Shown here in pieces: positions 1 through 64,000 of a stretch of DNA of 64,000 nt. Under the pieces are notes generated by a model that worked only from the letters and a program-made list of their open reading frames with translations, searched no databases and was not told the DNA's origin. Source of the DNA: Lophium mytilinum (lineage: Eukaryota); contig MU004197.1 of NCBI GenBank assembly GCA_010093605.1, forward strand, positions 1,178,001 to 1,242,000, given 5' to 3'. Positions within the stretch are counted from its first letter, which is position 1; each line of letters starts with the position of its first letter. The position numbers and the translations under genes were made by a program.

Positions 1-248
1 TCGATGTGAGAATAGATGGATAGATAGATAGATAGGAATTGTATTACTTGAGTTCTATTCTACATTAACAGCAACGGAGTTGTATATATACAGCATTTAA
101 TGCATTGTAAAACGTTTCTCTAACGTTCTTGTAACGTTATCCAGCGTTCGTTGTATCACGTTCAAACGCTCACGGTTTTGTCCCGTTTGAAGTCTTTTGA
201 GCCTATTATGCGTAAGGATATAACGCTTATGCTATTATAATCTTTACA
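1..248 (-). repeat. 3' LTR of the copia element (outer end probably cut by the window edge)
   Basis: Aligns with 5242-5489; differences are almost all C/T and G/A transitions. Confidence 0.9.
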
Positions 249-295
249 CACTCCCTTAAGCGTTATATGCTTATTTTGTATATTCTTTTTTGAAT

Positions 296-303
296 AGATA
301 GAG

Positions 304-389
<86 letters not shown>
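296..389. repeat. (GATA)n/(TAGA)n microsatellite inside the copia element
   Basis: About 20 near-perfect GATA units; shorter runs at 414-437, 4580-4720 and in both LTRs. Confidence 0.95.
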
Positions 390-390
<1 letters not shown>

Positions 391-3300
391 ATTTCTTTTT
401 CTTCTTCTTTGCACAGATAGATAGATAGATAGATAGATAAAATCTATATATCTATGTATTTGCGCAATAGAGTTATATCTATATATCTATGTATCTATTT
501 AGTGTCTAATCTCATATAGTCTACTATTTTAGTAAAACTACTTCCCACTAATGGTTTAGTGAATATATTAGTTATTTACTCCTTAGTATTAAGGTAGGCT
601 AGCTTTATTAATCCATTTTAAACATTTTCTCTTACAAAATGATATTATATATCTATATGTTTAGTTTTTGAGTGGTGTTCAGGATTATTAGCTAATTCTA
701 TAGCTGATTAACTATCCGTAAATAGATAGAAGTCTTCTGTATTTTTAATATTAAGTTGTTTTAATATACTTTTTAAGTATATATATTCTTTTATAGTTTC
801 TTTTAAAGCTATATATTTAGCTTCGCAACTAGATAGTGCTATAGATCTCTATAGTTTACTATTCCAGCTAATAGGTGTTTTTCTATAGGAAAAGTAATAT
901 CCTGTAGTAGATTTTCTTCCTATTATATTACCCCCGTAATCTGCATTAGAATAGCCTAATATATATAGTGCAGGATTATTAGGAGAAAATTTAACGCTTA
1001 TTCCTTGCGTAGGCTTATATAATAAGTATTTCCATATCCTTTCTAAGGCTTTAAAGTGAATAGGACTAGGATTAGACATAAAACAAGCGCATAGATTTAC
1101 GCTATAGGCTATATCTAGTCTTATTTTTATAGATAGATAGATAAGACTTCCAACTTATTATTAGTATAGTTTTATATCCTCTTTTAATGCCTGTTTATTG
1201 TTTTTCTCTAGTTTTATACCTATTTCTCCTAGTATAAAGACGGGATTTAGTTTCTCTTTATTAAATCTTTTTAATAGACTTTTTGTATACTTTTTCTAGC
1301 TTAATAATAGGGTTCTTTCCTTTCTATTATATATTATTTCCATGCCTAGAAAATAGGATATAGGCCCTAAGTTTATTAATTCTAAGTCTTTACTTAGTTT
1401 TAATTATAGATTTTCTATATCTTTTATATTTAGGCTAAATACTAATAAATTATCTATGTAGTAGACTATTATTATAGTTTTATTTTTAAATACTGCCTGC
1501 TCTGCAATAGTACTTTTAAAACTGTACTTTTCTAAATATATAGCTAAATGGATATACTATTGTCTAGGGGACTATTTTAAGCCGTATAATGCTTTATTTA
1601 GCTTATAGACTTTATTATTTATATTAAAACCATGTAGTTATTCTATGTATAGTTCTTTATCTAAGTCTATATGCGTAAATGCGTTTTTAAAATCCTATTA
1701 TATTATTTCCTAGTTATAATAAGTAGCTAATACAAGTAATAGCCTATATACTTCTAGGCGGCAGGTATTAGTAAAGGTTTCTTTATAATCTACGCTGTAG
1801 ACTTAGCTAAAACCTTTTACTACCCATCTTGCCTTATATTTAGATATATTATTATCTATATCGGTTTTAATTTTATAAACCCAGCGTCCTTTTAACGCAT
1901 TTCTATTTACTAGTAAGTCTACTAACTTCCAGGTATTTTACTTATTAAGCTAGTCTATTTCTATTTACATAGCTTCTTTCTATTTCTTATTATATAGAGA
2001 TTCTATAGCTTGTTTATACATATTTAGCTCGTTGTTATTATTAATAATAAAGGCTAATTCGTCTTTAGATAGATTATCTATATATGTATTTATAGATAAT
2101 TAAGTTTAGTTTCTATCTATGTATATGTTTAATAATTAATTTTTATCTATATATCTATTTATTAAATTTAGATTTTATATATATCTTTAAATAGATAGAT
2201 TTTTAGATAGTTTTATAGCTAATTTATCTTTAGATAAGCTTTTATCTATAATAGTACTACTTTCGTCTCTAATAGTATTATTACTACTCATTATAGTATT
2301 ATCTATATTTCCATGTTCTTTTAGTAGTTTTATAGCATATTCTATAGAGCTTTCCTTTTTATTTACTTTATTCTTTGTATTTAGAAAGCTTTCTATTATA
2401 GTTATATCTCTTGCCTAGAAAATTTTATTAGTTTCTATATCTAATAATCTATACGCATTTAAACCATAGCCTAATATTATAGCCTTTTTAGCTCTTGGTT
2501 TTAATTTAGTTATTTACGTTTTAACCTTATAAAAAGCTATAGAGCCAAAGATTTTTATATTATCTATTTTAGCTTTTCTTTTATAATATAGCTTAAATAG
2601 CGTTTTATCTTTTAAGCTAGAGTGCAGCGTTCTATTATATATATATATAGCCGCATTTACAGCTTCTCTCTATAGGTTAAAAGGTAAATTAGCTATATAT
2701 AATAGAGCCCTTACTATATTAAATATAGTTAAGTTAATTTACTCTACTAGACCGTTTTGTTCCGGCGTATAGGGGCTTAAGAATTAATGGGTTATACCTG
2801 TTTTTAAAAGAGTTATTTTAAACTTCTTATTTATATATTCTCCCCTATTATTAGTTTTAAAAATTTGTATTTTTCTTTTATCTCCTATATTTATATTTTT
2901 AGCCTTAGCTTTATATTCTAAAAAGGCGTTATAAGCTTTATCTTTAGATTTTAATAGTTTATATTCTATATATCTTAAAGCTGTATCTATAAAGAAGATA
3001 ACATATTTATTACCCCCTAAACTAGGTGGATTTATAGGCCCTGCTAAATCTAAAGAGACTTTTTATAGAGGAATTACTATTTTTAGTATTATTTTCTTAC
3101 TTCTCTTATTTTTTATTATTTTAGCTTTTATACAGGCTTCGCATTAAATAGGCTCTTTTATATTTATACCTAATAGTATACTAAGCTTTCTAGAGCTTAT
3201 ATAGCCTATTCTTTAGTGCTAAATAGATAGATTATTTCTATCTATATATGTATTTGTAAAATCGCTTTTATCTATCTATTTATATATTTAATTTATCTTT

Positions 3301-5225
3301 TTATCTATTTATTTTGTAAAAAGCGTTATATTCTCTATATTTATATAGTATAAAGAGTTTTTAAGTAATACTATTACTAGTATATTATTATTTTTTTATA
3401 TAATAGCTGTTTTATTCTTAAACATAATATTTATTCCTATAGAATCTAGTTTACTTATAGATATTAGATTATATCTAAAGTTAGGAATAAAAAAGCACTT
3501 TTCTAGTATAAATATATTCCCATTTAGTTTTAATTATATATTTCCTACACCTTCTACAGTTGTAGTTTTATTTTCTCCCTAATTTAATATAATAGCTTAC
3601 TTCTTATAACTAGTAAATAGATTTCTATCTACTATTATATAGCTTGTGCTCCCGGAGTCTAATATATAATTAGCTTTGTTATTAGGGGTATAATAGGATG
3701 CTAGAAATACCTTTACTTTAGCTGCATCTAGTTCTATATTAAAATTATCCTATCTAGGGTTAGATTCCTCTATAAGTAAGGATTCTTCCTTCTTATTATT
3801 ATCTTTTAGTGGTTTAAAGTACTCCTTTATTCTAAACTATTTTAGAGCTCTTTCTAGAAATAGATAGAAATAATCTTTTATAAGGTGTGTAGCTATTTTA
3901 CACTTCTTATAGTATTGTTTTTCTATTCTAGTCTTATTGTTAGGTAAGAACTTTTTAGTTCTATTAAATAGAGCCGTTTTGTGCTCTTTAGACTCTTATC
4001 TTCTTGCTTTATCTATTAAATTAAAGATTAAATTATCTAATTTAATATTAGATGAGTTTTCCCTATAGGATTACGTAACCATTATTATAAAGCCATTATA
4101 GGGGTCTGTTAGGTTATTTAAAACCTAGGCTATAATAACTTAATTTAGTAATTTAAGCTTTTTTCGCTTTTAATTAATCTATTAACTATTTTATCTTATT
4201 TAAGTAATCTTCTATAGTTAAAAACTTAGATAAAATAGTATTAAATAGCTTCTTATAAATAAGGAATTTAGAACTAAAGCCCTTTAGGCTATATAGCTTC
4301 TTTAGTAGCTTCTAAGCTTCTATTATAGTAGTAGAATACTATAATTATAATAGAGGACCGTCCTCTATAGTAAGCCTAATAGTGGCTAATGCTTTTATAT
4401 TATTTTCCTTATTAATAGGAATAGTAGTACTGCTAATAGCATTACTACAACTTTTTTCTACTAAGAGAGATTATACTCTTAGAGCCTAAACTTTGTAGTT
4501 AGATTAACCAACTAGCTTAGTAATACTGATTTTATCCATTTTAGATTAAATAGATAGCTAGATAGCCTGTTAGGTAAATAGATAGATAGATAAATAGATG
4601 GATTTCTATATATCTATAGATTTATTAAATAGATAGATTTCTATCTATCTATATATTTGGCGAATAGATAGATAGATAAATTCTATGTATCTATGTATTT
4701 AATGAATAGATAGATAGATAGAAAGAGAAATATTTTAATTTTTAATTAATTTATCTTCTTGTATTAGATAAGATAATAGGATAAAAGGTTATAATCTAAT
4801 CTAGAGTATCCAGATTTAATACGTAATAGATAATAGACGTTAGAAGGTTAATTGCGTGGTTTATAATGTAATATAAGCTTATAGAAGCTTTATAATAGTA
4901 AATATAAATTTCTTTAGTCTGATTTTGTTTATAATAGATTTATAATTCTAGATTGCGTTCTAGCTATTATATGGCGGGCTTATAATTAATAACTTCGTCC
5001 TCTTCTTTAATTTTGGCTTTGTTTTATGCTTAAAACTACTTATACGGTGGTGTAGTAGGTTTATAGGCTAGAGATGGTAATTAAGATAGTAAACGGCGTT
5101 ATTTTCGTCCAATATTTAGTTGATTTAAATAATTTTAGTCGATATTTTATTAATTTTAAGAGGGAACCTGCCTGTTAGTACTATATATAGTTGTAGATTG
5201 CATAGTACAATCCAAGCTTATAACC

Positions 5226-5489
5226 TCTTAAAGGTATAGAGTTAATATAAGAATAGATAGATAGATAGATAGATAGGAATTGTATTGCTTAAGTTCTATT
5301 CTATATTAATAGTAATAGAGTTGTATATATACAGCATTTAATGCATTATAAAACGTTTCTCTAACGTTCTTATAACGTTATCCAGCGTTTGTTGTATCAC
5401 GTTCAAACGCTCACGGTTTCGTCCCGTTTGAAGGCTTTTGAGCCTATTATGCGTAAGGATATAACGCTTATGCTATTGTAATCCTTACA
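5226..5489 (-). repeat. 5' LTR of the copia element (inner boundary approximate)
   Basis: Direct repeat of 1-248; ends ...ATCCTTACA at 5489, where unique GC-balanced DNA begins. Confidence 0.88.
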
Positions 5490-5889
5490 AGTACTCCTGT
5501 ATACTAGTTCTCAATTTAAAACGCTGCGGAGAGTCTGGGCATTCCTGCCTGCCCTCGCTATATACTTCCTGTCTACCTGCCCCTTTGTGACGCCCTGCTA
5601 CTACTTCGTCTCGAAACACGAACATATTGCGACCTCTTTGCGCCGTGCTGCTATCTCCCTTCCGCAGTCACCTTACAAATAGCCTGTCTTCGGTCTGTGG
5701 ACCAATAAATTCCTATACCGTCAAGCCTGAATCCGCGCCAGCCAACACCAGCAGATGAGCCCTCTGGTTGCGGCGACGTGGTCGGGCGATGTGGATACTC
5801 CACTTATGAGCTATCCGGTGGCGTGCTAAACTAAGCAGCAGGCCTCCATCCTCAGCTACATCTTCGATTTCCTAGAAAGAGAAGGGCAT

Positions 5890-6982
5890 GCTACGCGATT
5901 AGAAAGGCAAGTTCTGGCGCCACAAGCGGAGGACTCTCATTGTGCTCGGCGTCGTCGTTTTCTTCGCCATACCGGCCAATTGCGCCGCTGTCGCCACCGT
6001 GTTTTCTTAATCAGGATGTTCCGAGAGCCCATACCGTACCCTTCAGGCCTGGCCCCTTTCCGCACAGCAATTTGAGACTGTTGATGACTATGGAAAAGCC
6101 AACGTACAGGTAGCCGGCAATGTCGGCTGAATTCCTGAATTGGATCTCCATGACTATAGTGCCGACCCTCTGCCGGTCCTATGAGAATAGGTGGCCTTGC
6201 GCTTTGCGAATGCCAGCGAGACCAACATGACGAATCCGCATACTTTTGACTCTGAATGTTGCCAGGAGTGTGCCTCTCGCTAATGTCTGGGCTCCTGACA
6301 TTCTGCAACGTCTGTCCGATGGCAGATTTGTGATGTACTATTCTACTACTGTGGGCATTGCGACGGAAAACCACTGTGTTGGCGCTGCTATCGTGGATGC
6401 CCCCCAGGGACCTTTCAAGCCTCTCTCAACACCCTCTCGCCTGCACAACCCATCTAGGCGGCGCCATTGATGATATCGACGGCAAGATCTACGTGCCACC
6501 CAAGGTCGACGGCAATGACCATAGGCACAGCGGCATTTGCGAGAGTATGGCACCCCCCAAGCCAGTACGCCGGTCCTGCTACAGCTTCTAGAAGACGACG
6601 CAGCCACCCCAGTCAGCGTCCCTATCGAGATCTTGAACCGTAATCAGTCAGAAGGCCCCTTCGTGGAAGCGTCATCTCTCGTACGCAGCAATGAAGGGGT
6701 GTATTTCCTTCTCTTAGCTCAAGTTGCACCCGCCTGCTAAGCTACGACCTGAAATATGCGACTAGCAAGAACGTCGCAGGTCTGTACGAAAGGGTCTCGA
6801 AGCCGCTACTTGTAACTGGGAATTAGGGCTTGCTTGCGCCAGGCAGTGTCTCGGTGCGGAAAGACAGCGAGCAGTGGCGGGTGGTCCTTCATTCCAGGAT
6901 TACCACGCCGTTCGGGGACGTGAGGACTATGCATACGGGGTTGCTGGCTCTTAATAGGACGGAGGGGTTCGATGAGACATGA
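5890..6982 (+). pseudogene. Glycoside hydrolase family 43 pseudogene
   Basis: GH43 motifs are split over several frames: VWAPDI...FVMYYS...HCVGAA...GPF / LAC..GGAID..KVDGN / TPVLLQ...GPFVEASSLV...GVYFL / SYDLKYATS..LLVTGN*GLLAPG. At least three frameshifts and an in-frame TAG; 5' boundary approximate. Confidence 0.8.
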
Positions 6983-7393
6983 AAGGCTACTCATTGAGTT
7001 GACTTAGCGAGCATCACCATAAAGAGTTCTTACTGCTCTCGGCTGTTTATGACCAATTGCACTGCGATGCCATTTCGTGAGGCCATTCCATGTCTAGTCC
7101 TCTTCTAGCCATCAAAGCCAGTTGATGGGCATTTTGATATACCTCCATTAAAGACCGCCCTATTTGCAGCTAATTTACAGCAAGTAGTCCGTAGGTCTGT
7201 CCAGAGGGCGGTAGTTATGATAGTCGGTCGTTTGAAAACTAGCGTTCGTACCGCGGAATGACGTGACCGACGCCGCGGCCCCGCATGTGCCCGCCTTCCA
7301 ATCCAATGCCCACCCTCGAAAAGCGGGGTGCGCACAAAATTGTATTCAGGATATGAATTTTGTAATTTTTTCGCATCCCAAATTATTTCAATT

Positions 7394-7551
7394 GGCAACA
7401 TGGCCGAGGTAAGCAACTCCACAACCCGACGGTGTTCACCCGTTAATATTCAGCAGTGGTTATGGCGTGTGACTCAAGTTTAGGCTTACCTCTTCAAGAG
7501 GTTGTATTCTCATGGGCTTTGCCCGCGTGGGTTCGAATCCCACTGTTGTCA
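7394..7551 (+). tRNA. tRNA-Leu(CAA) with a canonical anticodon-loop intron (7479-7506) and an extra 48-nt D-loop intron (7409-7456)
   Basis: Acceptor stem GGCAACA (7394-7400) pairs with TGTTGTC (7544-7550); discriminator A. Joined D arm reads GCCGAG|TGGTTATGGC. Anticodon CAA at 7475-7477, long variable arm GGGCTTTGCCC, T arm GTGGGTTCGAATCCCAC. Confidence 0.88.
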
Positions 7552-7557
7552 GCAAAC

Positions 7558-7574
7558 TTTTTTGATCTTTTTTT
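7558..7574 (+). terminator. Pol III poly-T terminator of the tRNA gene
   Basis: T6 run just after the tRNA 3' end, followed by a T7 run. Confidence 0.75.
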
Positions 7575-7979
7575 CGGACATTAATGACATTCAACTAATA
7601 GTTCATAAACTTCTGGAGATGTAGCTCCACCGCAAACGGTCTAACATTAGCGATAATAATAAAATAGGTAATGCTATAGTTCTTTTCTTAGTTATCTCCA
7701 CCGCGGCCCGACTTCTGGTGGTGTTGCAGCAGGTCTGTAGATTTTCTGTAGTAAATTCCGCGCTATTAGACTACCTAAACAGGAAATTGGTCGTGATAGC
7801 CGAATTAACCGTATACCCACGCTGATAGGCCAACAACCCCAGAATGCTCGATCGGACATATCGGCATTTATCGATCCTAACCTCGAAAACCTCACATATG
7901 AAAGAAAAGCTACAGCCTATCAATCAAATCTCAAATCATATTCCCTGCCCTACTTAGTTCAGCTTTAGCACTCTTCCCC

Positions 7980-9046
7980 ATGGCCTCCCGCACCTTCCGT
8001 TTCCTCACTCAGGCCTGGACACCCCCTGCCAACCCCACCACCTCGTTCGCTGGAAAAAACGTTCTCATCACCGGCGCCAACACTGGCCTGGGGTTCGAGG
8101 CTGCAATCAAATTTGTCGCGCTGGGCGCAGACCGTGTGATTCTGGGCGTGCGCGATCTTACCAAGGGCAACCGCGCTAAAGAGCTCATCGAGCAACGGAC
8201 GGGAGTAAAAGGAAAGACAGAGTCATGGCAGCTTGATATGTGCGATTATGAAAGCATGAGAAGGTTTGCAACGAAAGCTGCGAAGCTAGAAAGGCTGGAT
8301 GTCGCAGTGCTGAATGCGGGCGTGTATAAGGTGCGGTATGACAAGTCGAAGTATGGATGGGAGGAGACACTGCAGGTCAACGTGATCTCGACGGCGTTGC
8401 TAGGGATGCTACTGCTTCCGGTGTTGAAGAAGGCGAGAAGAAAGAGTGACGTGTTGCCGGTGCTGGAAATCGTAACGTCTGGGAATCATGAGACGATTCA
8501 GATTCCTGAGGAGAAGAGAGGGAAGGAGAAGATTTTGGCGTCATACAACGGACTCAAGGATTACGACGCGAGCGCGCAGTATAAGACGTCAAAGCTCTTT
8601 GCGATGTATGTCATGTAGAGCTTGGCTATGTTGGCTCGATCCGAGGATGAAGAGCCGGAGGTGCTCGTCACATTGGTTTGCCCTGGCGCTGCGAAGTCGG
8701 ATCTTAGTCGAGGGTATGATGGACTGGGGATACGGATGATGAAAAGTGTCTTGAATACTGTTTTTCTGAGGATTACAGAGCAGGGTGCAAGGTCTTTGGT
8801 AAGTGGTGTCACTTTGGAGAAAGAGGCTCATGGGAGATTCTGGCAACATGATGAGATCAGGCCGTACGTTCATTGTCTTCCACACTCTTCGATGCCAGCT
8901 GATATATACCTAGGCCAGCACCATTAGTATCTGGGACTGAAGGAGAAGGATTGAGGCGGAAGGTCTGGGCTGAAGTCATCAAAGCGTTTGGTAATATCCC
9001 CGAGCTAATCAGCGCCGAGCTCAGCCCCTCGAAGGATCAGATCTAG
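7980..9046 (+). pseudogene. Short-chain dehydrogenase/reductase (retinol dehydrogenase-like) with one in-frame TAG at 8616-8618
   Basis: Motifs ITGANTGLG, LNAG and YKTSK (YxxxK). The frame continues after the TAG (VTLVCPGAAKSDL). Intron 8864-8913; last exon LRRKVWAEVIKAF ends at TAG 9044-9046. Confidence 0.82.
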
Positions 9047-9465
9047 CGTTAGCTTGATAGTAGGAAAAGCAGAGGTGTCGAATTGGGATTCTGAATGAGA
9101 CCTTTTATAATCTGAGTACGGTCACCAAAGTCGGCATGATAGATTTAGTGGCAATGCTTTTTGGAGAAAGATCCATTATCTAGCTCAAAATATTGATCAG
9201 AGTAGGTGGCAAAGTTGAGATTCCTTGAAAGCTCAAATCACCTCCCATACGGTCTCCAAATACCCTGTATATGTGATCCTAATCTCGAGCGCTGGTCCAT
9301 TAACCAAACTCCCAGCTCCAGCCGTCCAGCGGCGTGTAGAGTCGTCTCATCACCGTCCGTTCGAGTCCGGTCCAATCTTTCGTCACGCTGGCTTCCAGAT
9401 GTGACGTCCAGCTACCTCTTCCACCGATCCAATAGTGTGTTTCCAGCTCTTGTCCAAGTATCTGC

Positions 9466-10400
9466 TCATCCTAGCCTCCGATAACGAACAGTTTGATAGG
9501 TAACGATACCAATTCCCTCACCAGGGTGGCGAGGCGAGCGCTTCACCCACCACCGTCGTGGGAACCCACTGATCCTGCCTTGGGTAGGCAAGACCCAGTT
9601 TTTCTTGTCTAGTTCGTCCTTCCAGGAGTCCATCAACTGTAGATAGATTAGCCAATGCCACCGACAAAAACGGTAGACTTGTGCGTTTCACTCACCTCAT
9701 TATTCAGCGCCACCTTGCTTGCACGAGTCTCCGCATCCTCATCTGGAAGGTACAACGGAATTGGAAGCGCGTTACCAATAGGATCTCCCCTCACTAATTC
9801 CGTGTTCGTCCTACGTCGCTGTGGCAGACACGACCTGCCATTTCGAATGCAGCGCGTGCACGCCGGCAAAGTGCGAGAGCAGGGGAGCTTCGCGAGCACG
9901 CAGTGTAAACACGACGTCACCAACAGGACCTTGAGGGACTCTATCTTGTTGTTGGTCGTATTATCGAGGGCGGAACGGCTTCCAATTTTGCGAACAACCT
10001 CGGGCTCAACCATGGAGCCATCTGCAGTTGAGCCGCACACCTCGTCGTGACTGATAGGAGCTGAAATTTCGTCTTCGGCTTCGGTGTCAAATGCAAGGGC
10101 TTGAAGGATTTTGCAGGGTGTCGGTTGAAGAGATGCGACGCAACTTTGATATCCGGACAGGCTGGTTGACGAAGACAGGGGGGAAGCATTGAGCGTTGTG
10201 GAGACTGTTAGGTCGAAATAACTCAGGTCCGTGGTGTTTGAGTAAGAAGCAGACAGATCTTCGTCGATTGTTTGCGTAGGCGGGGTGGAGGGGCTGGCGG
10301 GACGACTTCTAGCAAATTCGTCGAGAGAGTGGATTGCGATTGGCACGGTTTGAAGCCATTGCCGCACGCTTGCGAGCTCAGGGGTAGCTGAATCCACCAT
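9466..10400 (-). CDS. Protein with a Zn(II)2Cys6-type cluster
   Basis: CLHC-x6-C-x6-CTRC-x6-C in ORF 9648-10400. GTGAG...CTAAT...CAG intron at 9637-9695; last exon LMDSWKDELDKKNWVLP...HPGEG ends TGA at 9466. Confidence 0.7.
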
Positions 10401-10991
10401 TGTGGATAGGTCAATTTAAGTGTTGTAATTGCTAGAAGATGGTCTGAAGGTGTTGTTGTAGTTACTGGGAGAAGGCGGGCCAAACAGTCTGATTTGAATA
10501 GGTTAGTGGGTCTAATTGTCCCACAATTGAGTGAAGTGGAAGCCACCCCTTCACTGTCACGACCATTGCCTGTAGAACAGGCAACGAGAAGACAGCTTCT
10601 TACCGCCGATGGACTCACCACTGTGTGCTATTCAACACGCACAATAGAATTGGTAAGAACAATGACCAAGTTCACCCTAGTTGGCCCGTGCATGGCCAAA
10701 GCGGCGCATGACCGTGGGTCTCTTACCGCCAAAATATAGCAACGCTGTAATAATCTCTGCTGGAGATCCATTGAAGACGACCCAGCACTGCGTTGGCGCG
10801 ATTTGGAGGTGGAGATAGGATGTCCGTACGGGGAGCTCTGAGTGAGCAAGATTTGACATATGCGACGAAAACCAAATAGAGCGAATTGAATCTTAAAATG
10901 CCATTGAAGCCATATATGCATTGATCCAAACCGTCCTGCATGTTGGGTATCTCCGCTCTTCTCCAAGGCAACTTCATGCGCTTTACTGAGA

Positions 10992-13900
10992 TTATAAAAC
11001 AAACTTGCCCACACCTACACTACTCCACTCTCTCACGGGATGCGAATCTTCCAGCTCGACGCACCACCACAAAACCTCTTTGGCTTTTTCGATCTGGCCA
11101 CACTCCTCGTATGCTCTGGCAAGAGCAAGCCATGCTTCAGAGTAGTCCCATCCAGGACCAAGCTTGGTGAGCGTTGAGAGCAAGCCATGAGCTCGATCGC
11201 GAGCGGCAAGCCTGTAAAGCTCCGGAGCAGACACTTGATTCTCCGCTGAAGGCGCTGCAGATATGATGTGTGTCTTCTTTGTGTCGACCTCCGTCGTGGA
11301 GATTGCCGGTACAGAAGGAGAGGTCAATGGCGAAGTCAAACCGGAAATTGGAGTTGGTTCCGGCGGTATAACTTGGCCAAAGATATCTAGAAGGATGTTT
11401 GATAATCCGACGATTGCGGTAGGGTGATCTGGGAAATGTGAGAGCGCTTTTTCGTATTCAATTCGAGCCTCATGCGGTGAGTCTTGTGCTTGAAGCATTT
11501 CACCTTGCTAGAGATGCGTCAGAAACCGTCAATTCTTGCTCGCGTACAGTCTCACTTACACTCGCCCATGTGTCTGCCCACAACTCCTCCACACCCTTGC
11601 CACCACCCCAGCCCTGGTTTGCAAAGGCTTTCGCGCTCGACGACTCTTGCGCGACTTCGTATTCCAGGCCTTGAACAAGCTTGGCTGCTTCTCTTATGGC
11701 TCCCTTAGCATCTTCATACATTGCCGACCTTGTGTAGAGTCCAGAAATGAATAGCCAGACCTTGACCAACAATGAAACCTTCTGTCGGCGTTCTTGTAAT
11801 ATAGAGAAGCGAGGGTCTGGAGGTGTATAATTCGGGTGTGGGAAAGGGGCTGGTAGCCTATTGTCCTGCTGAGGAGGTTGCTTAGCATGTCCCACCGGCG
11901 GAGGTTGCACGGTGTTGGGTGCATTGTGAGCCACTGGCTGTAGTGGTCGCTCTGGCGTCTCAGTCGATTTCCTGATTGAGCTGGACATTGAAGGGCGGTG
12001 AGTTGACTTCTCTCGTTGAGAGTTGTTCCGATGAGGTTTCCCATTTGGAGCTCCGTCAAGCTCGTATTTCTCATTTGTCTTGTCCTCATCCGCTTGTGAC
12101 TGCCTTCGCAGACTCCCAGCGCTCCGTTTCTGTAGCTTGACGCTTCCACCCCTCTTCGGTGCCGATTTGTCGCTGTCATGGTTATGGCGAAGGTCTGGTT
12201 TGAAATGAAGCTTGTGACGATGACCGTTAGCCTTCTCTGAGCCGTTTTCATCCGTGACTTGAATGGTCGGCGCTGCAGTTGCTTGCGTGGCCGCAGTTCT
12301 CTGTGTGGCTACAGTTGATGGCCTGGAATTGGTTTCTGATGGTTCTTTTGCGACGGCGGCCCCTGCTTCCGCGTTCTTCCGCGTCGATCTCGACCGGAAT
12401 ATGCTACCTTTGAATGTACCAGCTGAGCTCATCGGCGGAGCGGGAGATGCAGTGTGAAGATGGCGTTTCACCTGATCCTCTGAAGGATCGCCAAACAGCC
12501 GAGCATATAATCCAAGCAGCTCATCGCTTTCATCAACAGCCACATTGGAGTTTTCGAGGACTTCGAGTAACGACAGTTGCGTCATTTTTATTTCGATAAT
12601 TCCAACCTTTTCATATGTTTCCATCTGATCCACGATCGCTCGGGACTTTTTGGTATGCTTTTCTTTTGCATTCAGATGGTCACTCCGATATTCTTTCGAG
12701 CCCTCTCCTTTGCCAAATAAGTTTACTGGATTCTCGAACTGTTCAAACGCAGCTTCGCAAGTCTTAGCTGCAGTGCTGAAGTCTGAGCGAGAAGCAAGAA
12801 GTAGGGAGAGGAGATGCCACAAAGGAATGAGTTTGCGCTCTCTCAGGAACGGAGCGGTTGTACTGAGTGGTTTGTCTGAAATCACACCATCTGTACGGAT
12901 TGATATATCGAGTTTTGTGGCAGGAGACAAGGCTCGTTTGACAATCTTCAGCGCTCCAGTAATATCCCGCGTCTCAGCAAGGGCTAAACCGAGCGCATAG
13001 AGTGTTTCGAGATTGTGCGGGTCTTCAAACTTCGGTTCCAGCGACTTTCGAAGATAGTGGATAGCTTGCTTCTGCAGTTTGGTCCTCGAACTAGCTTCGT
13101 ATGTCCAGAGGGCCCAATGTGCTTGAGATATGCCAATAGCACGGTAGGCAACTGCTAATGTGCGGGGATGAAGTTGATATTTGGTAGGTTCCTCGGACTC
13201 TTTGGCTACATCTTTATCTGTTGGTGTAGGATTGAGAAAGGATATCGAGGGTGTGTGCTGTTTCAGCCACTTGTCGATATTCTGACCAATGTGTAGGGCC
13301 TTTACAGCCTCGTCTCGGGAACCAAAACGGCAAAGCATCCTAATGGCTTCCGCAGCAGTGCGTAGTATGGTGTCGTCGTCATCCATACTGGCTTCGTCTT
13401 CTCCACTCTTTTCGGCGCGATCCTTACCTCTCGTCACGATCTCAACATACGAGTCGTATGCCTTGAAAGAGAGATCGAACTCAGCCAAAGATGCATGTAC
13501 AGTGAATAGGTGCCGCAGAATTTGCGTAGAGTGGAAAGTTTTTGTAGCTGCACGGTAAAGAATCTTTGTTTCTGAGGGTCAGTGTTGGTCTGAATTGGCC
13601 TCTTCTATCCGAAGACTTACATCGAGGACACCTCGCCCAACAGCACCTTTGCCACCTTCACCCAGCTCTTCATCTTGCCAATTAGGTCCACAAAGCACTC
13701 GCCAATTGCTCATGACTGCTTCAATCCACTGCTCAATCTCGTAGTTGTTCTCGCTGGCCTTAGGAAAATGGGTCTCTTTCAGGATCAGTCCCTCATATAT
13801 AGCTTCTACGCGTTTCAGCTCCGAGCGCTGCTGTAGCCTGGAGTTCAGATACTGCTCAAGCTTCTCAGAAGAATCGTACTGGCGGGGTTCGAGATTTGTG

Positions 13901-14898
13901 GGCGATGGCTCATAGGAGTGACCCCGCTGCAGAAGCGTAGATAGCGTATCATAATATGCTTTCCAAACAAGGCGGCGAGATTTCCCTGCCTCCGAACCGC
14001 TTGCCCCTGAAGCAGCTAGGCTGTCCCATAACCGTTGCCATATTCGAAAAGCCTTTAATGATTGGGCCGAATCTATGTCATGTATCTCGGAACTCGATTG
14101 ATCCACTAGCAAGCAAGCTCGTCCTAACAATCGCTCGGTCCACAGCCGGAATTGCGCAGAGGTGGAAGTCAAGGAACTCAGGGACAGTAGAAATGGAAAG
14201 ACCGAGCTGTAAGTTTTCAAGGCGTCCTGTACGGCAGAGGTTTTCTCCTGCGAGAACCCTACAACTGTCAATCAAGTTCCTTGCAGGGGTAATGGGGCTT
14301 CATGAGCGTGGACCCTACCTTTGATATATGCGCCTTTAACAATACACACATGTGTCCAATTTCCAAGCGCATGACTATTGCCGGAGAGCTTCAAGATAGC
14401 AGTGGATAAGTCTTTTGGGAGCCTCGCCACAGCTAGTCCTGGCTCATCCAGAACAAAGTGTAACCACCCCAGACATATTGTAGCCTGGAATGCGTCCTGG
14501 GGGTACTCCGCTTCTTCTTCGATGGCTGTGAGCAATGGAGGTATTATCTTGGAGAGGTTGGCCGAGGAGGTAGACGCAGCAGTGGAGGGTCTTTGGGCGC
14601 TGTATGTGCCTATTCGAGCCTCTGATCGTGCAGTAAGGGCGAGGCCTGAAGCTGTCAGCACCGTGTTATGGGTAAAGTCAATGGGCAAATCGTACAGCGG
14701 CGATGCGGCGCATGCTTTTCGATCTTCCTTGCCAGTTCAGGGACATCGGTCCAACGTGCGGTACATCGTGCTTCGTCCAATTGGCCTATGTAGCGTAATG
14801 CCTTCTCGTTCTCTTGAACCTAAACGTGTATGAGCTGGGGCGTTCCGGGATGACGTTGGCCCGGAATGGATGTTTGCACATGGAAAACGTACCCCCAT
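10992..14898 (-). CDS. YPP1: TPR protein Ypp1/Rhf1-like (PI4-kinase Stt4 complex; 'filamentation protein')
   Basis: Multi-exon gene. N-terminus MG|VQENEKALRYIGQLDEARC...WTDVPELARKIEKHAPHR; exon ORFs 14272-14688, 13579-14271, 11500-13488, 10992-11498; C-terminus WDYSEAWLALARAYE...LWWCVELED. Confidence 0.85.
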
Positions 14899-15175
14899 GG
14901 TGATGCGAGGACGGTTGGTCTAGCCACAAAGGCTGTATGAGACCAAGACCATATTCAAATGAACAATTATTGCAGCGAAGGCAGAGAGCGGCACATACCC
15001 CGTCGCATGCTTAGAAAGTTGGCGGAGGGATCCTGGCGCCCGATCCAGGCCCCTGCCTATTTTGGGCCGGTCCGACTGTTAACCCGACATTCACATTTTT
15101 TTGCATCAATTCAAAGGCCTCTGTTCAACCTCAAATCCTGGGTTTTCTACTCGAGTACGCTTCGAGCAAGAGATC

Positions 15176-17542
15176 ATGGCACCCCAGGCGACCGCCGGCC
15201 CAACTGCCACGCTTCGTGCGATCACATTTCGGATTTCATCAACCTTACCAGAAAAGCTCCCCCAGCAGGTTCCTGCACTATCAGCTTCCCTTCCGCACTG
15301 CAAATCTATTCTATCCGAGAGTCAAAACCCAAATGCGAAAGACAACTCTGAAACATCCATCGCTGTTCACAAGTTCAAGACTCAGCTTTCCACGCTCATC
15401 CATCACCGTTCCGTTCAGGGAAGATGGGCAGGGACAGTTCTCATTAAATCAACCATCGAGGTTGGCGGATGGGAGGTCCTTCAAAAGAGCCTACCATGGA
15501 TTAGAGGTCTTTTGGAAATATTGAAAAAGCCAGACCCGTCAACATCGAAGCGACTTAGTATCATTACTTTGACTCGAGTATTTTTGCTCACGCAGGACTA
15601 CCCTACGTTGATCCGAGAAATCACTACACCTATGCTTCAAATATTCATTCCGTCGTGTCTTCATCTGGCCTCCACTAGTACTTCGTCGGCGTTAGTACAA
15701 ACGGTGCTCGAAAGTTTCAACCAGTTACTTCCGCGGCATGCTACTGGGTTCCGCACATATCTATCTCAGATTCAGAAGCTCCTTGCTCCCCTGATTGCAC
15801 CAACCCCGTCGAATCAGACAGCAGAAGAATTGCTGCCACGAGTACGAATGCACATATCTCCAGAAGTGGCTGCAGCAGCACGCCAGCTCTGGGTCCAGCT
15901 ACACCACTCTGCGCCCAAGGGAACCGCACCAGAAGAATGGAGAAAGTCGTTGAACAACACCCTGGAAAACGCCCATAATGTTGCTAACAAAGTCTTCCGA
16001 GCGGTCATTGAAGATTGGCAATCTACTTCTGGAGCTGCTCAAATAGCTAATGGACACACTTTGGACAACGAGGTCCGTGATCTTGAACGGAACAATTCAA
16101 TGGGCCTTCCCTTCTGGACTGGGATGTACGCTGGTAGCGAGAGATTGATATCCCTGCTTCACTTGGTTAAAGAGTACGCGAACACCCCTACGCAGAGTAC
16201 GATCTACCTTCGGCTTGACTCCATTATGGACCTCCTCACGAGGATTTTCTCGCTCACGGTTCCTACCTCACAAGGATCGAAGAACTGGCAGCAGAACTTG
16301 AAATTGAACAACCAAGTAGGAAGAGAAGAACGCGAAAGTCTATGGGCATTGTTGCCTCATGTACACATCGCGGCCATTGAAGTACTGCACGCGCTTCTTG
16401 AGCGATTCGGAGCGTCGTTGGTTTCAACGGTCACCAGCATACTAGACCAGCTCGTCTGGGTTTACAGCGCCGAGAAAGATATACTCGGAGTCCGGACAGC
16501 CTTGTATACCGCATTGACTCAAATCTTGAATTTGTCAGGGCCAACACTACCAAAGTCGTCCATAGAACCACTGAAAGGAATGATCTATTCATGCTGCAAC
16601 GATCTCCTCCCACAAGACGCCGCAACCACCCAAGTCAAGATTGCCCCAGTCCCCACCAAAGGCAAAGCGAACAGCCAACAAGGATCCACAAATGCAGACA
16701 CTTTCCTCACTTCCTCTACGAAACCAAAAACGCCACCTGCTGCCTTTGCTGGTCTGCAAGCAGCAGCTAACGCTTTGCTTCCTGTGCTACTACTCAAGCT
16801 GCCACAGAAGTGCATTCCAGTTTCCCTCCGAGCGAAGATCGACCGCACCGCGATCCTGACCCAGCATAAAGAGGCAATGATAGCAAGTGTCCTGAACCCA
16901 CCTCCCTCGAAGAACGCCGCAAAACCCGCCGCAAGCATCATGCCCCTAGTGGCGCGTAGCTTTGCAGACAGTATGGACGTTGAAAGCCTGATCAGACCCA
17001 GGATGCCCGTGATACGGACAGGAAAGAGCCGCTCTGCCGATGATGACGAAGAAGAGGATGAGGACGAGGAAGAAGATGAGGCCGATGAGGGGAATTTAGT
17101 AGAAGAGGGGCCCGATGAAACTGCAGGAAAGGATGACATCTCCATGGAAGAAGCCACCGAGACACACGCCACCGATTCAACCGCCCTACCTAATTCCACC
17201 AGTCCTTTCGCCCAAGACTCCGCAACCACTACGAACCTAGCCAAACGCGGCCATACTGATCTTGCGCCAGCTCCACCGTCTCCCAAACGCCCAAGGCTCG
17301 AGACTTCAGCGGTCAGTGATGCTGCGCCCAATGATTTCCTATCGGCTCCAGCAGACCTTCCTGGGAGAGCTGATTCAGGGGAGGCATTTAACATGGAGAG
17401 GGTTTCAGCTCCTGTACCGGCCCCTATCGCTAACATGGCGCCGCCGGAGCCAGGGAAAGTGGGAGACCGGGACAGTGATAGCGACGATGATTTTGGTGAG
17501 CTAGTGCTTGGACCAGACAGCGAAGACGAGGACATGGCGTAG
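15176..17542 (+). CDS. RIX1: Pre-rRNA processing protein Rix1
   Basis: Single long ORF; N-terminal helical region (VHKFKTQLSTL...GRWAG..LIK.TIEVGGWEVL...PTLIREITTP), LIRPRMPVI motif and acidic C-terminus. Confidence 0.85.
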   Translation: MAPQATAGPTATLRAITFRISSTLPEKLPQQVPALSASLPHCKSILSESQNPNAKDNSETSIAVHKFKTQLSTLIHHRSVQGRWAGTVLIKSTIEVGGWEVLQKSLPWIRGLLEILKKPDPSTSKRLSIITLTRVFLLTQDYPTLIREITTPMLQIFIPSCLHLASTSTSSALVQTVLESFNQLLPRHATGFRTYLSQIQKLLAPLIAPTPSNQTAEELLPRVRMHISPEVAAAARQLWVQLHHSAPKGTAPEEWRKSLNNTLENAHNVANKVFRAVIEDWQSTSGAAQIANGHTLDNEVRDLERNNSMGLPFWTGMYAGSERLISLLHLVKEYANTPTQSTIYLRLDSIMDLLTRIFSLTVPTSQGSKNWQQNLKLNNQVGREERESLWALLPHVHIAAIEVLHALLERFGASLVSTVTSILDQLVWVYSAEKDILGVRTALYTALTQILNLSGPTLPKSSIEPLKGMIYSCCNDLLPQDAATTQVKIAPVPTKGKANSQQGSTNADTFLTSSTKPKTPPAAFAGLQAAANALLPVLLLKLPQKCIPVSLRAKIDRTAILTQHKEAMIASVLNPPPSKNAAKPAASIMPLVARSFADSMDVESLIRPRMPVIRTGKSRSADDDEEEDEDEEEDEADEGNLVEEGPDETAGKDDISMEEATETHATDSTALPNSTSPFAQDSATTTNLAKRGHTDLAPAPPSPKRPRLETSAVSDAAPNDFLSAPADLPGRADSGEAFNMERVSAPVPAPIANMAPPEPGKVGDRDSDSDDDFGELVLGPDSEDEDMA

Positions 17543-17827
17543 ATATAATAAGAAGATTCCATCATTCAGAATCCCTGAGTGTAATACAAGCTACCCCAAA
17601 TATACCAAACTCCGGTACCGCAAAGTGCCCGCTTGTTTTGTTATACCCGCCCAACGCTCCGTCCTATAGCCAATGCTCTATCGCGCAGCCGCCTGTGATG
17701 AAAAGAATCCAGTCCCAACCCAATAACCCCGAGGTTCAACGTATATTCCATACCATCCCATACCACACCATACGCCACGCTATTCAAATAGGGACCGGTT
17801 CTCGTCTTATCCTATGCTCTAGTCTAC

Positions 17828-20046
17828 TCAATCCAACCGCCTATCCACCCTCTCCACATCCTCCAGCATCTCCTTCTCCTCCTTAACCCTCAGCGTCAGC
17901 CACGCCGCCACCACGGCACAACACCCACCAAACCTAAGCACCCACGCTACGCTATTGTCACCCGGTGCGCCCCTCGGCTTCTGCAGCACCCTAAAAATTG
18001 CCGAGCTCACGAGCGTCGCGATGACCTGCGGCGCCGCAATCGCGACATTGTGGATCCCGAGTACCACCCCCGCCTGATCCGCGCCCTCGGCCCCCGCCTC
18101 ATCTTCGCCAGCTGCGACCAGTGCTGCCTCGCGAGTGCCGGGGCGTAGTAGGCCGCGGCGGATAGCGTCGCGCTTCGAGATCTCGGAGCTGATGAGCGCG
18201 AAGGGGGCCCAGCAGGTGAGGGCCCAGGGGACGCCGATGAGTGCCACGAGAATAGTGCCCGCGGTGGTCGAGTGCACGAGGAAGGTGAGCCACATGCATG
18301 CGGCGAACATGAGGTGGGATAGCAGCCAGGCGCGGCGGAGGGTCAGGGACGGGATCTGGATAGCGGAGGTTAATGCGGAGCAGATTCGGATGAAGAGAGA
18401 GACGTGAGCGGGACTGGGCTTCTTGGAGGTGAAGTAGCCACTTGCCGATAGGCTGCCTGGGGTTGTTGGGGTGAGGGGTGTTGTTGAGGGCGGAGGGGGT
18501 GGTTTGAAGGTCGGTGGGATGATGAAGGGAAGGAACACGCTGGAGGTGAATGTGGTGAGCGCGAAGATGAGGAGGGCGAAAGTGCCAACGCGGGTGGCTT
18601 TTTCCCAGGTTGCGTCGACCTCGGCGGGCGTCATGTTCGGGTTTTCTTCGAAGAAGGGCTCAACGTAGATTTCGCCGATGTAGGTTGTGATGTAGAAGAG
18701 GAACGGGAACCAGCCGATCCAGGCGAAGAATTGGACTTCGCAGACTCTCCGAATCTGCGGTGGTAGTTTACGAACGGAGCGGAACAAGGACTTGAAGAAT
18801 GCGATGATGCCTTCCCCGCCATCTGGGGCGTCTTCGTGGCTCGGGTCACGCTCAGGGACGGTGCTGCAGCTAATTGCAACGGTGGCGGCGAGAGTGAAAG
18901 ACGCAATGGCGCATAAGACTTTAAATTGGCTGTTTCCAAGCCATGGGAGTATCTTCGGTAAGTTCAGATAGCCGGAAATATAGCCTATGATGTTTCCTAT
19001 ACCGGAAGCGCGCATGATCCAGGCATTTGCGGCTTCTTGCTGGTGCGTGGGCGCACAATCGACGGCGTACGCCCTCGTTGCAGCTTGAACTAGAGATTAT
19101 AAGCTCCGAGTCTCGACTAGTATAGATTACAGCGGAACGTGTACTTACTGACGTTGATAGAGAAGTCTAAAACGTATACGAATAATACAGCCCAAAGAAT
19201 AATACAAGTTTTGACGCTTTGAGACTCTCTATCCGCTCCAAAAATGCCCAGGAAACCACCCACTACCTCTTTGGTCCATGCTAGGACCATGAGAGATACA
19301 ATGGTCGCCACTGCGCCGCCTACTATGAATGGCCTCCTCTTTCCCCATCGTATTCTGCAGTTGTCGCTTTTCAGCCCTACGTAGGGCTGCACGAGGGTGC
19401 CGGATAGAGGTCCGGCAATCCATACGAGGGCTAGGAGTGATTTGCTAAGACCAAGGGAAAGTAGGTATGGCTATTTGAATTCCATCAAATCAGTTCGCTG
19501 ACTCAAGCTAAAGAGTTGGGGAGACTAACTGAGCCATTTGACATTTCGACAGACCATGCAATCTGCAGCCTGACTATATGTTAGCACATCCTATCAAACT
19601 ACCCACGGAAACGTAGACTGGGCGTTGCAGATGCTTGACGAGTCCTGCACTATCCTGCAATGAGGATCCGTTCAGCCGGCAGTTGGCCACTACAGCCAGT
19701 AGAGCCATCCGCAACATTCTAGTCCACATTGTAGCATAGCTTACCCTAACCCCGATAGTGTCAGCAGCAGCAAGTACCAGCTGCTTTTGGTTTCCTCCTC
19801 GCCATCGTGTTCCCAGTCATCATCACTGAGCGGCGAGACGACCTTCAGGCCCGAGTCCTCCTCGTAAGATTGTCTTGGTTGTAGTAGCGGCGACTGCTCG
19901 TTCATGGTATCCAGAGAACCTCGGCCGTCCACAGAGCCACTGCGGAAAGAGACGATCTTGGGATGAACGTGCTGGGTAGGGCCAACAACGCCGGATGGCG
20001 ATTCTGGAGGACGAGATGGAAAGCGGTTCGGTGGAGTGGATGCCAT
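17828..20046 (-). CDS. SUT1: Sucrose/alpha-glucoside:H+ symporter (SUT1-like, GPH/MFS)
   Basis: Exons give LQIAWSVEMSNGS-PYLLSLG, WIAGPLSG..VQPYVG..SD..WGKRRPFI, FFAWIGWFPFLFY and GVVLGIHNVAIAAPQ. Confidence 0.88.
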
Positions 20047-20953
20047 GATTGCGAGCTGGATAGCTGGTCGCGCGTGGCTCGAGCTGGGGGAGTCCGACTG
20101 GTGGAATGCTTGTGACGCGGAGGGATGCTATTGGCGGAGCTGGAGTGGAGTATCCAAGGATAGACGCAGGCCCAAAAAGATTCTAGATATAGAGGTAGGA
20201 GAACTGCTAGTGTAGTCGCAGGATTCAGACTTCGAGGTGAATGCGGGAGAGGAGGAGAGGTGGTGCCATGCTCGGGCGCGCGTGGCTGTGAGGTGCAGTA
20301 CCGTCAGCCGGTATATTTTGGAGGAGGAGCAGTATGAGAGAGCCAATGGCTAGGTGTTTCAGCGAGGAGGATCAGGTCAATCGAAGTGAGGATGGGGTCT
20401 CGAGAGGCGTGTGCAGGCGCATTGTCAGAGGGGACTCGGGCAGGTGATTTATGTCCACCTCGTGATGGCACAATCCTGACAATGCAGCTGCTTCGTTCCT
20501 GACCCGCTGGTGCGTCATGGGCCGATCTTTTTGGGGGGCACGGGGGGGAAGCCCGGCCGAGAAGCCGCTGTGACTGAAGCAGTTTAGGGGCTGTTCGGCG
20601 CCTTGCGACACTGCCGAAGCCGTTTGGGAGGAGAGACTGGGCATCGCGAACGAGCGAACGACGCCTCTGTGAAATCTCCGTCCCCAACGTCCAACCGGCC
20701 TATCTGTCCTATATCGCTATTCGCATACGCGCCCCACTGCCTCCTTCGCCTGCGCTACTGTGGAGCTTCCATTCCAGGTTACCGCACCTCCGAGTCTTGG
20801 CTCAGTTTCGCAACACGTCGCCTTGTCGGCCGACCTTAAGGCGCCCTTAGGATAACTCAGCGCAACACCCTCCGTGCCACCACCTCCCCAGCCACCTGTC
20901 TCCCGCGACTTTGACTGGCATTGCAGATGTCATCGCGGTCATAAGCCCCTACC

Positions 20954-23213
20954 ATGGCTTCGACACTGGGGTGGGCAGTCTCCGAGTTGATGAGTACGTC
21001 TATCCCTCCCTTCCAGCAACCCTGATATAGCCCGACTGACCATTATGCGCCTATAGAGAGAGATGCTAGTGATGCCGATCCAGAAGGTCCGTTTGCCCTG
21101 CTACCACAATATGCTCGACATGCAGATCCTGTCTAACCCGACTATGCAGAACCGGAGGCGGGACAGAAGGAGATATTCGCATCATGGTCACTCTTCATCC
21201 TTATAGTGCTCTTGATCGTGGCACTTTTCACAAGCTACATCTTGCAGACCCGCAAAATCCAGGCCGTGCATGAGACGGTGCTATCCATCTTCGCTGGTAT
21301 GATTCGAGACCGCGCCTAGTCGCGGCATATAGCTAACAACCTCAGGTATGGTCGTTGGATTAGTGCTTCGATTAACAGCAGTAGACTCCGTCTTAGGCGC
21401 TGTTAGTTTCGACTACCAGTTCTTTTTTAACCTTCTCCTACCACCCATTATACTTTCCTCCGGTTATGAGTTGCATCAGGTCAGCCAAACAAACTCCCCA
21501 GGCGGACCGCCGCTAATTGGACCAGGGCAACTTCTTTCGCAATATCGGCACCATTCTTACCTTTGCCTTCGCCGGAACCTTCATTTCCGCCGTTGTACTT
21601 GGACTCATACTCTTCGTGTGGACTCGCATCTTTGGGAACATTGATGGCTTCAAGATCTCCTTCGTTGAAGCCATGTCAGTCGGCGCAACCCTCTCTGCCA
21701 CGGATCCTGTCACCATCCTGGCCATTTTCAACACGTACAAAGTTGAACCAAAGCTATACACCATTATATTCGGGGAATCCATCCTCAATGACGCTATTGC
21801 CATTGTGCTATTCGAGACGGCGCAAAAGTACAAGGCCGGCGGCTCTGCAGAATCACTAAGCATATTAAGCTTGTTCGAGGCTATTGGTATCTTCTTCGGA
21901 GTCTTCTTTGGCAGCTTGTTCATTGGCTTGCTGGTTGGCATTGGTGCTTCACTGTTGCTGAAATTCACCCATGTGAGACGATTCCCTAAAACCGAAAGTT
22001 GTCTTATCATTTTGATTGCCTACGCCACTTACTTTTTCTCGAACGCCATTCACATGTCTGGTATGTATAGATCCCTCCCACACAGCATGCAGAAATGCTT
22101 ACGAATTTCGCAGGCATCGTGTCGCTCCTCTTCTGCGGCATTTGCATGAAGCATTATGCATACCACAATATGTCGAGGCGGACGCAGTTGACTACCAAAT
22201 TTGTGTTCCAGGTCACAGCCCAGCTCTCCGAGAATTTCATCTTCATCTACCTCGGACTCTCCCTTTTTACCGACTCTGAACTGGAATACAAGCCGCTCTT
22301 CATTCTCGTCACCATCGTCGGCATATGCGCAGCACGATGGTGCGCCGTGTTCCCCCTCTCCAAACTCATAAACGCTGTCATTCGCGTTCGCGCACGAAGA
22401 CAAGGGCGGGAAGCCGCCGAAGAAATCCCTTATTCCTATCAAGCAATGATCTTCTGGGCCGGTCTTCGTGGAGCAGTCGGTGTCGCTCTCGCGGCTGGCC
22501 TTAGTGGGCTCAATGGAAACGTCCTACGTGCTACAGTACTTGTTGTGGTCGTGCTGACCGTCATTATCTTTGGCGGCACGACTGCGCGAATGTTGGAGAT
22601 CATGGGCATCCGCACCGGGGTGGTCGAGGAGATCGATTCAGACGACGAATTTGACATTGAGGTCGTGAGCGGAGGCACCTTTGCTCGCAAATCTGGCCAA
22701 GGATTCGGCCACACCCCACGGCCGAGTGCCAGTGGGTTTGCTCTAGCTTCAGTAGATACCCGTAATGGAGTCTACAGTAGTGGAAACGTCAATGGCGCTA
22801 CCTCGCCAGCCCAACCGAACGGGCTGGGCACGGCTCGACGAAATTCGAGTCGTGCTCGACGAGATGGAGCAGACCAAGGACTTCTTAGTCCGGCTGATAG
22901 CGGCAGTAACGACGAGGATGATAATGATCTTGACCTGCCTCCCTCGGTGCGCCGATCTCCTAACAGGATGCCATCTCCGCTTGGCGGTCAAGGACCATCT
23001 CCATACCCAACATCTGGAACAAATGTTGGACCCGTCGCGTCGGGGAGTAGTAGTGAGCCATCGCGAGTTGCGAGCGCCACAGGTGCTGTCAAACAGCTTT
23101 TCTCGGACCTATCGGAAGATCCAGCAGGCGCGTTTAGACAGATTGACGAAGGATTTCTAAAACCTCATCTTTTGTTGGATCAAGGGAAGGGACCGGGACC
23201 TAACAACGTATGA
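20954..23213 (+). CDS. NHX1: Endosomal/vacuolar Na+(K+)/H+ exchanger
   Basis: FFNLLLPPII, SATDPV, IFGESILNDA, IFWAGLRGAV; several short 5' exons. Confidence 0.93.
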
Positions 23214-25220
23214 AAGCATATTGATTCTTTTGATCTTCGAGCAAGTCCCCTGCAGTTCGCGGCATCTTCTCGCAAACCTCGTGTGTTGAATCAATGCAGT
23301 AAATGGCGTTTGACAGTTGGTGGCATTTGTCTTCTTAGGGATATTGGCGCACAGCAGGCGCATTGCGGAGGGCCAATGTAAGCGTAACTGTGGCAGTCCT
23401 TGCGAACATGCAAGATTATGGTTCTTTGCACACTACTCACGCTCCCAGACCGTGAGAGACAGTCTTCATGATCTCACCTTACGTTGCAACCGCCACTCCG
23501 CCTCGCTACTACACATTATACAAAATAATCCAAGAAGGCGCACTTGCGCGTCTTGGCGACCTGGAGAGTGCGGCAAATATCAGGAGGATTCCGTCAGGCG
23601 TCAAACTGGCCATATATTGCTTCCAGAGCCACCCTACCATCACCAGTTAGACGCGAGTTGGATTGGGCCGGGCTCCCGGATAAATTCACATCGGCCGGAG
23701 TATCAAGGCCTCTCAACTCGATGGGTCAGAGCTTGTTTTCGCTGTTATTGGTTTTGATGTTCATCAATCGACAGTGTTTCGTGACATCCATGTCACGAGA
23801 AAACTTTAAATTAATAAATTCACATCCTTACCTCAACTACCTGTCCTCTCCCATCCTTGACTCCAAGACTTTCACTCTATACGAAGCTCGTCAATCAACG
23901 CTCCCTAGCCCTGCTTCCCCGTACGTTGTTCTCTTCGCTCTTTTCGAAAGACTTGGCAGCCCACTAGCCCAGTGAATAAGTCTACTCGAGGTCATACCGG
24001 CACCTGGTAGCCTATCAAGTTTATCTTAGACTTTTAGCTTATTGGTTTCCGTTCTACGTTATGCTGACTTCATATTAGACCCTTCTTTCCACCTTCGAGA
24101 AGGTTACGTGCTCCCTTCATTCCGGGTTTCCCTCACCGACAACGAGTCGGTACCCGTCTTTATCCTAGACGCCTTGAGGCTTGTGTTGCGCATATTAACA
24201 ATATGTGGAGCCTAATAATCTCTATGGAATGGCTCCACTGCATCTCGTCATATTTCGTTGGAAGATGGAAAGGTCTTATGACCACTTTCTCAACCATCAC
24301 CTCATTGTTCACCCGCATATCAGCTCAATCTTCTAAGAAAGCGATTTCTTTTAACAGTTCATGCCTAATCATGGGATGGCATTCCCTGCTTATGGTGAGG
24401 CACTCATGATGTATAAATCGTAGGACTCTACCATAGCTTACAGCCGGCAGGACTTACCCTCACGGATCCCCGTCATCATACATCCTCGTCCCGAAAGGAC
24501 GGTACGGAAAGTAAAGTGCTGTCTACCTTAGCGACGTGGTATCATAATGAGCCTCTCGAGAGTATGAGATCTTATGCAGGGGTTTCATTATACCCAGAAG
24601 AGGTCGCGGGGTACGCGCTCGCGGGGGAGAGCACTCCGTTAGCCCATTGACTAGGCTAGAGGCATTCGTCTCGAGTTGAGATTCTTTCATTGACCCTTTG
24701 GAATGTGGCCATCGCGCTCTTGGAGAGGCTCTTGGGTAGCTCAAGCCGCGCTTCTGGGCACAGTATTGACGTTGCGTCCACTCTGGATGTCAATTGCGCC
24801 TTACTGGTCACAGTTTGCCTTCAGGTCCAATATACCATAATAAGCACATATATAGAAAGCTAACACGCATCAGAAACTAATGCCCGGCGTTTCACTACCA
24901 GATCACCTTCCCGCCACCTCCACGTACCCTAGGAAATCACACAGGGGCTCATCAATACCAAGGGCCCTCAATACAGTTATGGATCTTCATCTAAGCGCCG
25001 CTGTGTCCAAGCGGAAATACACGGACGCCTAAGTAATTCCATTCTCGCAGTTGACGGGCCTGCTCCCCTTATGAGGCTTGAAACCTAAAGGAGTAAGGTG
25101 TACTCCGCAGTGAGCCCTCTTATCATATGGATACATCCATATAAGAAGGCTGGCCGTTCCCTCAACACCAGTACCATCACTACACTCACTCGAAACACGT
25201 TTCCGGATCTGTTTTTCATC

Positions 25221-26555
25221 ATGAAAGGTTTCACTTACGCCGCGATCGTGGCATCTGCTATTTCCGGCGCGCTGGCTGCTCCAGTCGAGGAGAGAGGTAG
25301 CCCAGTCGAGAAGCGTGCCGTTACCCTCACTGGTAACCCATTCGCTTCCAGGACACTATATGCCAACAGCTACTACGCTTCCGAAGTGTCGGCTGCAGCT
25401 GCAGCCATCACTGACACCGCACTCAAGGCGAAGGCTTCCAAGGTCGCCAGCGTTGGATCTTTCCTGTGGCTGTACGTCTAGCTACTGCAAAATCGCAAGC
25501 GAGATATGCTGACACGAACCAGCGACAACATTGCGAACATCGCAAAGCTCGAGCCAGAGCTCAAGCTCATCAAAGATGGAGAAATCGGTGGCTTTGTCAT
25601 CTACGATCTTCCCGGCCGTGACTGCGCAGCCAAAGCTTCTAATGGTGAACTTGCTGCTGGCGATATCGCGACCTACAAGTCTTCATACATTGACCGTTAG
25701 TAACTTCATCCATTCCTACTCCCCAAATGTTAGCTTATCGCATACCCAGCCATCGTCGCTATCATCAAGAAGTACCCCAACGTCGCCCTCGCTCTGATCA
25801 TTGAGCCCGACTCCCTGCCTAACCTCGTCACCAACGACGACCTAGCCACCTGCCAGGCCTCCGCAGACGGCTACAAAGCGGGTGTAGCATATGCCCTCCA
25901 ACAGCTCAACCTCCCCAACGTAGCCATGTACGTCGACGCCGGCCACGGCGGCTGGCTTGGATGGGACGCCAATCTCAGTAAGCCCACCCACCCCCTCCCA
26001 TCCCCGCCCCCATACCACGACTAACAAATCCCCACAGAGCCCGGCGCCCAAATGCTCGCCGACGTGTACAAGACCGCCGGCTCGCCCAAGCAGGTCCGCG
26101 GCTTCAGCACCAACATCGCCGGTTGGAACGCGTGGGACCTCACCCCCGGCGAGTTTTCGACCACCTCCGACGCACAGTACAACAAATGCCAGAACGAGAA
26201 GATCTACGTCGACACCTTCTCGCCGCTGCTCGTGGCCGCGGGTATGCCCGGGCAAGCCATCATCGATACCGGCCGCAACGGCGTCACCGGCCTGCGTCTG
26301 GAGTGGGGCGATTGGTGCAATGTCAACGGCGCTGGGTTCGGCGTTAGACCGACGAGCAGCACGGGCGATTCGCTCGCTGATGCGTTTATTTGGGGCAAGC
26401 CTGGTGGGGAGTCTGATGGTACGAGCGACAGCTCGGCGACGCGGTACGATTCTTTCTGTGGGAAGGATGATGCGTTTAAGCCGTCTCCTGAGGCGGGAGC
26501 GTGGAACCAGGCGTACTTTGAGATGCTGCTTAAGAATGCGGTGCCCTCGTTCTAA
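25221..26555 (+). CDS. Secreted GH6 cellulase (cellobiohydrolase II-like, no CBM1)
   Basis: Signal peptide; GNPF, YDLPGRDCAAKASNGE, IIEPDSLPNLVTN, DAGHGGWLGW, IIDTGRNG, WGDWCNV, KPGGESDG; three introns. Confidence 0.95.
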
Positions 26556-26953
26556 GCGCTCGGGATGAGAGAGATTGTGGCTGGTTGGTATATGTTCTTC
26601 CGTAGATCTCTTTGTGTTGGTGAGTGTGTTTGGGGGGAAGGGGAAGGTGAGGCTTTTGGGGAGATGGCGAAATTGGCTGAGAGGAAAAGGCTGTGAAGCT
26701 AGAAACCTCCTTGGCCGATTGAAGAGCATTTGAAAGTACAATCGAGACTCTCGTTACATAAATTTGCATATCTATCGCGCAGTGAAGTGTCGCCCATAAA
26801 AGATGGAACAAACCCCGTATAACAAGCTCCAGAGAGGGTCTTCGAGTGACTTATTTTATGGGTGTAACGAAATTGAAATGAACTATTCCAGCAGAGTGTC
26901 TACCTTTGAGTCTTTGACATCAAAGATATAGATCGGCTGAACTCTAGGCATAC

Positions 26954-27611
26954 TGTAGGACTGAAAAACCCCAAACAATATCAGATAAGACAAGCTATTT
27001 AAGACAAACCCATCTGTAGCCTATATTAGAAGAATTAACCCCCTCCTAACAGAGAGTATAGGTTTCTATATTTAACGTAGTAGCTTAGTTGGTTATTTAC
27101 TAATTTACCGGGGCCCATCCACCCTATTAGGGGGTGTAAAATATCTGCTTACCACCTATAACTATTCACCACTTGCACCTATCCACCACGCGCGTTACCA
27201 GTACCGGCAGATAAATCTAATTAGCTGCATCTATAACTGAGAAGCAGATAAATCCATTTTACCATAAGCCAGCGAGCCGTGAGCTTAAGAGCATGTTATT
27301 AGAATATCCGAGAACCTGTAGAGAGCCTGTCGGATGGCGGTATGCAAAAGGGAGGATACGGAGGATAAAGAAGAGAATGGGGGCGGCATTTACCAGACAA
27401 GAAAGCTGTTTATCGCGGAGGAAGGGGAGCTAGCATTCACTATCAAGAAGGGAGCCAAGAGTATCGTTTGTGGTTTTCCGGGGGAGTGTTGGACTGAAAA
27501 ACCCCAAACAATATTAGATAAGACAAGCTGTTTGAGATAAACCCATCTGTAGCCTATATCAGAAGAATCAACCCCCTCCTAACGGAGGGTATGGGTTTCC
27601 ATATTTCAACA
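26954..27611 (+). mobile_element. TRIM-like non-autonomous miniature LTR retrotransposon
   Basis: LTRs at 26954-27077 and 27487-27611 (TG...CA). 5-bp TSD CATAC at 26949-26953 and 27612-27616. PBS-like TAGTAGCT after the 5' LTR, GGGGGAG PPT before the 3' LTR, ~410-bp interior without recognisable coding domain. Confidence 0.88.
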
Positions 27612-28099
27612 CATACTTAGCATTGAAACCTTTGATTTGTAACTCCATATGCATCTGAAGGTCATGCGAAAATCTCGGTCAAGTTGAAGATACTAGTCCA
27701 AGGACATGTGAATGCTCTGTACAGAGACAGCGAGTACTGGTTTACAGCACAAAATATAAGGCAGTATGCCATGCGGTGTGGTGAATGAACGAAAGACGTT
27801 GGGCCCAAGAAAACTAAGCGACCTCGGGAGTGCTTCTATCAAGACCTCCGCCCGCCGCTCATACACAACGTCAATTCCTCCATCCCGGTCCCTACCAACT
27901 CCTCTGATAATTACACCTAGGATTCCTCACTCGCTTCTACTAAACCACGAAACCACCCTTACTTTCCTATCCCGCCATCTCTCGCGCCTCCACGAAGCCC
28001 TCCGCAGCCCTAACCGCAACCACAACCCTCCACCGCGAACCCCCCAAACCCATAACCCTCAACCCTCTACCATAACATACCTCCCAAACCCCGCTCACC

Positions 28100-28931
28100 A
28101 TGTCCCTCGACCGCCCCTCACACAGCCAACCCGACCACCTCCCCTACGCCGACCCGACCTCAACCCTCCTCGCCTCTTCCTGCCTCGACTTCCTCCTCAT
28201 CGAGCTCGTGCCCATGGCCTACCGCATCGCCTCTGAGCTCAACGCGCGCGAAGAAGAATGGATGCGCGGCGGCGCCGTCGGGTCGACCGGCACAGCCCAA
28301 GCTACCAAAGAGCCCACCGACGCCGCCAGCAGCGTGACGGGCGGCGGCGGCGGGGGAAAGACCGCCACAGCCGCGGAGAGCCTGGTGGACGAAGAGGAGG
28401 CGCGCGAGCAGGTGTTTTTCCGGCTGGAGGGGCTGGGGTACCGGGTGGGTTTAGGGGTGATAGAACGGTACGTCTCCATCCAATCCCTCAAACCCCCAAT
28501 ACACACAATCCCACTTCCAGAATGTTACAGCCACACCCCCCTCCCCCAAGTTTCAACTCTCAGTACTATACTAACACGCACCCACCCCCAGCTTCACCCG
28601 CGACAAACCCCGCCCGACCGACCCCCTCGACGTGATCAAGCTGCTCTGCAAAGACCTCTGGACCCTGCTCTTCCGAAAGCAGATCGACAACCTGAAGACC
28701 AACCACCGCGGCATCTACGTGCTGACCGACAACACGTTCAAGCCGCTGGCCCGCATGAGCTTCGAGAAGAACCTCGAGACCATCGCCAAGGCGCAGCCGT
28801 TTCTGTATTTCCCCAGTGGCGTGCTGCGCGGCGCGTTGGCCGGCATGGGGATTCAGGCGACGGTGCAGGCCGAGACGACGCAGGTGCCGGGCGCGACGTT
28901 CCAGATACGGACGGTGGGGGCGAAACCGTAG
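28100..28931 (+). CDS. TRS33: TRAPP complex subunit Trs33 (TRAPPC6)
   Basis: CLDFLLIELVP...RLEGLGYRVG; intron ~28468-28590; then DVIKLLCKDLW...KQIDNLKTNHRGIYVLTDN. Confidence 0.92.
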
Positions 28932-29389
28932 ATGTGAGGGAGAAGACGGGGAAAAATGAGCGTATTAGAGGGTTGAGCGGGTTCTCTCTGGATTTAGCGG
29001 CATGGGTTGGCGTTTGGTCGAATTTACCGGGCATTCAAGAGTGCCTCGAAGCATGGAGCGATGTTTAGATCTTTGCCTTCATATAGAAGGGTAGATAATC
29101 AAGCGATCACATAGGAATCATCAAGAGATTACGTAAGAGTCATTGATTCTTGCGAAAAGGTATATTCGTGCTGCCCGGATTCGGTTTCATACACGTAACA
29201 CTTCTCATTCATCGCTCATCAAAGGCCAGTCACTAATAATCTATATTCCACTCCATTTTTCTCTTTCATCAGATTCGAGGTCACCACGGATTCGGTCGGA
29301 GAACGCGTTGTGCGCTCTCAAAGTCTATCTGCCCATGCTGTATGAGTATCGATTCATGATAAGAGATTGAAGCAGTGTATAGGTTGCAC

Positions 29390-30752
29390 TTACTTGGTGG
29401 GCGGGTTCTTGATGAATTCGACACCCTTCTCAATGTTGCCCTTTAGGCCGGTGTAGCAAGCCTGGAGAAGCTTCTTCTCATAGTCGTTAGCGCCGCTGAC
29501 GACGTTGATAGCCTTCTCAGCACCGGATGTCTAATTGACGTGTTAGTAGAAGGAAGCGAGCGGAGAAGCAAGGGAAACATGAGACGTACGCCAAGCTCGA
29601 CGGGAACGGAGAACCACTCGAGGCCAGTCTCCTTCTGAATAGCCTCACCACCAGGGACGCCCGGTAGGTAGATGAAGGTAGGCTCTACGATGCCCTTCTC
29701 GCCCTTGGCCGCCTTGATGATCTTCTCGGCGAAGCTTGGGTTTGTTAGCTACGAAGGTGATGCCGCGTCGATGACACGGGCTTACCGGAAACCAGCGTAG
29801 GCCATGGATAGAGTGGCGGAACCCGCGCCATCCTTGGCCTTGACGACCTCGTCACCACCGAACTGAACACCTGTATAACAATAAGTATCGATGAAATTGT
29901 CACCAAACTGGGGGAGGTACTTACGGTTGACCAAAGCATCCAGTTTGTCAGCTGGGATATCGACCTTGGGACTCGCCTGGCTGAACAAGGGCACGATGGT
30001 CTCCCCCGAGTGACCACCAATGACGGGAATAGTAGCCTTTGAGGGGTCCTTCTCACCACTGAGGGAGGCTACGAAAGTCTCGGCACGGACGATGTCGAGA
30101 GTGGTGACACCGAAGAGCTTCTTGGGGTCAAATACGCCAGCGCCCTTTAGCACTTCAGCAGCGATGGGGACAGTCGAGTTGACTGGGTTGGAGATGACGA
30201 GAACATAGGCCTTGGGAGCGTACTCGGCCACGCCCTTGACCAGATCGCGGACAATGCCAGCATTGATCTTGAAGAGGTCTAAACGGTGATTAGATAGAGT
30301 TGAGCAAGCAATTGCTAGCGGCCTTACCGTCGCGGGTCATGCCAGGCTTCCGGGGAATTCCAGCGGGGATGATAAAGACGTCCACGCCGGTGAACGCGTC
30401 CTTCATTCCATCGCCTGCAGGCAGGTATCCCTTCACGATCTATTGCAAGATCAGTATGGCCCTTCAACTGTTTAAGGATTGGAAGCCTCATACCGCTGGG
30501 GTCGAGATGTGGGAGAGGTCAGTGGCAACACCGGGAGTGTTGACCACATCGTACAGGGAGAGCTCATCGATGAGAGGGGATGCTTTGCAGAGGAGGGACA
30601 GAGGCTGGCGGGGTATTAGCATAGGCCTGAGAGTTGATACGCTGGCTTGAAGCTGCACACCTGTCCGATTCCTCCAGACGCACCGAGCACTGACAATACT
30701 GTCAGTAATCATTCGAAGTGCTGCCAGGGGCGTATTTACCAGCAACTTTCAT
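29390..30752 (-). CDS. MDH: NAD-dependent malate dehydrogenase (cytosolic/peroxisomal type, no mitochondrial presequence)
   Basis: [69 protein letters not shown]; many introns; ends KNPPTK*. Confidence 0.95.
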
Positions 30753-31610
30753 ATTGACGGTGTTGGGGTTTAAGCGGGGTAGAAGTGACGAAGTGAAGGC
30801 TCGACAGAGTATCAAAGATCAGGACAATGGCTCAATTGAGAAGGGTTTGAAGAGGATGGAGGGGATGGAAGTCGGTGAAGCAGAAAAGCAGCCCGAGACG
30901 TGGGGTGTGTTGTTGAGCTGCAGCAGTAGTCACCTGGTGGGGAGGGCAGGTGCGGGGTGCCGTCCGCGCGTGAGGAAAGAGCTCCCGTTTAGTCTTACCT
31001 ATTCTAATTGAACACGGTTGAAGGGAACGTATTTCAACACCAGCAGCCAGTGCAGCTCGACGACGATATATGGTTGCCAGGAGGAAGCCTCGGGAGCCTC
31101 CGCGCATGTGAATCGAGGCTTCGGAGCTGTATACGCCGGACGTTCTCGGAGACTGGCAGCAGCACGCAGGAACGCCCCATTATCCTTGCACCTCATCTGA
31201 GGGAGAAACGAATGGCCTGTGCTATTGTGTATATACGCCGAGAAACCGTCCATCGACTCCTCCGCGGCCGGAGAGGGCCCAGTGCCCGGATATCCATATT
31301 TGCCTACCTATGCCCTCCTGTCCCAAGCCTCAATCAATGCCCAAGTCCCACCCGAAGAAACGAATAAACTCCTGCGCCTAAAACTACGCAGCACCCAGAC
31401 GAGGGCGCCGTGTGGGTGATGCTCTATTCAAAAAAGAAACCTATTTTCCTCCCCTTTCGGCCTTAATACTGACTCTCCTTCACGGGTCCCAGTTTTGTCA
31501 GCCGGTACGTCTGGGTCCACATAGAGGCGGAATTGGGCCCTGCCGGCTCTGCTGATAATATTTCATGTGTTGAGAATGCTGTGAGGAGAGTCATTGTGAT
31601 TAGCATATTG

Positions 31611-32829
31611 CTAAGACACAAAATCTTCTCTCTCACCCTCCGCATCAGCGTCACCCTCAGGGTCGTGCGGGCGATAGGCCTGATTAGGGTCGCCCGCGCC
31701 TGAAAGGTCGGGGCCGCGCTGGCCCACGCCTGGGTACATCTGCTGTATTTGAGTCAGTGACAGGTGTCGAGATGTAGTGTGTGTACTCACTGGCGCGGGC
31801 TGCATTGTGTACGCTTGATATGCCGAATTAGGATCAAACATTTGAGCTTGCGGCTGCCCGTATGCGTTTGGATCGCCCTGCACAGGCGGGGCGTACATCC
31901 CCGGAGGCCTATAGTCCTCTTGCTGCGGCATATGTTGACCCATGCCGTAATCTGGAGGACCCATTTGGTGCGGAGGATGAACTCCTTGCTGTGGGACGGC
32001 ACCGGGAGGTAGAGGCTGGCCAGCAGACGATGCCACTGCTGCGCTGCTCTGTCCAGCACTCCGCTTGTGGGGATGGGCCTCCTCGCGCGGAACGATGTCA
32101 ATCAAGAAGTCGAACATGTCTGATTTCGACAAGGCAGATGCAATGTCAGACCGCTGGAGGGTTCGTCGCTTGTTCTCCTCGGCGTGGATCCAGGCACGCA
32201 TCGTGAGTTCCGTGATGAAGATGTCGCACCCTTTGGCAAATAAGATCGGAGCTTCCGCTGATATCATCTTGACTTCTGGGTCGGCCTTCATTACCTTCTT
32301 TATCCGCGCCAGAGGGAGCTGGTGCAGCTTGTAGTCATGCTCGTCGATCTCGAGCTTGGTGACCTGCTGCTGCCAGTAGGTATTGAGAATATCTCGGTAG
32401 TTCCCATTCAGCCCCTGATTGACCTAGCCACGCGTCAGCATTTGTTGCCATTGTGGGGATGGAGGCCTTGTACGTTCTGCCACGACCCGGTGAACAGCTG
32501 CGGATCTGGCGCATGTCCTTGGGCGGCTATCTAGACAAATATCAGCTTCGGAGGCCGGAGATCAGTAGAGCGGACGCTCGCGATTCAGACGTACAGATGC
32601 GCTTGCTCCTAGTAGTCCGTCGAAGGTTAGCCTGATGCTCTCATCGAAGAGGCGGCTCGCGATATCGAGGAACACGCGATGCCGGGGCTGGGAGCTTACC
32701 ATAATGACCACCGTTTGCGGGATCGTACAGGGGATTCCCATTGACTCCATCGTATCGGCGCGGCGCAGCTTGCTGAGGCTGCTGGCGCATCTTCTGCGCC
32801 TGGCCGTGCTGGAGACCTGTCGGGTCCAT
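31611..32829 (-). CDS. HAP5: CCAAT-binding complex subunit HapE/Hap5 (NF-YC)
   Basis: [45 protein letters not shown]...RRTLQRSDI histone fold; 14-nt micro-exon near the 5' end. Confidence 0.95.
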
Positions 32830-34007
32830 GGTGGCTGGGGTAGTTGCGGGCCCTCTGTCGCAAACCGGCTACCGAGCGAGGATGGCAGGCGGAAGACAGC
32901 TGCTGTGCGCGTGCGCGTAGATGCAGGCGCAGGAGTGATGGAGAATTGATTCGCGGAGCGGGTGGGTGGTGTGTGGGAAGAGATGGCCGGTAGCAGCAGA
33001 TGTCGTAGCAGCGTCAGAAGTGCGGTGACTGGCGGGCGGGGGCGAAAATTAAACACGGGGCGCGAGCTCCTGGCACACTCATTATCACTGTACGACGACA
33101 ATTCGCGGTCGGAGAGGTTGTTTACCTGCTGGCCAAGGCTTGTATATCGGGCGTCTGCTCTGTAATTGTGGAGGGGAGATGCGCGAATCGGAGGCAGAGC
33201 TGGGAGAGCAAGGTGGACGAATCCCAGGACCGTATGGCCTTTCTCCTAGCAGGGCTGATGACGCGCTATACAGCACCGATAGCACCGATTCTGGAGAGAC
33301 GACGGTGCCCGAGGATGGCGGCAGCGGCCCGGCAATCGTCTGGAGCGCTGAAGGGGAGTGCTGGCTGGCGCAACGTATTGCAGGCAGGGCCGACAGATGG
33401 CTGAGGCCGGATCGTCAAGCTGTGCGAACGGCGGGATGTATATGTGCGATGGTGCGCCTCGCTGCAGGTAGCACACGCCTGGCACGGCACGAAATGAGGG
33501 GTGGACGGGGAGAATTCCGACGCCGCTGTCCCTACATATATCTGCAAACTGCTAGAATTACCACGCCGCCGCACACTGGACGCCGCGTGGGGTGCGGTGC
33601 TCGAGGATGCGAAGCTGGAGACACCAAAGTCGGCCTGCAGCAGCTCGAGAAGCACCCCACGACGAATGGGACGGCTCGCGGGGCTTGTGCATCAAGGGAG
33701 CCGCTGGTTGGCCGGCTGGCACACTCTCTTGCGCGGGGCCTGCCAGTCAGTGATGAGTTGTCCCTCAGCTGGGCGCGATACGGCGCTGTGAAAGTGCTCT
33801 GCAGCTCGATCTGAGAATCGCGGTTGACACGTGTGGGGCAGCACAAGCCGCGTCTTCCCCAAAGCGGCTAGGCAGCCTCGAAGCTTTGTGATCTCCAACA
33901 TATTTTTTTCCTCCGCGTCGCTTCCACACCACCACCACCACCGACAGCCCTACGCCAGCATGCCGGTGCCAGCGCATCAGGCCCTGTCCCCCGCCCTGCC
34001 CTGGGCC

Positions 34008-34962
34008 ATGGCGTCAGACAGCGACGAGGAGTTGTCAGACGAGCAGGTACATGAACTTCTGCGCCAAGCCGAGACGAGAATGCGGGAGGCACAGGAGCTC
34101 GCCCACCAAGCGTCCGACAGCGCAGACGCTGTATACAGGCTCCCCAAGCTCGACCCTGGCGTCATAGTCCAGCCGTACATCCAGACGGTGGATGGCGTGG
34201 CACGGGTGGACCCGTCCCGCCTCGTGAACGATGACGATAGATCCAAGGCCAACGCTGTCCGCAAGGTCGAGGATCCCCTGAAGATCAAGAAGCGGAAAGA
34301 CGAGGTAAGGCACCCTCTACACGAGACAGAGACCACGCACCGCCATTCACGGCCTGCCAATGATTCAAATATCCCAACTCTTTTCCTTGACGCAGATCAC
34401 GGCCCCGTCTTGGGTGTCGCCTGCTTCCATGAGAGCCTTTTTATCATAGTTACTATGAGGCATCCTGATTTGATTCTACTTGCATCGCTCGTTTCGCCTT
34501 GAAGCCAGTGCTGACAAGTGGTTGTAGGAAAAAAAAGCTACGACTGGGCCAGAGTGGTTCAATCTGCCGAAAACAGAGCTCACGCCTGAGCTTCGAAGGG
34601 ACCTAAAGCTGCTCAAGATGAGGGACGTCATAGACCCCAAAAGATTCTACAAAAAGAGCGGGAAAACTTCCGAGGTCCCTGAGTTCTCACAGATTGGCAC
34701 CATCATTGTACGGTTCATGCTCTTCCAGTCAGAAACGCACCCTCTAATCAGTTTACAGGAGGGTCCAACCGAGTACTACACGGGCAGGCTACTCAACAAG
34801 GAGCGTAAGAACACATTTGCCGACGAGGTTCTGGCTACAGAGGCCAAGACGGGCAGGTTCAAGAGCAAGTACAACGACATACAAGCATCGAAGACAAGCG
34901 GAAAGAAGGCATACTACAAGGCACTCAAGGAGAAACGCAAGAAGAGCACCGGGAAAGGATGA
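34008..34962 (+). CDS. FCF2: rRNA-processing protein Fcf2
   Basis: GPEWFNLPKTELTPELRRDLKLLKMRDVIDPKRFYKK...FSQIGTII|EGPTEYY..RL; two introns; start could be at 33960. Confidence 0.9.
34355..34462 (+). ncRNA. Intronic box C/D snoRNA, SNORD46/snR63-like
   Basis: Inside the long first intron of FCF2 (~34304-34528). TGCC/GGCA terminal stem, box C-like ATGATT, internal TCCTTGACG and CCGTCTTGG blocks resembling SNORD46. Guide TCATAGTTACT is complementary to LSU rRNA AGUAACUAUGA; box D variant ATGA (a CTGA also lies at 34465). Confidence 0.75.
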
Positions 34963-35161
34963 ACTTTGCAAGGCATTTGATCGCCTCTACTCTGCATTGT
35001 TGGCTCTCTGTGGGCTACGTACACCTCTCAGCACGTCCAGCCGGAACGCCGGTGCATTTGCAAGACATATGCACAAGGCTCTAGGCGGCCTGATGACCCT
35101 GTCTAGGAAGCCATGCTTCTGACGATATCGTCACATCAGGCGTTGCCGGCAGGCAACGCTC

Positions 35162-36515
35162 TCAAGCCTCATACAGGTCCGTCAAGATCTGCTTCACCAG
35201 GGCCTATGATAGGTCAGCTTCACAGCTCAAAATAAGTAGCAATCAATCGCGGACGGACGTACCTGCATGTCCTTCGCAGCATCCCGTCCCGCATCCAACA
35301 CTTCTTGATGGTTCGCCTTTCCTTGGCTCAAATGTTGGTCCAGTTCCTCCTTACTCATGCTCTGAAGTGTCTCGTCATCTCCTCTTGGACCAGCTTCTAA
35401 GACTGCACTGTTTGTGACGAGACTAAATGCCAGTACTCTGATGCCCGAATGCCTAGCAACGACGATCTCGGGGACGGTCGACATTCCAACAACATCAGCG
35501 CCTAGAGTCCGGAGCATGCGACATTCGGCTCGCGTTTCGTAGCTTTACATCTCGTCAGCAAAGATTCATGTTATTCCGGAGTTGCAGTACTGACGTTGGA
35601 CCAGCCACGAAAGCGTAGACACCCTCGTGCAACCTCCTTTTCTGCTTGTCCAGCCCCAACTTCTTCCACGCCTGATGCGTCCGCCTCCTGAGCTCCAAAT
35701 CATACGCGTCCGACAGCGGCGGGAACCTGACTCCAAAGTCGTCGATATTCGGGCCACGCAAGGGATGAATGCCCACCAAGCCCGCCATGTTCAAATGCTA
35801 TACCGCGCCACATCAGCTATTCATACTTACCGCCAATAGTTAGGCTCGTGAGGAGGTAAGAGTATAGCAGGACTGGATAAGGCGCATACATCATTTAGGC
35901 ACACAATATCGCCGACACTGTACTCTTGGTTCAAGCCACCGGCTGCATTCGTAACTACATGTACATTTAATCGTCAGAGCCGCTCTATTCCTCTCTGACA
36001 CGCGGCACGCACCAATGATTGTTTCGACCCCTATGACTTTGCACACCCTCGTCGCGAACGTGACTAGATCCATTGTATGGCCCTCGTAGAAGCTGTCTTG
36101 TTAATAAAGAGACCTTTTATTAACCTGAGACTGAAACTGACTGTGCCCGTCCGACTAGTAGCATCACAGGGACCTTCGAGGACCCGATCTGCCCAAAAAC
36201 GAGCTTGCCTGCGTGGCCCTGAACTGTATCCCCAGCTCATCAATACGTATCCGTTTTGAGACGAGTCTCGAAGTCCTTTCCGTCTCATGTGTTGTAGTAA
36301 TGGCAGAACATACCCGTGCTCTGCGCAAAGTTGGGCACATCTTTATACGCAACCTCGACCTTCGGCTCGGCCTCGATCGTGTCTGCCAGCCCGCCCAGCC
36401 CAGACCCGCATACGATAGCTACTTTAGGGTGTTGCAGTGTTTCCGGGAGGAGGGTGCGGAGGTGGAGACTCGTTTCACACGCGCGCTGGTAGACGGTTGG
36501 TGGAACGGTGGCCAT
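35162..36515 (-). CDS. PNP1: Purine nucleoside phosphorylase
   Basis: [54 protein letters not shown]; many introns. Confidence 0.93.
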
Positions 36516-36721
36516 GGTTGCTATTTCGGCAGTATTCGAGGAAGCTGGGAGCTTGTTTGCTGGGGACTAAAGCTGCTTTTATATTGGCGTGGAGCTCGAG
36601 GTGGGATGCGGGATGCGGAAGGTGGTCTTGGCGCTGATCGGCTCCGCCCGCCGATGAGTCGGCCCGACTGCGCTGGGACAAGATTTCTCGAGAGGGTGCG
36701 CGCAACGGCTTTGACATCACT

Positions 36722-38003
36722 ATGGCGGCGCCTACGCGTTTACGGTCGTCTTTTGGGGCGTTGAAGAGGGCGAAGGTATGTGTGCCTTTCCGAACGTATG
36801 ATTGGGGTTATTGCGATGGTTGAGGACAAGTGCTGATGGAGGAGGATTGCAGATTTCACCTCCCCGAACGATACGACAATGCGTTAGATTCAAGAGCGAC
36901 GATGCGGAGGACTCGGAGGGTGGGAGTGGTCCCCGTCGAGGGGTCGAAAGTCCTGAAAATATGGAGGCAGCCGTAGACGAGGCGGTCTCGTAAGGCTCAG
37001 TCAATATGCAGGAGGAGGATGATTTAGCTGATGGATCTTATTAGGCAAATCAAGGAGTTTTCGCGATTCGAGGAGCTGAAGGCGGATCCGAGGTTCAAGG
37101 AACCGAAGACTGAGAAAGAAATGAGGCGGTCCGTACCCTAGATGTCGCATTGATGGGGTTTGGAAGCTGATTGGTACTAGGAAGTGGAAGGAGTTGCAGT
37201 CCGCGCCAGATCACACCAATGTCCTGGAGATGTGGAAAGAAGCTGGTGTAGAGCCAATTGAGCTCGCGAAGTATGCCATGGCAAGAATCAGGATTGAAGC
37301 AGTCAAGCTAACAAAAACTCAGGAAACGCGGTCTCAAGCTTCCTGGGGACGAGAGGCCTCCGTATGTCCTCCTATAGCTCCGTGACGCATCGAGACCACA
37401 TCTCTGATAGACTATAGACTCGACCCCGAAGTCGCCAAACAGCTCTCCGCCCTCCGCGAACCTCGCAACGTCCAAGCCATCCATCTCAACCCCCTCCGCC
37501 GCTCCGCCGAACACGGCGTCCCCGTCTGTGACCTCCAGCTCCGCACCTACAGCATCCGCAATCTCGAGTTCTTCGCTGACTTCGCCATGCGCGCCGCATA
37601 CTACCTCGGTCTCCCCGCCAAGGGCCCCATCCCCCTACCACGCATAACAGAACGGTGGACAGTACCACGAGCCAACTTCGTCTTCAAAAAGAGCCAGGAG
37701 AACTTCGAGCGAATTACCATGAGAAGGCTCATCCAGATCCAAGACGGACATCCGGAGGTCGTGCAAGCGTGGCTAGCGTTTTTGGCGAAGCATCAGTACT
37801 ATGGTGTTGGTATGAAGGCGAATGTGTTCCAATTTGAGGCGCTAGGGGAGCAACATGAGGGGCCAGAGATAGTAGGAAAGGTTGATACGAGCAAGCAAGA
37901 TCCAAAAATGATGAAGAAGGTGGAGGAGCTGCTAAATCAGGATCAGTTTAAGAAAGCTTTCGCGCAAGCGAGGGCGGAGAAGGCGCCGGAAGTGAGCGCA
38001 TGA
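36722..38003 (+). CDS. RSM10: Mitochondrial small-subunit ribosomal protein uS10m
   Basis: Arg-rich presequence; CDLQLRTYSIRNLEFFADFAMRAAYYLGLPAKGPIPLPR...KKSQENFERIT; several introns. Confidence 0.9.
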
Positions 38004-38482
38004 CGGGGGAGCATAACGTGTGTAAACTGTATGTATATGTATAGGTTGCTGGATTGCATATCTGGCGTATGTAAACTCTTTAGATCTATTGGGAAGCCCA
38101 CAATCCATGTTTACAGCACGGTGCTATCCCACAGTCTCCGGTCACTTGCTCAGTGCACCCAAAGGAACGCCAACTTCAGTCCTACGCAGCTCTTACTTGG
38201 CACCCTTAGCGTGGCCCTGTCTCTGTGATAAATGATGTTGAGCAACTCTACCATGAAGTGTATCACGTGACCTATAAGCACTACTTTTAGACCCCCTGCC
38301 TATAATAGTACGGCTGAAGAACGACGCGTATCCGCCCCACGGACTAATGAGCGGAGCCAACTCTATGGGGAAACAAGAGCTTTTGAACTGATCCCACTTC
38401 CATTCCAGCTGTAATACATCTGATATGGGCATTTCAAGAACCGCACACCACATTCTCTTTTGTGAGCTGCTGTATTGCTGAC

Positions 38483-40163
38483 ATGGTCGGTGTAGCCCGT
38501 AGCAAGGGCTGTCGCGCATGCGTCAAACAACGGGTGAAGGTGCGTTCATTGTCTCAACTTTTCGATTTCTGCTTACGTCTCACTCTTTACTTCAAGTGCG
38601 ATGAGGCGAGGCCAGAATGCGGCCGCTGCAAGAGGTTCGGAAGAGAGTGTCCAGGGTACACCAAGCCCACGAAGTTCGTATATGAAATCCCAATAGCAAA
38701 AGACAAGCAGAAAGTTGGCGAAGGGTCTTTCAGACACATCCGTGAACTCGAACGCCCGAGTCCAAAAAGCCAGAGCCAAAGCCGTAGCCCTAGTTGGTCT
38801 GCTCGAACGACACCAGAGTATCAGGCTTCGAGGGGTTCGTCGGAGGTGGCGACGCCGCTCGTCATTTCACAGTCAATCACTCCTTGGACCCAGGATAAAT
38901 CTCAAGTACTGAAAGTCATGCTTGACGATGCGACTCCAATGGATGAGTTCGCCGACATCCATTTCCTGCGGAAGTGGCTATCATTCGTCCCCTCGCGCTT
39001 AGGTACGAGCAAAGCGCTAGACGACGCGGTCCGGTGTATGGGGACCCATTATATCGGTATGATTTCGAAACAAGAATCTGTTATGTTGTCTGCTAGGCAA
39101 ACGTATGGTCATGCTTTACGCAGTCTTCGAGTAGCAATCGGGGATCCTAAGGAATCGATGTCGTCTGAGACGCTCTGCGGTAATCTTACCTCCCCGAAAA
39201 TCGATATACAACGACTAACGTATGAAAGCTACCATGTTCTTGAGCATCTATGAGGTTAGTACGCTCTGTCTTCCTCTTGCCTTTATCTAATCCTTTTCTG
39301 TATCTAGTTATTTGCTTGCACAAAGAAACATGCATGGGTAAAGCATGCAGGAGGCGCCAGCAAATTATTACAGCTCCGTGGCCCTGATCACATCACCTCA
39401 GGCTTCGATCGTGCAATGCTCTCTTTTTTCCGAGGCCAAGTTGTAGGTTACAATTCCTTACTCTCCCTGATTCATCTTCTAACAGTATTAGACCATGGAA
39501 GCTTTCATGAGAGGGACAGACTCATTTTTGTGCCAGCCTGAATGGCAATTCGTGCTCTCAGACCCTGATCCCAACAATCCCAGCCCCGTCAGCCGCATTA
39601 CCAACGAGTTCCATGCATATCTAGCTACGTGTCCTGGCATCGCCGCCCGGTTCCGTAGTCTTGATCGGAAAAATATGAGCTTAGTGGTTTCGCTCCTCAA
39701 CACAACTTCAGAACTATCCATTGCTCTCCGCGCTTGGTTCATTCGGTTCAGAGAACTCCTTCCACCACCCACGGAAGTGCCCTCCGACCCTTACGACCCT
39801 CTATATCCCACCACCTACCTATTCCGTGGCGCTCCAAACATCTTCTGCACAGCATCTTACTATGGATGTCTCATATTACTCAATTCCATGACCCATGACC
39901 TGCAGCCCGAAGAAAGTCTTGCTATCGAAAACAAATACCTTGTAGACGAGATCTGCAAGTCTGCAGACTTTTCTTTCGACGCGGGGCTATTAGGGCCATA
40001 TAGCACCATCTTCGCGCTGAAAATGGCGTTTATGGTCGCCGAGTTGCCAATAAAGCTTTGGATACAGAAACGCCTGCTGAAGATGGGCGAAATCATGCCG
40101 TTCATGAAGTACCAAGTCTCGCTGGAAACAGATATGGTGCTTGATAATGATCTGGAAACCTGA
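38483..40163 (+). CDS. Zn(II)2Cys6 fungal transcription factor
   Basis: MVGVARSKGCRACVKQRVK|CDEARPECGRCKRFGRECPGY; C-terminal fungal TF region (LRVAIGDP...ETLC, WVKHAGGA..LLQLRGP); about four introns. Confidence 0.88.
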
Positions 40164-40189
40164 GTACTGTCTCATCTTGAGCTCCGGAA

Positions 40190-41612
40190 ATCAAGTCTTG
40201 TCTTGATTCTCGAACAACCCACGGCGGACTCCTGACGGTGTCACCCAGGTGGCAAATAGGGAGTATCGAAGGCCCAATTGAGACCCTTCCGATATTATAT
40301 TCTGAGAAAGATCCAGTCTGATCTATGGAGGACTCCTGACGGCGTCAAGAAAGCGGAATTGAGCCATAAGTCCTAGGCTCCGTGTTAGACCGTCTGGAAA
40401 TCACATTCCATCCACGATCTAGGACGACTACTAGAGGCCCCCCGACAGCGTTGCCCAGGCCCGAAACCGACATATGCGTCGAAGGTCCAATTCCGGCCGT
40501 CTGGAAACTACATCCTATTCACAATCTAGGACGATCTCTATGGCCCCCCTGACGGCATCAAGAGGCTAGAAAGTGAGGACTATTTCGCGACCTCTGTTCT
40601 ACACTTTGCAGTCCTTGACATCGCTTTTTGATCTCAATCAACCCAAGAGAGGACCCCTGACGGGGGCAAGACGCTGCTAACATTGGGCTTTCTCGCAGGG
40701 TCCAATTCACCGGTTGCAGTCCATTACATCGCCGTCCAATAATTCTGATACGCTGGAGGACTTCAGACGGCGTCAGGCACGAGGAAACATGACATTGCTG
40801 CTAGATTCTCTCGGCACCTTAGAGGACTTCAGACGGTGTCACCCGCCTAACAAAACGTAAACGAACATCGTCTAATTCGCGACACCCCCGAGATTCACAC
40901 GAAATGAAGCTTAAGGAGAGGCAGCGTCTGATTCGCGCGTCGCGGTTTATGACATTGCTGTTCGGATTTTCTCGACCTGTTAGGGGACTTCTGACAGCGG
41001 CAAGGCATTGGAAAAGGCTCACTATTTCGCCGCATCTAATTCACGAACTGCGATCTATGACATCGCTCCCCATTTTTCTTGCCTATTTGAGGGACTTCAG
41101 ACGGTGGCAGCCAGATATCAAAACACACGCGAACATTGTTCAAGGTACGACCTGCACGCTTTTCGTGCAAAGTTCCGGCTTAGGGAAATGCAGTGTCTGA
41201 TTCGCACATCGTGATTCTTGACATCGCTGCGCGAAATTTTCGCCTGCTCGGAGGACTTCAGACGGTGCCAGCCAGATGTCAAAATGGGCACGAACATCGT
41301 TCAAGTTAGGGGAGACACGAGATGCATGCAAGATTCTAGCTTCTAACATCGCTCCTAAAATCTTTCGCCTCCTCAAAGGGCTTCAGACGGTGTCAACCAC
41401 CCCAAACAAGCCGCAATCAACCTAATGCGATCTGAACCACCCAAACTTTAACATCCTATCTCTTATTTACTTACACCGCTAAAAGACTTTAGACGGTATC
41501 AACCACCCCCTAAACCCGCTTAAATCAGCCCAATCCAATCTGAACTACTCGAAATTTGACATCCTATCCCACATTTTTTGGCATCGCCAAAGGACTTCAG
41601 ACGGTGTCAGCC
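40190..41612. repeat. Diverged non-coding tandem array; 13 copies of core GGAC(T/C)(T/C)C(A/T)GACGG(T/C)GTCA at ~107-bp period
   Basis: Cores start near 40226, 40330, 40436, 40543, 40651, 40758, 40824, 40985, 41092, 41253, 41378, 41484 and 41592; an ACAT(C/T) box lies 32-33 bp upstream of nearly every core. Confidence 0.85.
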
Positions 41613-41883
41613 CTGTTGCAAACAGCAGATGCGAAGGATGTAAAACAAACAGGCACAGCATAGCAACCACACAATCACGAACAGTAGTCAGAAAAGGTGG
41701 AACTTGTGTTCATATCAGCAATCACGGGCACCATTAGGCCCCCCAATCCGTCCCCTAAACTACTCCAAATAGTCCCGAAAGAGGCCACCCACTTAGGCCT
41801 AAACTACCCCCAAAACTCCAAGTTAAGCCGAAAGACTCCCCTCCACCTAGTCGCTTCTGCCCCTTCTTCTCCCCTAAGCGTCC

Positions 41884-43026
41884 TCACTCTTGTGGGAAAT
41901 GCTCCTGCCAGCGAGGGTAGACGTGCGCACGCGGAGCCGGCGAAATGGTGACATGTTTACCATCACGGCCCACGGAGCGTCGGACGTTTGCGTTGAAAGA
42001 AGTCGCGGAAGCCTCCACCCTTTCGCCAGAAGAATCACCAGAAGCCTCCACCCTTTCGCTAGAAGAAGGACTAGATCTACCGGAAACGTCGTACCATTCG
42101 CGATAAGAAGCAGCGGGAGTGGTTGGCAGTCCGTATAAAGAGGCAGAGATTTCGGGCGCGTGACGTGCATTAAAGTCGACAAGTTCGACGGAAGAGTCCC
42201 CTTCCTCACCCCTCCTTGTCCTGAAAAAGCTACCGAGACGGTTATACTGCGGTCGGTGCGCGTGGTTGCTTGTGGGAGAAGTGTTGCCATATGAGCGCGG
42301 AGTCTGGGTGTTTCTGGGCGTTGTTTCGACGTTTTGCTTGCGGATACGGCACAGCGTCCATACGAGAAGGCCGGAAACAAGGAGAAGAAGGAACGAAATG
42401 ACCCCCAGAGCGATGGCCAACTGGGTGCCCAGCCGGTTCAAAGAATGGTCGAAAGCGGGCGACGGGTCCTGGGTCTTTGTTGGGATGATGGAGCAGGAGG
42501 GGTCACCCGTTGGGGACGCGATGGAGCTTAGAACGGACGGAAGAGCCTGGGCCGTGGTCGAAATAAGTGACGAAAGAGCTTGGGTGGCGTAGCTAGAAGA
42601 AGTCGTTTTAGTGCCGAGAGAGGTGGTTTGAACGCACACAGTGGCCAGATGATCTGCCATGAGAGGGAGGTCGGACGGGCAGGCGGTGGCTCCGCATTCG
42701 AGGACGTACTGGGTCAAGTCATGGCGCCTTTTGCAGAAACAAGCCGTGGAAGAGACCTCGCACCCTAGAGAAAGAAGCACACCTTTGACGAAGCAGTCGG
42801 CCTAAGAGGGTGAAGTTAGCGACAAAGGCTCTACGTTTACGCGTCTGGAAGTACTTACAGCGCAGTTCGGGTGGACGCTTGTGGCGATAGCAGTCACAAT
42901 CTTGGTGACGAAGTGGGTGGACGTGATGGTGACACGCTTAGCGGCGTTGGTAGACGCTGCGTCGGACGTGGAGGCTACAAGAAGGGCGATTAGTGACATG
43001 AAGACGCCAAGCATCGTGAGCTTCAT
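41884..43026 (-). CDS. CFEM-like domain single-pass membrane protein
   Basis: Signal peptide; PNCA|ADCF...GC....ACFC...CGATAC...VC cysteine pattern; S/T-rich stalk; TM segment LAIALGVISFLLLLVSGLLVWTL followed by CRIRK; intron 42802-42858. Confidence 0.72.
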
Positions 43027-43723
43027 CTTGAAAAAGTGTCAGATGATGCACGGTTAGTGGAGCAGCAGAGCCCAGGCGACGTTGGCAACAGCGACGGTGA
43101 CAACAAGCAGATGAAGCGGTTGGAGAGACCAGAGTTCGTGATGGTGATGGCGACGACGTGTGGTGTAGAAGAGCAGAGGACGTGGTCCGTCAAGGTGAAG
43201 AAGAAGGAACAATTGCCAGGCCACGTGCTTCACGTGGCGCGATTACGGCACGCTCTGGGGAAGAATTGTGCGTCATAGCCCGAGAGTGAAGGGAGATGCA
43301 CTGAAAGAGGGCCAGGCTGCGTGATCTCGTCGTCGCGATGGGGGTACAGAGAGGGAGATTGATCTAGCCAGTGAGGTAACCCTGGAAGGGTAGCTTTCGA
43401 GCCTTTTGGCCTTAAAAAGAACCGTCAGCATGTTCATATCATCACCCCTTCAAATCGCGCGTACCTTTTTGAGATTCTGCAGGGTGGGTAGCGCTTCTGA
43501 GGGTCTCCTGGCCATTGTGGAAGTAGAGGCACCAGGATGTCAAATTCTACACCCTCCGAATCGGGCGCCGACTGGTAGGGTTCTGTGATGGAATGTCAGT
43601 TTCTCATCATGTTCATATTGAATGCATCTCGTCAGAATCTTGCGACGGTGGTGGCCGTCTTGAAGGGCTCCTAGGCACTGCGAAGGGAAGAGATTTAGGA
43701 TGTCACATACCGCACTCTCTACA

Positions 43724-45927
43724 TCACCGTTCATACCTCGTCGCACTCACATAATCCTTCTGGGGCCCCTTAACATCATACCTCACCTCCCACCACCCTT
43801 CCTTCCCAAGCCCAAATCGATACCTCGCACTATACAGATCCTTTCCACATAGATGACTTTCCCGTCCTTCAAATCGCAGCTCTTTCACTTCTGATTTGAT
43901 GAGCCTCTCATGGCCGGCTTCCTCCCCCGGACGCTGCGTTGCTTTCATTTGTAAATCCAAGAACAGACCAGTGACGGGCGGCTCGGGGACTTTCGTAGCT
44001 TCTTCGACGAAGAACACACTCATGGTGTCGGTAGTGGGAGCGTAGCGGTAAGCGTATTTCTTTGTTGCAGGGAACTCGAGCCCCGTGGGGAGTTTGAAGG
44101 TGCCCAATTCTTCATAGAGGTATTCATGGGAGAAGGATGGAGAGGAAGGTGGACGCGACGTGAAGGTAGCGGTGCCGGTGAAGGTACCTGAGGGGTGCGT
44201 GGGAAGGGCTGAAGTGAGAGTACGGGATGTTGACCATGGGCCAACGAGAGAGAGGAAGAGACGGAGTGTTGAGGTGGGTTCTGGAGGCGACTTTGGTGTG
44301 CCGGAGATTTGAAGGGTTGAGAGGTCCGGGGGGGCAGCCGAATTTGAAGAAAAGGGGCGGATTAGGAAAGAATTTATGGATTGGAGGGTCGCACGGGAAG
44401 GATTGGCAGTCGGGTAGGAGGTCGTTATCCAACTGAACCGTTGGCGGATGAACGATTTGTCGATAGCATGGCTGAGTGGTTTGGGCGAGATTACTCCTTT
44501 GAGAATAGATCAGTACGACAACGAAAGATTTGAATGAGGGGGATGACCTATACCATTGTCGTCTACAAAGAGGCAGAGAATAGTTAAAGCTACACCAAGA
44601 GAAAGATCTTTCCCCGTGGTACAGCGGACGAGTATTCTGCCAGGATCCTCTTTCATGTTCAGAAAGAACCCCTCAAGCTTTGGGAGTTCGTCTCGAAGGT
44701 CTCGGCTACCTAACTTACCCGAACGGCACTTCAGGTTGAGGTGTCTGGGTTTCTTGCCAGACTGAGTAGCTGGAGGAGTGTCCAGTCCACAGCTTATGAC
44801 GGTATCGAAATCGTCGGGAGTTGCGCCTGGAAGTGGGCCAACATAGAGCGAGGAGGTTGGCTTGATCAAGATGACGTCCGAGGGCATAGAGGCGCCCGCG
44901 CTCTTCAACAGTTCCTCGATAACATCGGGAAGGTCTTCCTCGTTCGTAGCAAGCAATCTGCTCTGATTGCTCCAGAATAGCGGAGGGGTGAGTCCGCACG
45001 ACCACCCTTCACTATCATCACCAGCACCTTGGATATATCCTCCCTCTGAGACCTCGCCGCCCCTGACTCGCCGAGAGGCTGTACAGAGAACGACAGGGTG
45101 AAAATCAGGGAATGAGGGAGGCGTTGGAGGAAGCGAGGATTCCCGCGTTACCCAGAGGGGACGAAGAGGCTTCGAAATTTTCGATCGAAGGGCGGCAATC
45201 TCGAGATTTAGATTCTAGTCATCACTGTCAGTGGCTTGAACATACTCTAACCTATCGTGCGGGCTAAATTACCTGGAGCTGCTGGACGAAGCCATCCAGA
45301 CGAGCTTCGATCTGAGAATGCTCAGACTCTGATATGGATTGGCGTGGTGTGCATAACGCATGCGCAGTCAATTCTGGAAATAGAACCCTGTTCAGCACGC
45401 AACACCAAATTGGCACGGTCTTGAGCAAGGCATCCGGCATGCCTGCTAGAGTCAGCCTTCTCCTATGATAGTTGGATTACAGAGAGGAAATTGAGATGGA
45501 CCTACTTTTGCCTCTCCTAGTTGAGTCTACCACAATGCATCTACAATATTCAGTCTTCTGTTGACCTTATATAACAGTGATGAAAAGCCTACCCGTCGTT
45601 CTTTCCAATAACATCCAGGACTTGAGTGTTCAGCCTTCTCAGACTAAAAGCCCACTGTCCGGTATGGCCGTCGGTGCTCTTGAAATACGCACTCTCGGCT
45701 TTGCGGCTGGGAGGGATATACCAGCTACCACATCTCTCATTCGCTACCAGTGGTAGCTTATACGCATCTGCAACCGCACACACAAACTCAGTATCTTGAG
45801 TGATTGAGTTCAGACGATTGGAGATAGACAGAGCTGAGCGTTTCAAGGATGACAACGTCTCCGAGAAATTTGTAGAGAGAGCTGGGAAAATGATATCGGA
45901 AGTTTTCAGGGCGGGGACGGCCGACAT
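43724..45927 (-). CDS. RIT1: Initiator tRNA A64 2'-O-ribosylphosphate transferase with a C-terminal DUF6314-like extension
   Basis: PLVANERCGSWY, YFKSTDGHTGQW.FSLRRLN, CIVVDSTRRGK-MPDALLKTVPIWC, GKDLSLGVAL, ANPSRATLQSINSFL; the frame stays open to 43724. Confidence 0.9.
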
Positions 45928-46500
45928 CGCACCAGCTACCCTACCAGGACGGCCTCACTGATATGATGATCTGATGACCACGTTATACCAAGGTAGTGAA
46001 GACGTGGGAGAGTTGTGTCTGGGGAAACGAACAGCATTGCTTGCATAATTATGTGCACGTTCACCCCGAGGTTATGCCGAGGTCATCTTGTTTCGCTTCT
46101 CGTCCTATAATCTTGGAATCCAGATATTTCTCTTGCCGCTTCTTGAAACGTCTTGGCACACTTTCACAATTCCAAGTGAGAAAGATTTCTTTACTCCGAG
46201 CGATTTGTGAATTGCTGAGCCAGCTGAGACAGCTGTCAGAGCTCAAATGGTCACTCAAGCGACACAGCTACGATGTTATCAAATTCAGGCAGTAGATGTG
46301 TGACAGAGTGTATTTTGTGCCTTTGCGGGTATGCTAATTCTGAGCTCCCATGCTCTCCAATCCACGAGGGATGTGCATATGTATGTGGGGTATTTATCCA
46401 TCCTTTCCAAAACGCCCAGGCTAAATATCACAACTCAGCTAGTTCTAAGTTTCCCAAATAAGGCCCCATTTTTGTTGCTCTTCATGCAGACGCAGTACGC

Positions 46501-47706
46501 TCAATCGATATTGATTTGGCCGGAACCATTGACAGCGGGCGCTTGGAGCAGAATCGGGACATCGAATATGGGGTGCAGGGCATAGACTGGCGCGGAGCTT
46601 TCTTCGCCGTTGAAGAGAAGCAAATTCTGGATAGGCTGCAAGCGCTTGCCGAGCACGTTGATGACGTCCTGTGCAAGCTGGCCGCCTAGAAATGCCGTGA
46701 CAGGGGCCAATTCGCTTCCCAGGTTCTGAAGGAAGCTTCGCAAGAACTCAGACTTCAGGGTGTCCGCCGGTAGCTGGAACTCTTTGTGCTTCTCCGTTGC
46801 CAAGGTCGTGAAACGATGCAGATCCGCATGCTGATGCGATGGGAGAGTCGCGCCAGACTCCTTCTGATAGTCCCACAGTGCGCGCAGGCATGTGAGGAGG
46901 GGACTGACGAGCTTCAGCTTTCGCCGGTTCCGTAGGTATTCAGGAGGAAGAGGAGAGGAGTTTGCCAGGAGTAACGGGGAATATAGTTCTCGTTTAGTGA
47001 CCATCTCAATGGTCTTCCCCGACTCTTTCTTTGTCGACACCGAAATGATAGATCTGGTGGCGGACTCTGGTCTGATCAGGGTTTCCATGTTGGGTTTGTC
47101 CCTCTCGATGTTGTAGTCATGCGAGATGAGGTCGGCGAAGATGTATCCGTAGAAACCGTGGGCCCCGGCGGCATAGAACGGCGTATTAGAGAGCCGTGTC
47201 GCAGCATTGATCGTCGTCAAGGTGGTGAAGTCGAGATCGGTCGCGATTACGACGTCGTAGGGATTGTAAAAATCGGGCCCTTGGAGCAGGATATTCCCCG
47301 TGAGGGCCTTCACGTTCACCCGAGGATTGAGCTTCTGGATCTGGGGCGCAGCTGCCTGTGCTCTGTTCTTCCCTAGGTCGGCCTCGGAAATGAAGAATTG
47401 AGAGCATAGGTCATCTTCGGTGACTACCTCGCTGTCCACGATAGTCAGAGAGCCAATGCCAGATAGGACGAGATTCTTCGCAGCTTCGTTCGCAAGAGCC
47501 TTCATAGATACGATGAGAATATTCGCGGTCCGGATCTTCTCTTGGGCCTGGACACCCCATAATCGGATTTGGCGGTCATAGAGAGCGATTTCGTCGGCGC
47601 TGATTGTTTGTGCTTGGGCGATGGCTGCTACCGTTTCTCCCGCAGCGTCTGGTGCTGGAAAGGAAGTACCATTGGAGGCCGTCGGGGCAGGAACGGTGCC
47701 GTCCAT
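46501..47706 (-). CDS. AOS1: SUMO-activating enzyme E1 subunit Aos1/Rad31
   Basis: EIALYDRQIRLWG, AKNLVLSGIGSLTIVD, LNPRVNV, ELAPVTAFLGGQLAQDVIN; intronless. Confidence 0.92.
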   Translation of the reverse strand: MDGTVPAPTASNGTSFPAPDAAGETVAAIAQAQTISADEIALYDRQIRLWGVQAQEKIRTANILIVSMKALANEAAKNLVLSGIGSLTIVDSEVVTEDDLCSQFFISEADLGKNRAQAAAPQIQKLNPRVNVKALTGNILLQGPDFYNPYDVVIATDLDFTTLTTINAATRLSNTPFYAAGAHGFYGYIFADLISHDYNIERDKPNMETLIRPESATRSIISVSTKKESGKTIEMVTKRELYSPLLLANSSPLPPEYLRNRRKLKLVSPLLTCLRALWDYQKESGATLPSHQHADLHRFTTLATEKHKEFQLPADTLKSEFLRSFLQNLGSELAPVTAFLGGQLAQDVINVLGKRLQPIQNLLLFNGEESSAPVYALHPIFDVPILLQAPAVNGSGQINID

Positions 47707-48001
47707 GGCCGCGTAGTGGAGGATGCAGACAGCAGGAGGGCGAGATAGAACGAGTGTCGTCGGTTTAGCGGAAAGTAGCTACCTAGGCAGTGAAACTTAG
47801 TGAGGCTCAACTTCAAGGTCTTGGCAGCCCTTGGTCTACCCGTAGCCTGGCGGCGTTTGAGATGTGGGGGTGGCAGGTGCATCAACCTTCGAGAGCCCAC
47901 GACCACCCACGGAGCCTTCATCATATCACCCACGACTGCCCGCACATACACTCTCTCACGATACATGTCCACTCCTACTCGAGACGACTCGTCCTTGATA
48001 C

Positions 48002-49980
48002 ATGGGAGCATCCCCGTCTATGAACCGGCGAACCTCAACTCCTCCTTTGTCAGAAGCCTTGACGATTGACGACGACCCGGACATCTCGACCTCCCTCCAC
48101 GACCGATTCTTTGCCTTCTCACGCGCCATGTCTGGCAACTTCGACTTCCCGCCGGCCTCGGATTCCCCGCTGGCTGCCCAAGCATCCATAGATAGCTCCA
48201 CGCTGCCTGGACGCCTGCAGCACCTCCGCCAGACCTTGCAACGCGACCGGGAGCGCGAGATCGCTGCCCGGGAGACGGCCGCCAACGAGCGCGAGCGCCA
48301 GAATGTGACAGTTGAAGTAGCAATGCCTTCACGGCGCTCTCGTGCGCGGCGGGGTCGAGCTCGGAACACAGAATCTGAAGACAGGGCTGCCCGCGAGAGA
48401 TCTCATCCCGCTCGTCTGGCCCCTTCGTCGTCTACCACACCCAGACCCAGGACCCGTGCCGTGCCTGGAGAGCGCTTCCAAAGCATGCGTCGTACGCGAA
48501 TGCAGCGAGAGCAGATGAACGACATGGCCGCCCTCGACGAGGCTACCGAGCGCCTTGCCTCAGTTAATTCCAATCTGGTTGACCTCCTCACGCCGCCGCT
48601 GTTGTCTCTCGGTACTCTCGGGAGTGGCAGCCGGAGGAGCCCGCCCGGAGAGCCTGATGGGCTTCTACGGCGCCCAAAGAGGAGGAAGCTAGAACATGAG
48701 AGTGAGGGCCTTTCTTTCGCGAACCCCAAGTACGGCCACTTTGGGCAGGTCGTGCCCGGGCGGTTGCGGATGGAGATCGTGAGCTGCGACGGAGGACAAT
48801 ATACCGAGGAATCTTCTTCAGCGCTTTACAGGCCCGAGAATGTGTTGAAGAATGATAGGAGTGTCTACTGCACCAAGAGCTCTCGATGCAACCTGCTGCT
48901 CAAGCATCAAGGCGAGACGACCTTCTGCTTAGAGAAGGTGGTCATAAAGGCTCCGGAACGTGGTTTCACGGCTCCGTACGTATCAGCCAGGTCTTGGCCA
49001 TGATTTTACTAATCTCCGTGATAGCATCCAAGAGGGCATGATCTTTGTCTCCATGGAGTCCGATGAACTCCTTAGCGGCACTGCCGGGTACCAGATCGAT
49101 TACAATAACAAGTCTGGCCTCCATTCATCTAACTCCTCCGCTAGCTCCCAAGACGAAGAAGAGATATCCCTCGCGGAGAGTCTCACAGATCCCGCGGTAT
49201 GGGCGGCTTCCCGTCTCGGTCGCGCCGAAGCTCTCGACCAGGAACGCGACTATGTAGAGATGCAGCACCAGCGGCTTCGATGGCAGCGTTCTCGTCGCCG
49301 GCTTCATGACGAACTCATGCATGAAGAACCCCGCCCACCTACCCGCCACGACTCTCCCTCAAACGCCACTATAAACATGGCCGACAACTGTGACTGGCCC
49401 GTAGCCGACTCAACCCACAGCTCTGCGGGCGTATCCGCTCCTACCCCACCCCCCTTCACCGTGACGACCGAGAGCGACGGCGACTCTAGCGAAGACGAGC
49501 AGCCCAGTGCCGCCGTCCTGAGAGACCGCTTACATCGCGACAGCCAATGGCGCGTAGACACTGACGATGAAGAAGACGCCGCCCGCGCAGCCTTCTGGGA
49601 GCCCCGTGATGGCCGCTTCGGCAGTTCTGGGTATCTCCGAGCAACACGACGCAGCACACCCAGTCGTATCGAGCCCAAAGACGCGTCGCCTGAAGCCGAC
49701 GGTTTGATCCCGCCGCATGCGAGATTCTTCATTGCGAAGCACAAGAACAAGATCACGGTCAAGTTTGACCCGCCAGTGTAAGCCCCATGCCCCGATCTCC
49801 CTTTCCTCCCCTGCCCGACTCCTTACCTACAAATGCTAAATTTCGCTGCTTTCCAGCTCTGGAAAGTTCGTGTTGCTGAAGCTCTGGAGCCCACAGCACA
49901 ACGGCAACATCGACATCGAGAGCGTGCTGTTCCACGGCTATTCTGGCCCGCGGTACTTCCCCTCGTGCCAGATGCGGTAG
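48002..49980 (+). CDS. Conserved-looking fungal hypothetical protein
   Basis: ORFs 48002-49003 and 48960-49781 joined by GT-AG introns. Globular blocks RMEIVSCDGG...ENVLKNDRSVYCT...KAPERGFTAP|IQEGMIFVS and KFDPPV|SGKFVLLKLWS...NIDIESV..GYSGPRYFP. Start codon uncertain. Confidence 0.75.
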
Positions 49981-50220
49981 CTTGACTTATGTAACTGCTT
50001 GGACACCACGGTAGACACAAAGTCAGGGTTGGCTTGATTGATATTAGCAGGTGCAGCATTGCCAGCACAAAGAGCGTGCTCTTCCTCGACTACTCTGGCC
50101 CGAGGTACTTCCCCTCGTACCAGATGCGGTAGCTGAACTCATGTAATTGTTTGGACATCACGATAGACCCAGAGTCAGTGTTGGCTTATTTGATGTTAGC
50201 GGGTGCAGCATAGCCAGCAC
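49919..50220 (+). repeat. Two-copy 152-bp tandem duplication of the gene's last ~20 codons and 3' UTR
   Basis: 49919-50068 aligns with 50071-50220 (AGAGCGTGCT...GCCAGCAC) with scattered substitutions. Confidence 0.9.
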
Positions 50221-50532
50221 GAATAATGAAAACCTAATTCACGATTGATGTCACTATTGAAATGCCAAGCACAAATTGATCGAATCTCTAACATTTTCAG
50301 CTAACTCCACTAGTCTCCTCACCACAGCGCTCATATCCAGCGCCAGCGCTCCGGGTATCATATATAATCGTGAATCATGCTCCACAGGCCCCCTATCCCT
50401 CATTCCATTGAGGGCAAAGGAAAATCACACACAGGCTACATCCCCGCTACTCTGCCCACTATCCCCCTTTCCATGGGGGGCAAAAAGAAATCACACCCGC
50501 TACATCCCCAATACTCTGCCCCAACCCCTCTC

Positions 50533-53500
50533 CTACAACTCAATAGCATCCTCCGCACTCGTACCCGCCTTTCCACCAAAACCCTCCCCATTCCCAAAAG
50601 CCGAACCAGACCCAGATCCCGACCCCGATCCCGAATTCTCGGGGCGCTCAAACCCCTCTTCGAACTCCTCGTCACTCGCCCACTCCATCTCCTCCCCGCC
50701 CTCACCCTCGTAGTACCCTCCGCTGTACTCGTCGCTATACTGCCCGCTCCCATAACTGCCCATCTCCTGCTCGGCCTCGTCTTCGGAATCGACAAAGAAC
50801 TCCGGCGTCGGCGCCTCCTCCGGTTCCGGCTTCGCGTCCGCCTCCTTCATCTTCCCCTTGCCCTTATCCTTCCTCCCCAGCCCAGAGGCGCGCAGCGCAG
50901 CGACGCCCTTGCCGTACAGCTCGCGCGGTACGAAGCGGCTGACGCGGCCGTAAAACGCCGGCTTGGGCGCCTCGGCCATCTTCCTCGCGGCGGTGGTGGT
51001 CTTCGCGACACCGTTGAGGACCGGTTTCTTCTGCTGGTGGTGCTGCTTCTTGGTGGCGTCGAGCGGCGACGTCTTTTTCTGCGCGGATGCCGAGCGCGAG
51101 CGGCTGAGCTGCGCCAGAGTCTCGCGGTAGAACTGCTCCGTCTCGTCGAACTCGGCGTAGATGCGCACGACGCTGGCGGCCATGGGGTCGGTGCGCGCCG
51201 CTTTGATCAGGTCCTCGGGCGCGGATTGGCGCCGGCCGCGACGCGCCGCCGCGGCGAGGTAGTTGTCGATTGGTGAGGCGTTACGGGCCGGGCGGCTGAG
51301 GCGGTCCATGATGGCCGTGATGCGGGCGTTGCGCTCCTCGTCCGTCTTGGGGGGTTGGGAGTAGCGGAAGCGGGCTCGTGCGGCGTCGTCGAAGAGAGCT
51401 GGGGGGCTGTATTGCGGGATGCGGGATGCTTGGAACCGCTTCGGCGGGCTGGCGGGTTGGCTGCCTGCTGAGGTGTCCGTGTCTGTCTCCGCGGCCCTGC
51501 TGCGCTTGCCGGTAGCTGGCTTGCTGCTCTTTGATTTGGTATACCCAGAACTCTTCATCCGGAAGTATTCCGACTGAGTTGCGTCACGGACCTCTTCCTT
51601 GCGAGGCCTAGCATCGGCTTGGTACGATGCGCGCAAGGAACTGGAATTGGAGCCAGTAGAAGCTCGTGATGCCTCCGCAGCTGTTCCTGATTGTGACTGT
51701 GTATGACCATGAGCGCTCTTACGCACAGGCTTGCAAGTAGAGCATAAACAGTTGGGACATACAGAGTGTCCGTTGACGTTGGAGCCATTCTTGTTTGAGA
51801 TCCCGTTCGTTTGTCCAGCTTCAACCGTGCTGCCTTGTGAGGTAGGCCTGTCGCGCTTTGAACGCCGCGATTTCGGAGGAGGCATGGTGCCATTCGAGGA
51901 GGAAGGGATATTGGTGACATCATTGAGAGGAGTCGCCATTGAAGCTCTCTTGATCTTTGCGCGACGTTCGGCTCCGCGACGGATCACCTTCTTCTTGTAG
52001 GCATTCTCCCACCATAGTCGGCCATATTTGTCTGCAAGCTTCAAGGTGCGGAACTTTACTGCTTCCTGAAGCGCTTTTTCTTCCTCGAATTTCTTCATCT
52101 CTTCAATGATAATGCCCTCCATGAAGTGTTCGCGGAACTGCTTCAGGATGCCATTAGCCTCGTCCATGACCAGTTCTTCTGCGAAAACATCCAAGGCTCG
52201 ATCTCTTTCGGCCTGGACTGATTCTTTTCCGGGAACGAGTTGTGTGGGGACTTCTAATGGCGCCGCAGGCTGCACAAAACTCGTAGCGGGCTGCTCCGGT
52301 TCCTGATGCTGTGGAATCGGCATTGGAACTGGCGGTGCCGCTGGAGGTGTCGTGAACGTCCACGATGGGGCCGCTGGCTGTGCAAAACTCGTAGCGGGCT
52401 GCTGCGGTTCCTGATGCTGTGGAACTGGCATTGGAACTGGCGGTGCTGCTGGAGGTGGTGTGAATGTCCACGATGGGGCCGCTGGCTGTGCAAGACTCGT
52501 ACGGTGCTGCTCCGGTTCATGCTGCTGTGGAATTGGCATTGGAAACAGCGGTGCTGCAGGGAGAGGTGTGGAGGCTTCCGCCGGCGCCACTGGCTGTGCA
52601 AAGCTCGTACGATGCTGCTCCGGTTCATGCTGCTGTGGAATTGGCATTGGAAACAGAGGTACTGCTGGAAGCGTTGTGGGGGCTTCCGCCGGCGCCGCTG
52701 GCTGTGCAAAGCTCATACGGTGCTGCTCCGGTTCATGATGCGATGGAGTAGGCATTGGCGGTGGTGCTGGAAATGGTGACGGCGTCCACGACGGAGTTGA
52801 TGCTGGGACAAAGCTCGTTGCGGGCTGTACAGGTTTCAGTGGCACGAAGGGGAATCCGGCAGGCTTTTCCGGGGCTCCAAAAGGAGCGGCAGTAGCAGAC
52901 GAAATAGACGGCTGTCCGAAGGTTGCCCAACCAGACGCTGTATTTGGCGTAGCAGTAGCAGGAGGCGGGAAAAGTGGTCCGCCTAGGCGTAGCTTTGGAG
53001 TTACTTTTGGGGAGTCCAGGGGTACTGGAACGGTTCCAAATGAGATGCCGACAGCAGGGGCAGGGGCAGTCGGCGTAATAGATGGCGTTCCAAATGGGAT
53101 GGCGACAGCAGGGGCAGTAGGCGTAGTAGACTGCGTTCCCAGAGACTCTGATCGAGCCAGAAACCTGTTGATGTCATTCTTGTCCGAAGAGGCTCGTCGC
53201 TGTACGAGGGGCTCAGAATCGACTTCGTCGGATTCTTCGTCTGAGCCAACGAACAGCGACTTGTCTTCGTTCAAAACTTCTTCTTCTAAATTCTCAGTTA
53301 GTACATGATCCGAATACATTAGATTGGAATTCTGCGCTTCTAGGACCGACAAACCCTGTATGATTGCTGAAGCCTTCCTCAACTCTCTCCTCTTTCCAGC
53401 TTGCCTTCCACGCATCTGGGGTGGAAGCCCTCCTGGGGTTTCCAGTGAGCGGTTTCCGATAGATGATGGATCGACAAACTCCGAAGTGCCATCAGCAGTT

Positions 53501-55171
53501 TTACAGATTTTGAATCCGTAAGTCACACAGAGCGCCCGAACCTGTCTCAGGTCATCCAATCCAAGTATCTTTCCCATCTCTTCCAGCGTCCAATCTTCCG
53601 GACGCTTCTTTCCGCCCTGCTTGAACCCTCTAACGAAGGACTTCAGGACCATATCCCGGATGGGCATGGCGCAGATTTCCGCGGTAGCTACCATAAGGAA
53701 CGAGTACGCGTCGGAGTTGAGTTCTGACCAGAAGTCTGCCCAGTCGTCGCGGGCGAAAGATGGTTTCCTAGGGGGTTGCAGCGGGCCAATCTTCTTGGTG
53801 CCTTTCAGCCCGGCATTGTAGATGTCGACAGCTTTTCTAACCCTCTTGTCATTGACAATGTGGAAAGGCCACGTCGAGATATGGTCCTCGATATTGGGTA
53901 CCGGGGTCTTCATGCATAGGATTACCTGGTAGGCGCGGAATTCAGCTTCGTGTGGAGACTGATAGCTTTTGCCCCGGTTATCGCTGTAGTAGGCATCCAG
54001 TGACAACAGCGTCTTGTCCATCTGTTCGTAATCCTGAGCCCAAGAGTAGTCTGAAGCGTCGTTGTCGTCGCCTGACATCTCGTGCATGGACAAAATATGA
54101 AATCGAACGATTTGTTCGAAACATTCGATAGCGATCTTCACATCTTCATCTCTCGTGACTTGCTGGATAGAGAAGTCGTTGCGGACAGCACGAGTCCTGT
54201 CCCAGATGAAGGTCTGTACGTCTTTCAACTTGAAGTCGCTGAGGAGCGAGCAAAATAGGTAGTCGAGTGTCTGCTTGAGAACCGTGGGAGGGCGAAGATC
54301 AGAAGGTAGCTGTTCCTCATTCCCAGCAGCCGAACGCCTGAACTTCTTGACCATGCGGTACTCGTCGAAAACTCGCGCAGAGCGGCCGAAGAGCAAGCTC
54401 AGCGGTTCGTTCTCGTGGGCGTGGACATCGTTCTGGACGATCCGCTGCACTCGCTCAAACTCCGGACACATATCCCGACACTCTCCAACGAGGGTGATGG
54501 CATCCTTAAGGCTCCTGGGCTTCTCGGGGTCTTGCATTTTACCGGTGGCGATGTAATTGCGGCGCATCTTTTCGCGCTGTTCCCTTAGCTATAGCGCGGG
54601 CGCGATTGTTAGCAGCAGGCCCCTCACTCGGAGAGGTGAGGAGGATGCAGCTCACCTTTTCCCATCGCTTGTCCATGCCGTTCCTCTGCTTCAAGGCTAG
54701 GTCAATGAAAGACCTCTCTTCTCCCGAAATCGTGCTATCATTGAGCCGTTTCTCCAATGCTTCAGCGACGAAAGACCTTCCTTCGCCCGAGGTCATCTCA
54801 CTTCCTAGTTCCGTGGCGTCGGTAGTATAAGCAGCTTGTCTTGAGTCCTCGTCGGTATCCGTCATTCGCCAGCCCTCGTCAGCCTCCGCAGTCGATGATC
54901 TTGACCTCGTCTGATTGCGGCGGCCGTTCCACTGGGTATCGCGATTCTTGTTCTTGCGTGGATCACGTTGATTTCTTGAGTTTGAAGCCGGTCCAGTAGG
55001 TGCATTCGAACCACCGCGGGCTTTTCCGCCTCCGTTGACTCGCTGCGACCGGGGGCCTGATGGCGGCGGCATCGTGTTCGCTCCATCTCCTTTCGGGGCT
55101 CGGAAATTGTTCGTAGAACGGTCGTCACTCCGCGACGCGTTCGAGCTTCCTCCTCCGCGGTCTCCTCTCAT
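50533..55171 (-). CDS. SAC3: SAC3/GANP domain mRNA export factor (TREX-2 scaffold)
   Basis: LVGECRDMCPEFER, MVKKFRRSAAG...LPSDLRP, FIWDRTRAVRNDFSIQ, EAEFRAY; one intron near 54588-54655. Confidence 0.9.
52250..52760 (-). repeat. Coding minisatellite in SAC3 (about five 34-35 aa units PMPIPQ.(H/Q)EPEQ..TSFAQPAAP)
   Basis: Repeats visible in both DNA and translation of ORF 50533-54567. Confidence 0.9.
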
Positions 55172-56823
55172 CCTGGCGAGCTGCGGTGTTGGATGTCGCT
55201 CATGCGCTGCAGGCGGGGGATCGCGCCGGTGGAAGGGTGGCTCGCTGGAGCGAGCGGTAGGTTTGGTGGGTATGTGCTGGTGAAGCAGAAGTAGTTGCGA
55301 AAACTTTCTTTGAGGATGGTGGTGGGTTGGAATGGTGGATGGTGTTGCAATGAAGTTCGACAGACACGACCTGTCGACAGGGATCGGCGCCTCGGGGCAC
55401 GGACCACGCGCTATTGTTCTTATTGACGACTTGCTATTGTTCAATTTATTATACTTTCACGCCGTTCTATTGGTCCACTCTCGACTTTCTATTCCTGCTA
55501 TTCACAGGCCTCTATCGCTCTATTCATCACGTCACTCCCCACGAAGTCTACTCAAAGCTACCCACGTGATCCCCGCAGGACGCACCAATTCACCGATGCA
55601 TGGCGCCCACAGATCTGAGAGAAAATGGGGCCCCCAGCAAACTGGCATATAGAAACTAAACAGTCCCTCCAAACGCGTCTCAAAACATTGAATCTCCGCA
55701 AGCACATAACATCTTCTAACTCACTCTTAAATTTTCAAATACGCTTAAGCTGAGCATCGGGGCCAATGAGTTAACTCGCTAGGCGACATCAGACGGTGGT
55801 GTGTAAAATATCGAGCTGTATCTAACACAGAATGACATTGCAGCGCAATCCCAAATGCATGTGCAGTAGTCGACGATCTGTATGACATACTTCCAATCAT
55901 TTCACGCACCATAAACCACTAACCCAGCCGTATGCAATCACGTTGTAGAATACCGAAACGGGCTCTGATTACACTATACTAGCCACTCAATAGCAGCAGT
56001 AATCAGTTAATCAATCAACCAATCAATCATCATCCTTCTCCCTCCCCTATCTCTCCAATTCCTGATATTCTTCCTCCCGCACCGCTGAAGCGCATACTCC
56101 CCACCCCCTCAACCAAGAATTCCCGAAACTAACCAATACAATTACCATTAAATTCCAATTCCGAAACAAAATACACATACAGGGCCTACCCCGCCATTTT
56201 CCCCGCCCTTGGAAAAAGCCGCTCTAATAAGCGCTTTTTTTAGTTTGTACAACAAGGTAAACCTGTATGTATGTATGCTGACGCTCCCCAATGATAGATC
56301 AAAAAAAAGCCATGGTAGAATGAATAAACTGAACTGTGTGTGCACAGGGGAATACCGTTATAGACAGGAGATGAACCGAGCAAGACGCTGCAACGCTTTT
56401 TGGGGGTAAGGATATGTATGTGAGGCAATCGCAAATGAGGCCGCTAGTAGAAAAACCGCCATGGAAGCAAGACTGTCGTAAGGGGTCGTTGGTAACATTA
56501 CAGCAAAGGGATGCTGGATGTTCGGTGAGAATATGAGATGTGATGCGTAGAGATTGGGTCCGAGGGGGAGAAACGGGGTGAAGCTCAAAGCGATTTGATG
56601 TGCGGGTGTGGGAAGAATTCGATGATGAGCATAAGGTGAGCATTCCAGAGAATGGTCGCAAAGAGACTAGATCCGCCGAGAAATGTTGCAAGCGGTGGCG
56701 CCAGCACCGACTCCAGGAGTCTGACGAGCAAGGGAATACTACGATTCTGCTGACCGCGGAGGAGGAAAATGCCGGATCGTTTTTTTCGAATCTGCGTTGG
56801 TGCCAAAACGGCTGGGTGCGCAA

Positions 56824-59124
56824 CTATTGATACTGATTGTGCCCATTTATCGAGAAAGATTGCAGACCAGCTCTTGATATCTCGCGGTACTGCGTTTCTT
56901 GAAACGGACTAGACGTGCTGAGCGGTAATTGGGTGTTTGCCGTCTGGAACCCATTTGCTCCTGTCTGGCTATAAGTCCGTGTCATCGCTGGTGGCGCCAT
57001 CGACATCGGGCTCGCTACTGGAATCGTGTCCTGATAGGGGGCGGTACTTGTCATCAGGTCCTGTGCTTGGAATGAGAAGTCGCCTCTACCAGGAAAGGTA
57101 GACTCGGTGACTTGATAATTGCCGTTCAAGGAATTATGCCGCGGTGGGAATGAGGCAGTCACGTTGTACGCCGGCTGTAGATTTGAGTTGTTCTGCCAGC
57201 CGGCGAAGGGTGGAGGCGGCTGGGCGACGTCGTATTGTTGGCTGCGGGGCGTTTGGTGGTAGTCCATACCAAAACCTTCGTATGAGCTTACGGAGGGTTT
57301 AGCGTTAAAGTCGAACGAATGGCGAGCTCTTATATGTGAATGCTCGGGGTCCAGAAGGCCAGTCGTCAGAAGGCCGTGATACGAATGGCCGCGGAAAGGC
57401 TGATGTGGAGCATTTGCACGCGGCAATGTTGCTACTGCATGTTCACTCTGAGGCATTGTGCTTGGTGTTCCGCTGAGGAAATGCCTCGGTGGTTCTTCAA
57501 GCCGGTGGGGAGACCGAATTCCATAGCTCGAGTCATCGCGGAGGTTCAGGTTGTTGGCGGGAGAGAGAAGCTCAGATGGACTGCTCCCACTGTTGGGACT
57601 TGTCGTCGTCGAAGTGGCACGACTATGCCTTGGTGACACTTGAACCGAGCTGTTGGTGCGCCGCTTCTTCTTGCCACTTTTCGTGGTCACGCAGGAGAGG
57701 TCAGGGGCGGTGACCTTCGAATCGGCGTCTGCAACGATAAGCAATCTGCCAAGAGTATATAATGGAAAAACAGTGACTTACCAATGCATCCAAAGTAGAA
57801 ATCCTCCTCGTATTTAGCAATGAGGAATATGTTGCATAGAATCCTCTTTCTTCTCTGTTCGCGCTCAAGCTCTTTGGAATCGTTCTTATCCGAGCAGAAG
57901 TATAGCGAGACACGTCTGGACTCGAATTCAAGCTTATCCACCCAATTGCTACCACGGTCTCTCAGACGAAGTAACGCAAGTGCAACCGCAGTCCGGCCTA
58001 TAGCAGTTAGCTTAGTCTTTACAAGTGTCTGGGCGGCGCATATTGTACCGGCCTTGTTGTTGTGGTGCGGCTCGATGTAGTCGGACTCCTCAATCGGCCA
58101 CCATTGGGGAATTCGTGGGCCGGTCTTGTTCCTTTTCCGCTCTCCTTTGGTCGTCTTTTTACTGTACGGAAAGTTGGACTGCTTCTTTGGCTCGGCCACC
58201 TTGATCCACTCAGTCTCGAGCGCCTTCAGACTAATCTGCTGGAGTTGGTCAAGGAGCCTCCGGAGGGCCCATTTCACGCATTCCGAGTCGCTGATCTGGA
58301 ACGTAAAGTCGCCTCTGACGGGAAAAGCTCGTTGTTGCGGAGCAGCCGGGGCAGCGATTTCGCTAATAGACTCAGCCGACAAACTATGGCTGGAGTGCCG
58401 GCGTTTTCGGGGTGTTAGATTCAGCGCGGGCTGAGCATCTCGGCCACGGTTCCTGCGCGGTTTCGACGAAAGAACGAGGGTTCTCTTCGATGCAGATAGC
58501 GGGGCTGCCGGGCAACTTTCGTCATCCGCGTCCGAAGGCGTCATGGCCATGGGCTCATGGTCGACGTTGTCAGAAGTCGGAGCAACTTCAGGCACCGGGC
58601 TTGGAGCTGTGGCCTGGGTGGTAGCTTGACGGGCGGCAGAAGCACGAACAGCAGCATCCTGAATTCGCTGCCAGCCATCCTCGTGGAACAGCACACTCTT
58701 GTGGCGATCGATGTTGGTCGAGGAATGGTAGGAAGGCGGATGCTTGGTGTCGTGCAGGATAGTCAGGGCCCAAGCACTGTAGCCGGAGTCGGCCAGGGCC
58801 TTTTCGAGTGCCGGATCGAGGGCGATCTGGTCATCGGCCGTATTAGTGGGCGCAAGTGCCAACTTTATTGCTCCACGCTCTCGAAGTGTAGGTAGCTACG
58901 GTAGCGTAGCCGTAAGTTACGCCGTGAACGTGGGGCGGGGGGAAGAGCGGGAGCGGGAGCTAGCAAAGCGGGGCTGGACGTACCGATGAAGGCTGCTGCA
59001 CCTTCGTCCTGCTGATTGCCATTGCCTGAGACGGTCCATCCTCCTGCCTGCTCGGGAAGATGCCTGGCTTGCCGCGGGGCCCCTGGTTGGGGATGCTGCC
59101 GTTCTCCTCTCCAAAAAATACCAT
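56824..59124 (-). CDS. DUF2841 / YDR124W-like protein
   Basis: LDQLQQISLKALETEWIKVAEPKKQSNFPY...PQWWP....YIEPHH motif; ORFs 57687-58862 and 56824-57744 joined by introns; probable first exon MVFFGEEN from 59124. Confidence 0.72.
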
Positions 59125-60949
59125 GGTAGAGCGTGGTGGCCTTGCTGCGGTGCCGGGCCGGCGGGCGTGGCCGTGTGAGACGGACCAGCGAAGCGAGAGC
59201 ACCAGCTTCTGGATCCTACAGCACACGCGGAAACCGATCGAGTGGTAAAGCGATGGGACTGTCGTCAACCGTCAGTGTCTCCATGATCAAGCCACGAAAC
59301 TGCTGTCCGGGGCAGACGGACGAGGGGAGAGCGAGGGGTTGCCACCGGCGTCTTCTGCAATCGTTTTCAACGTCAACGGCACGAGGCAGATCCCTACTAG
59401 ATCCTCATCGTACCCAGACTGGCGGGACTTACTCCAACTGTTCGTTTCTCTCGATGCCTCAAGCGGTGGCCGGGTGCCCGTGGGCGGCCTGCGAGCGGCG
59501 TAGAACGCAACAGCGGGTCTGGTGGCAGAGAAAGATATAGCGAGTGTCAGCGAGACGACCAGACGCAGCCCCCTCTTCAGCAGCGGCCGAGCAGGTGATC
59601 GGGACTGCAACGAGGGACAGCACCCTGCGCTGGGGCGATTGGTTGTGGGAAGAACGAGCAGGCAGGCAGGCCGAGTGGTACGACGAGGGTATTGCAGAGC
59701 CCCGGCTGTTGGTTGCGGAAGAATGGCTAGCAGGACCCAGGTGCACGTCGACTCGCAGCACCAGACGGGACAGCAGAAGGAGCTCAGAGCGCAATGGCTC
59801 AGGTCGGGATCCTAGGCAGGGCGCTGCTTAAGAAGCCCGCTGCCCAACTCGACGCCAGGCTGCCCTAGAGAAGAAACCTCTGTGCGTTGCCATGGGCCGT
59901 GACGACGGCAGCAAGGCGAGGCTGCAAGCCATGCGACTCGCCAGCGCTGAAGCCCGCGGATCCAACGTGCGTCAACTGTACCGTGGTAAATCGAGACGCA
60001 GGCTGCTGCGAGCGTCGAGAGGGCGGCATCTCGATCTTCCATCGCTGACATGGTGTGTGAGAAGCATGCCGCCACGGTCAGGGTGCTGAAGGACGCCCAT
60101 TGCACGGCCCGTAGCATCTTGCCGCCGCAACGCGCCTGGTTGGCTGACGGAAGCCGGTAGAGGTTCCGCGCACAGTCGATCGCGTCTGGTCGGTGTACCT
60201 GGGCGCAACGCCTGGCGGGGATCGTGAATGCCATGCAGCTCTCCAGCAGGGGCTACAGTTTAGATTGCCTGTATCTTGGCGGCAAACATTTTATAATGCC
60301 TATAAACGCCTCCAGGACGCCAGATTAACACGCCTATACTAATTAAGGCCTAGTAACTAGTTCCTAGGCCCGTTTAAGTATTAGCTCTATTATTTTATAT
60401 TATAAAGGTGTTTTTAGCTACTATATAACTCTATATAGGCCTTAGCTATAGTATTAAGGTATAATTTCTTATATACTTTATATACTATATACTACTATTA
60501 TTATTATAATAGCTTTTAGGCCTCTATATAAGCTTATAAATTAAACTAGGCTTAATAGATTTATTTTTAATAGATAGCCGCCTTTAAGGCCCTTCTAGAG
60601 GCGCTTAATAAGTACTAAATTATCTAAAATAGTAATAGATATATATATTAAGCTATAGAAAATATAGCTAAGCTACTATACTATAGAAAGCTATAGAGAA
60701 GTAGATTTAAAGGCTTTATAGGCCTTATCTAGTTAAAAGAGCTATAGACTAACTTTTACTATAGCTATACTAAGAATCTATTTACCTATATTTCTATACT
60801 ATATTAGTAATAAAAAAGTAATAAAAATTAATAGATTTTAATACTATAAAGCTATAAGAACTTACTATATAGAGGCCCTTTCTATACCTTTTTAAAGGCC
60901 TTAATTTATTCTTTCTATTTTATATAGCCTCTTATATAGCCTTTTATAT

Positions 60950-62600
60950 AGTCTTACTATTATTATTTATAGCCCTACTATTATCTATATACTTACTATT
61001 ATCTATAGCCTTTAATTCTACCCTAAATTAAGCTATTTCTAGCCTAAATTAACTGCTTTTTATCGCCTACCTTATTACCGCGATGCAATTAGCTAGTATT
61101 TCTAATATTAGTAATTAATTTAGCTATTAGAATAAGATCTAACTCCTTATCTATAATATAGCTATTAAGAAATAATAGGCTTCTTATATATATACTAGTA
61201 AGAATAGCCGCCTAGACCTCTACTACTATTTAATAGAGGATTATAACTAGCATCTCTATACTATAAGAAAGAAGAATAAAAAGTTAATTACTATAGTAAA
61301 GGTTAATAACCTCTACTATTATATTAAGGCTCTACTAGTCGCCCGGGCGCCTTATACTTATATTAAGTACCTGCTAGAGGTACTACCTTAATTTCTATAT
61401 ATTAATAGAGTAACGCTAATAGTAACTATCTAGTTTATAGTTATAATGTACTATAGAGGGCCTATTAAGAAGGCGTAGGCTTAAAAGGTCTAGAAGATTC
61501 TTACTAGTAAGAAGATAGTTACTATATAAGAGAACTACTAGAGAATTTCTAAGTTTCTCTAGCGCCTCTATAAGGCTAACCTAGGTATTATAATAGACCT
61601 TATAATATAGAGTAATATCTTTCTATATATTTTTATCTACTCTAAGAAGAGTAACCTCTTCTTTAGTAATAGTCTTAGATAGATAGAACTTAATAAAATG
61701 CACTAGCGGAATAGCTATAAAGGCGTTATTTTAATAGCTATTAGGCGTAACTAGAATAATAAGATCTATCTACTAGTATAGAGTATTATAGAGAATAAGA
61801 GTAATAAGATATAGGCGTAGTTCTATATAAATATAATTAGGGCTATAGTAGTTCTAAGGGCTAGCTAGTAGACTATCTACTTATAAGTATTATTTTCTTT
61901 TTTAAGAATATCCGTGCGTTTATTTATTATAGGAAGAACGCGCTAAACGCGTTAATTTTAGTAAGAAATTGCGCATTTATAAGCAAGTTTCTATTATAAT
62001 AAATAAGTATAGATATTAATAAAAATTATAATAGCCCCCTCTTAATTTCTATATACCTATTTATAATAGTATCTATACCTCTTAATTTCCTTCTATATAC
62101 TTCTTAATACTATAGTTAATTTCTACGCCTATTTTTATAGTCCCTATTAACTACGCTATTCTCTATAGTAGATTATTTAAAAATCTACCTACTTATACTA
62201 TTTTTTTTATAGTAATTATAATAAAGGCCTAATTAACGCTATTACTATCTACTTTCTAGCCTACTATACTATATACTATTACTAGCACCTTATAGAGAAT
62301 ATTAAGAAGGCCTATAGAGTTACTAGCTTACGCCTATTCTATATAGTTACTTAATATACTAATAATATATTATTTTAGTAGAATATAGCTAAAATAGCTA
62401 TTTATAGCCTAGGCGCTATAGCCTATATACTTACCTAGAACTCTAGAAAGTAGCTATTAAGAAACTACCCTACTAGGCGCTTTAGGTCTATTACTAGCGG
62501 CGTAAGTAAGTTCTAAAATAAGGTTATCTATAATAAGCGCTTAAAGTTAATACTCTTACTTATTAGCTTTATCTAGTACTAATATATTATAACTTATACT
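60950..62600 (+). mobile_element. RIP-degenerated Mutator-like (MULE) transposase relic; boundaries approximate
   Basis: Reversing TpA changes at 61680-61830 gives ELD.MH.RNGYKGVILMAIGRD.NN.IYPL.WSIVENES..TWAWF, a MULE core. A QHL.EN motif follows near 62280. Confidence 0.62.
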
Positions 62601-62819
62601 AAGTACTACACTAAGATTATAAAGCTTAGCACCTCTATCTAGCCCCTTTAATAGAGAAAATACAATGCAATTAAATTTATAGCACCTTAGAAATACAACC
62701 TAAGGAGTGCCCCTAGGGGCTACTTAAGGCCCTATAAACGTTTGCACGCAGTATTAGAGCTCTATAAGCTATGCTAGCGGCGTCGCGGTAGAATTATATA
62801 TTATAACCCCTATTATGCA

Positions 62820-62824
62820 GCATT

Positions 62825-62857
<33 letters not shown>

Positions 62858-62880
62858 ACTAATAATACTAATAATAACCC
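62820..62880. repeat. (TAA)n simple repeat
   Basis: Run of AAT/TAA units with TAC variants. Confidence 0.85.
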
Positions 62881-62899
62881 TAAAACTAAACCTACTAAC

Positions 62900-64000
62900 T
62901 AAAGACTAAGTAGAATATCTATGCTAATATCTAAGCGCTTATTAAAGAAGCCTATAGTATATAGGACTCTCTATAGAATAAGCCTATATCCTCTAACCCT
63001 AAGATAAATAACGCCCTTAAGCACCTCTAGAACTTCGCCGGGCGTATACTAGCTAGCCTCTTAGGTACTATAGAGGACCTATAATAAATGCTATAGAGAA
63101 AGATAATAAAGATAATAAAGAAAATATAGAAGGGCGTATAGGTGCTATCTATATAAGAAATAACCTATGCAGTAGTAATAGTAGTAGAAAGAAATAGTAA
63201 GACTATAGAAAATAGGGAGTATATAATATAGACTACCTATAAAATTACTATATATATTAAGAATAAGAAGGAACGCGCTGTAATAAATAAGGACTTAAAC
63301 GCAACTATTACCTATAAGCTCTAAGTAGTAGAAGAGCCTAATATAATAAAGATCTATAGTATTAGAAAGCTCTAGAGTAGAGATGTAAAGGCCTATATAC
63401 TAGACGTAACCGCTAAGAAAGCCCTATTAAAGAAGAAGGAATAGATAAAGGTCCTAGGTAAAATAGTATAAATCTAACTACCTAAGGTTCTTCTAGAGGT
63501 ATATAGAGTACCTAAAGAGATAGACCTAAAGGACCTAATACTATAAAGTAGCATTATATAAGATAATAAGGTACTATATCTAGGCCTAGCTATATATAAG
63601 ATTATATAGAAGCACCTAAATTAAATCTAGGCTATTAGAAATAACCCTAAACGGCGCGCCTTATTAGCTATAGTTACTATAGGCATAGAGGTAATAGTAA
63701 ATAAAATTATAGATAGCGGGCTAGTATAGAATAGATATATACTAGAGGCTGTAAAGTATAAGGTAGGCTTTATAGCTACCTAATGCTTCTAATACTAGGG
63801 CTATAGGCACGTCGCTAGACACTATAAGAAGAAGGCGGTATACGCAGCGTGCGCAGAAGCTTATAATATAAGATAATGCATAGAGAAGAGTATTAGGAAG
63901 TGCGCTAACTATAAGAGAAGCTACCTATTATATAGTGCGGCGTGCACTATAAGAAAGAATACTTAACTAAAAGCTAATATAAAGAGGTAGGTAGTACTAA
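62900..64000 (+). mobile_element. RIP-degenerated LINE (Tad1-like) ORF1/gag relic running off the window
   Basis: De-RIPped 63780-63960 reads approximately QCF.CQGYGHVARHC....VCAACAEAH....C......KCANC..SH, the three zinc knuckles typical of non-LTR ORF1. Confidence 0.7.

Follow-up and report, generated by a model that had tools for sequence, protein, structure and literature searches.

Probable spliceosomal-type introns in the D-loop of tRNA-Leu(CAA) genes from Lophium mytilinum and from metagenomes

How could a working tRNA be made from a gene whose D-loop is interrupted by an insert resembling an mRNA intron? The question is raised by the tRNA-Leu(CAA) gene at positions 7394-7551 of a 64-kb stretch of Lophium mytilinum DNA (the window, to which all positions below refer; all features of the gene lie on the + strand), which contains two inserts, one of 48 nt in the D-loop and one of 28 nt after G37. 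Leu-CAA is a classic intron-bearing tRNA. The introns of eukaryotic tRNAs are described as sitting at the N37/N38 junction and set in contrast to spliceosomal splicing (Phizicky and Hopper, 2023; PMC10275265); spliceosomal and tRNA introns are also treated as separate classes, with the eukaryotic tRNA introns at 37/38, by van Hoof et al. (2025; PMC12530127). Such tRNA introns are excised not by the spliceosome but by a protein enzyme, the tRNA splicing endonuclease, with a ligase joining the exons. Our analysis suggests that the spliceosome likely excises the D-loop insert from a Pol III precursor, yielding a working tRNA, and that both the spliceosome and the ordinary tRNA-splicing enzymes are probably required by this tRNA.

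Exon 1 (7394-7408) comprises the 5' acceptor strand (7394-7400), U8, G9 and the first D arm/A box part TGGCCGAG (7401-7408). The D-loop insert (7409-7456, 48 nt) lies between G15 and U16. It starts with a 5' splice site GTAAGC (7409-7414), contains a TTAAT branch box of the YTRAY type (7443-7447, within GTTAAT at 7442-7447) in which A7446, the presumed branch point, lies 10 nt from the final base of the intron, and ends with a 3' splice site CAG (7454-7456); each of the coordinates that an initial annotation of this DNA had given for the insert was borne out. Exon 2 (7457-7478) carries the remaining D arm, the TGG of which completes the A box, the 5' anticodon stem, the anticodon CAA (7475-7477) and G37 (7478). 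It is followed by a canonical tRNA intron (7479-7506, 28 nt), which contains GCTTACCTC (7484-7492), and by exon 3 (7507-7551) with the 3' anticodon stem, the long variable arm, the T arm including the B box GGTTCGAATCC (7530-7540), the 3' acceptor strand (7544-7550) and the discriminator A73 (7551). A T6 run, a Pol III-type terminator (7558-7563), is found 7 nt past the gene, and a second run, T7, comes soon after.

The exons of this gene are flawless: 7394-7400 pairs with 7544-7550 at 7/7 positions, the T-stem (5/5) and the D-stem (3/3) are complete, A73 is present and the B box is intact. The acceptor pairing, the second intron, the B box and the T-run are thus all found in the sequence as initially described. 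The A box consensus is TRGCNNAGTGG; in this gene it is split after its eighth base (TGGCCGAG / intron / TGG), so that there is no contiguous A box. The second insert (7479-7506) lies at 37/38, the position of endonuclease-type tRNA introns, and is exactly of the canonical kind, whereas the D-loop insert differs from that kind both in its site (15/16) and in its GT, branch box and AG.

Standard tRNA finders do not recognize the gene as it stands. ARAGORN in bacterial/default mode reported no tRNAs in the whole 64-kb window, and Rfam at the gathering score gave no match to the gene, an outcome that the initial annotation had named as possible for tRNA scanners. Run permissively, the Rfam tRNA model scored 15.3 bits (threshold 29) and covered 7442-7551 only, and ARAGORN with introns allowed produced a forced call with a 66-nt anticodon-loop 'intron'. 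When 7409-7456 was cut out in silico, ARAGORN called a tRNA-Leu(CAA) with an anticodon-loop intron; when both inserts were cut out, it called a clean class II tRNA-Leu(CAA) with a long variable arm. A proper Leu(CAA) call is obtained only after this deletion, in agreement with the earlier claim that exact removal of the insert restores the D arm/A box. Besides 7394-7551, no other tRNA-like gene was found in the window.

Metagenomes were searched for the exon flanks with a pattern in which the last part of exon 1 was followed, after 38-68 nt of free content, by exon 2 up to G37. It yielded 28 loci, 21 of which (16 distinct, from 6 data sets) share an insert of 49-55 nt at the site seen in the window. 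Of the remaining seven, two were GC-rich chance matches, and five were Leu(CAA) genes that have no interruption but are preceded by another TGGCCGAG box. The comparison set used below consists of 17 distinct sequences, namely the window gene and the 16 distinct metagenome loci; several of the latter may be paralogues in one genome or one organism sampled repeatedly. As the pattern fixed both exon 2 and the end of exon 1, their invariance is no evidence. One of the relatives, L020, is flanked by a gene for a protein whose nearest protein-atlas cluster is ascomycete.

All doubly spliced forms in this set (17/17) are tRNA-Leu(CAA) according to ARAGORN, and with the D-loop insert alone removed 15/17 are called Leu(CAA) with an anticodon-loop intron, L007 and L020 being parsed differently. 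Left unspliced, the relatives are mislabelled by ARAGORN as SeC, Met, Lys, Tyr, Arg, Glu or Val. This points to an annotation gap, in which such genes are missed (ARAGORN, Rfam) or mislabelled (ARAGORN), and fungal genomes may for this reason appear to be without Leu(CAA) genes that they have.

The inserts share the sequence signals of spliceosomal introns. GT stands at the start of all 17, followed by A3, A4 and G5 in 16/17 each; the first six bases are GTAAGN in 14 inserts and GTATGT, GTTAGT and GTAAAT in one each. Each of the 17 contains a YTRAY box, in 12 cases CTAAC, the A of which is 10-11 nt away from the insert's 3' end, and all 17 end in AG, preceded by C in seven cases, T in nine and A in one (YAG in 16/17). 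The interior is largely unconserved, with a mean top-base frequency of 0.45 over the 17 sequences. At the base frequencies of the inserts, the combination of GT, YTRAY with its A 10-11 nt from the end, and AG is expected in about 4 of 100,000 random inserts; its presence in 17/17 homologous inserts makes chance an unlikely explanation.

Resemblance of the D-loop insert to the mRNA introns of the window had also been claimed. The candidate mRNA introns, identified heuristically by reading-frame logic only, are mostly 48-68 nt long and begin with GTAAGC, GTAAGT, GTACGT or GTGAGT; their YAG is preceded, at a distance of 10-20 nt, by CTAAC or CTGAC. The insert (48 nt, GTAAGC start) would be in keeping with these reading-frame candidates in length and signals. 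No second copy of the insert was found in the window or in the 28 metagenome loci, and hence there is no hint of a repeated introner-like element.

A displacement within the set bears on the exact boundaries of the presumed excision. Twelve inserts lie at 15/16 and five at 14/15, and in the latter the G lost from the exon is regained past the terminal AG, so that the mature sequence is unchanged; both positions occur among the loci with identical exons (see below). Such a compensated 1-nt shift is understandable only with excision precisely at GT and AG. Where the insert is at 14/15, as in five genes, the A box retains nine contiguous bases.

In one alternative explanation, protein enzymes take out the D-loop insert: an endonuclease, be it the tRNA splicing endonuclease with a bulge-helix-bulge substrate or some unknown enzyme, together with a ligase. 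In Archaea, Cyanidioschyzon merolae and nucleomorphs, bulge-helix-bulge tRNA introns occur outside the anticodon loop, including in the D-loop, and sometimes several in one gene; moreover, the ligase that would be needed is already required here for the 37/38 intron. Such introns share with the present ones the interruption of a tRNA gene outside the anticodon loop and the failure of standard scanners to find them, but they are defined by RNA structure and cut by the tRNA endonuclease, whereas the D-loop inserts described here are defined by spliceosomal sequence signals. Non-canonical tRNA introns are covered in the review by Soma (2014; PMC3978253). In the bulge-helix-bulge register, the 4-bp central helix is formed by none of the 17 inserts, and the mean of 4.0/10 pairs compares with about 3.75 in random sequences, although this test is of low power, as the 37/38 introns of the same genes scored only 5.5/10. 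Within that limit, it gives no sign of bulge-helix-bulge sites, which would have told against the initial reading. An endonuclease also leaves unexplained why GT is universal, why the branch box keeps its distance and why every insert closes with AG. Furthermore, the eukaryotic tRNA splicing endonuclease measures from the folded mature body, which would be disrupted by a 48-nt insert in the D-loop. Taken together, we consider removal of the insert by a protein endonuclease very improbable.

Are the genes with these inserts functional? The 17 genes give seven distinct mature sequences, in each of which the acceptor stem (7/7), the T-stem (5/5) and the D-stem (3/3) are fully paired and both A73 and a long variable arm are present. 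At 6/7 acceptor pairs and 2/5 T-stem pairs, more than one type of Watson-Crick pair is found, i.e., compensatory changes have occurred. Ten distinct loci have exons that are 100% identical over 82 nt, their anticodon introns are 85% alike, and their D-loop inserts share on average 53% identity (range 37-82%). A pseudogene would not hold its exons perfect while its insert drifts, which disfavours such a reading. In addition, the uninterrupted gene L004 has, with the exception of the variable loop, the sequence predicted for the spliced product of the interrupted gene L017. Purifying selection acts on the exons of these tRNA-Leu(CAA) genes. On the comparative data, there is a strong case that the D-loop insert is an intron of the spliceosomal type, which selection has maintained in functional tRNA-Leu(CAA) genes of several ascomycete lineages. 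Judging from its site, which is shared by at least seven diverged tRNA-Leu(CAA) lineages, the intron is old.

The main alternative to spliceosomal excision concerns the window gene itself, which could be a dead or dispensable paralogue of a real intron-bearing family, while other Leu(CAA) genes supply the tRNA. Its TTAAT is the weakest branch box in the set, as it alone carries T at a position occupied by C in the 16 others. Besides, GCTTACCTC in its anticodon intron is complementary over 9 nt to the region of the D-loop 5' splice site (7406-7414), and the resulting duplex, with -16.2 kcal/mol, was matched by 0/1000 shuffles; since the 5' splice site can pair over these 9 nt and be masked, U1 binding could be hindered in the window gene. 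The weak branch box, the maskable 5' splice site and the split A box speak against our main reading; if the copy is dead, the first two would be what prevents its splicing. On the other hand, decay should have damaged the exons too, and these are flawless, with an intact B box and the T6 terminator, and the insert itself retains GT, a YTRAY box at 10 nt and CAG. A dead or dispensable copy is unlikely in our estimation. The 5' splice site's pairing with the anticodon intron was rejected as a family feature: only the window shows it strongly, in L008 and L020 it is marginal, and the other 14 genes lack it.

The second question is which polymerase makes the precursor. A T4-T7 run, the stop signal of Pol III, occurs within about 20 nt of the 3' end of all 17 genes; the B box is perfect in 16/17, the exception being L007, in which a further GT-AG insert of the same type lies in the T-loop and splits it; and a TATA-like box is found about 30-45 nt upstream of most of the genes. 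From the T-runs, the B boxes and the upstream TATA-like boxes we infer that the gene is transcribed by Pol III, with the A box only partly retained. The scarcity of T-runs inside the inserts (one run of at least T4 in 895 nt, compared with 3.3 per kb in the flanks) is not significant and thus fails as support for Pol III.

The same signals bear on another explanation, which accepts the insert as a genuine spliceosomal intron but has the precursor made by Pol II, either as a capped transcript of its own or within the transcript of a neighbouring gene; RNase P and RNase Z would then free the tRNA. The spliceosome is as a rule recruited in coupling with Pol II, the A box and, in L007, the B box as well are split, and the upstream TATA-like boxes are joined by a TGACGTCA motif in 7/17 loci. 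However, Pol III tRNA genes of fission yeast normally have a TATA box upstream, the Pol III stop signals and the perfect B boxes are kept as described above, and the flanks differ between the loci, so that there is no shared host gene. We regard a Pol II precursor as improbable, more so than a dead copy of the gene.

Processing of a Pol III precursor by the spliceosome could then proceed as follows. The gene would be a working nuclear ascomycete tRNA-Leu(CAA) gene, the precursor of which carries two introns of different kinds, first a 48-nt U2-type GT-AG intron between G15 and U16, and then an ordinary intron past G37. Pol III would initiate with the help of the TATA-like element upstream, what is left of the A box (8-9 nt) and the intact B box, and would stop at the T6 run. 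The spliceosome would take out the D-loop intron as a lariat, restoring the D-loop with G18 and G19 and the L-shaped body. Removal of the 37/38 intron by the tRNA splicing endonuclease and tRNA ligase would become possible only after that. The spliceosomal step is placed first because the endonuclease measures from the mature body, which the D-loop insert would disrupt.

No natural precedent in a tRNA was named in the initial annotation, and a literature search, in which subscription journals were thinly covered, likewise turned up no description of a spliceosomal intron occurring naturally in a tRNA gene. An artificial yeast tRNA gene with a pre-mRNA (actin) intron, made around 1990 by Kohrer, Vogel and Domdey, was reportedly spliced by the pre-mRNA machinery. 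By this account, the spliceosome is able to act on a Pol III pre-tRNA; that construct was engineered, whereas the arrangement described here is natural, conserved and apparently under selection.

Among natural systems, the closest is U6. The single U6 gene of Schizosaccharomyces pombe, transcribed by Pol III, contains an intron, which the spliceosome takes out (Tani and Ohshima, 1989, 1991, cited in PMC5855946). In S. pombe and other yeasts, as here, a short GT-AG intron resides in a small, structured, non-coding Pol III gene, and in U6 its excision by the spliceosome is established. However, U6 is itself a spliceosomal RNA, and reverse splicing at the active site is for this reason a natural explanation of its intron; the tRNA host has no known place in the spliceosome, and its precursor, unlike that of U6, needs a second, unrelated splicing system. 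Spliceosomal introns have also been found in rRNA genes of ascomycetes (Bhattacharya et al., 2000, as cited in PMC5855946). These too are spliceosomal-type introns in genes of abundant non-coding RNAs outside Pol II, but the rRNAs are Pol I transcripts, while the host here is a Pol III tRNA gene of about 80 nt, with an internal promoter split by the intron. Where a 2018 review of U6 names the non-coding hosts of spliceosomal introns (PMC5855946), it gives U6, U2, U5 and U1 snRNA and rRNA, and tRNA is absent from that enumeration. If the gene needs both splicing machineries, tRNA would join this short list. It would also provide a natural system for recognition by the spliceosome of an uncapped Pol III transcript with a first exon of about 15 nt, and would bear on how introns are newly gained.

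A bolder reading is that an ascomycete lineage makes its UUG-decoding tRNA-Leu(CAA) only by way of the spliceosome, the D-loop intron being obligatory and further introns still being gained, as in L007. We put this forward tentatively and with some doubt. If true, tRNA would count among the natural targets for new introns, which presumably enter this abundant RNA through reverse splicing, the capacity for translation would be tied to the activity of the spliceosome, and Pol III transcripts would be routinely handed to the spliceosome in these fungi. In the window gene, the U1-like 9-mer of the tRNA-type intron, with its pairing to the 5' splice site, might then determine which splicing reaction comes first, or act as a gate.

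Two further sets of observations concern pairing and the sequenced material. Pairing between the 5' acceptor strand and the D-loop intron was significant in the group sharing the acceptor GCATTCG and in L020, but as a general feature it was rejected, as significance was lacking both in the window (z = +1.2) and in a cross-comparison of seven lineages (-4.8 kcal/mol on the diagonal versus -4.3 kcal/mol off it). In the DNA-like contigs of the sequencing runs aligned to the locus, no junction across the insert was found, and the source-like run X1 spans the locus unchanged; runs X4 and X5 yielded no contig matching the locus. A contig of another run, X3, begins at 7455; it was not used as evidence. 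The GC content of the window is 50-59% in the middle and 25-32% at its AT-rich ends, and a large TPR protein encoded near the tRNA gene has its nearest protein-atlas cluster in Ascomycota.

Within the canonical anticodon intron of the window gene, GCTTACCTC (7484-7492) is a perfect 9-nt complement of 7406-7414, the 5' splice site region of the D-loop intron (GAG/GTAAGC, the intron starting at GTAAGC). The minimum-free-energy fold of the gene uses this pairing, and its duplex energy, -16.2 kcal/mol, was matched by none of 1000 shuffles. On the predicted fold, the anticodon intron may block access to the 5' splice site or order the two splicing steps; the complementarity may also be due to chance. 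Among the 17 interrupted genes, comprising the window gene and 16 distinct metagenome sequences, the pairing is marginal in two metagenome loci, L008 and L020, and absent from the remaining 14.

One metagenome gene, L007:1393-1620 (+ strand), has the same mature tRNA sequence as L020 but carries a third insert. This insert of 55 nt (GTAAGT ... TACTAAC ... CAG) is located in the T-loop between T54 and T55 and looks like an additional intron of the spliceosomal type that the tRNA gene acquired more recently. It splits the B box, and how a gene of this kind could be transcribed is then a question.

The D-loop introns of ten loci with the acceptor sequence GCATTCG have in common a CCAAT-like box and, approximately 25-30 nt into the intron, a YGRTGCA motif complementary to the 5' acceptor strand of the same gene. 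Several of the ten show this pairing at a significant level; when lineages are compared, pairing of the D-loop intron with the 5' acceptor strand is not a general feature. In the 5' flanks of seven of the 17 loci (L001, L002, L003, L015, L021, L022, and L023), a (T)GACGTCA-like palindrome precedes the tRNA start by approximately 10-25 nt; the flank of the window gene lacks it. Most of the 17 have a GTATATATA-like box around positions -30 to -45. In the exons, a U29-U41 mismatch is conserved in the anticodon stem of all 17 genes, four of the five pairs being formed (in the window, 7467-7471 with 7508-7512); it also occurs in the uninterrupted relatives.

Leu(CAA) genes without interruption are found in L004, L006, L014, L018, and L026. 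In each, a second TGGCCGAG box, situated within a conserved stretch, precedes the gene's own A box by 31-34 nt. The gene of L018, which has a damaged T arm, lies on the same contig as L014, 38 kb apart. A 5'-truncated tRNA-Leu(CAA)-like relic (L021:1150-1240, - strand) is located approximately 280 nt downstream of the interrupted gene of that locus; it begins near the expected start of exon 2 and retains an anticodon intron and a B box, but neither exon 1 nor the D-loop intron is present, and no T-run lies close by.

With introns allowed, the tRNA gene finder ARAGORN gave the interrupted Leu(CAA) genes of L001, L003, L005, L008, L011, L013, L020-L025, and L027 the identities SeC, Met, Lys, Tyr, Arg, Glu, or Val and assigned them "introns" of 76-95 nt, and it missed the other interrupted genes under the same setting; therefore, automatic annotation of such genomes would be wrong.

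In sequencing run X3, a 7007-nt contig identical to the window starts exactly at 7455, the first base that the ends of exon 1 (..GAG) and of the intron (..CAG) have in common. As the contigs of this run total about 33 Mb, the data suggest that it is genomic DNA; a fork in the assembly graph at 7454/7455 or 7484/7485 would explain the contig start. The GC content is 25% in window positions 1-4000 and 32% in 60001-64000, compared with 50-59% in the adjoining gene-rich DNA, and an open frame at 2784-3062 (- strand) resembles a retrotransposon integrase fragment. Taken together, the AT-richness and the integrase-like frame suggest that the window ends are mutated transposon relics.

Follow-up and report, generated by a model that had tools for sequence, protein, structure and literature searches.

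The DNA analysed here, referred to below as the window, is a 64-kb (64,000-nucleotide) stretch of the genome of Lophium mytilinum (Dothideomycetes) in which a 1.4-kb row of 13 repeat units, all in the same orientation, lies within the 1.7-kb gap between two convergent genes (Table 1). The plus-strand gene to the left had been described as a Zn2Cys6 gene, and it does give a Pfam Zn_clus match; its product is a 490-aa protein with PF00172 and PF11951, to which a Mytilinidion resinicola protein is 81% identical, and the gene ends 63 nt ahead of the first core of the array. The gene to the right, for a membrane protein, has an intron at 42801-42857 that is spliced on the minus strand. The array neighbourhood consists of ordinary housekeeping genes.

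The 18-nt cores of the units recur at successive spacings of 104, 106, 107, 108, 107, 66, 161, 107, 161, 125, 106 and 108 bp, an exact match to the 13-core layout given in the earlier note. An nhmmer profile of the 80-nt module identified exactly these 13 sites, all on the plus strand (E values from 9e-17 to 2e-06); no further module site in the 64-kb window scored better than E 0.09 with the profile, and blastn of the array against the remainder of the window returned no match. The units could be aligned across box A (TGACATCG), linker and core, and one profile fitted all 13, which indicated a head-to-tail arrangement derived from a single ancestral unit. In the unit tree they fell into three contiguous groups, (1,2,(3,4)), (5,6,7,8,9,10,11) and (12,13), and the identity between the array's own units was 57-75%. 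The two 161-bp units, which had been said to resemble each other, were 67% identical overall and 76% identical over a 62-nt stretch, and they fit a 268-bp higher-order repeat. No long ORF had been seen in the array, in keeping with a longest stop-to-stop frame across it of 125 aa. The array was likewise confirmed to have normal GC and no RIP signature, since its GC content was 0.50, its TpA/ApT ratio 0.62, its (CpA+TpG)/(ApC+GpT) ratio 1.17 and its CpG observed/expected ratio 1.02.

Most cores had been reported to contain CGG, and this triplet was found at its canonical position in 11 of the 13. Two other details of the earlier description had to be narrowed. Eleven of the 13 units (3-13) have the ACAT box 32-33 nt upstream of the core, but units 1 and 2 do not. 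The palindrome TGAC-N3-GTCA, said to occur in several cores, has its full form in only two of the 13, with the shorter GAC-N3-GTC in four others. The left-hand cores keep the variant CCTGAC and the right-hand cores the variant TTCAGAC. TGACA may resemble TALE-homeodomain sites, and GACGG may resemble Myb or Ac-transposase sites. In addition, inverted partial cores (pattern CCGTCTGA, at most one mismatch) were found four times on the plus strand of the array, versus the ~0.6 expected from the remainder of the 64-kb window. As these partial cores lie at inherited positions in units 2, 3, 4 and 8 only, they are not a family-wide feature, and we consider them a hint of an ancestral longer inverted repeat. 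All four of the large length changes fall in the 48-nt part of the unit and none in the 28-nt linker, an outcome with a chance probability of ~0.16, and the fixed distance between box A and core is a weak sign of selection.

Table 1. Coordinates of the array, its cores and the adjoining features
Feature	Position	Strand	Remarks
Zn2Cys6 gene, last coding exon and stop codon	39492..40163	+	RNA contig unbroken onward to 40573
Tandem array of 13 diverged units	40190..41612	+	Basic unit ~107 bp; variants of 66, 125 and 161 bp
Core 1	40226..40243	+	Upstream ACAT box absent
Core 2	40330..40347	+	Upstream ACAT box absent
Core 3	40436..40453	+	Degenerate; CAG replaces CGG
Core 4	40543..40561	+	Degenerate; one additional base
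Spliced 126-nt intron in array	40573..40698	+	Joint 40572 to 40699, GT..AG, depth 32.8
Core 5	40651..40668	+	Within the spliced intron
Core 6	40758..40775	+	
Core 7	40824..40841	+	Equals consensus; 66-bp unit
Core 8	40985..41002	+	161-bp unit
Core 9	41092..41109	+	
Core 10	41253..41270	+	161-bp unit; part most repeated in the genome run
Core 11	41378..41395	+	125-bp unit
Core 12	41484..41501	+	Differs from consensus at 3 letters
Core 13	41592..41609	+	Equals consensus
Non-array right flank, common to at least one paralogous locus	41612..41729	+	69-nt gap; likeness ends at ~41729
Convergent gene, Ser/Thr-rich single-pass membrane protein with weak CFEM-like start	41884..42801	-	

Unequal divergence within the unit

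The boxes had been described as conserved well beyond the linkers, and comparison of the units agreed with this. Mean pairwise identity was 0.75 in the core (0.45 after shuffling) versus 0.54 in the linker (0.48 after shuffling), and 0.51 in the post-core sequence (0.47 after shuffling). Relative rates were 0.26 for the core and 1.16 for the remainder of the unit, such that the core has changed ~4.4 times more slowly, and the two-rate test gave lnL values of -1410.0 vs -1440.1 (likelihood-ratio statistic of 60, 1 df), a large effect for a core partition that was picked after inspection of the data. Based on this rate difference and the size of the likelihood-ratio statistic, uniform neutral decay, the even divergence across the unit that the earlier note had set against its own reading, is rejected. 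Even in the 11 unit pairs whose flanks were at the random level (<0.5), core identity was still 0.75.

The linkers of some neighbouring units are clearly related, with a similarity of 0.79 for both units 3 and 4 and units 10 and 11. This bears on any comparison with the repeat-spacer memory of CRISPR arrays, in which a conserved box alternates with variable sequence in the same way. Homology between neighbouring spacers sets the present array apart from CRISPR and refutes that reading, whose probability is negligible; the repeats are also diverged (core identity 0.75), the host is a eukaryote, the genes around are of housekeeping type and no cas-like gene is present in the window. The likeness had been judged superficial beforehand, and it extends to the layout only.

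The slow change of the core fits host-level selection and localised gene conversion equally well. With gene conversion the array could be a decaying minisatellite under no selection, in which short-tract conversion or unequal exchange from the palindromic core homogenises the core and the rest of the unit drifts. The short palindrome GAC-N3-GTC, or a longer form, is present in six of the 13 cores, and the units of 66, 125 and 161 bp together with the higher-order duplication are marks of past exchanges. Units 12 and 13, the most similar pair, also agree in their cores at 15 of 18 letters, which is little above the 75% for the unit as a whole. For a clam MITE array, the palindrome close to the junction between units has been suggested to be a hotspot (PMC3879986). 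However, conversion tracts limited to ~18 nt in every unit would be unusually short, and the CCTGAC and TTCAGAC variants of the core have not been homogenised. This left/right pattern looks like descent with constraint, not concerted evolution, and we consider a purely neutral minisatellite unlikely.

Related arrays at other loci

Of the 24 contig pieces from the genome run (X2), 19 represent paralogous copies whose likeness to the array, at 80-95%, is collinear and extends beyond a single unit. They match the present array more closely than its units match one another (57-75%). The summed depth in this run rises from a base of 164 to 930 (41126-41282) and 917 (41440-41596), and contigs of single-copy depth measuring 31,865, 24,286 and 7,496 nt contain collinear stretches of 195, 180 and 137 nt at 89%, 85% and 80%, respectively. 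The other loci are also arrays, as a joint that steps back 74 nt with 34 other letters between gives a 108-nt unit. Part of the sequence to the right of the array is shared too: the 24,286-nt contig has a joint from 41622 to 41692 and a loose end behind 41729, and the depth in the bin 41597-41753 is 369.5 vs the base of 164. For units 1-3, a copy at 80% or more was not found elsewhere, and the X2 depth is flat at 164 over 40184-40497. The paralogous contigs have the consensus letter at 41484 and 41490, two positions within core 12. Overall, the copy number of the family looks low, with tens of contig pieces and not thousands.

Since the paralogous stretches cross unit boundaries and are closer to the array than its own units are to one another, the units had diverged before the array was dispersed. 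These data show two stages in the history of the array. Amplification of a single ancestral unit of ~107 bp came first, followed by divergence of the copies that left their linkers near random. In the second stage, duplication between this and other loci, in one direction or the other, involved the whole diverged array or sizeable parts of it.

A scan of metagenomes with a degenerate core pattern identified 80 loci, each with a single match and no second core at up to four mismatches. A loose ACAT-type box at the expected distance accompanies only three of the 80, and the blastn likeness of the loci covers the core only (19-31 nt); these 80 core matches are due to chance. As a separate observation, the peat and air metagenome runs (X4 and X5) each contain one short contig, located mostly to the right of the array.

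Our preferred reading, to which we assign a probability of roughly 0.4, is that the locus carries an ordered, old tandem-repeat array of a dispersed and probably mobile family, with a constrained quasi-palindromic core of putative function. The carrier would be a mobile element or a similar duplicative process, and it would resemble the tandem-repeat-containing MITEs and the Helitron-linked short satellite arrays of animals. A transposon connection, which the earlier note had named as a finding against a selected array, holds in part: the array has no match among known elements, but the collinearity of its dispersed copies suggests a carrier that is mobile or duplicative. Element ends, a target-site duplication and a transposase were not found in the window, and an inverted-repeat scan around the array gave no terminal pair. 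Transposon-type Pfam domains were not identified in 26 of the 27 ORFs of at least 220 aa in the window, the one left out being that at 50374-51276.

Transcription and possible roles of the core

Run X1 was taken as RNA because its contigs have GT..AG joints and show zero depth in the four introns of the Zn2Cys6 gene. The only near-identical runs, X1, X2 and X3, share 0.99 of sampled words, and X1 and X2 show the same array. Transcripts over the array, on whose presence the earlier note had made its reading depend, were found, as the RNA contigs cover the array fully; these contigs carry no strand, including over units 7-13. Units 1-4 are part of the 3'UTR of the Zn2Cys6 mRNA and are contiguous with its coding exon. 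The intron within the array has a 5' GTGAGG, a CTAAC branch site at 40677-40681 and a 3' CAG, and both its spliced and its retained forms are present, with the retained path at a depth of 56.2 vs 32.8 for the spliced one. The RNA contig over 40699-42800 is continuous and unspliced, which led us to reject a micro-exon gene with the core as exon and the linker as intron. Paralogous copies of the array are also present in the RNA, one of them at a depth of 321, and in a paralogous transcript the ACAT box 33 nt before the core is kept and the linker differs (loose end before 40752).

These transcripts are relevant to a role at the level of the host, in which the core and the ACAT box 32-33 nt upstream would recruit many copies of one RNA- or DNA-binding protein. 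Within the Zn2Cys6 3'UTR or read-through RNA, such docking would tune how stable the mRNA is or where it is located, or would act by titration of the factor, much as NORAD or the Xist A-repeat do. The constrained core is consistent with a docking platform of this kind, as are the complete coverage of the array by contigs of a clean RNA run, the joining of units 1-4 to a coding exon, the plus-strand GT..AG intron spliced within the array, and the presence of the paralogous copies in RNA. In addition, on the plus strand only, the modules fold slightly better than shuffles, with a mean z of about -1.0 compared with -0.1, and z falls below -2.4 in four of 11 modules. However, no known motif was matched and the binding protein is hypothetical, the RNA over units 7-13 is not assigned to a strand because the contigs carry none, and in a compact genome an intergenic insert on the 3' side of genes may be transcribed incidentally. 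We consider host-level docking possible, although on the unlikely side. Its wider form, a genome-wide set of transcribed docking arrays in which the core and an ACAT box at the fixed distance of 32-33 nt recruit one protein onto RNA or DNA, is in our view quite doubtful. If that wider form is correct, 3'UTR repeat arrays would be a regulatory device of a fungal lineage and a counterpart of NORAD-type platforms, and the target here would be a transcription-factor mRNA that also has a partly retained intron in its 3'UTR.

The folding results also apply to a suggestion in the earlier note, a precursor of multiple small RNAs, which would here be a polycistronic precursor of small structured RNAs (snoRNA-like, hairpin or milRNA-like, or Pol III genes). 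Box A resembles the reverse complement of the 3' half of the core, with a U-G pair on the plus strand in 11/11 units; the four modules with z below -2.4 would agree with structured units, and a double change from C-G to U-A is present in two units (3 and 8). Both of these double changes are, however, at CpG sites, and folding the units for covarying structure gave no covariation support for a box A/core hairpin. RNAalifold predicts 0 pairs and no consensus structure, the box A/core helix is paired in 76% of cells vs 75% in shuffles, the single pair with double changes represents a count reached by 93 of 500 shuffles, and five of eight pairs depart solely by broken pairs. The two Rfam matches at E ≤10 in 38000-44000 both lie outside the array, an ARAGORN tRNA scan gave nothing in the array, consistent C/D boxes are absent (the strand of CUGA varies between units), T-runs of at least 5 are present in three units only, and the RNA contig over 40699-42800 is continuous. 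A small-RNA or hairpin precursor is thus not upheld, and we regard it as very improbable. Two related candidates were set aside: long-range pairing of the core with box A of the next unit was dropped as unsupported either way, the short hairpin being the only pairing that agrees with the two U-A double changes, and hammerhead-type or other ribozymes had no Rfam match in the array.

A further suggestion was that the array may be bound by the adjacent Zn2Cys6 transcription factor. The array does adjoin the gene, and CGG stands at one fixed position in 11 of 13 cores. However, the array is downstream of the gene and between convergent genes, so that no promoter faces it; the cores contain one CGG apiece, with no CGG/CCG half-site pairs at a constant spacing, and the family is present at other loci. 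These findings leave the proposed link unsupported, with only a slim chance of being correct, and whichever role the core may have, a tempting connection to the neighbouring factor is removed.

If the array belongs to a dispersed, probably mobile family, as we prefer, the core may be the family's own cis-acting site. It could be where a sequence-specific DNA-binding protein docks, or else the palindromic start point of exchanges within the array, and either role would explain why the core has been kept. The position of the present array beside the Zn2Cys6 gene, and in the 3'UTR of that gene, would then be incidental. Should the core serve as a protein docking site, the family would be a multi-copy bait for finding the protein, and the array a test case for the effects of 3'UTR repeats on the mRNA of a regulator.

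Comparison with known systems

To our knowledge, few descriptions exist for fungi of short arrays of repeats in euchromatin in which a single box is strongly kept, and a search of the literature on the motif, the species and this kind of array found nothing on the present array. The Gal4 UAS has CGG-N11-CCG sites upstream of target genes. The present array is similar in that repeated CGG-containing sites adjoin a Zn2Cys6 gene, but its cores have a single CGG and it lies 3' of convergent genes and not in a promoter. In Jeffreys-type minisatellites and CENP-B-box-like satellite segments, a short core is found at many loci and has been proposed to be a protein-binding or recombination signal. The present family likewise has a short conserved core within variable tandem units at many loci, but the array studied here measures 1.4 kb, is euchromatic and is located in a transcribed 3' region.

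The Xist A-repeat is a transcribed row of old duplicated units with surviving protein-binding boxes. In the NORAD lncRNA, short protein-binding boxes of old duplicated units survive and the spacers decay (10.1101/033423, PMC4947167, PMC8192489). The likeness to both is to a possible way of working, not one of membership. The present family differs in being multi-locus, and its docking protein is hypothetical.

Molluscan and insect tandem-repeat MITEs and Helitron-linked satellites (DTC84, pearl-type) are likewise scattered short arrays, with units of ~100-170 bp (PMC3879986, PMC5139131). A fixed order of variants, a palindrome near the junction and some shared non-repeat flank are further points of similarity to the present array; for the clam MITE, ordered repeat variants and a palindrome close to the junction of the units are reported (PMC3879986). 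Unlike these families, the present array has no identified terminal inverted repeats, target-site duplication or Helitron ends, its host is a fungus, and its units are far more diverged, the 18-nt core and a small second box being all that survives. Should the family prove to be transposon-borne, it would represent a fungal case of the link from transposon to satellite that has so far been described mostly in animals.

Geometry and divergence of the units

Direct reading of 39800–42000, a repeat finder, an approximate-match search with the 18-nt core and unit extraction concurred on 13 cores at the spacings claimed in the earlier note. With nhmmer, a profile built on the 80-nt module, which starts at the ACAT box (box A) and reaches 16 nt beyond the core, recovered the same 13 sites, in every case on the + strand. 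No further copy in the 64-kb window scored better than E 0.09 with this profile, and a blastn comparison between the array and the remaining window sequence gave no match. Tandem Repeats Finder picked up only the last 2.2 units (74% matches), which indicates strong divergence of the array. The absence of a long ORF (no stop-to-stop frame exceeds 125 aa), the array GC of 0.50 with no RIP signature, and the kinship of the 161-bp units 8 and 10 agreed with what had been described; CpG is not depleted either, and the kinship of units 8 and 10 is consistent with a 268-bp higher-order repeat. Two details were narrowed: the ACAT box lies 32–33 nt before the core in units 3–13 (11 aligned units, invariant) and is lacking from units 1 and 2, and the palindrome TGAC-N3-GTCA is complete in 2 of 13 cores, with the shorter GAC-N3-GTC in four others. 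An A-run about 11–13 nt past the core is a third, weak feature.

Segments were aligned pairwise over all 78 unit pairs, with shuffled sequences as a control. Mean identity was 0.75 for the 18-nt core (shuffled 0.45), 0.51 for the 12-nt box A window (0.43), 0.54 for the 28-nt linker between box A and core (0.48) and 0.51 for the 40 nt past the core (0.47); core identity was still 0.75 among the 11 pairs that fell below 0.5 in both linker and post-core. Partitioned likelihood, applied to the final 107 nt of every unit, gave relative rates of 0.26 for the core and 1.16 for the rest (lnL −1410.0 with separate rates versus −1440.1 with one; statistic 60, one parameter), a large effect even though the core boundaries were set after inspection of the data. 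The core evolves at least four times more slowly than the rest of the unit. Both analyses reject uniform decay, and the proposal of conserved boxes amid diverged linkers is borne out for the core.

Linkers of neighbouring units can be similar (0.79 each for units 3/4 and 10/11), and the unit tree falls into three contiguous groups, (1,2,(3,4)), (5–11) and (12,13). Because the spacers of neighbours are related rather than foreign, the tree groups contiguous and the 161-bp units akin, CRISPR-like acquisition was ruled out; the likeness to CRISPR is superficial, as first judged.

Coordinates of features in and around the array (window positions)
Feature	Position	Strand	Remark
Core starts, units 1–13	40226, 40330, 40436, 40543, 40651, 40758, 40824, 40985, 41092, 41253, 41378, 41484, 41592	+	
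Zn2Cys6 stop codon	40161-40163	+	
Intron inside array	40573-40698	+	3'UTR of Zn2Cys6 mRNA, 410 nt past stop codon
Downstream gene, ORF	41884-42801	-	Ser/Thr-rich single-pass membrane protein; CFEM-like start sub-threshold
Right flank	41720-41880		C-/A-rich; contains short direct repeats of its own (CCTAAACTAC..., spaced 44 bp; repeat finder)
Match, 31,865-nt contig	41415-41609		195 nt, 22 differences
Match, 24,286-nt contig	41443-41622		180 nt, 27 differences
Match, 7,496-nt contig	41473-41609		137 nt, 27 differences
Match, 192-nt contig	41218-41342		125 nt, 13 differences
Match, 309-nt contig	41073-41246		174 nt, 34 differences
Match, 424-nt contig	40590-40744		155 nt, 27 differences
Rit1-type region	43724-45214	-	Rit1_C + Init_tRNA_PT (Rit1-type initiator-tRNA phosphoribosyl-transferase) continue into DUF6314, adjoining frame; may be a fused architecture or a pair of exons belonging to one gene
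Second 108-bp repeat	52257-52758		4.6 copies, 85% matches
152-bp unit, two copies	49919-50220		86% matches; between ORFs 48948-49781 and 50533-54588
AT-rich left window end	294-4723		low-complexity; (ATAG)24 and several TA-rich 21–42-bp repeats; elsewhere 50% GC

Genomic setting, transcription and RNA structure

The upstream gene encodes a Zn2Cys6 factor (Pfam Zn_clus in frame 38387–39253); its last exon matches a 490-aa Lophium mytilinum hypothetical protein (PF00172, PF11951) at 100% identity and one from Mytilinidion resinicola at 81%. The array occupies most of the 1.7 kb that separate the 3' ends of this gene and a second, convergent one, so that no promoter faces it. The suggestion that the units are binding sites for the neighbouring factor therefore leaves them without a promoter to serve, and we consider it highly unlikely. 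The right flank looks similar to the C-rich beginnings of units 12 and 13, and could be additional, decayed repeat material. Elsewhere the window carries ordinary housekeeping genes (mitochondrial-type ribosomal S10, Rit1, ThiF, SAC3/GANP, RIX1 and others), and no transposon-type domain was found in the 26 of 27 ORFs of at least 220 aa that were scanned (frame 50374–51276 left out). The second 108-bp repeat encodes a 36-residue Pro/Ala-rich repeat in a 1351-aa minus-strand SAC3/GANP-domain ORF and is unrelated to the array.

Contigs of run X1, catalogued only as presumed RNA, were aligned to 38300–43000; they bypass four introns with GT..AG ends in the Zn2Cys6 gene, and the bin depths are exactly those of zero intron coverage (e.g., 72.8 × 100/157 = 46.4 in the bin with a 57-nt intron), so X1 represents RNA without detectable DNA. 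A single contig is unbroken from the last Zn2Cys6 coding exon to 40573, and units 1–4 are therefore 3'UTR of the Zn2Cys6 mRNA. The joint from 40572 to 40699 (GT..AG, depth 32.8) takes out 126 nt that start with GTGAGG, have CTAAC 18 nt ahead of their 3' end and close with CAG. This is a genuine intron within the array; its retained form has a depth of 56.2 versus 32.8 spliced, and its position in the 3'UTR could make the mRNA a target of nonsense-mediated decay. Starting at 40699, a 6,595-nt contig spans what remains of the array together with the downstream gene, which has an intron of its own with − strand splicing; units 7–13 are thus in RNA, of + or − strand.

That the array might be a small-RNA precursor was another early proposal. 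Box A (TGACATCG) is nearly the reverse complement of the core 3' half, with one position that is U-G in all 11 aligned units, and + strand modules fold slightly better than shuffles (mean z about −1.0, 4 of 11 below −2.4; − strand about −0.1), into structures that vary from unit to unit. In the box A/core helix, 76% of cells are paired versus 75% in shuffles; five of its eight pairs deviate by broken pairs only, and double changes are confined to one pair (units 3 and 8), at CpG sites, a count reached in 93 of 500 shuffles. RNAalifold predicted zero pairs in a consensus of the units, and Rfam and ARAGORN gave no match within the array. Pairing at shuffle level and these empty searches speak against a structured precursor, and a small-RNA role is very improbable. 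The most natural interpretation of the inverted repeat is inheritance from the ancestral unit, to which a few additional inverted core fragments, in units 2, 3, 4 and 8, also point.

A dispersed family and its possible origin

In the genome run (X2), 19 of 24 aligned pieces were less than 95% alike (5 at 90–95%, 14 below 90%). Summed depth rose from the single-copy 164, which held over units 1–3, to 930 over 41126–41282 and 917 over 41440–41596, and collinear matches sit on separate contigs of single-copy depth. These paralogous stretches are 80–90% alike and span unit boundaries, while the closest units within the array reach only 57–75%; the units therefore diverged before the array or its blocks were copied between loci. 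Another locus also has a 108-nt period, since joints there return by 74 nt and 34 new letters intervene. In one paralogue the likeness extends beyond unit 13 into the non-repeat right flank, with 69 nt skipped, and stops at about 41729. Since four of nine aligned X1 pieces were below 90% alike (one of these four at depth 321), paralogues are also transcribed. One such transcript has the ACAT box 33 nt ahead of the core with an unrelated linker, and the geometry is thus a family trait.

A peat metagenome run yielded a single 151-nt contig identical to 41589–41738, and an air run a single 248-nt contig about 95% alike over 41657–41867 and diverging left of 41657. The metagenome scan for core relatives returned only chance matches to the core. 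Searches on filamentous-fungal core-sharing minisatellites, ascomycete box-and-spacer tandem repeats, the core sequence and the species found no published description of the motif or family.

Based on the old ordered array, the slow core, the dispersal of diverged blocks and flank, the transcription and the lack of a promoter link, the best-fitting reading, to which we give a tentative probability of about 0.4, is that the array belongs to a repeat family spread by a mobile element or some comparable duplication mechanism, with the quasi-palindromic core as its own cis site. One ancestral unit was amplified, the units diverged, and the array or blocks of it, with some flank, were then copied between loci; the core would be a putative site for protein docking or for starting exchanges. 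These facts also allow a docking platform at host level, on RNA or DNA and of the NORAD type, which is conceivable but doubtful. A core held uniform by local conversion, without selection, is allowed by the same facts as a mobile family, and seems to us rather unlikely. The pattern resembles MITEs that contain tandem repeats and Helitron-linked arrays in molluscs and insects, for which ordered repeat variants and a junction palindrome have been described (PMC3879986, PMC5139131).
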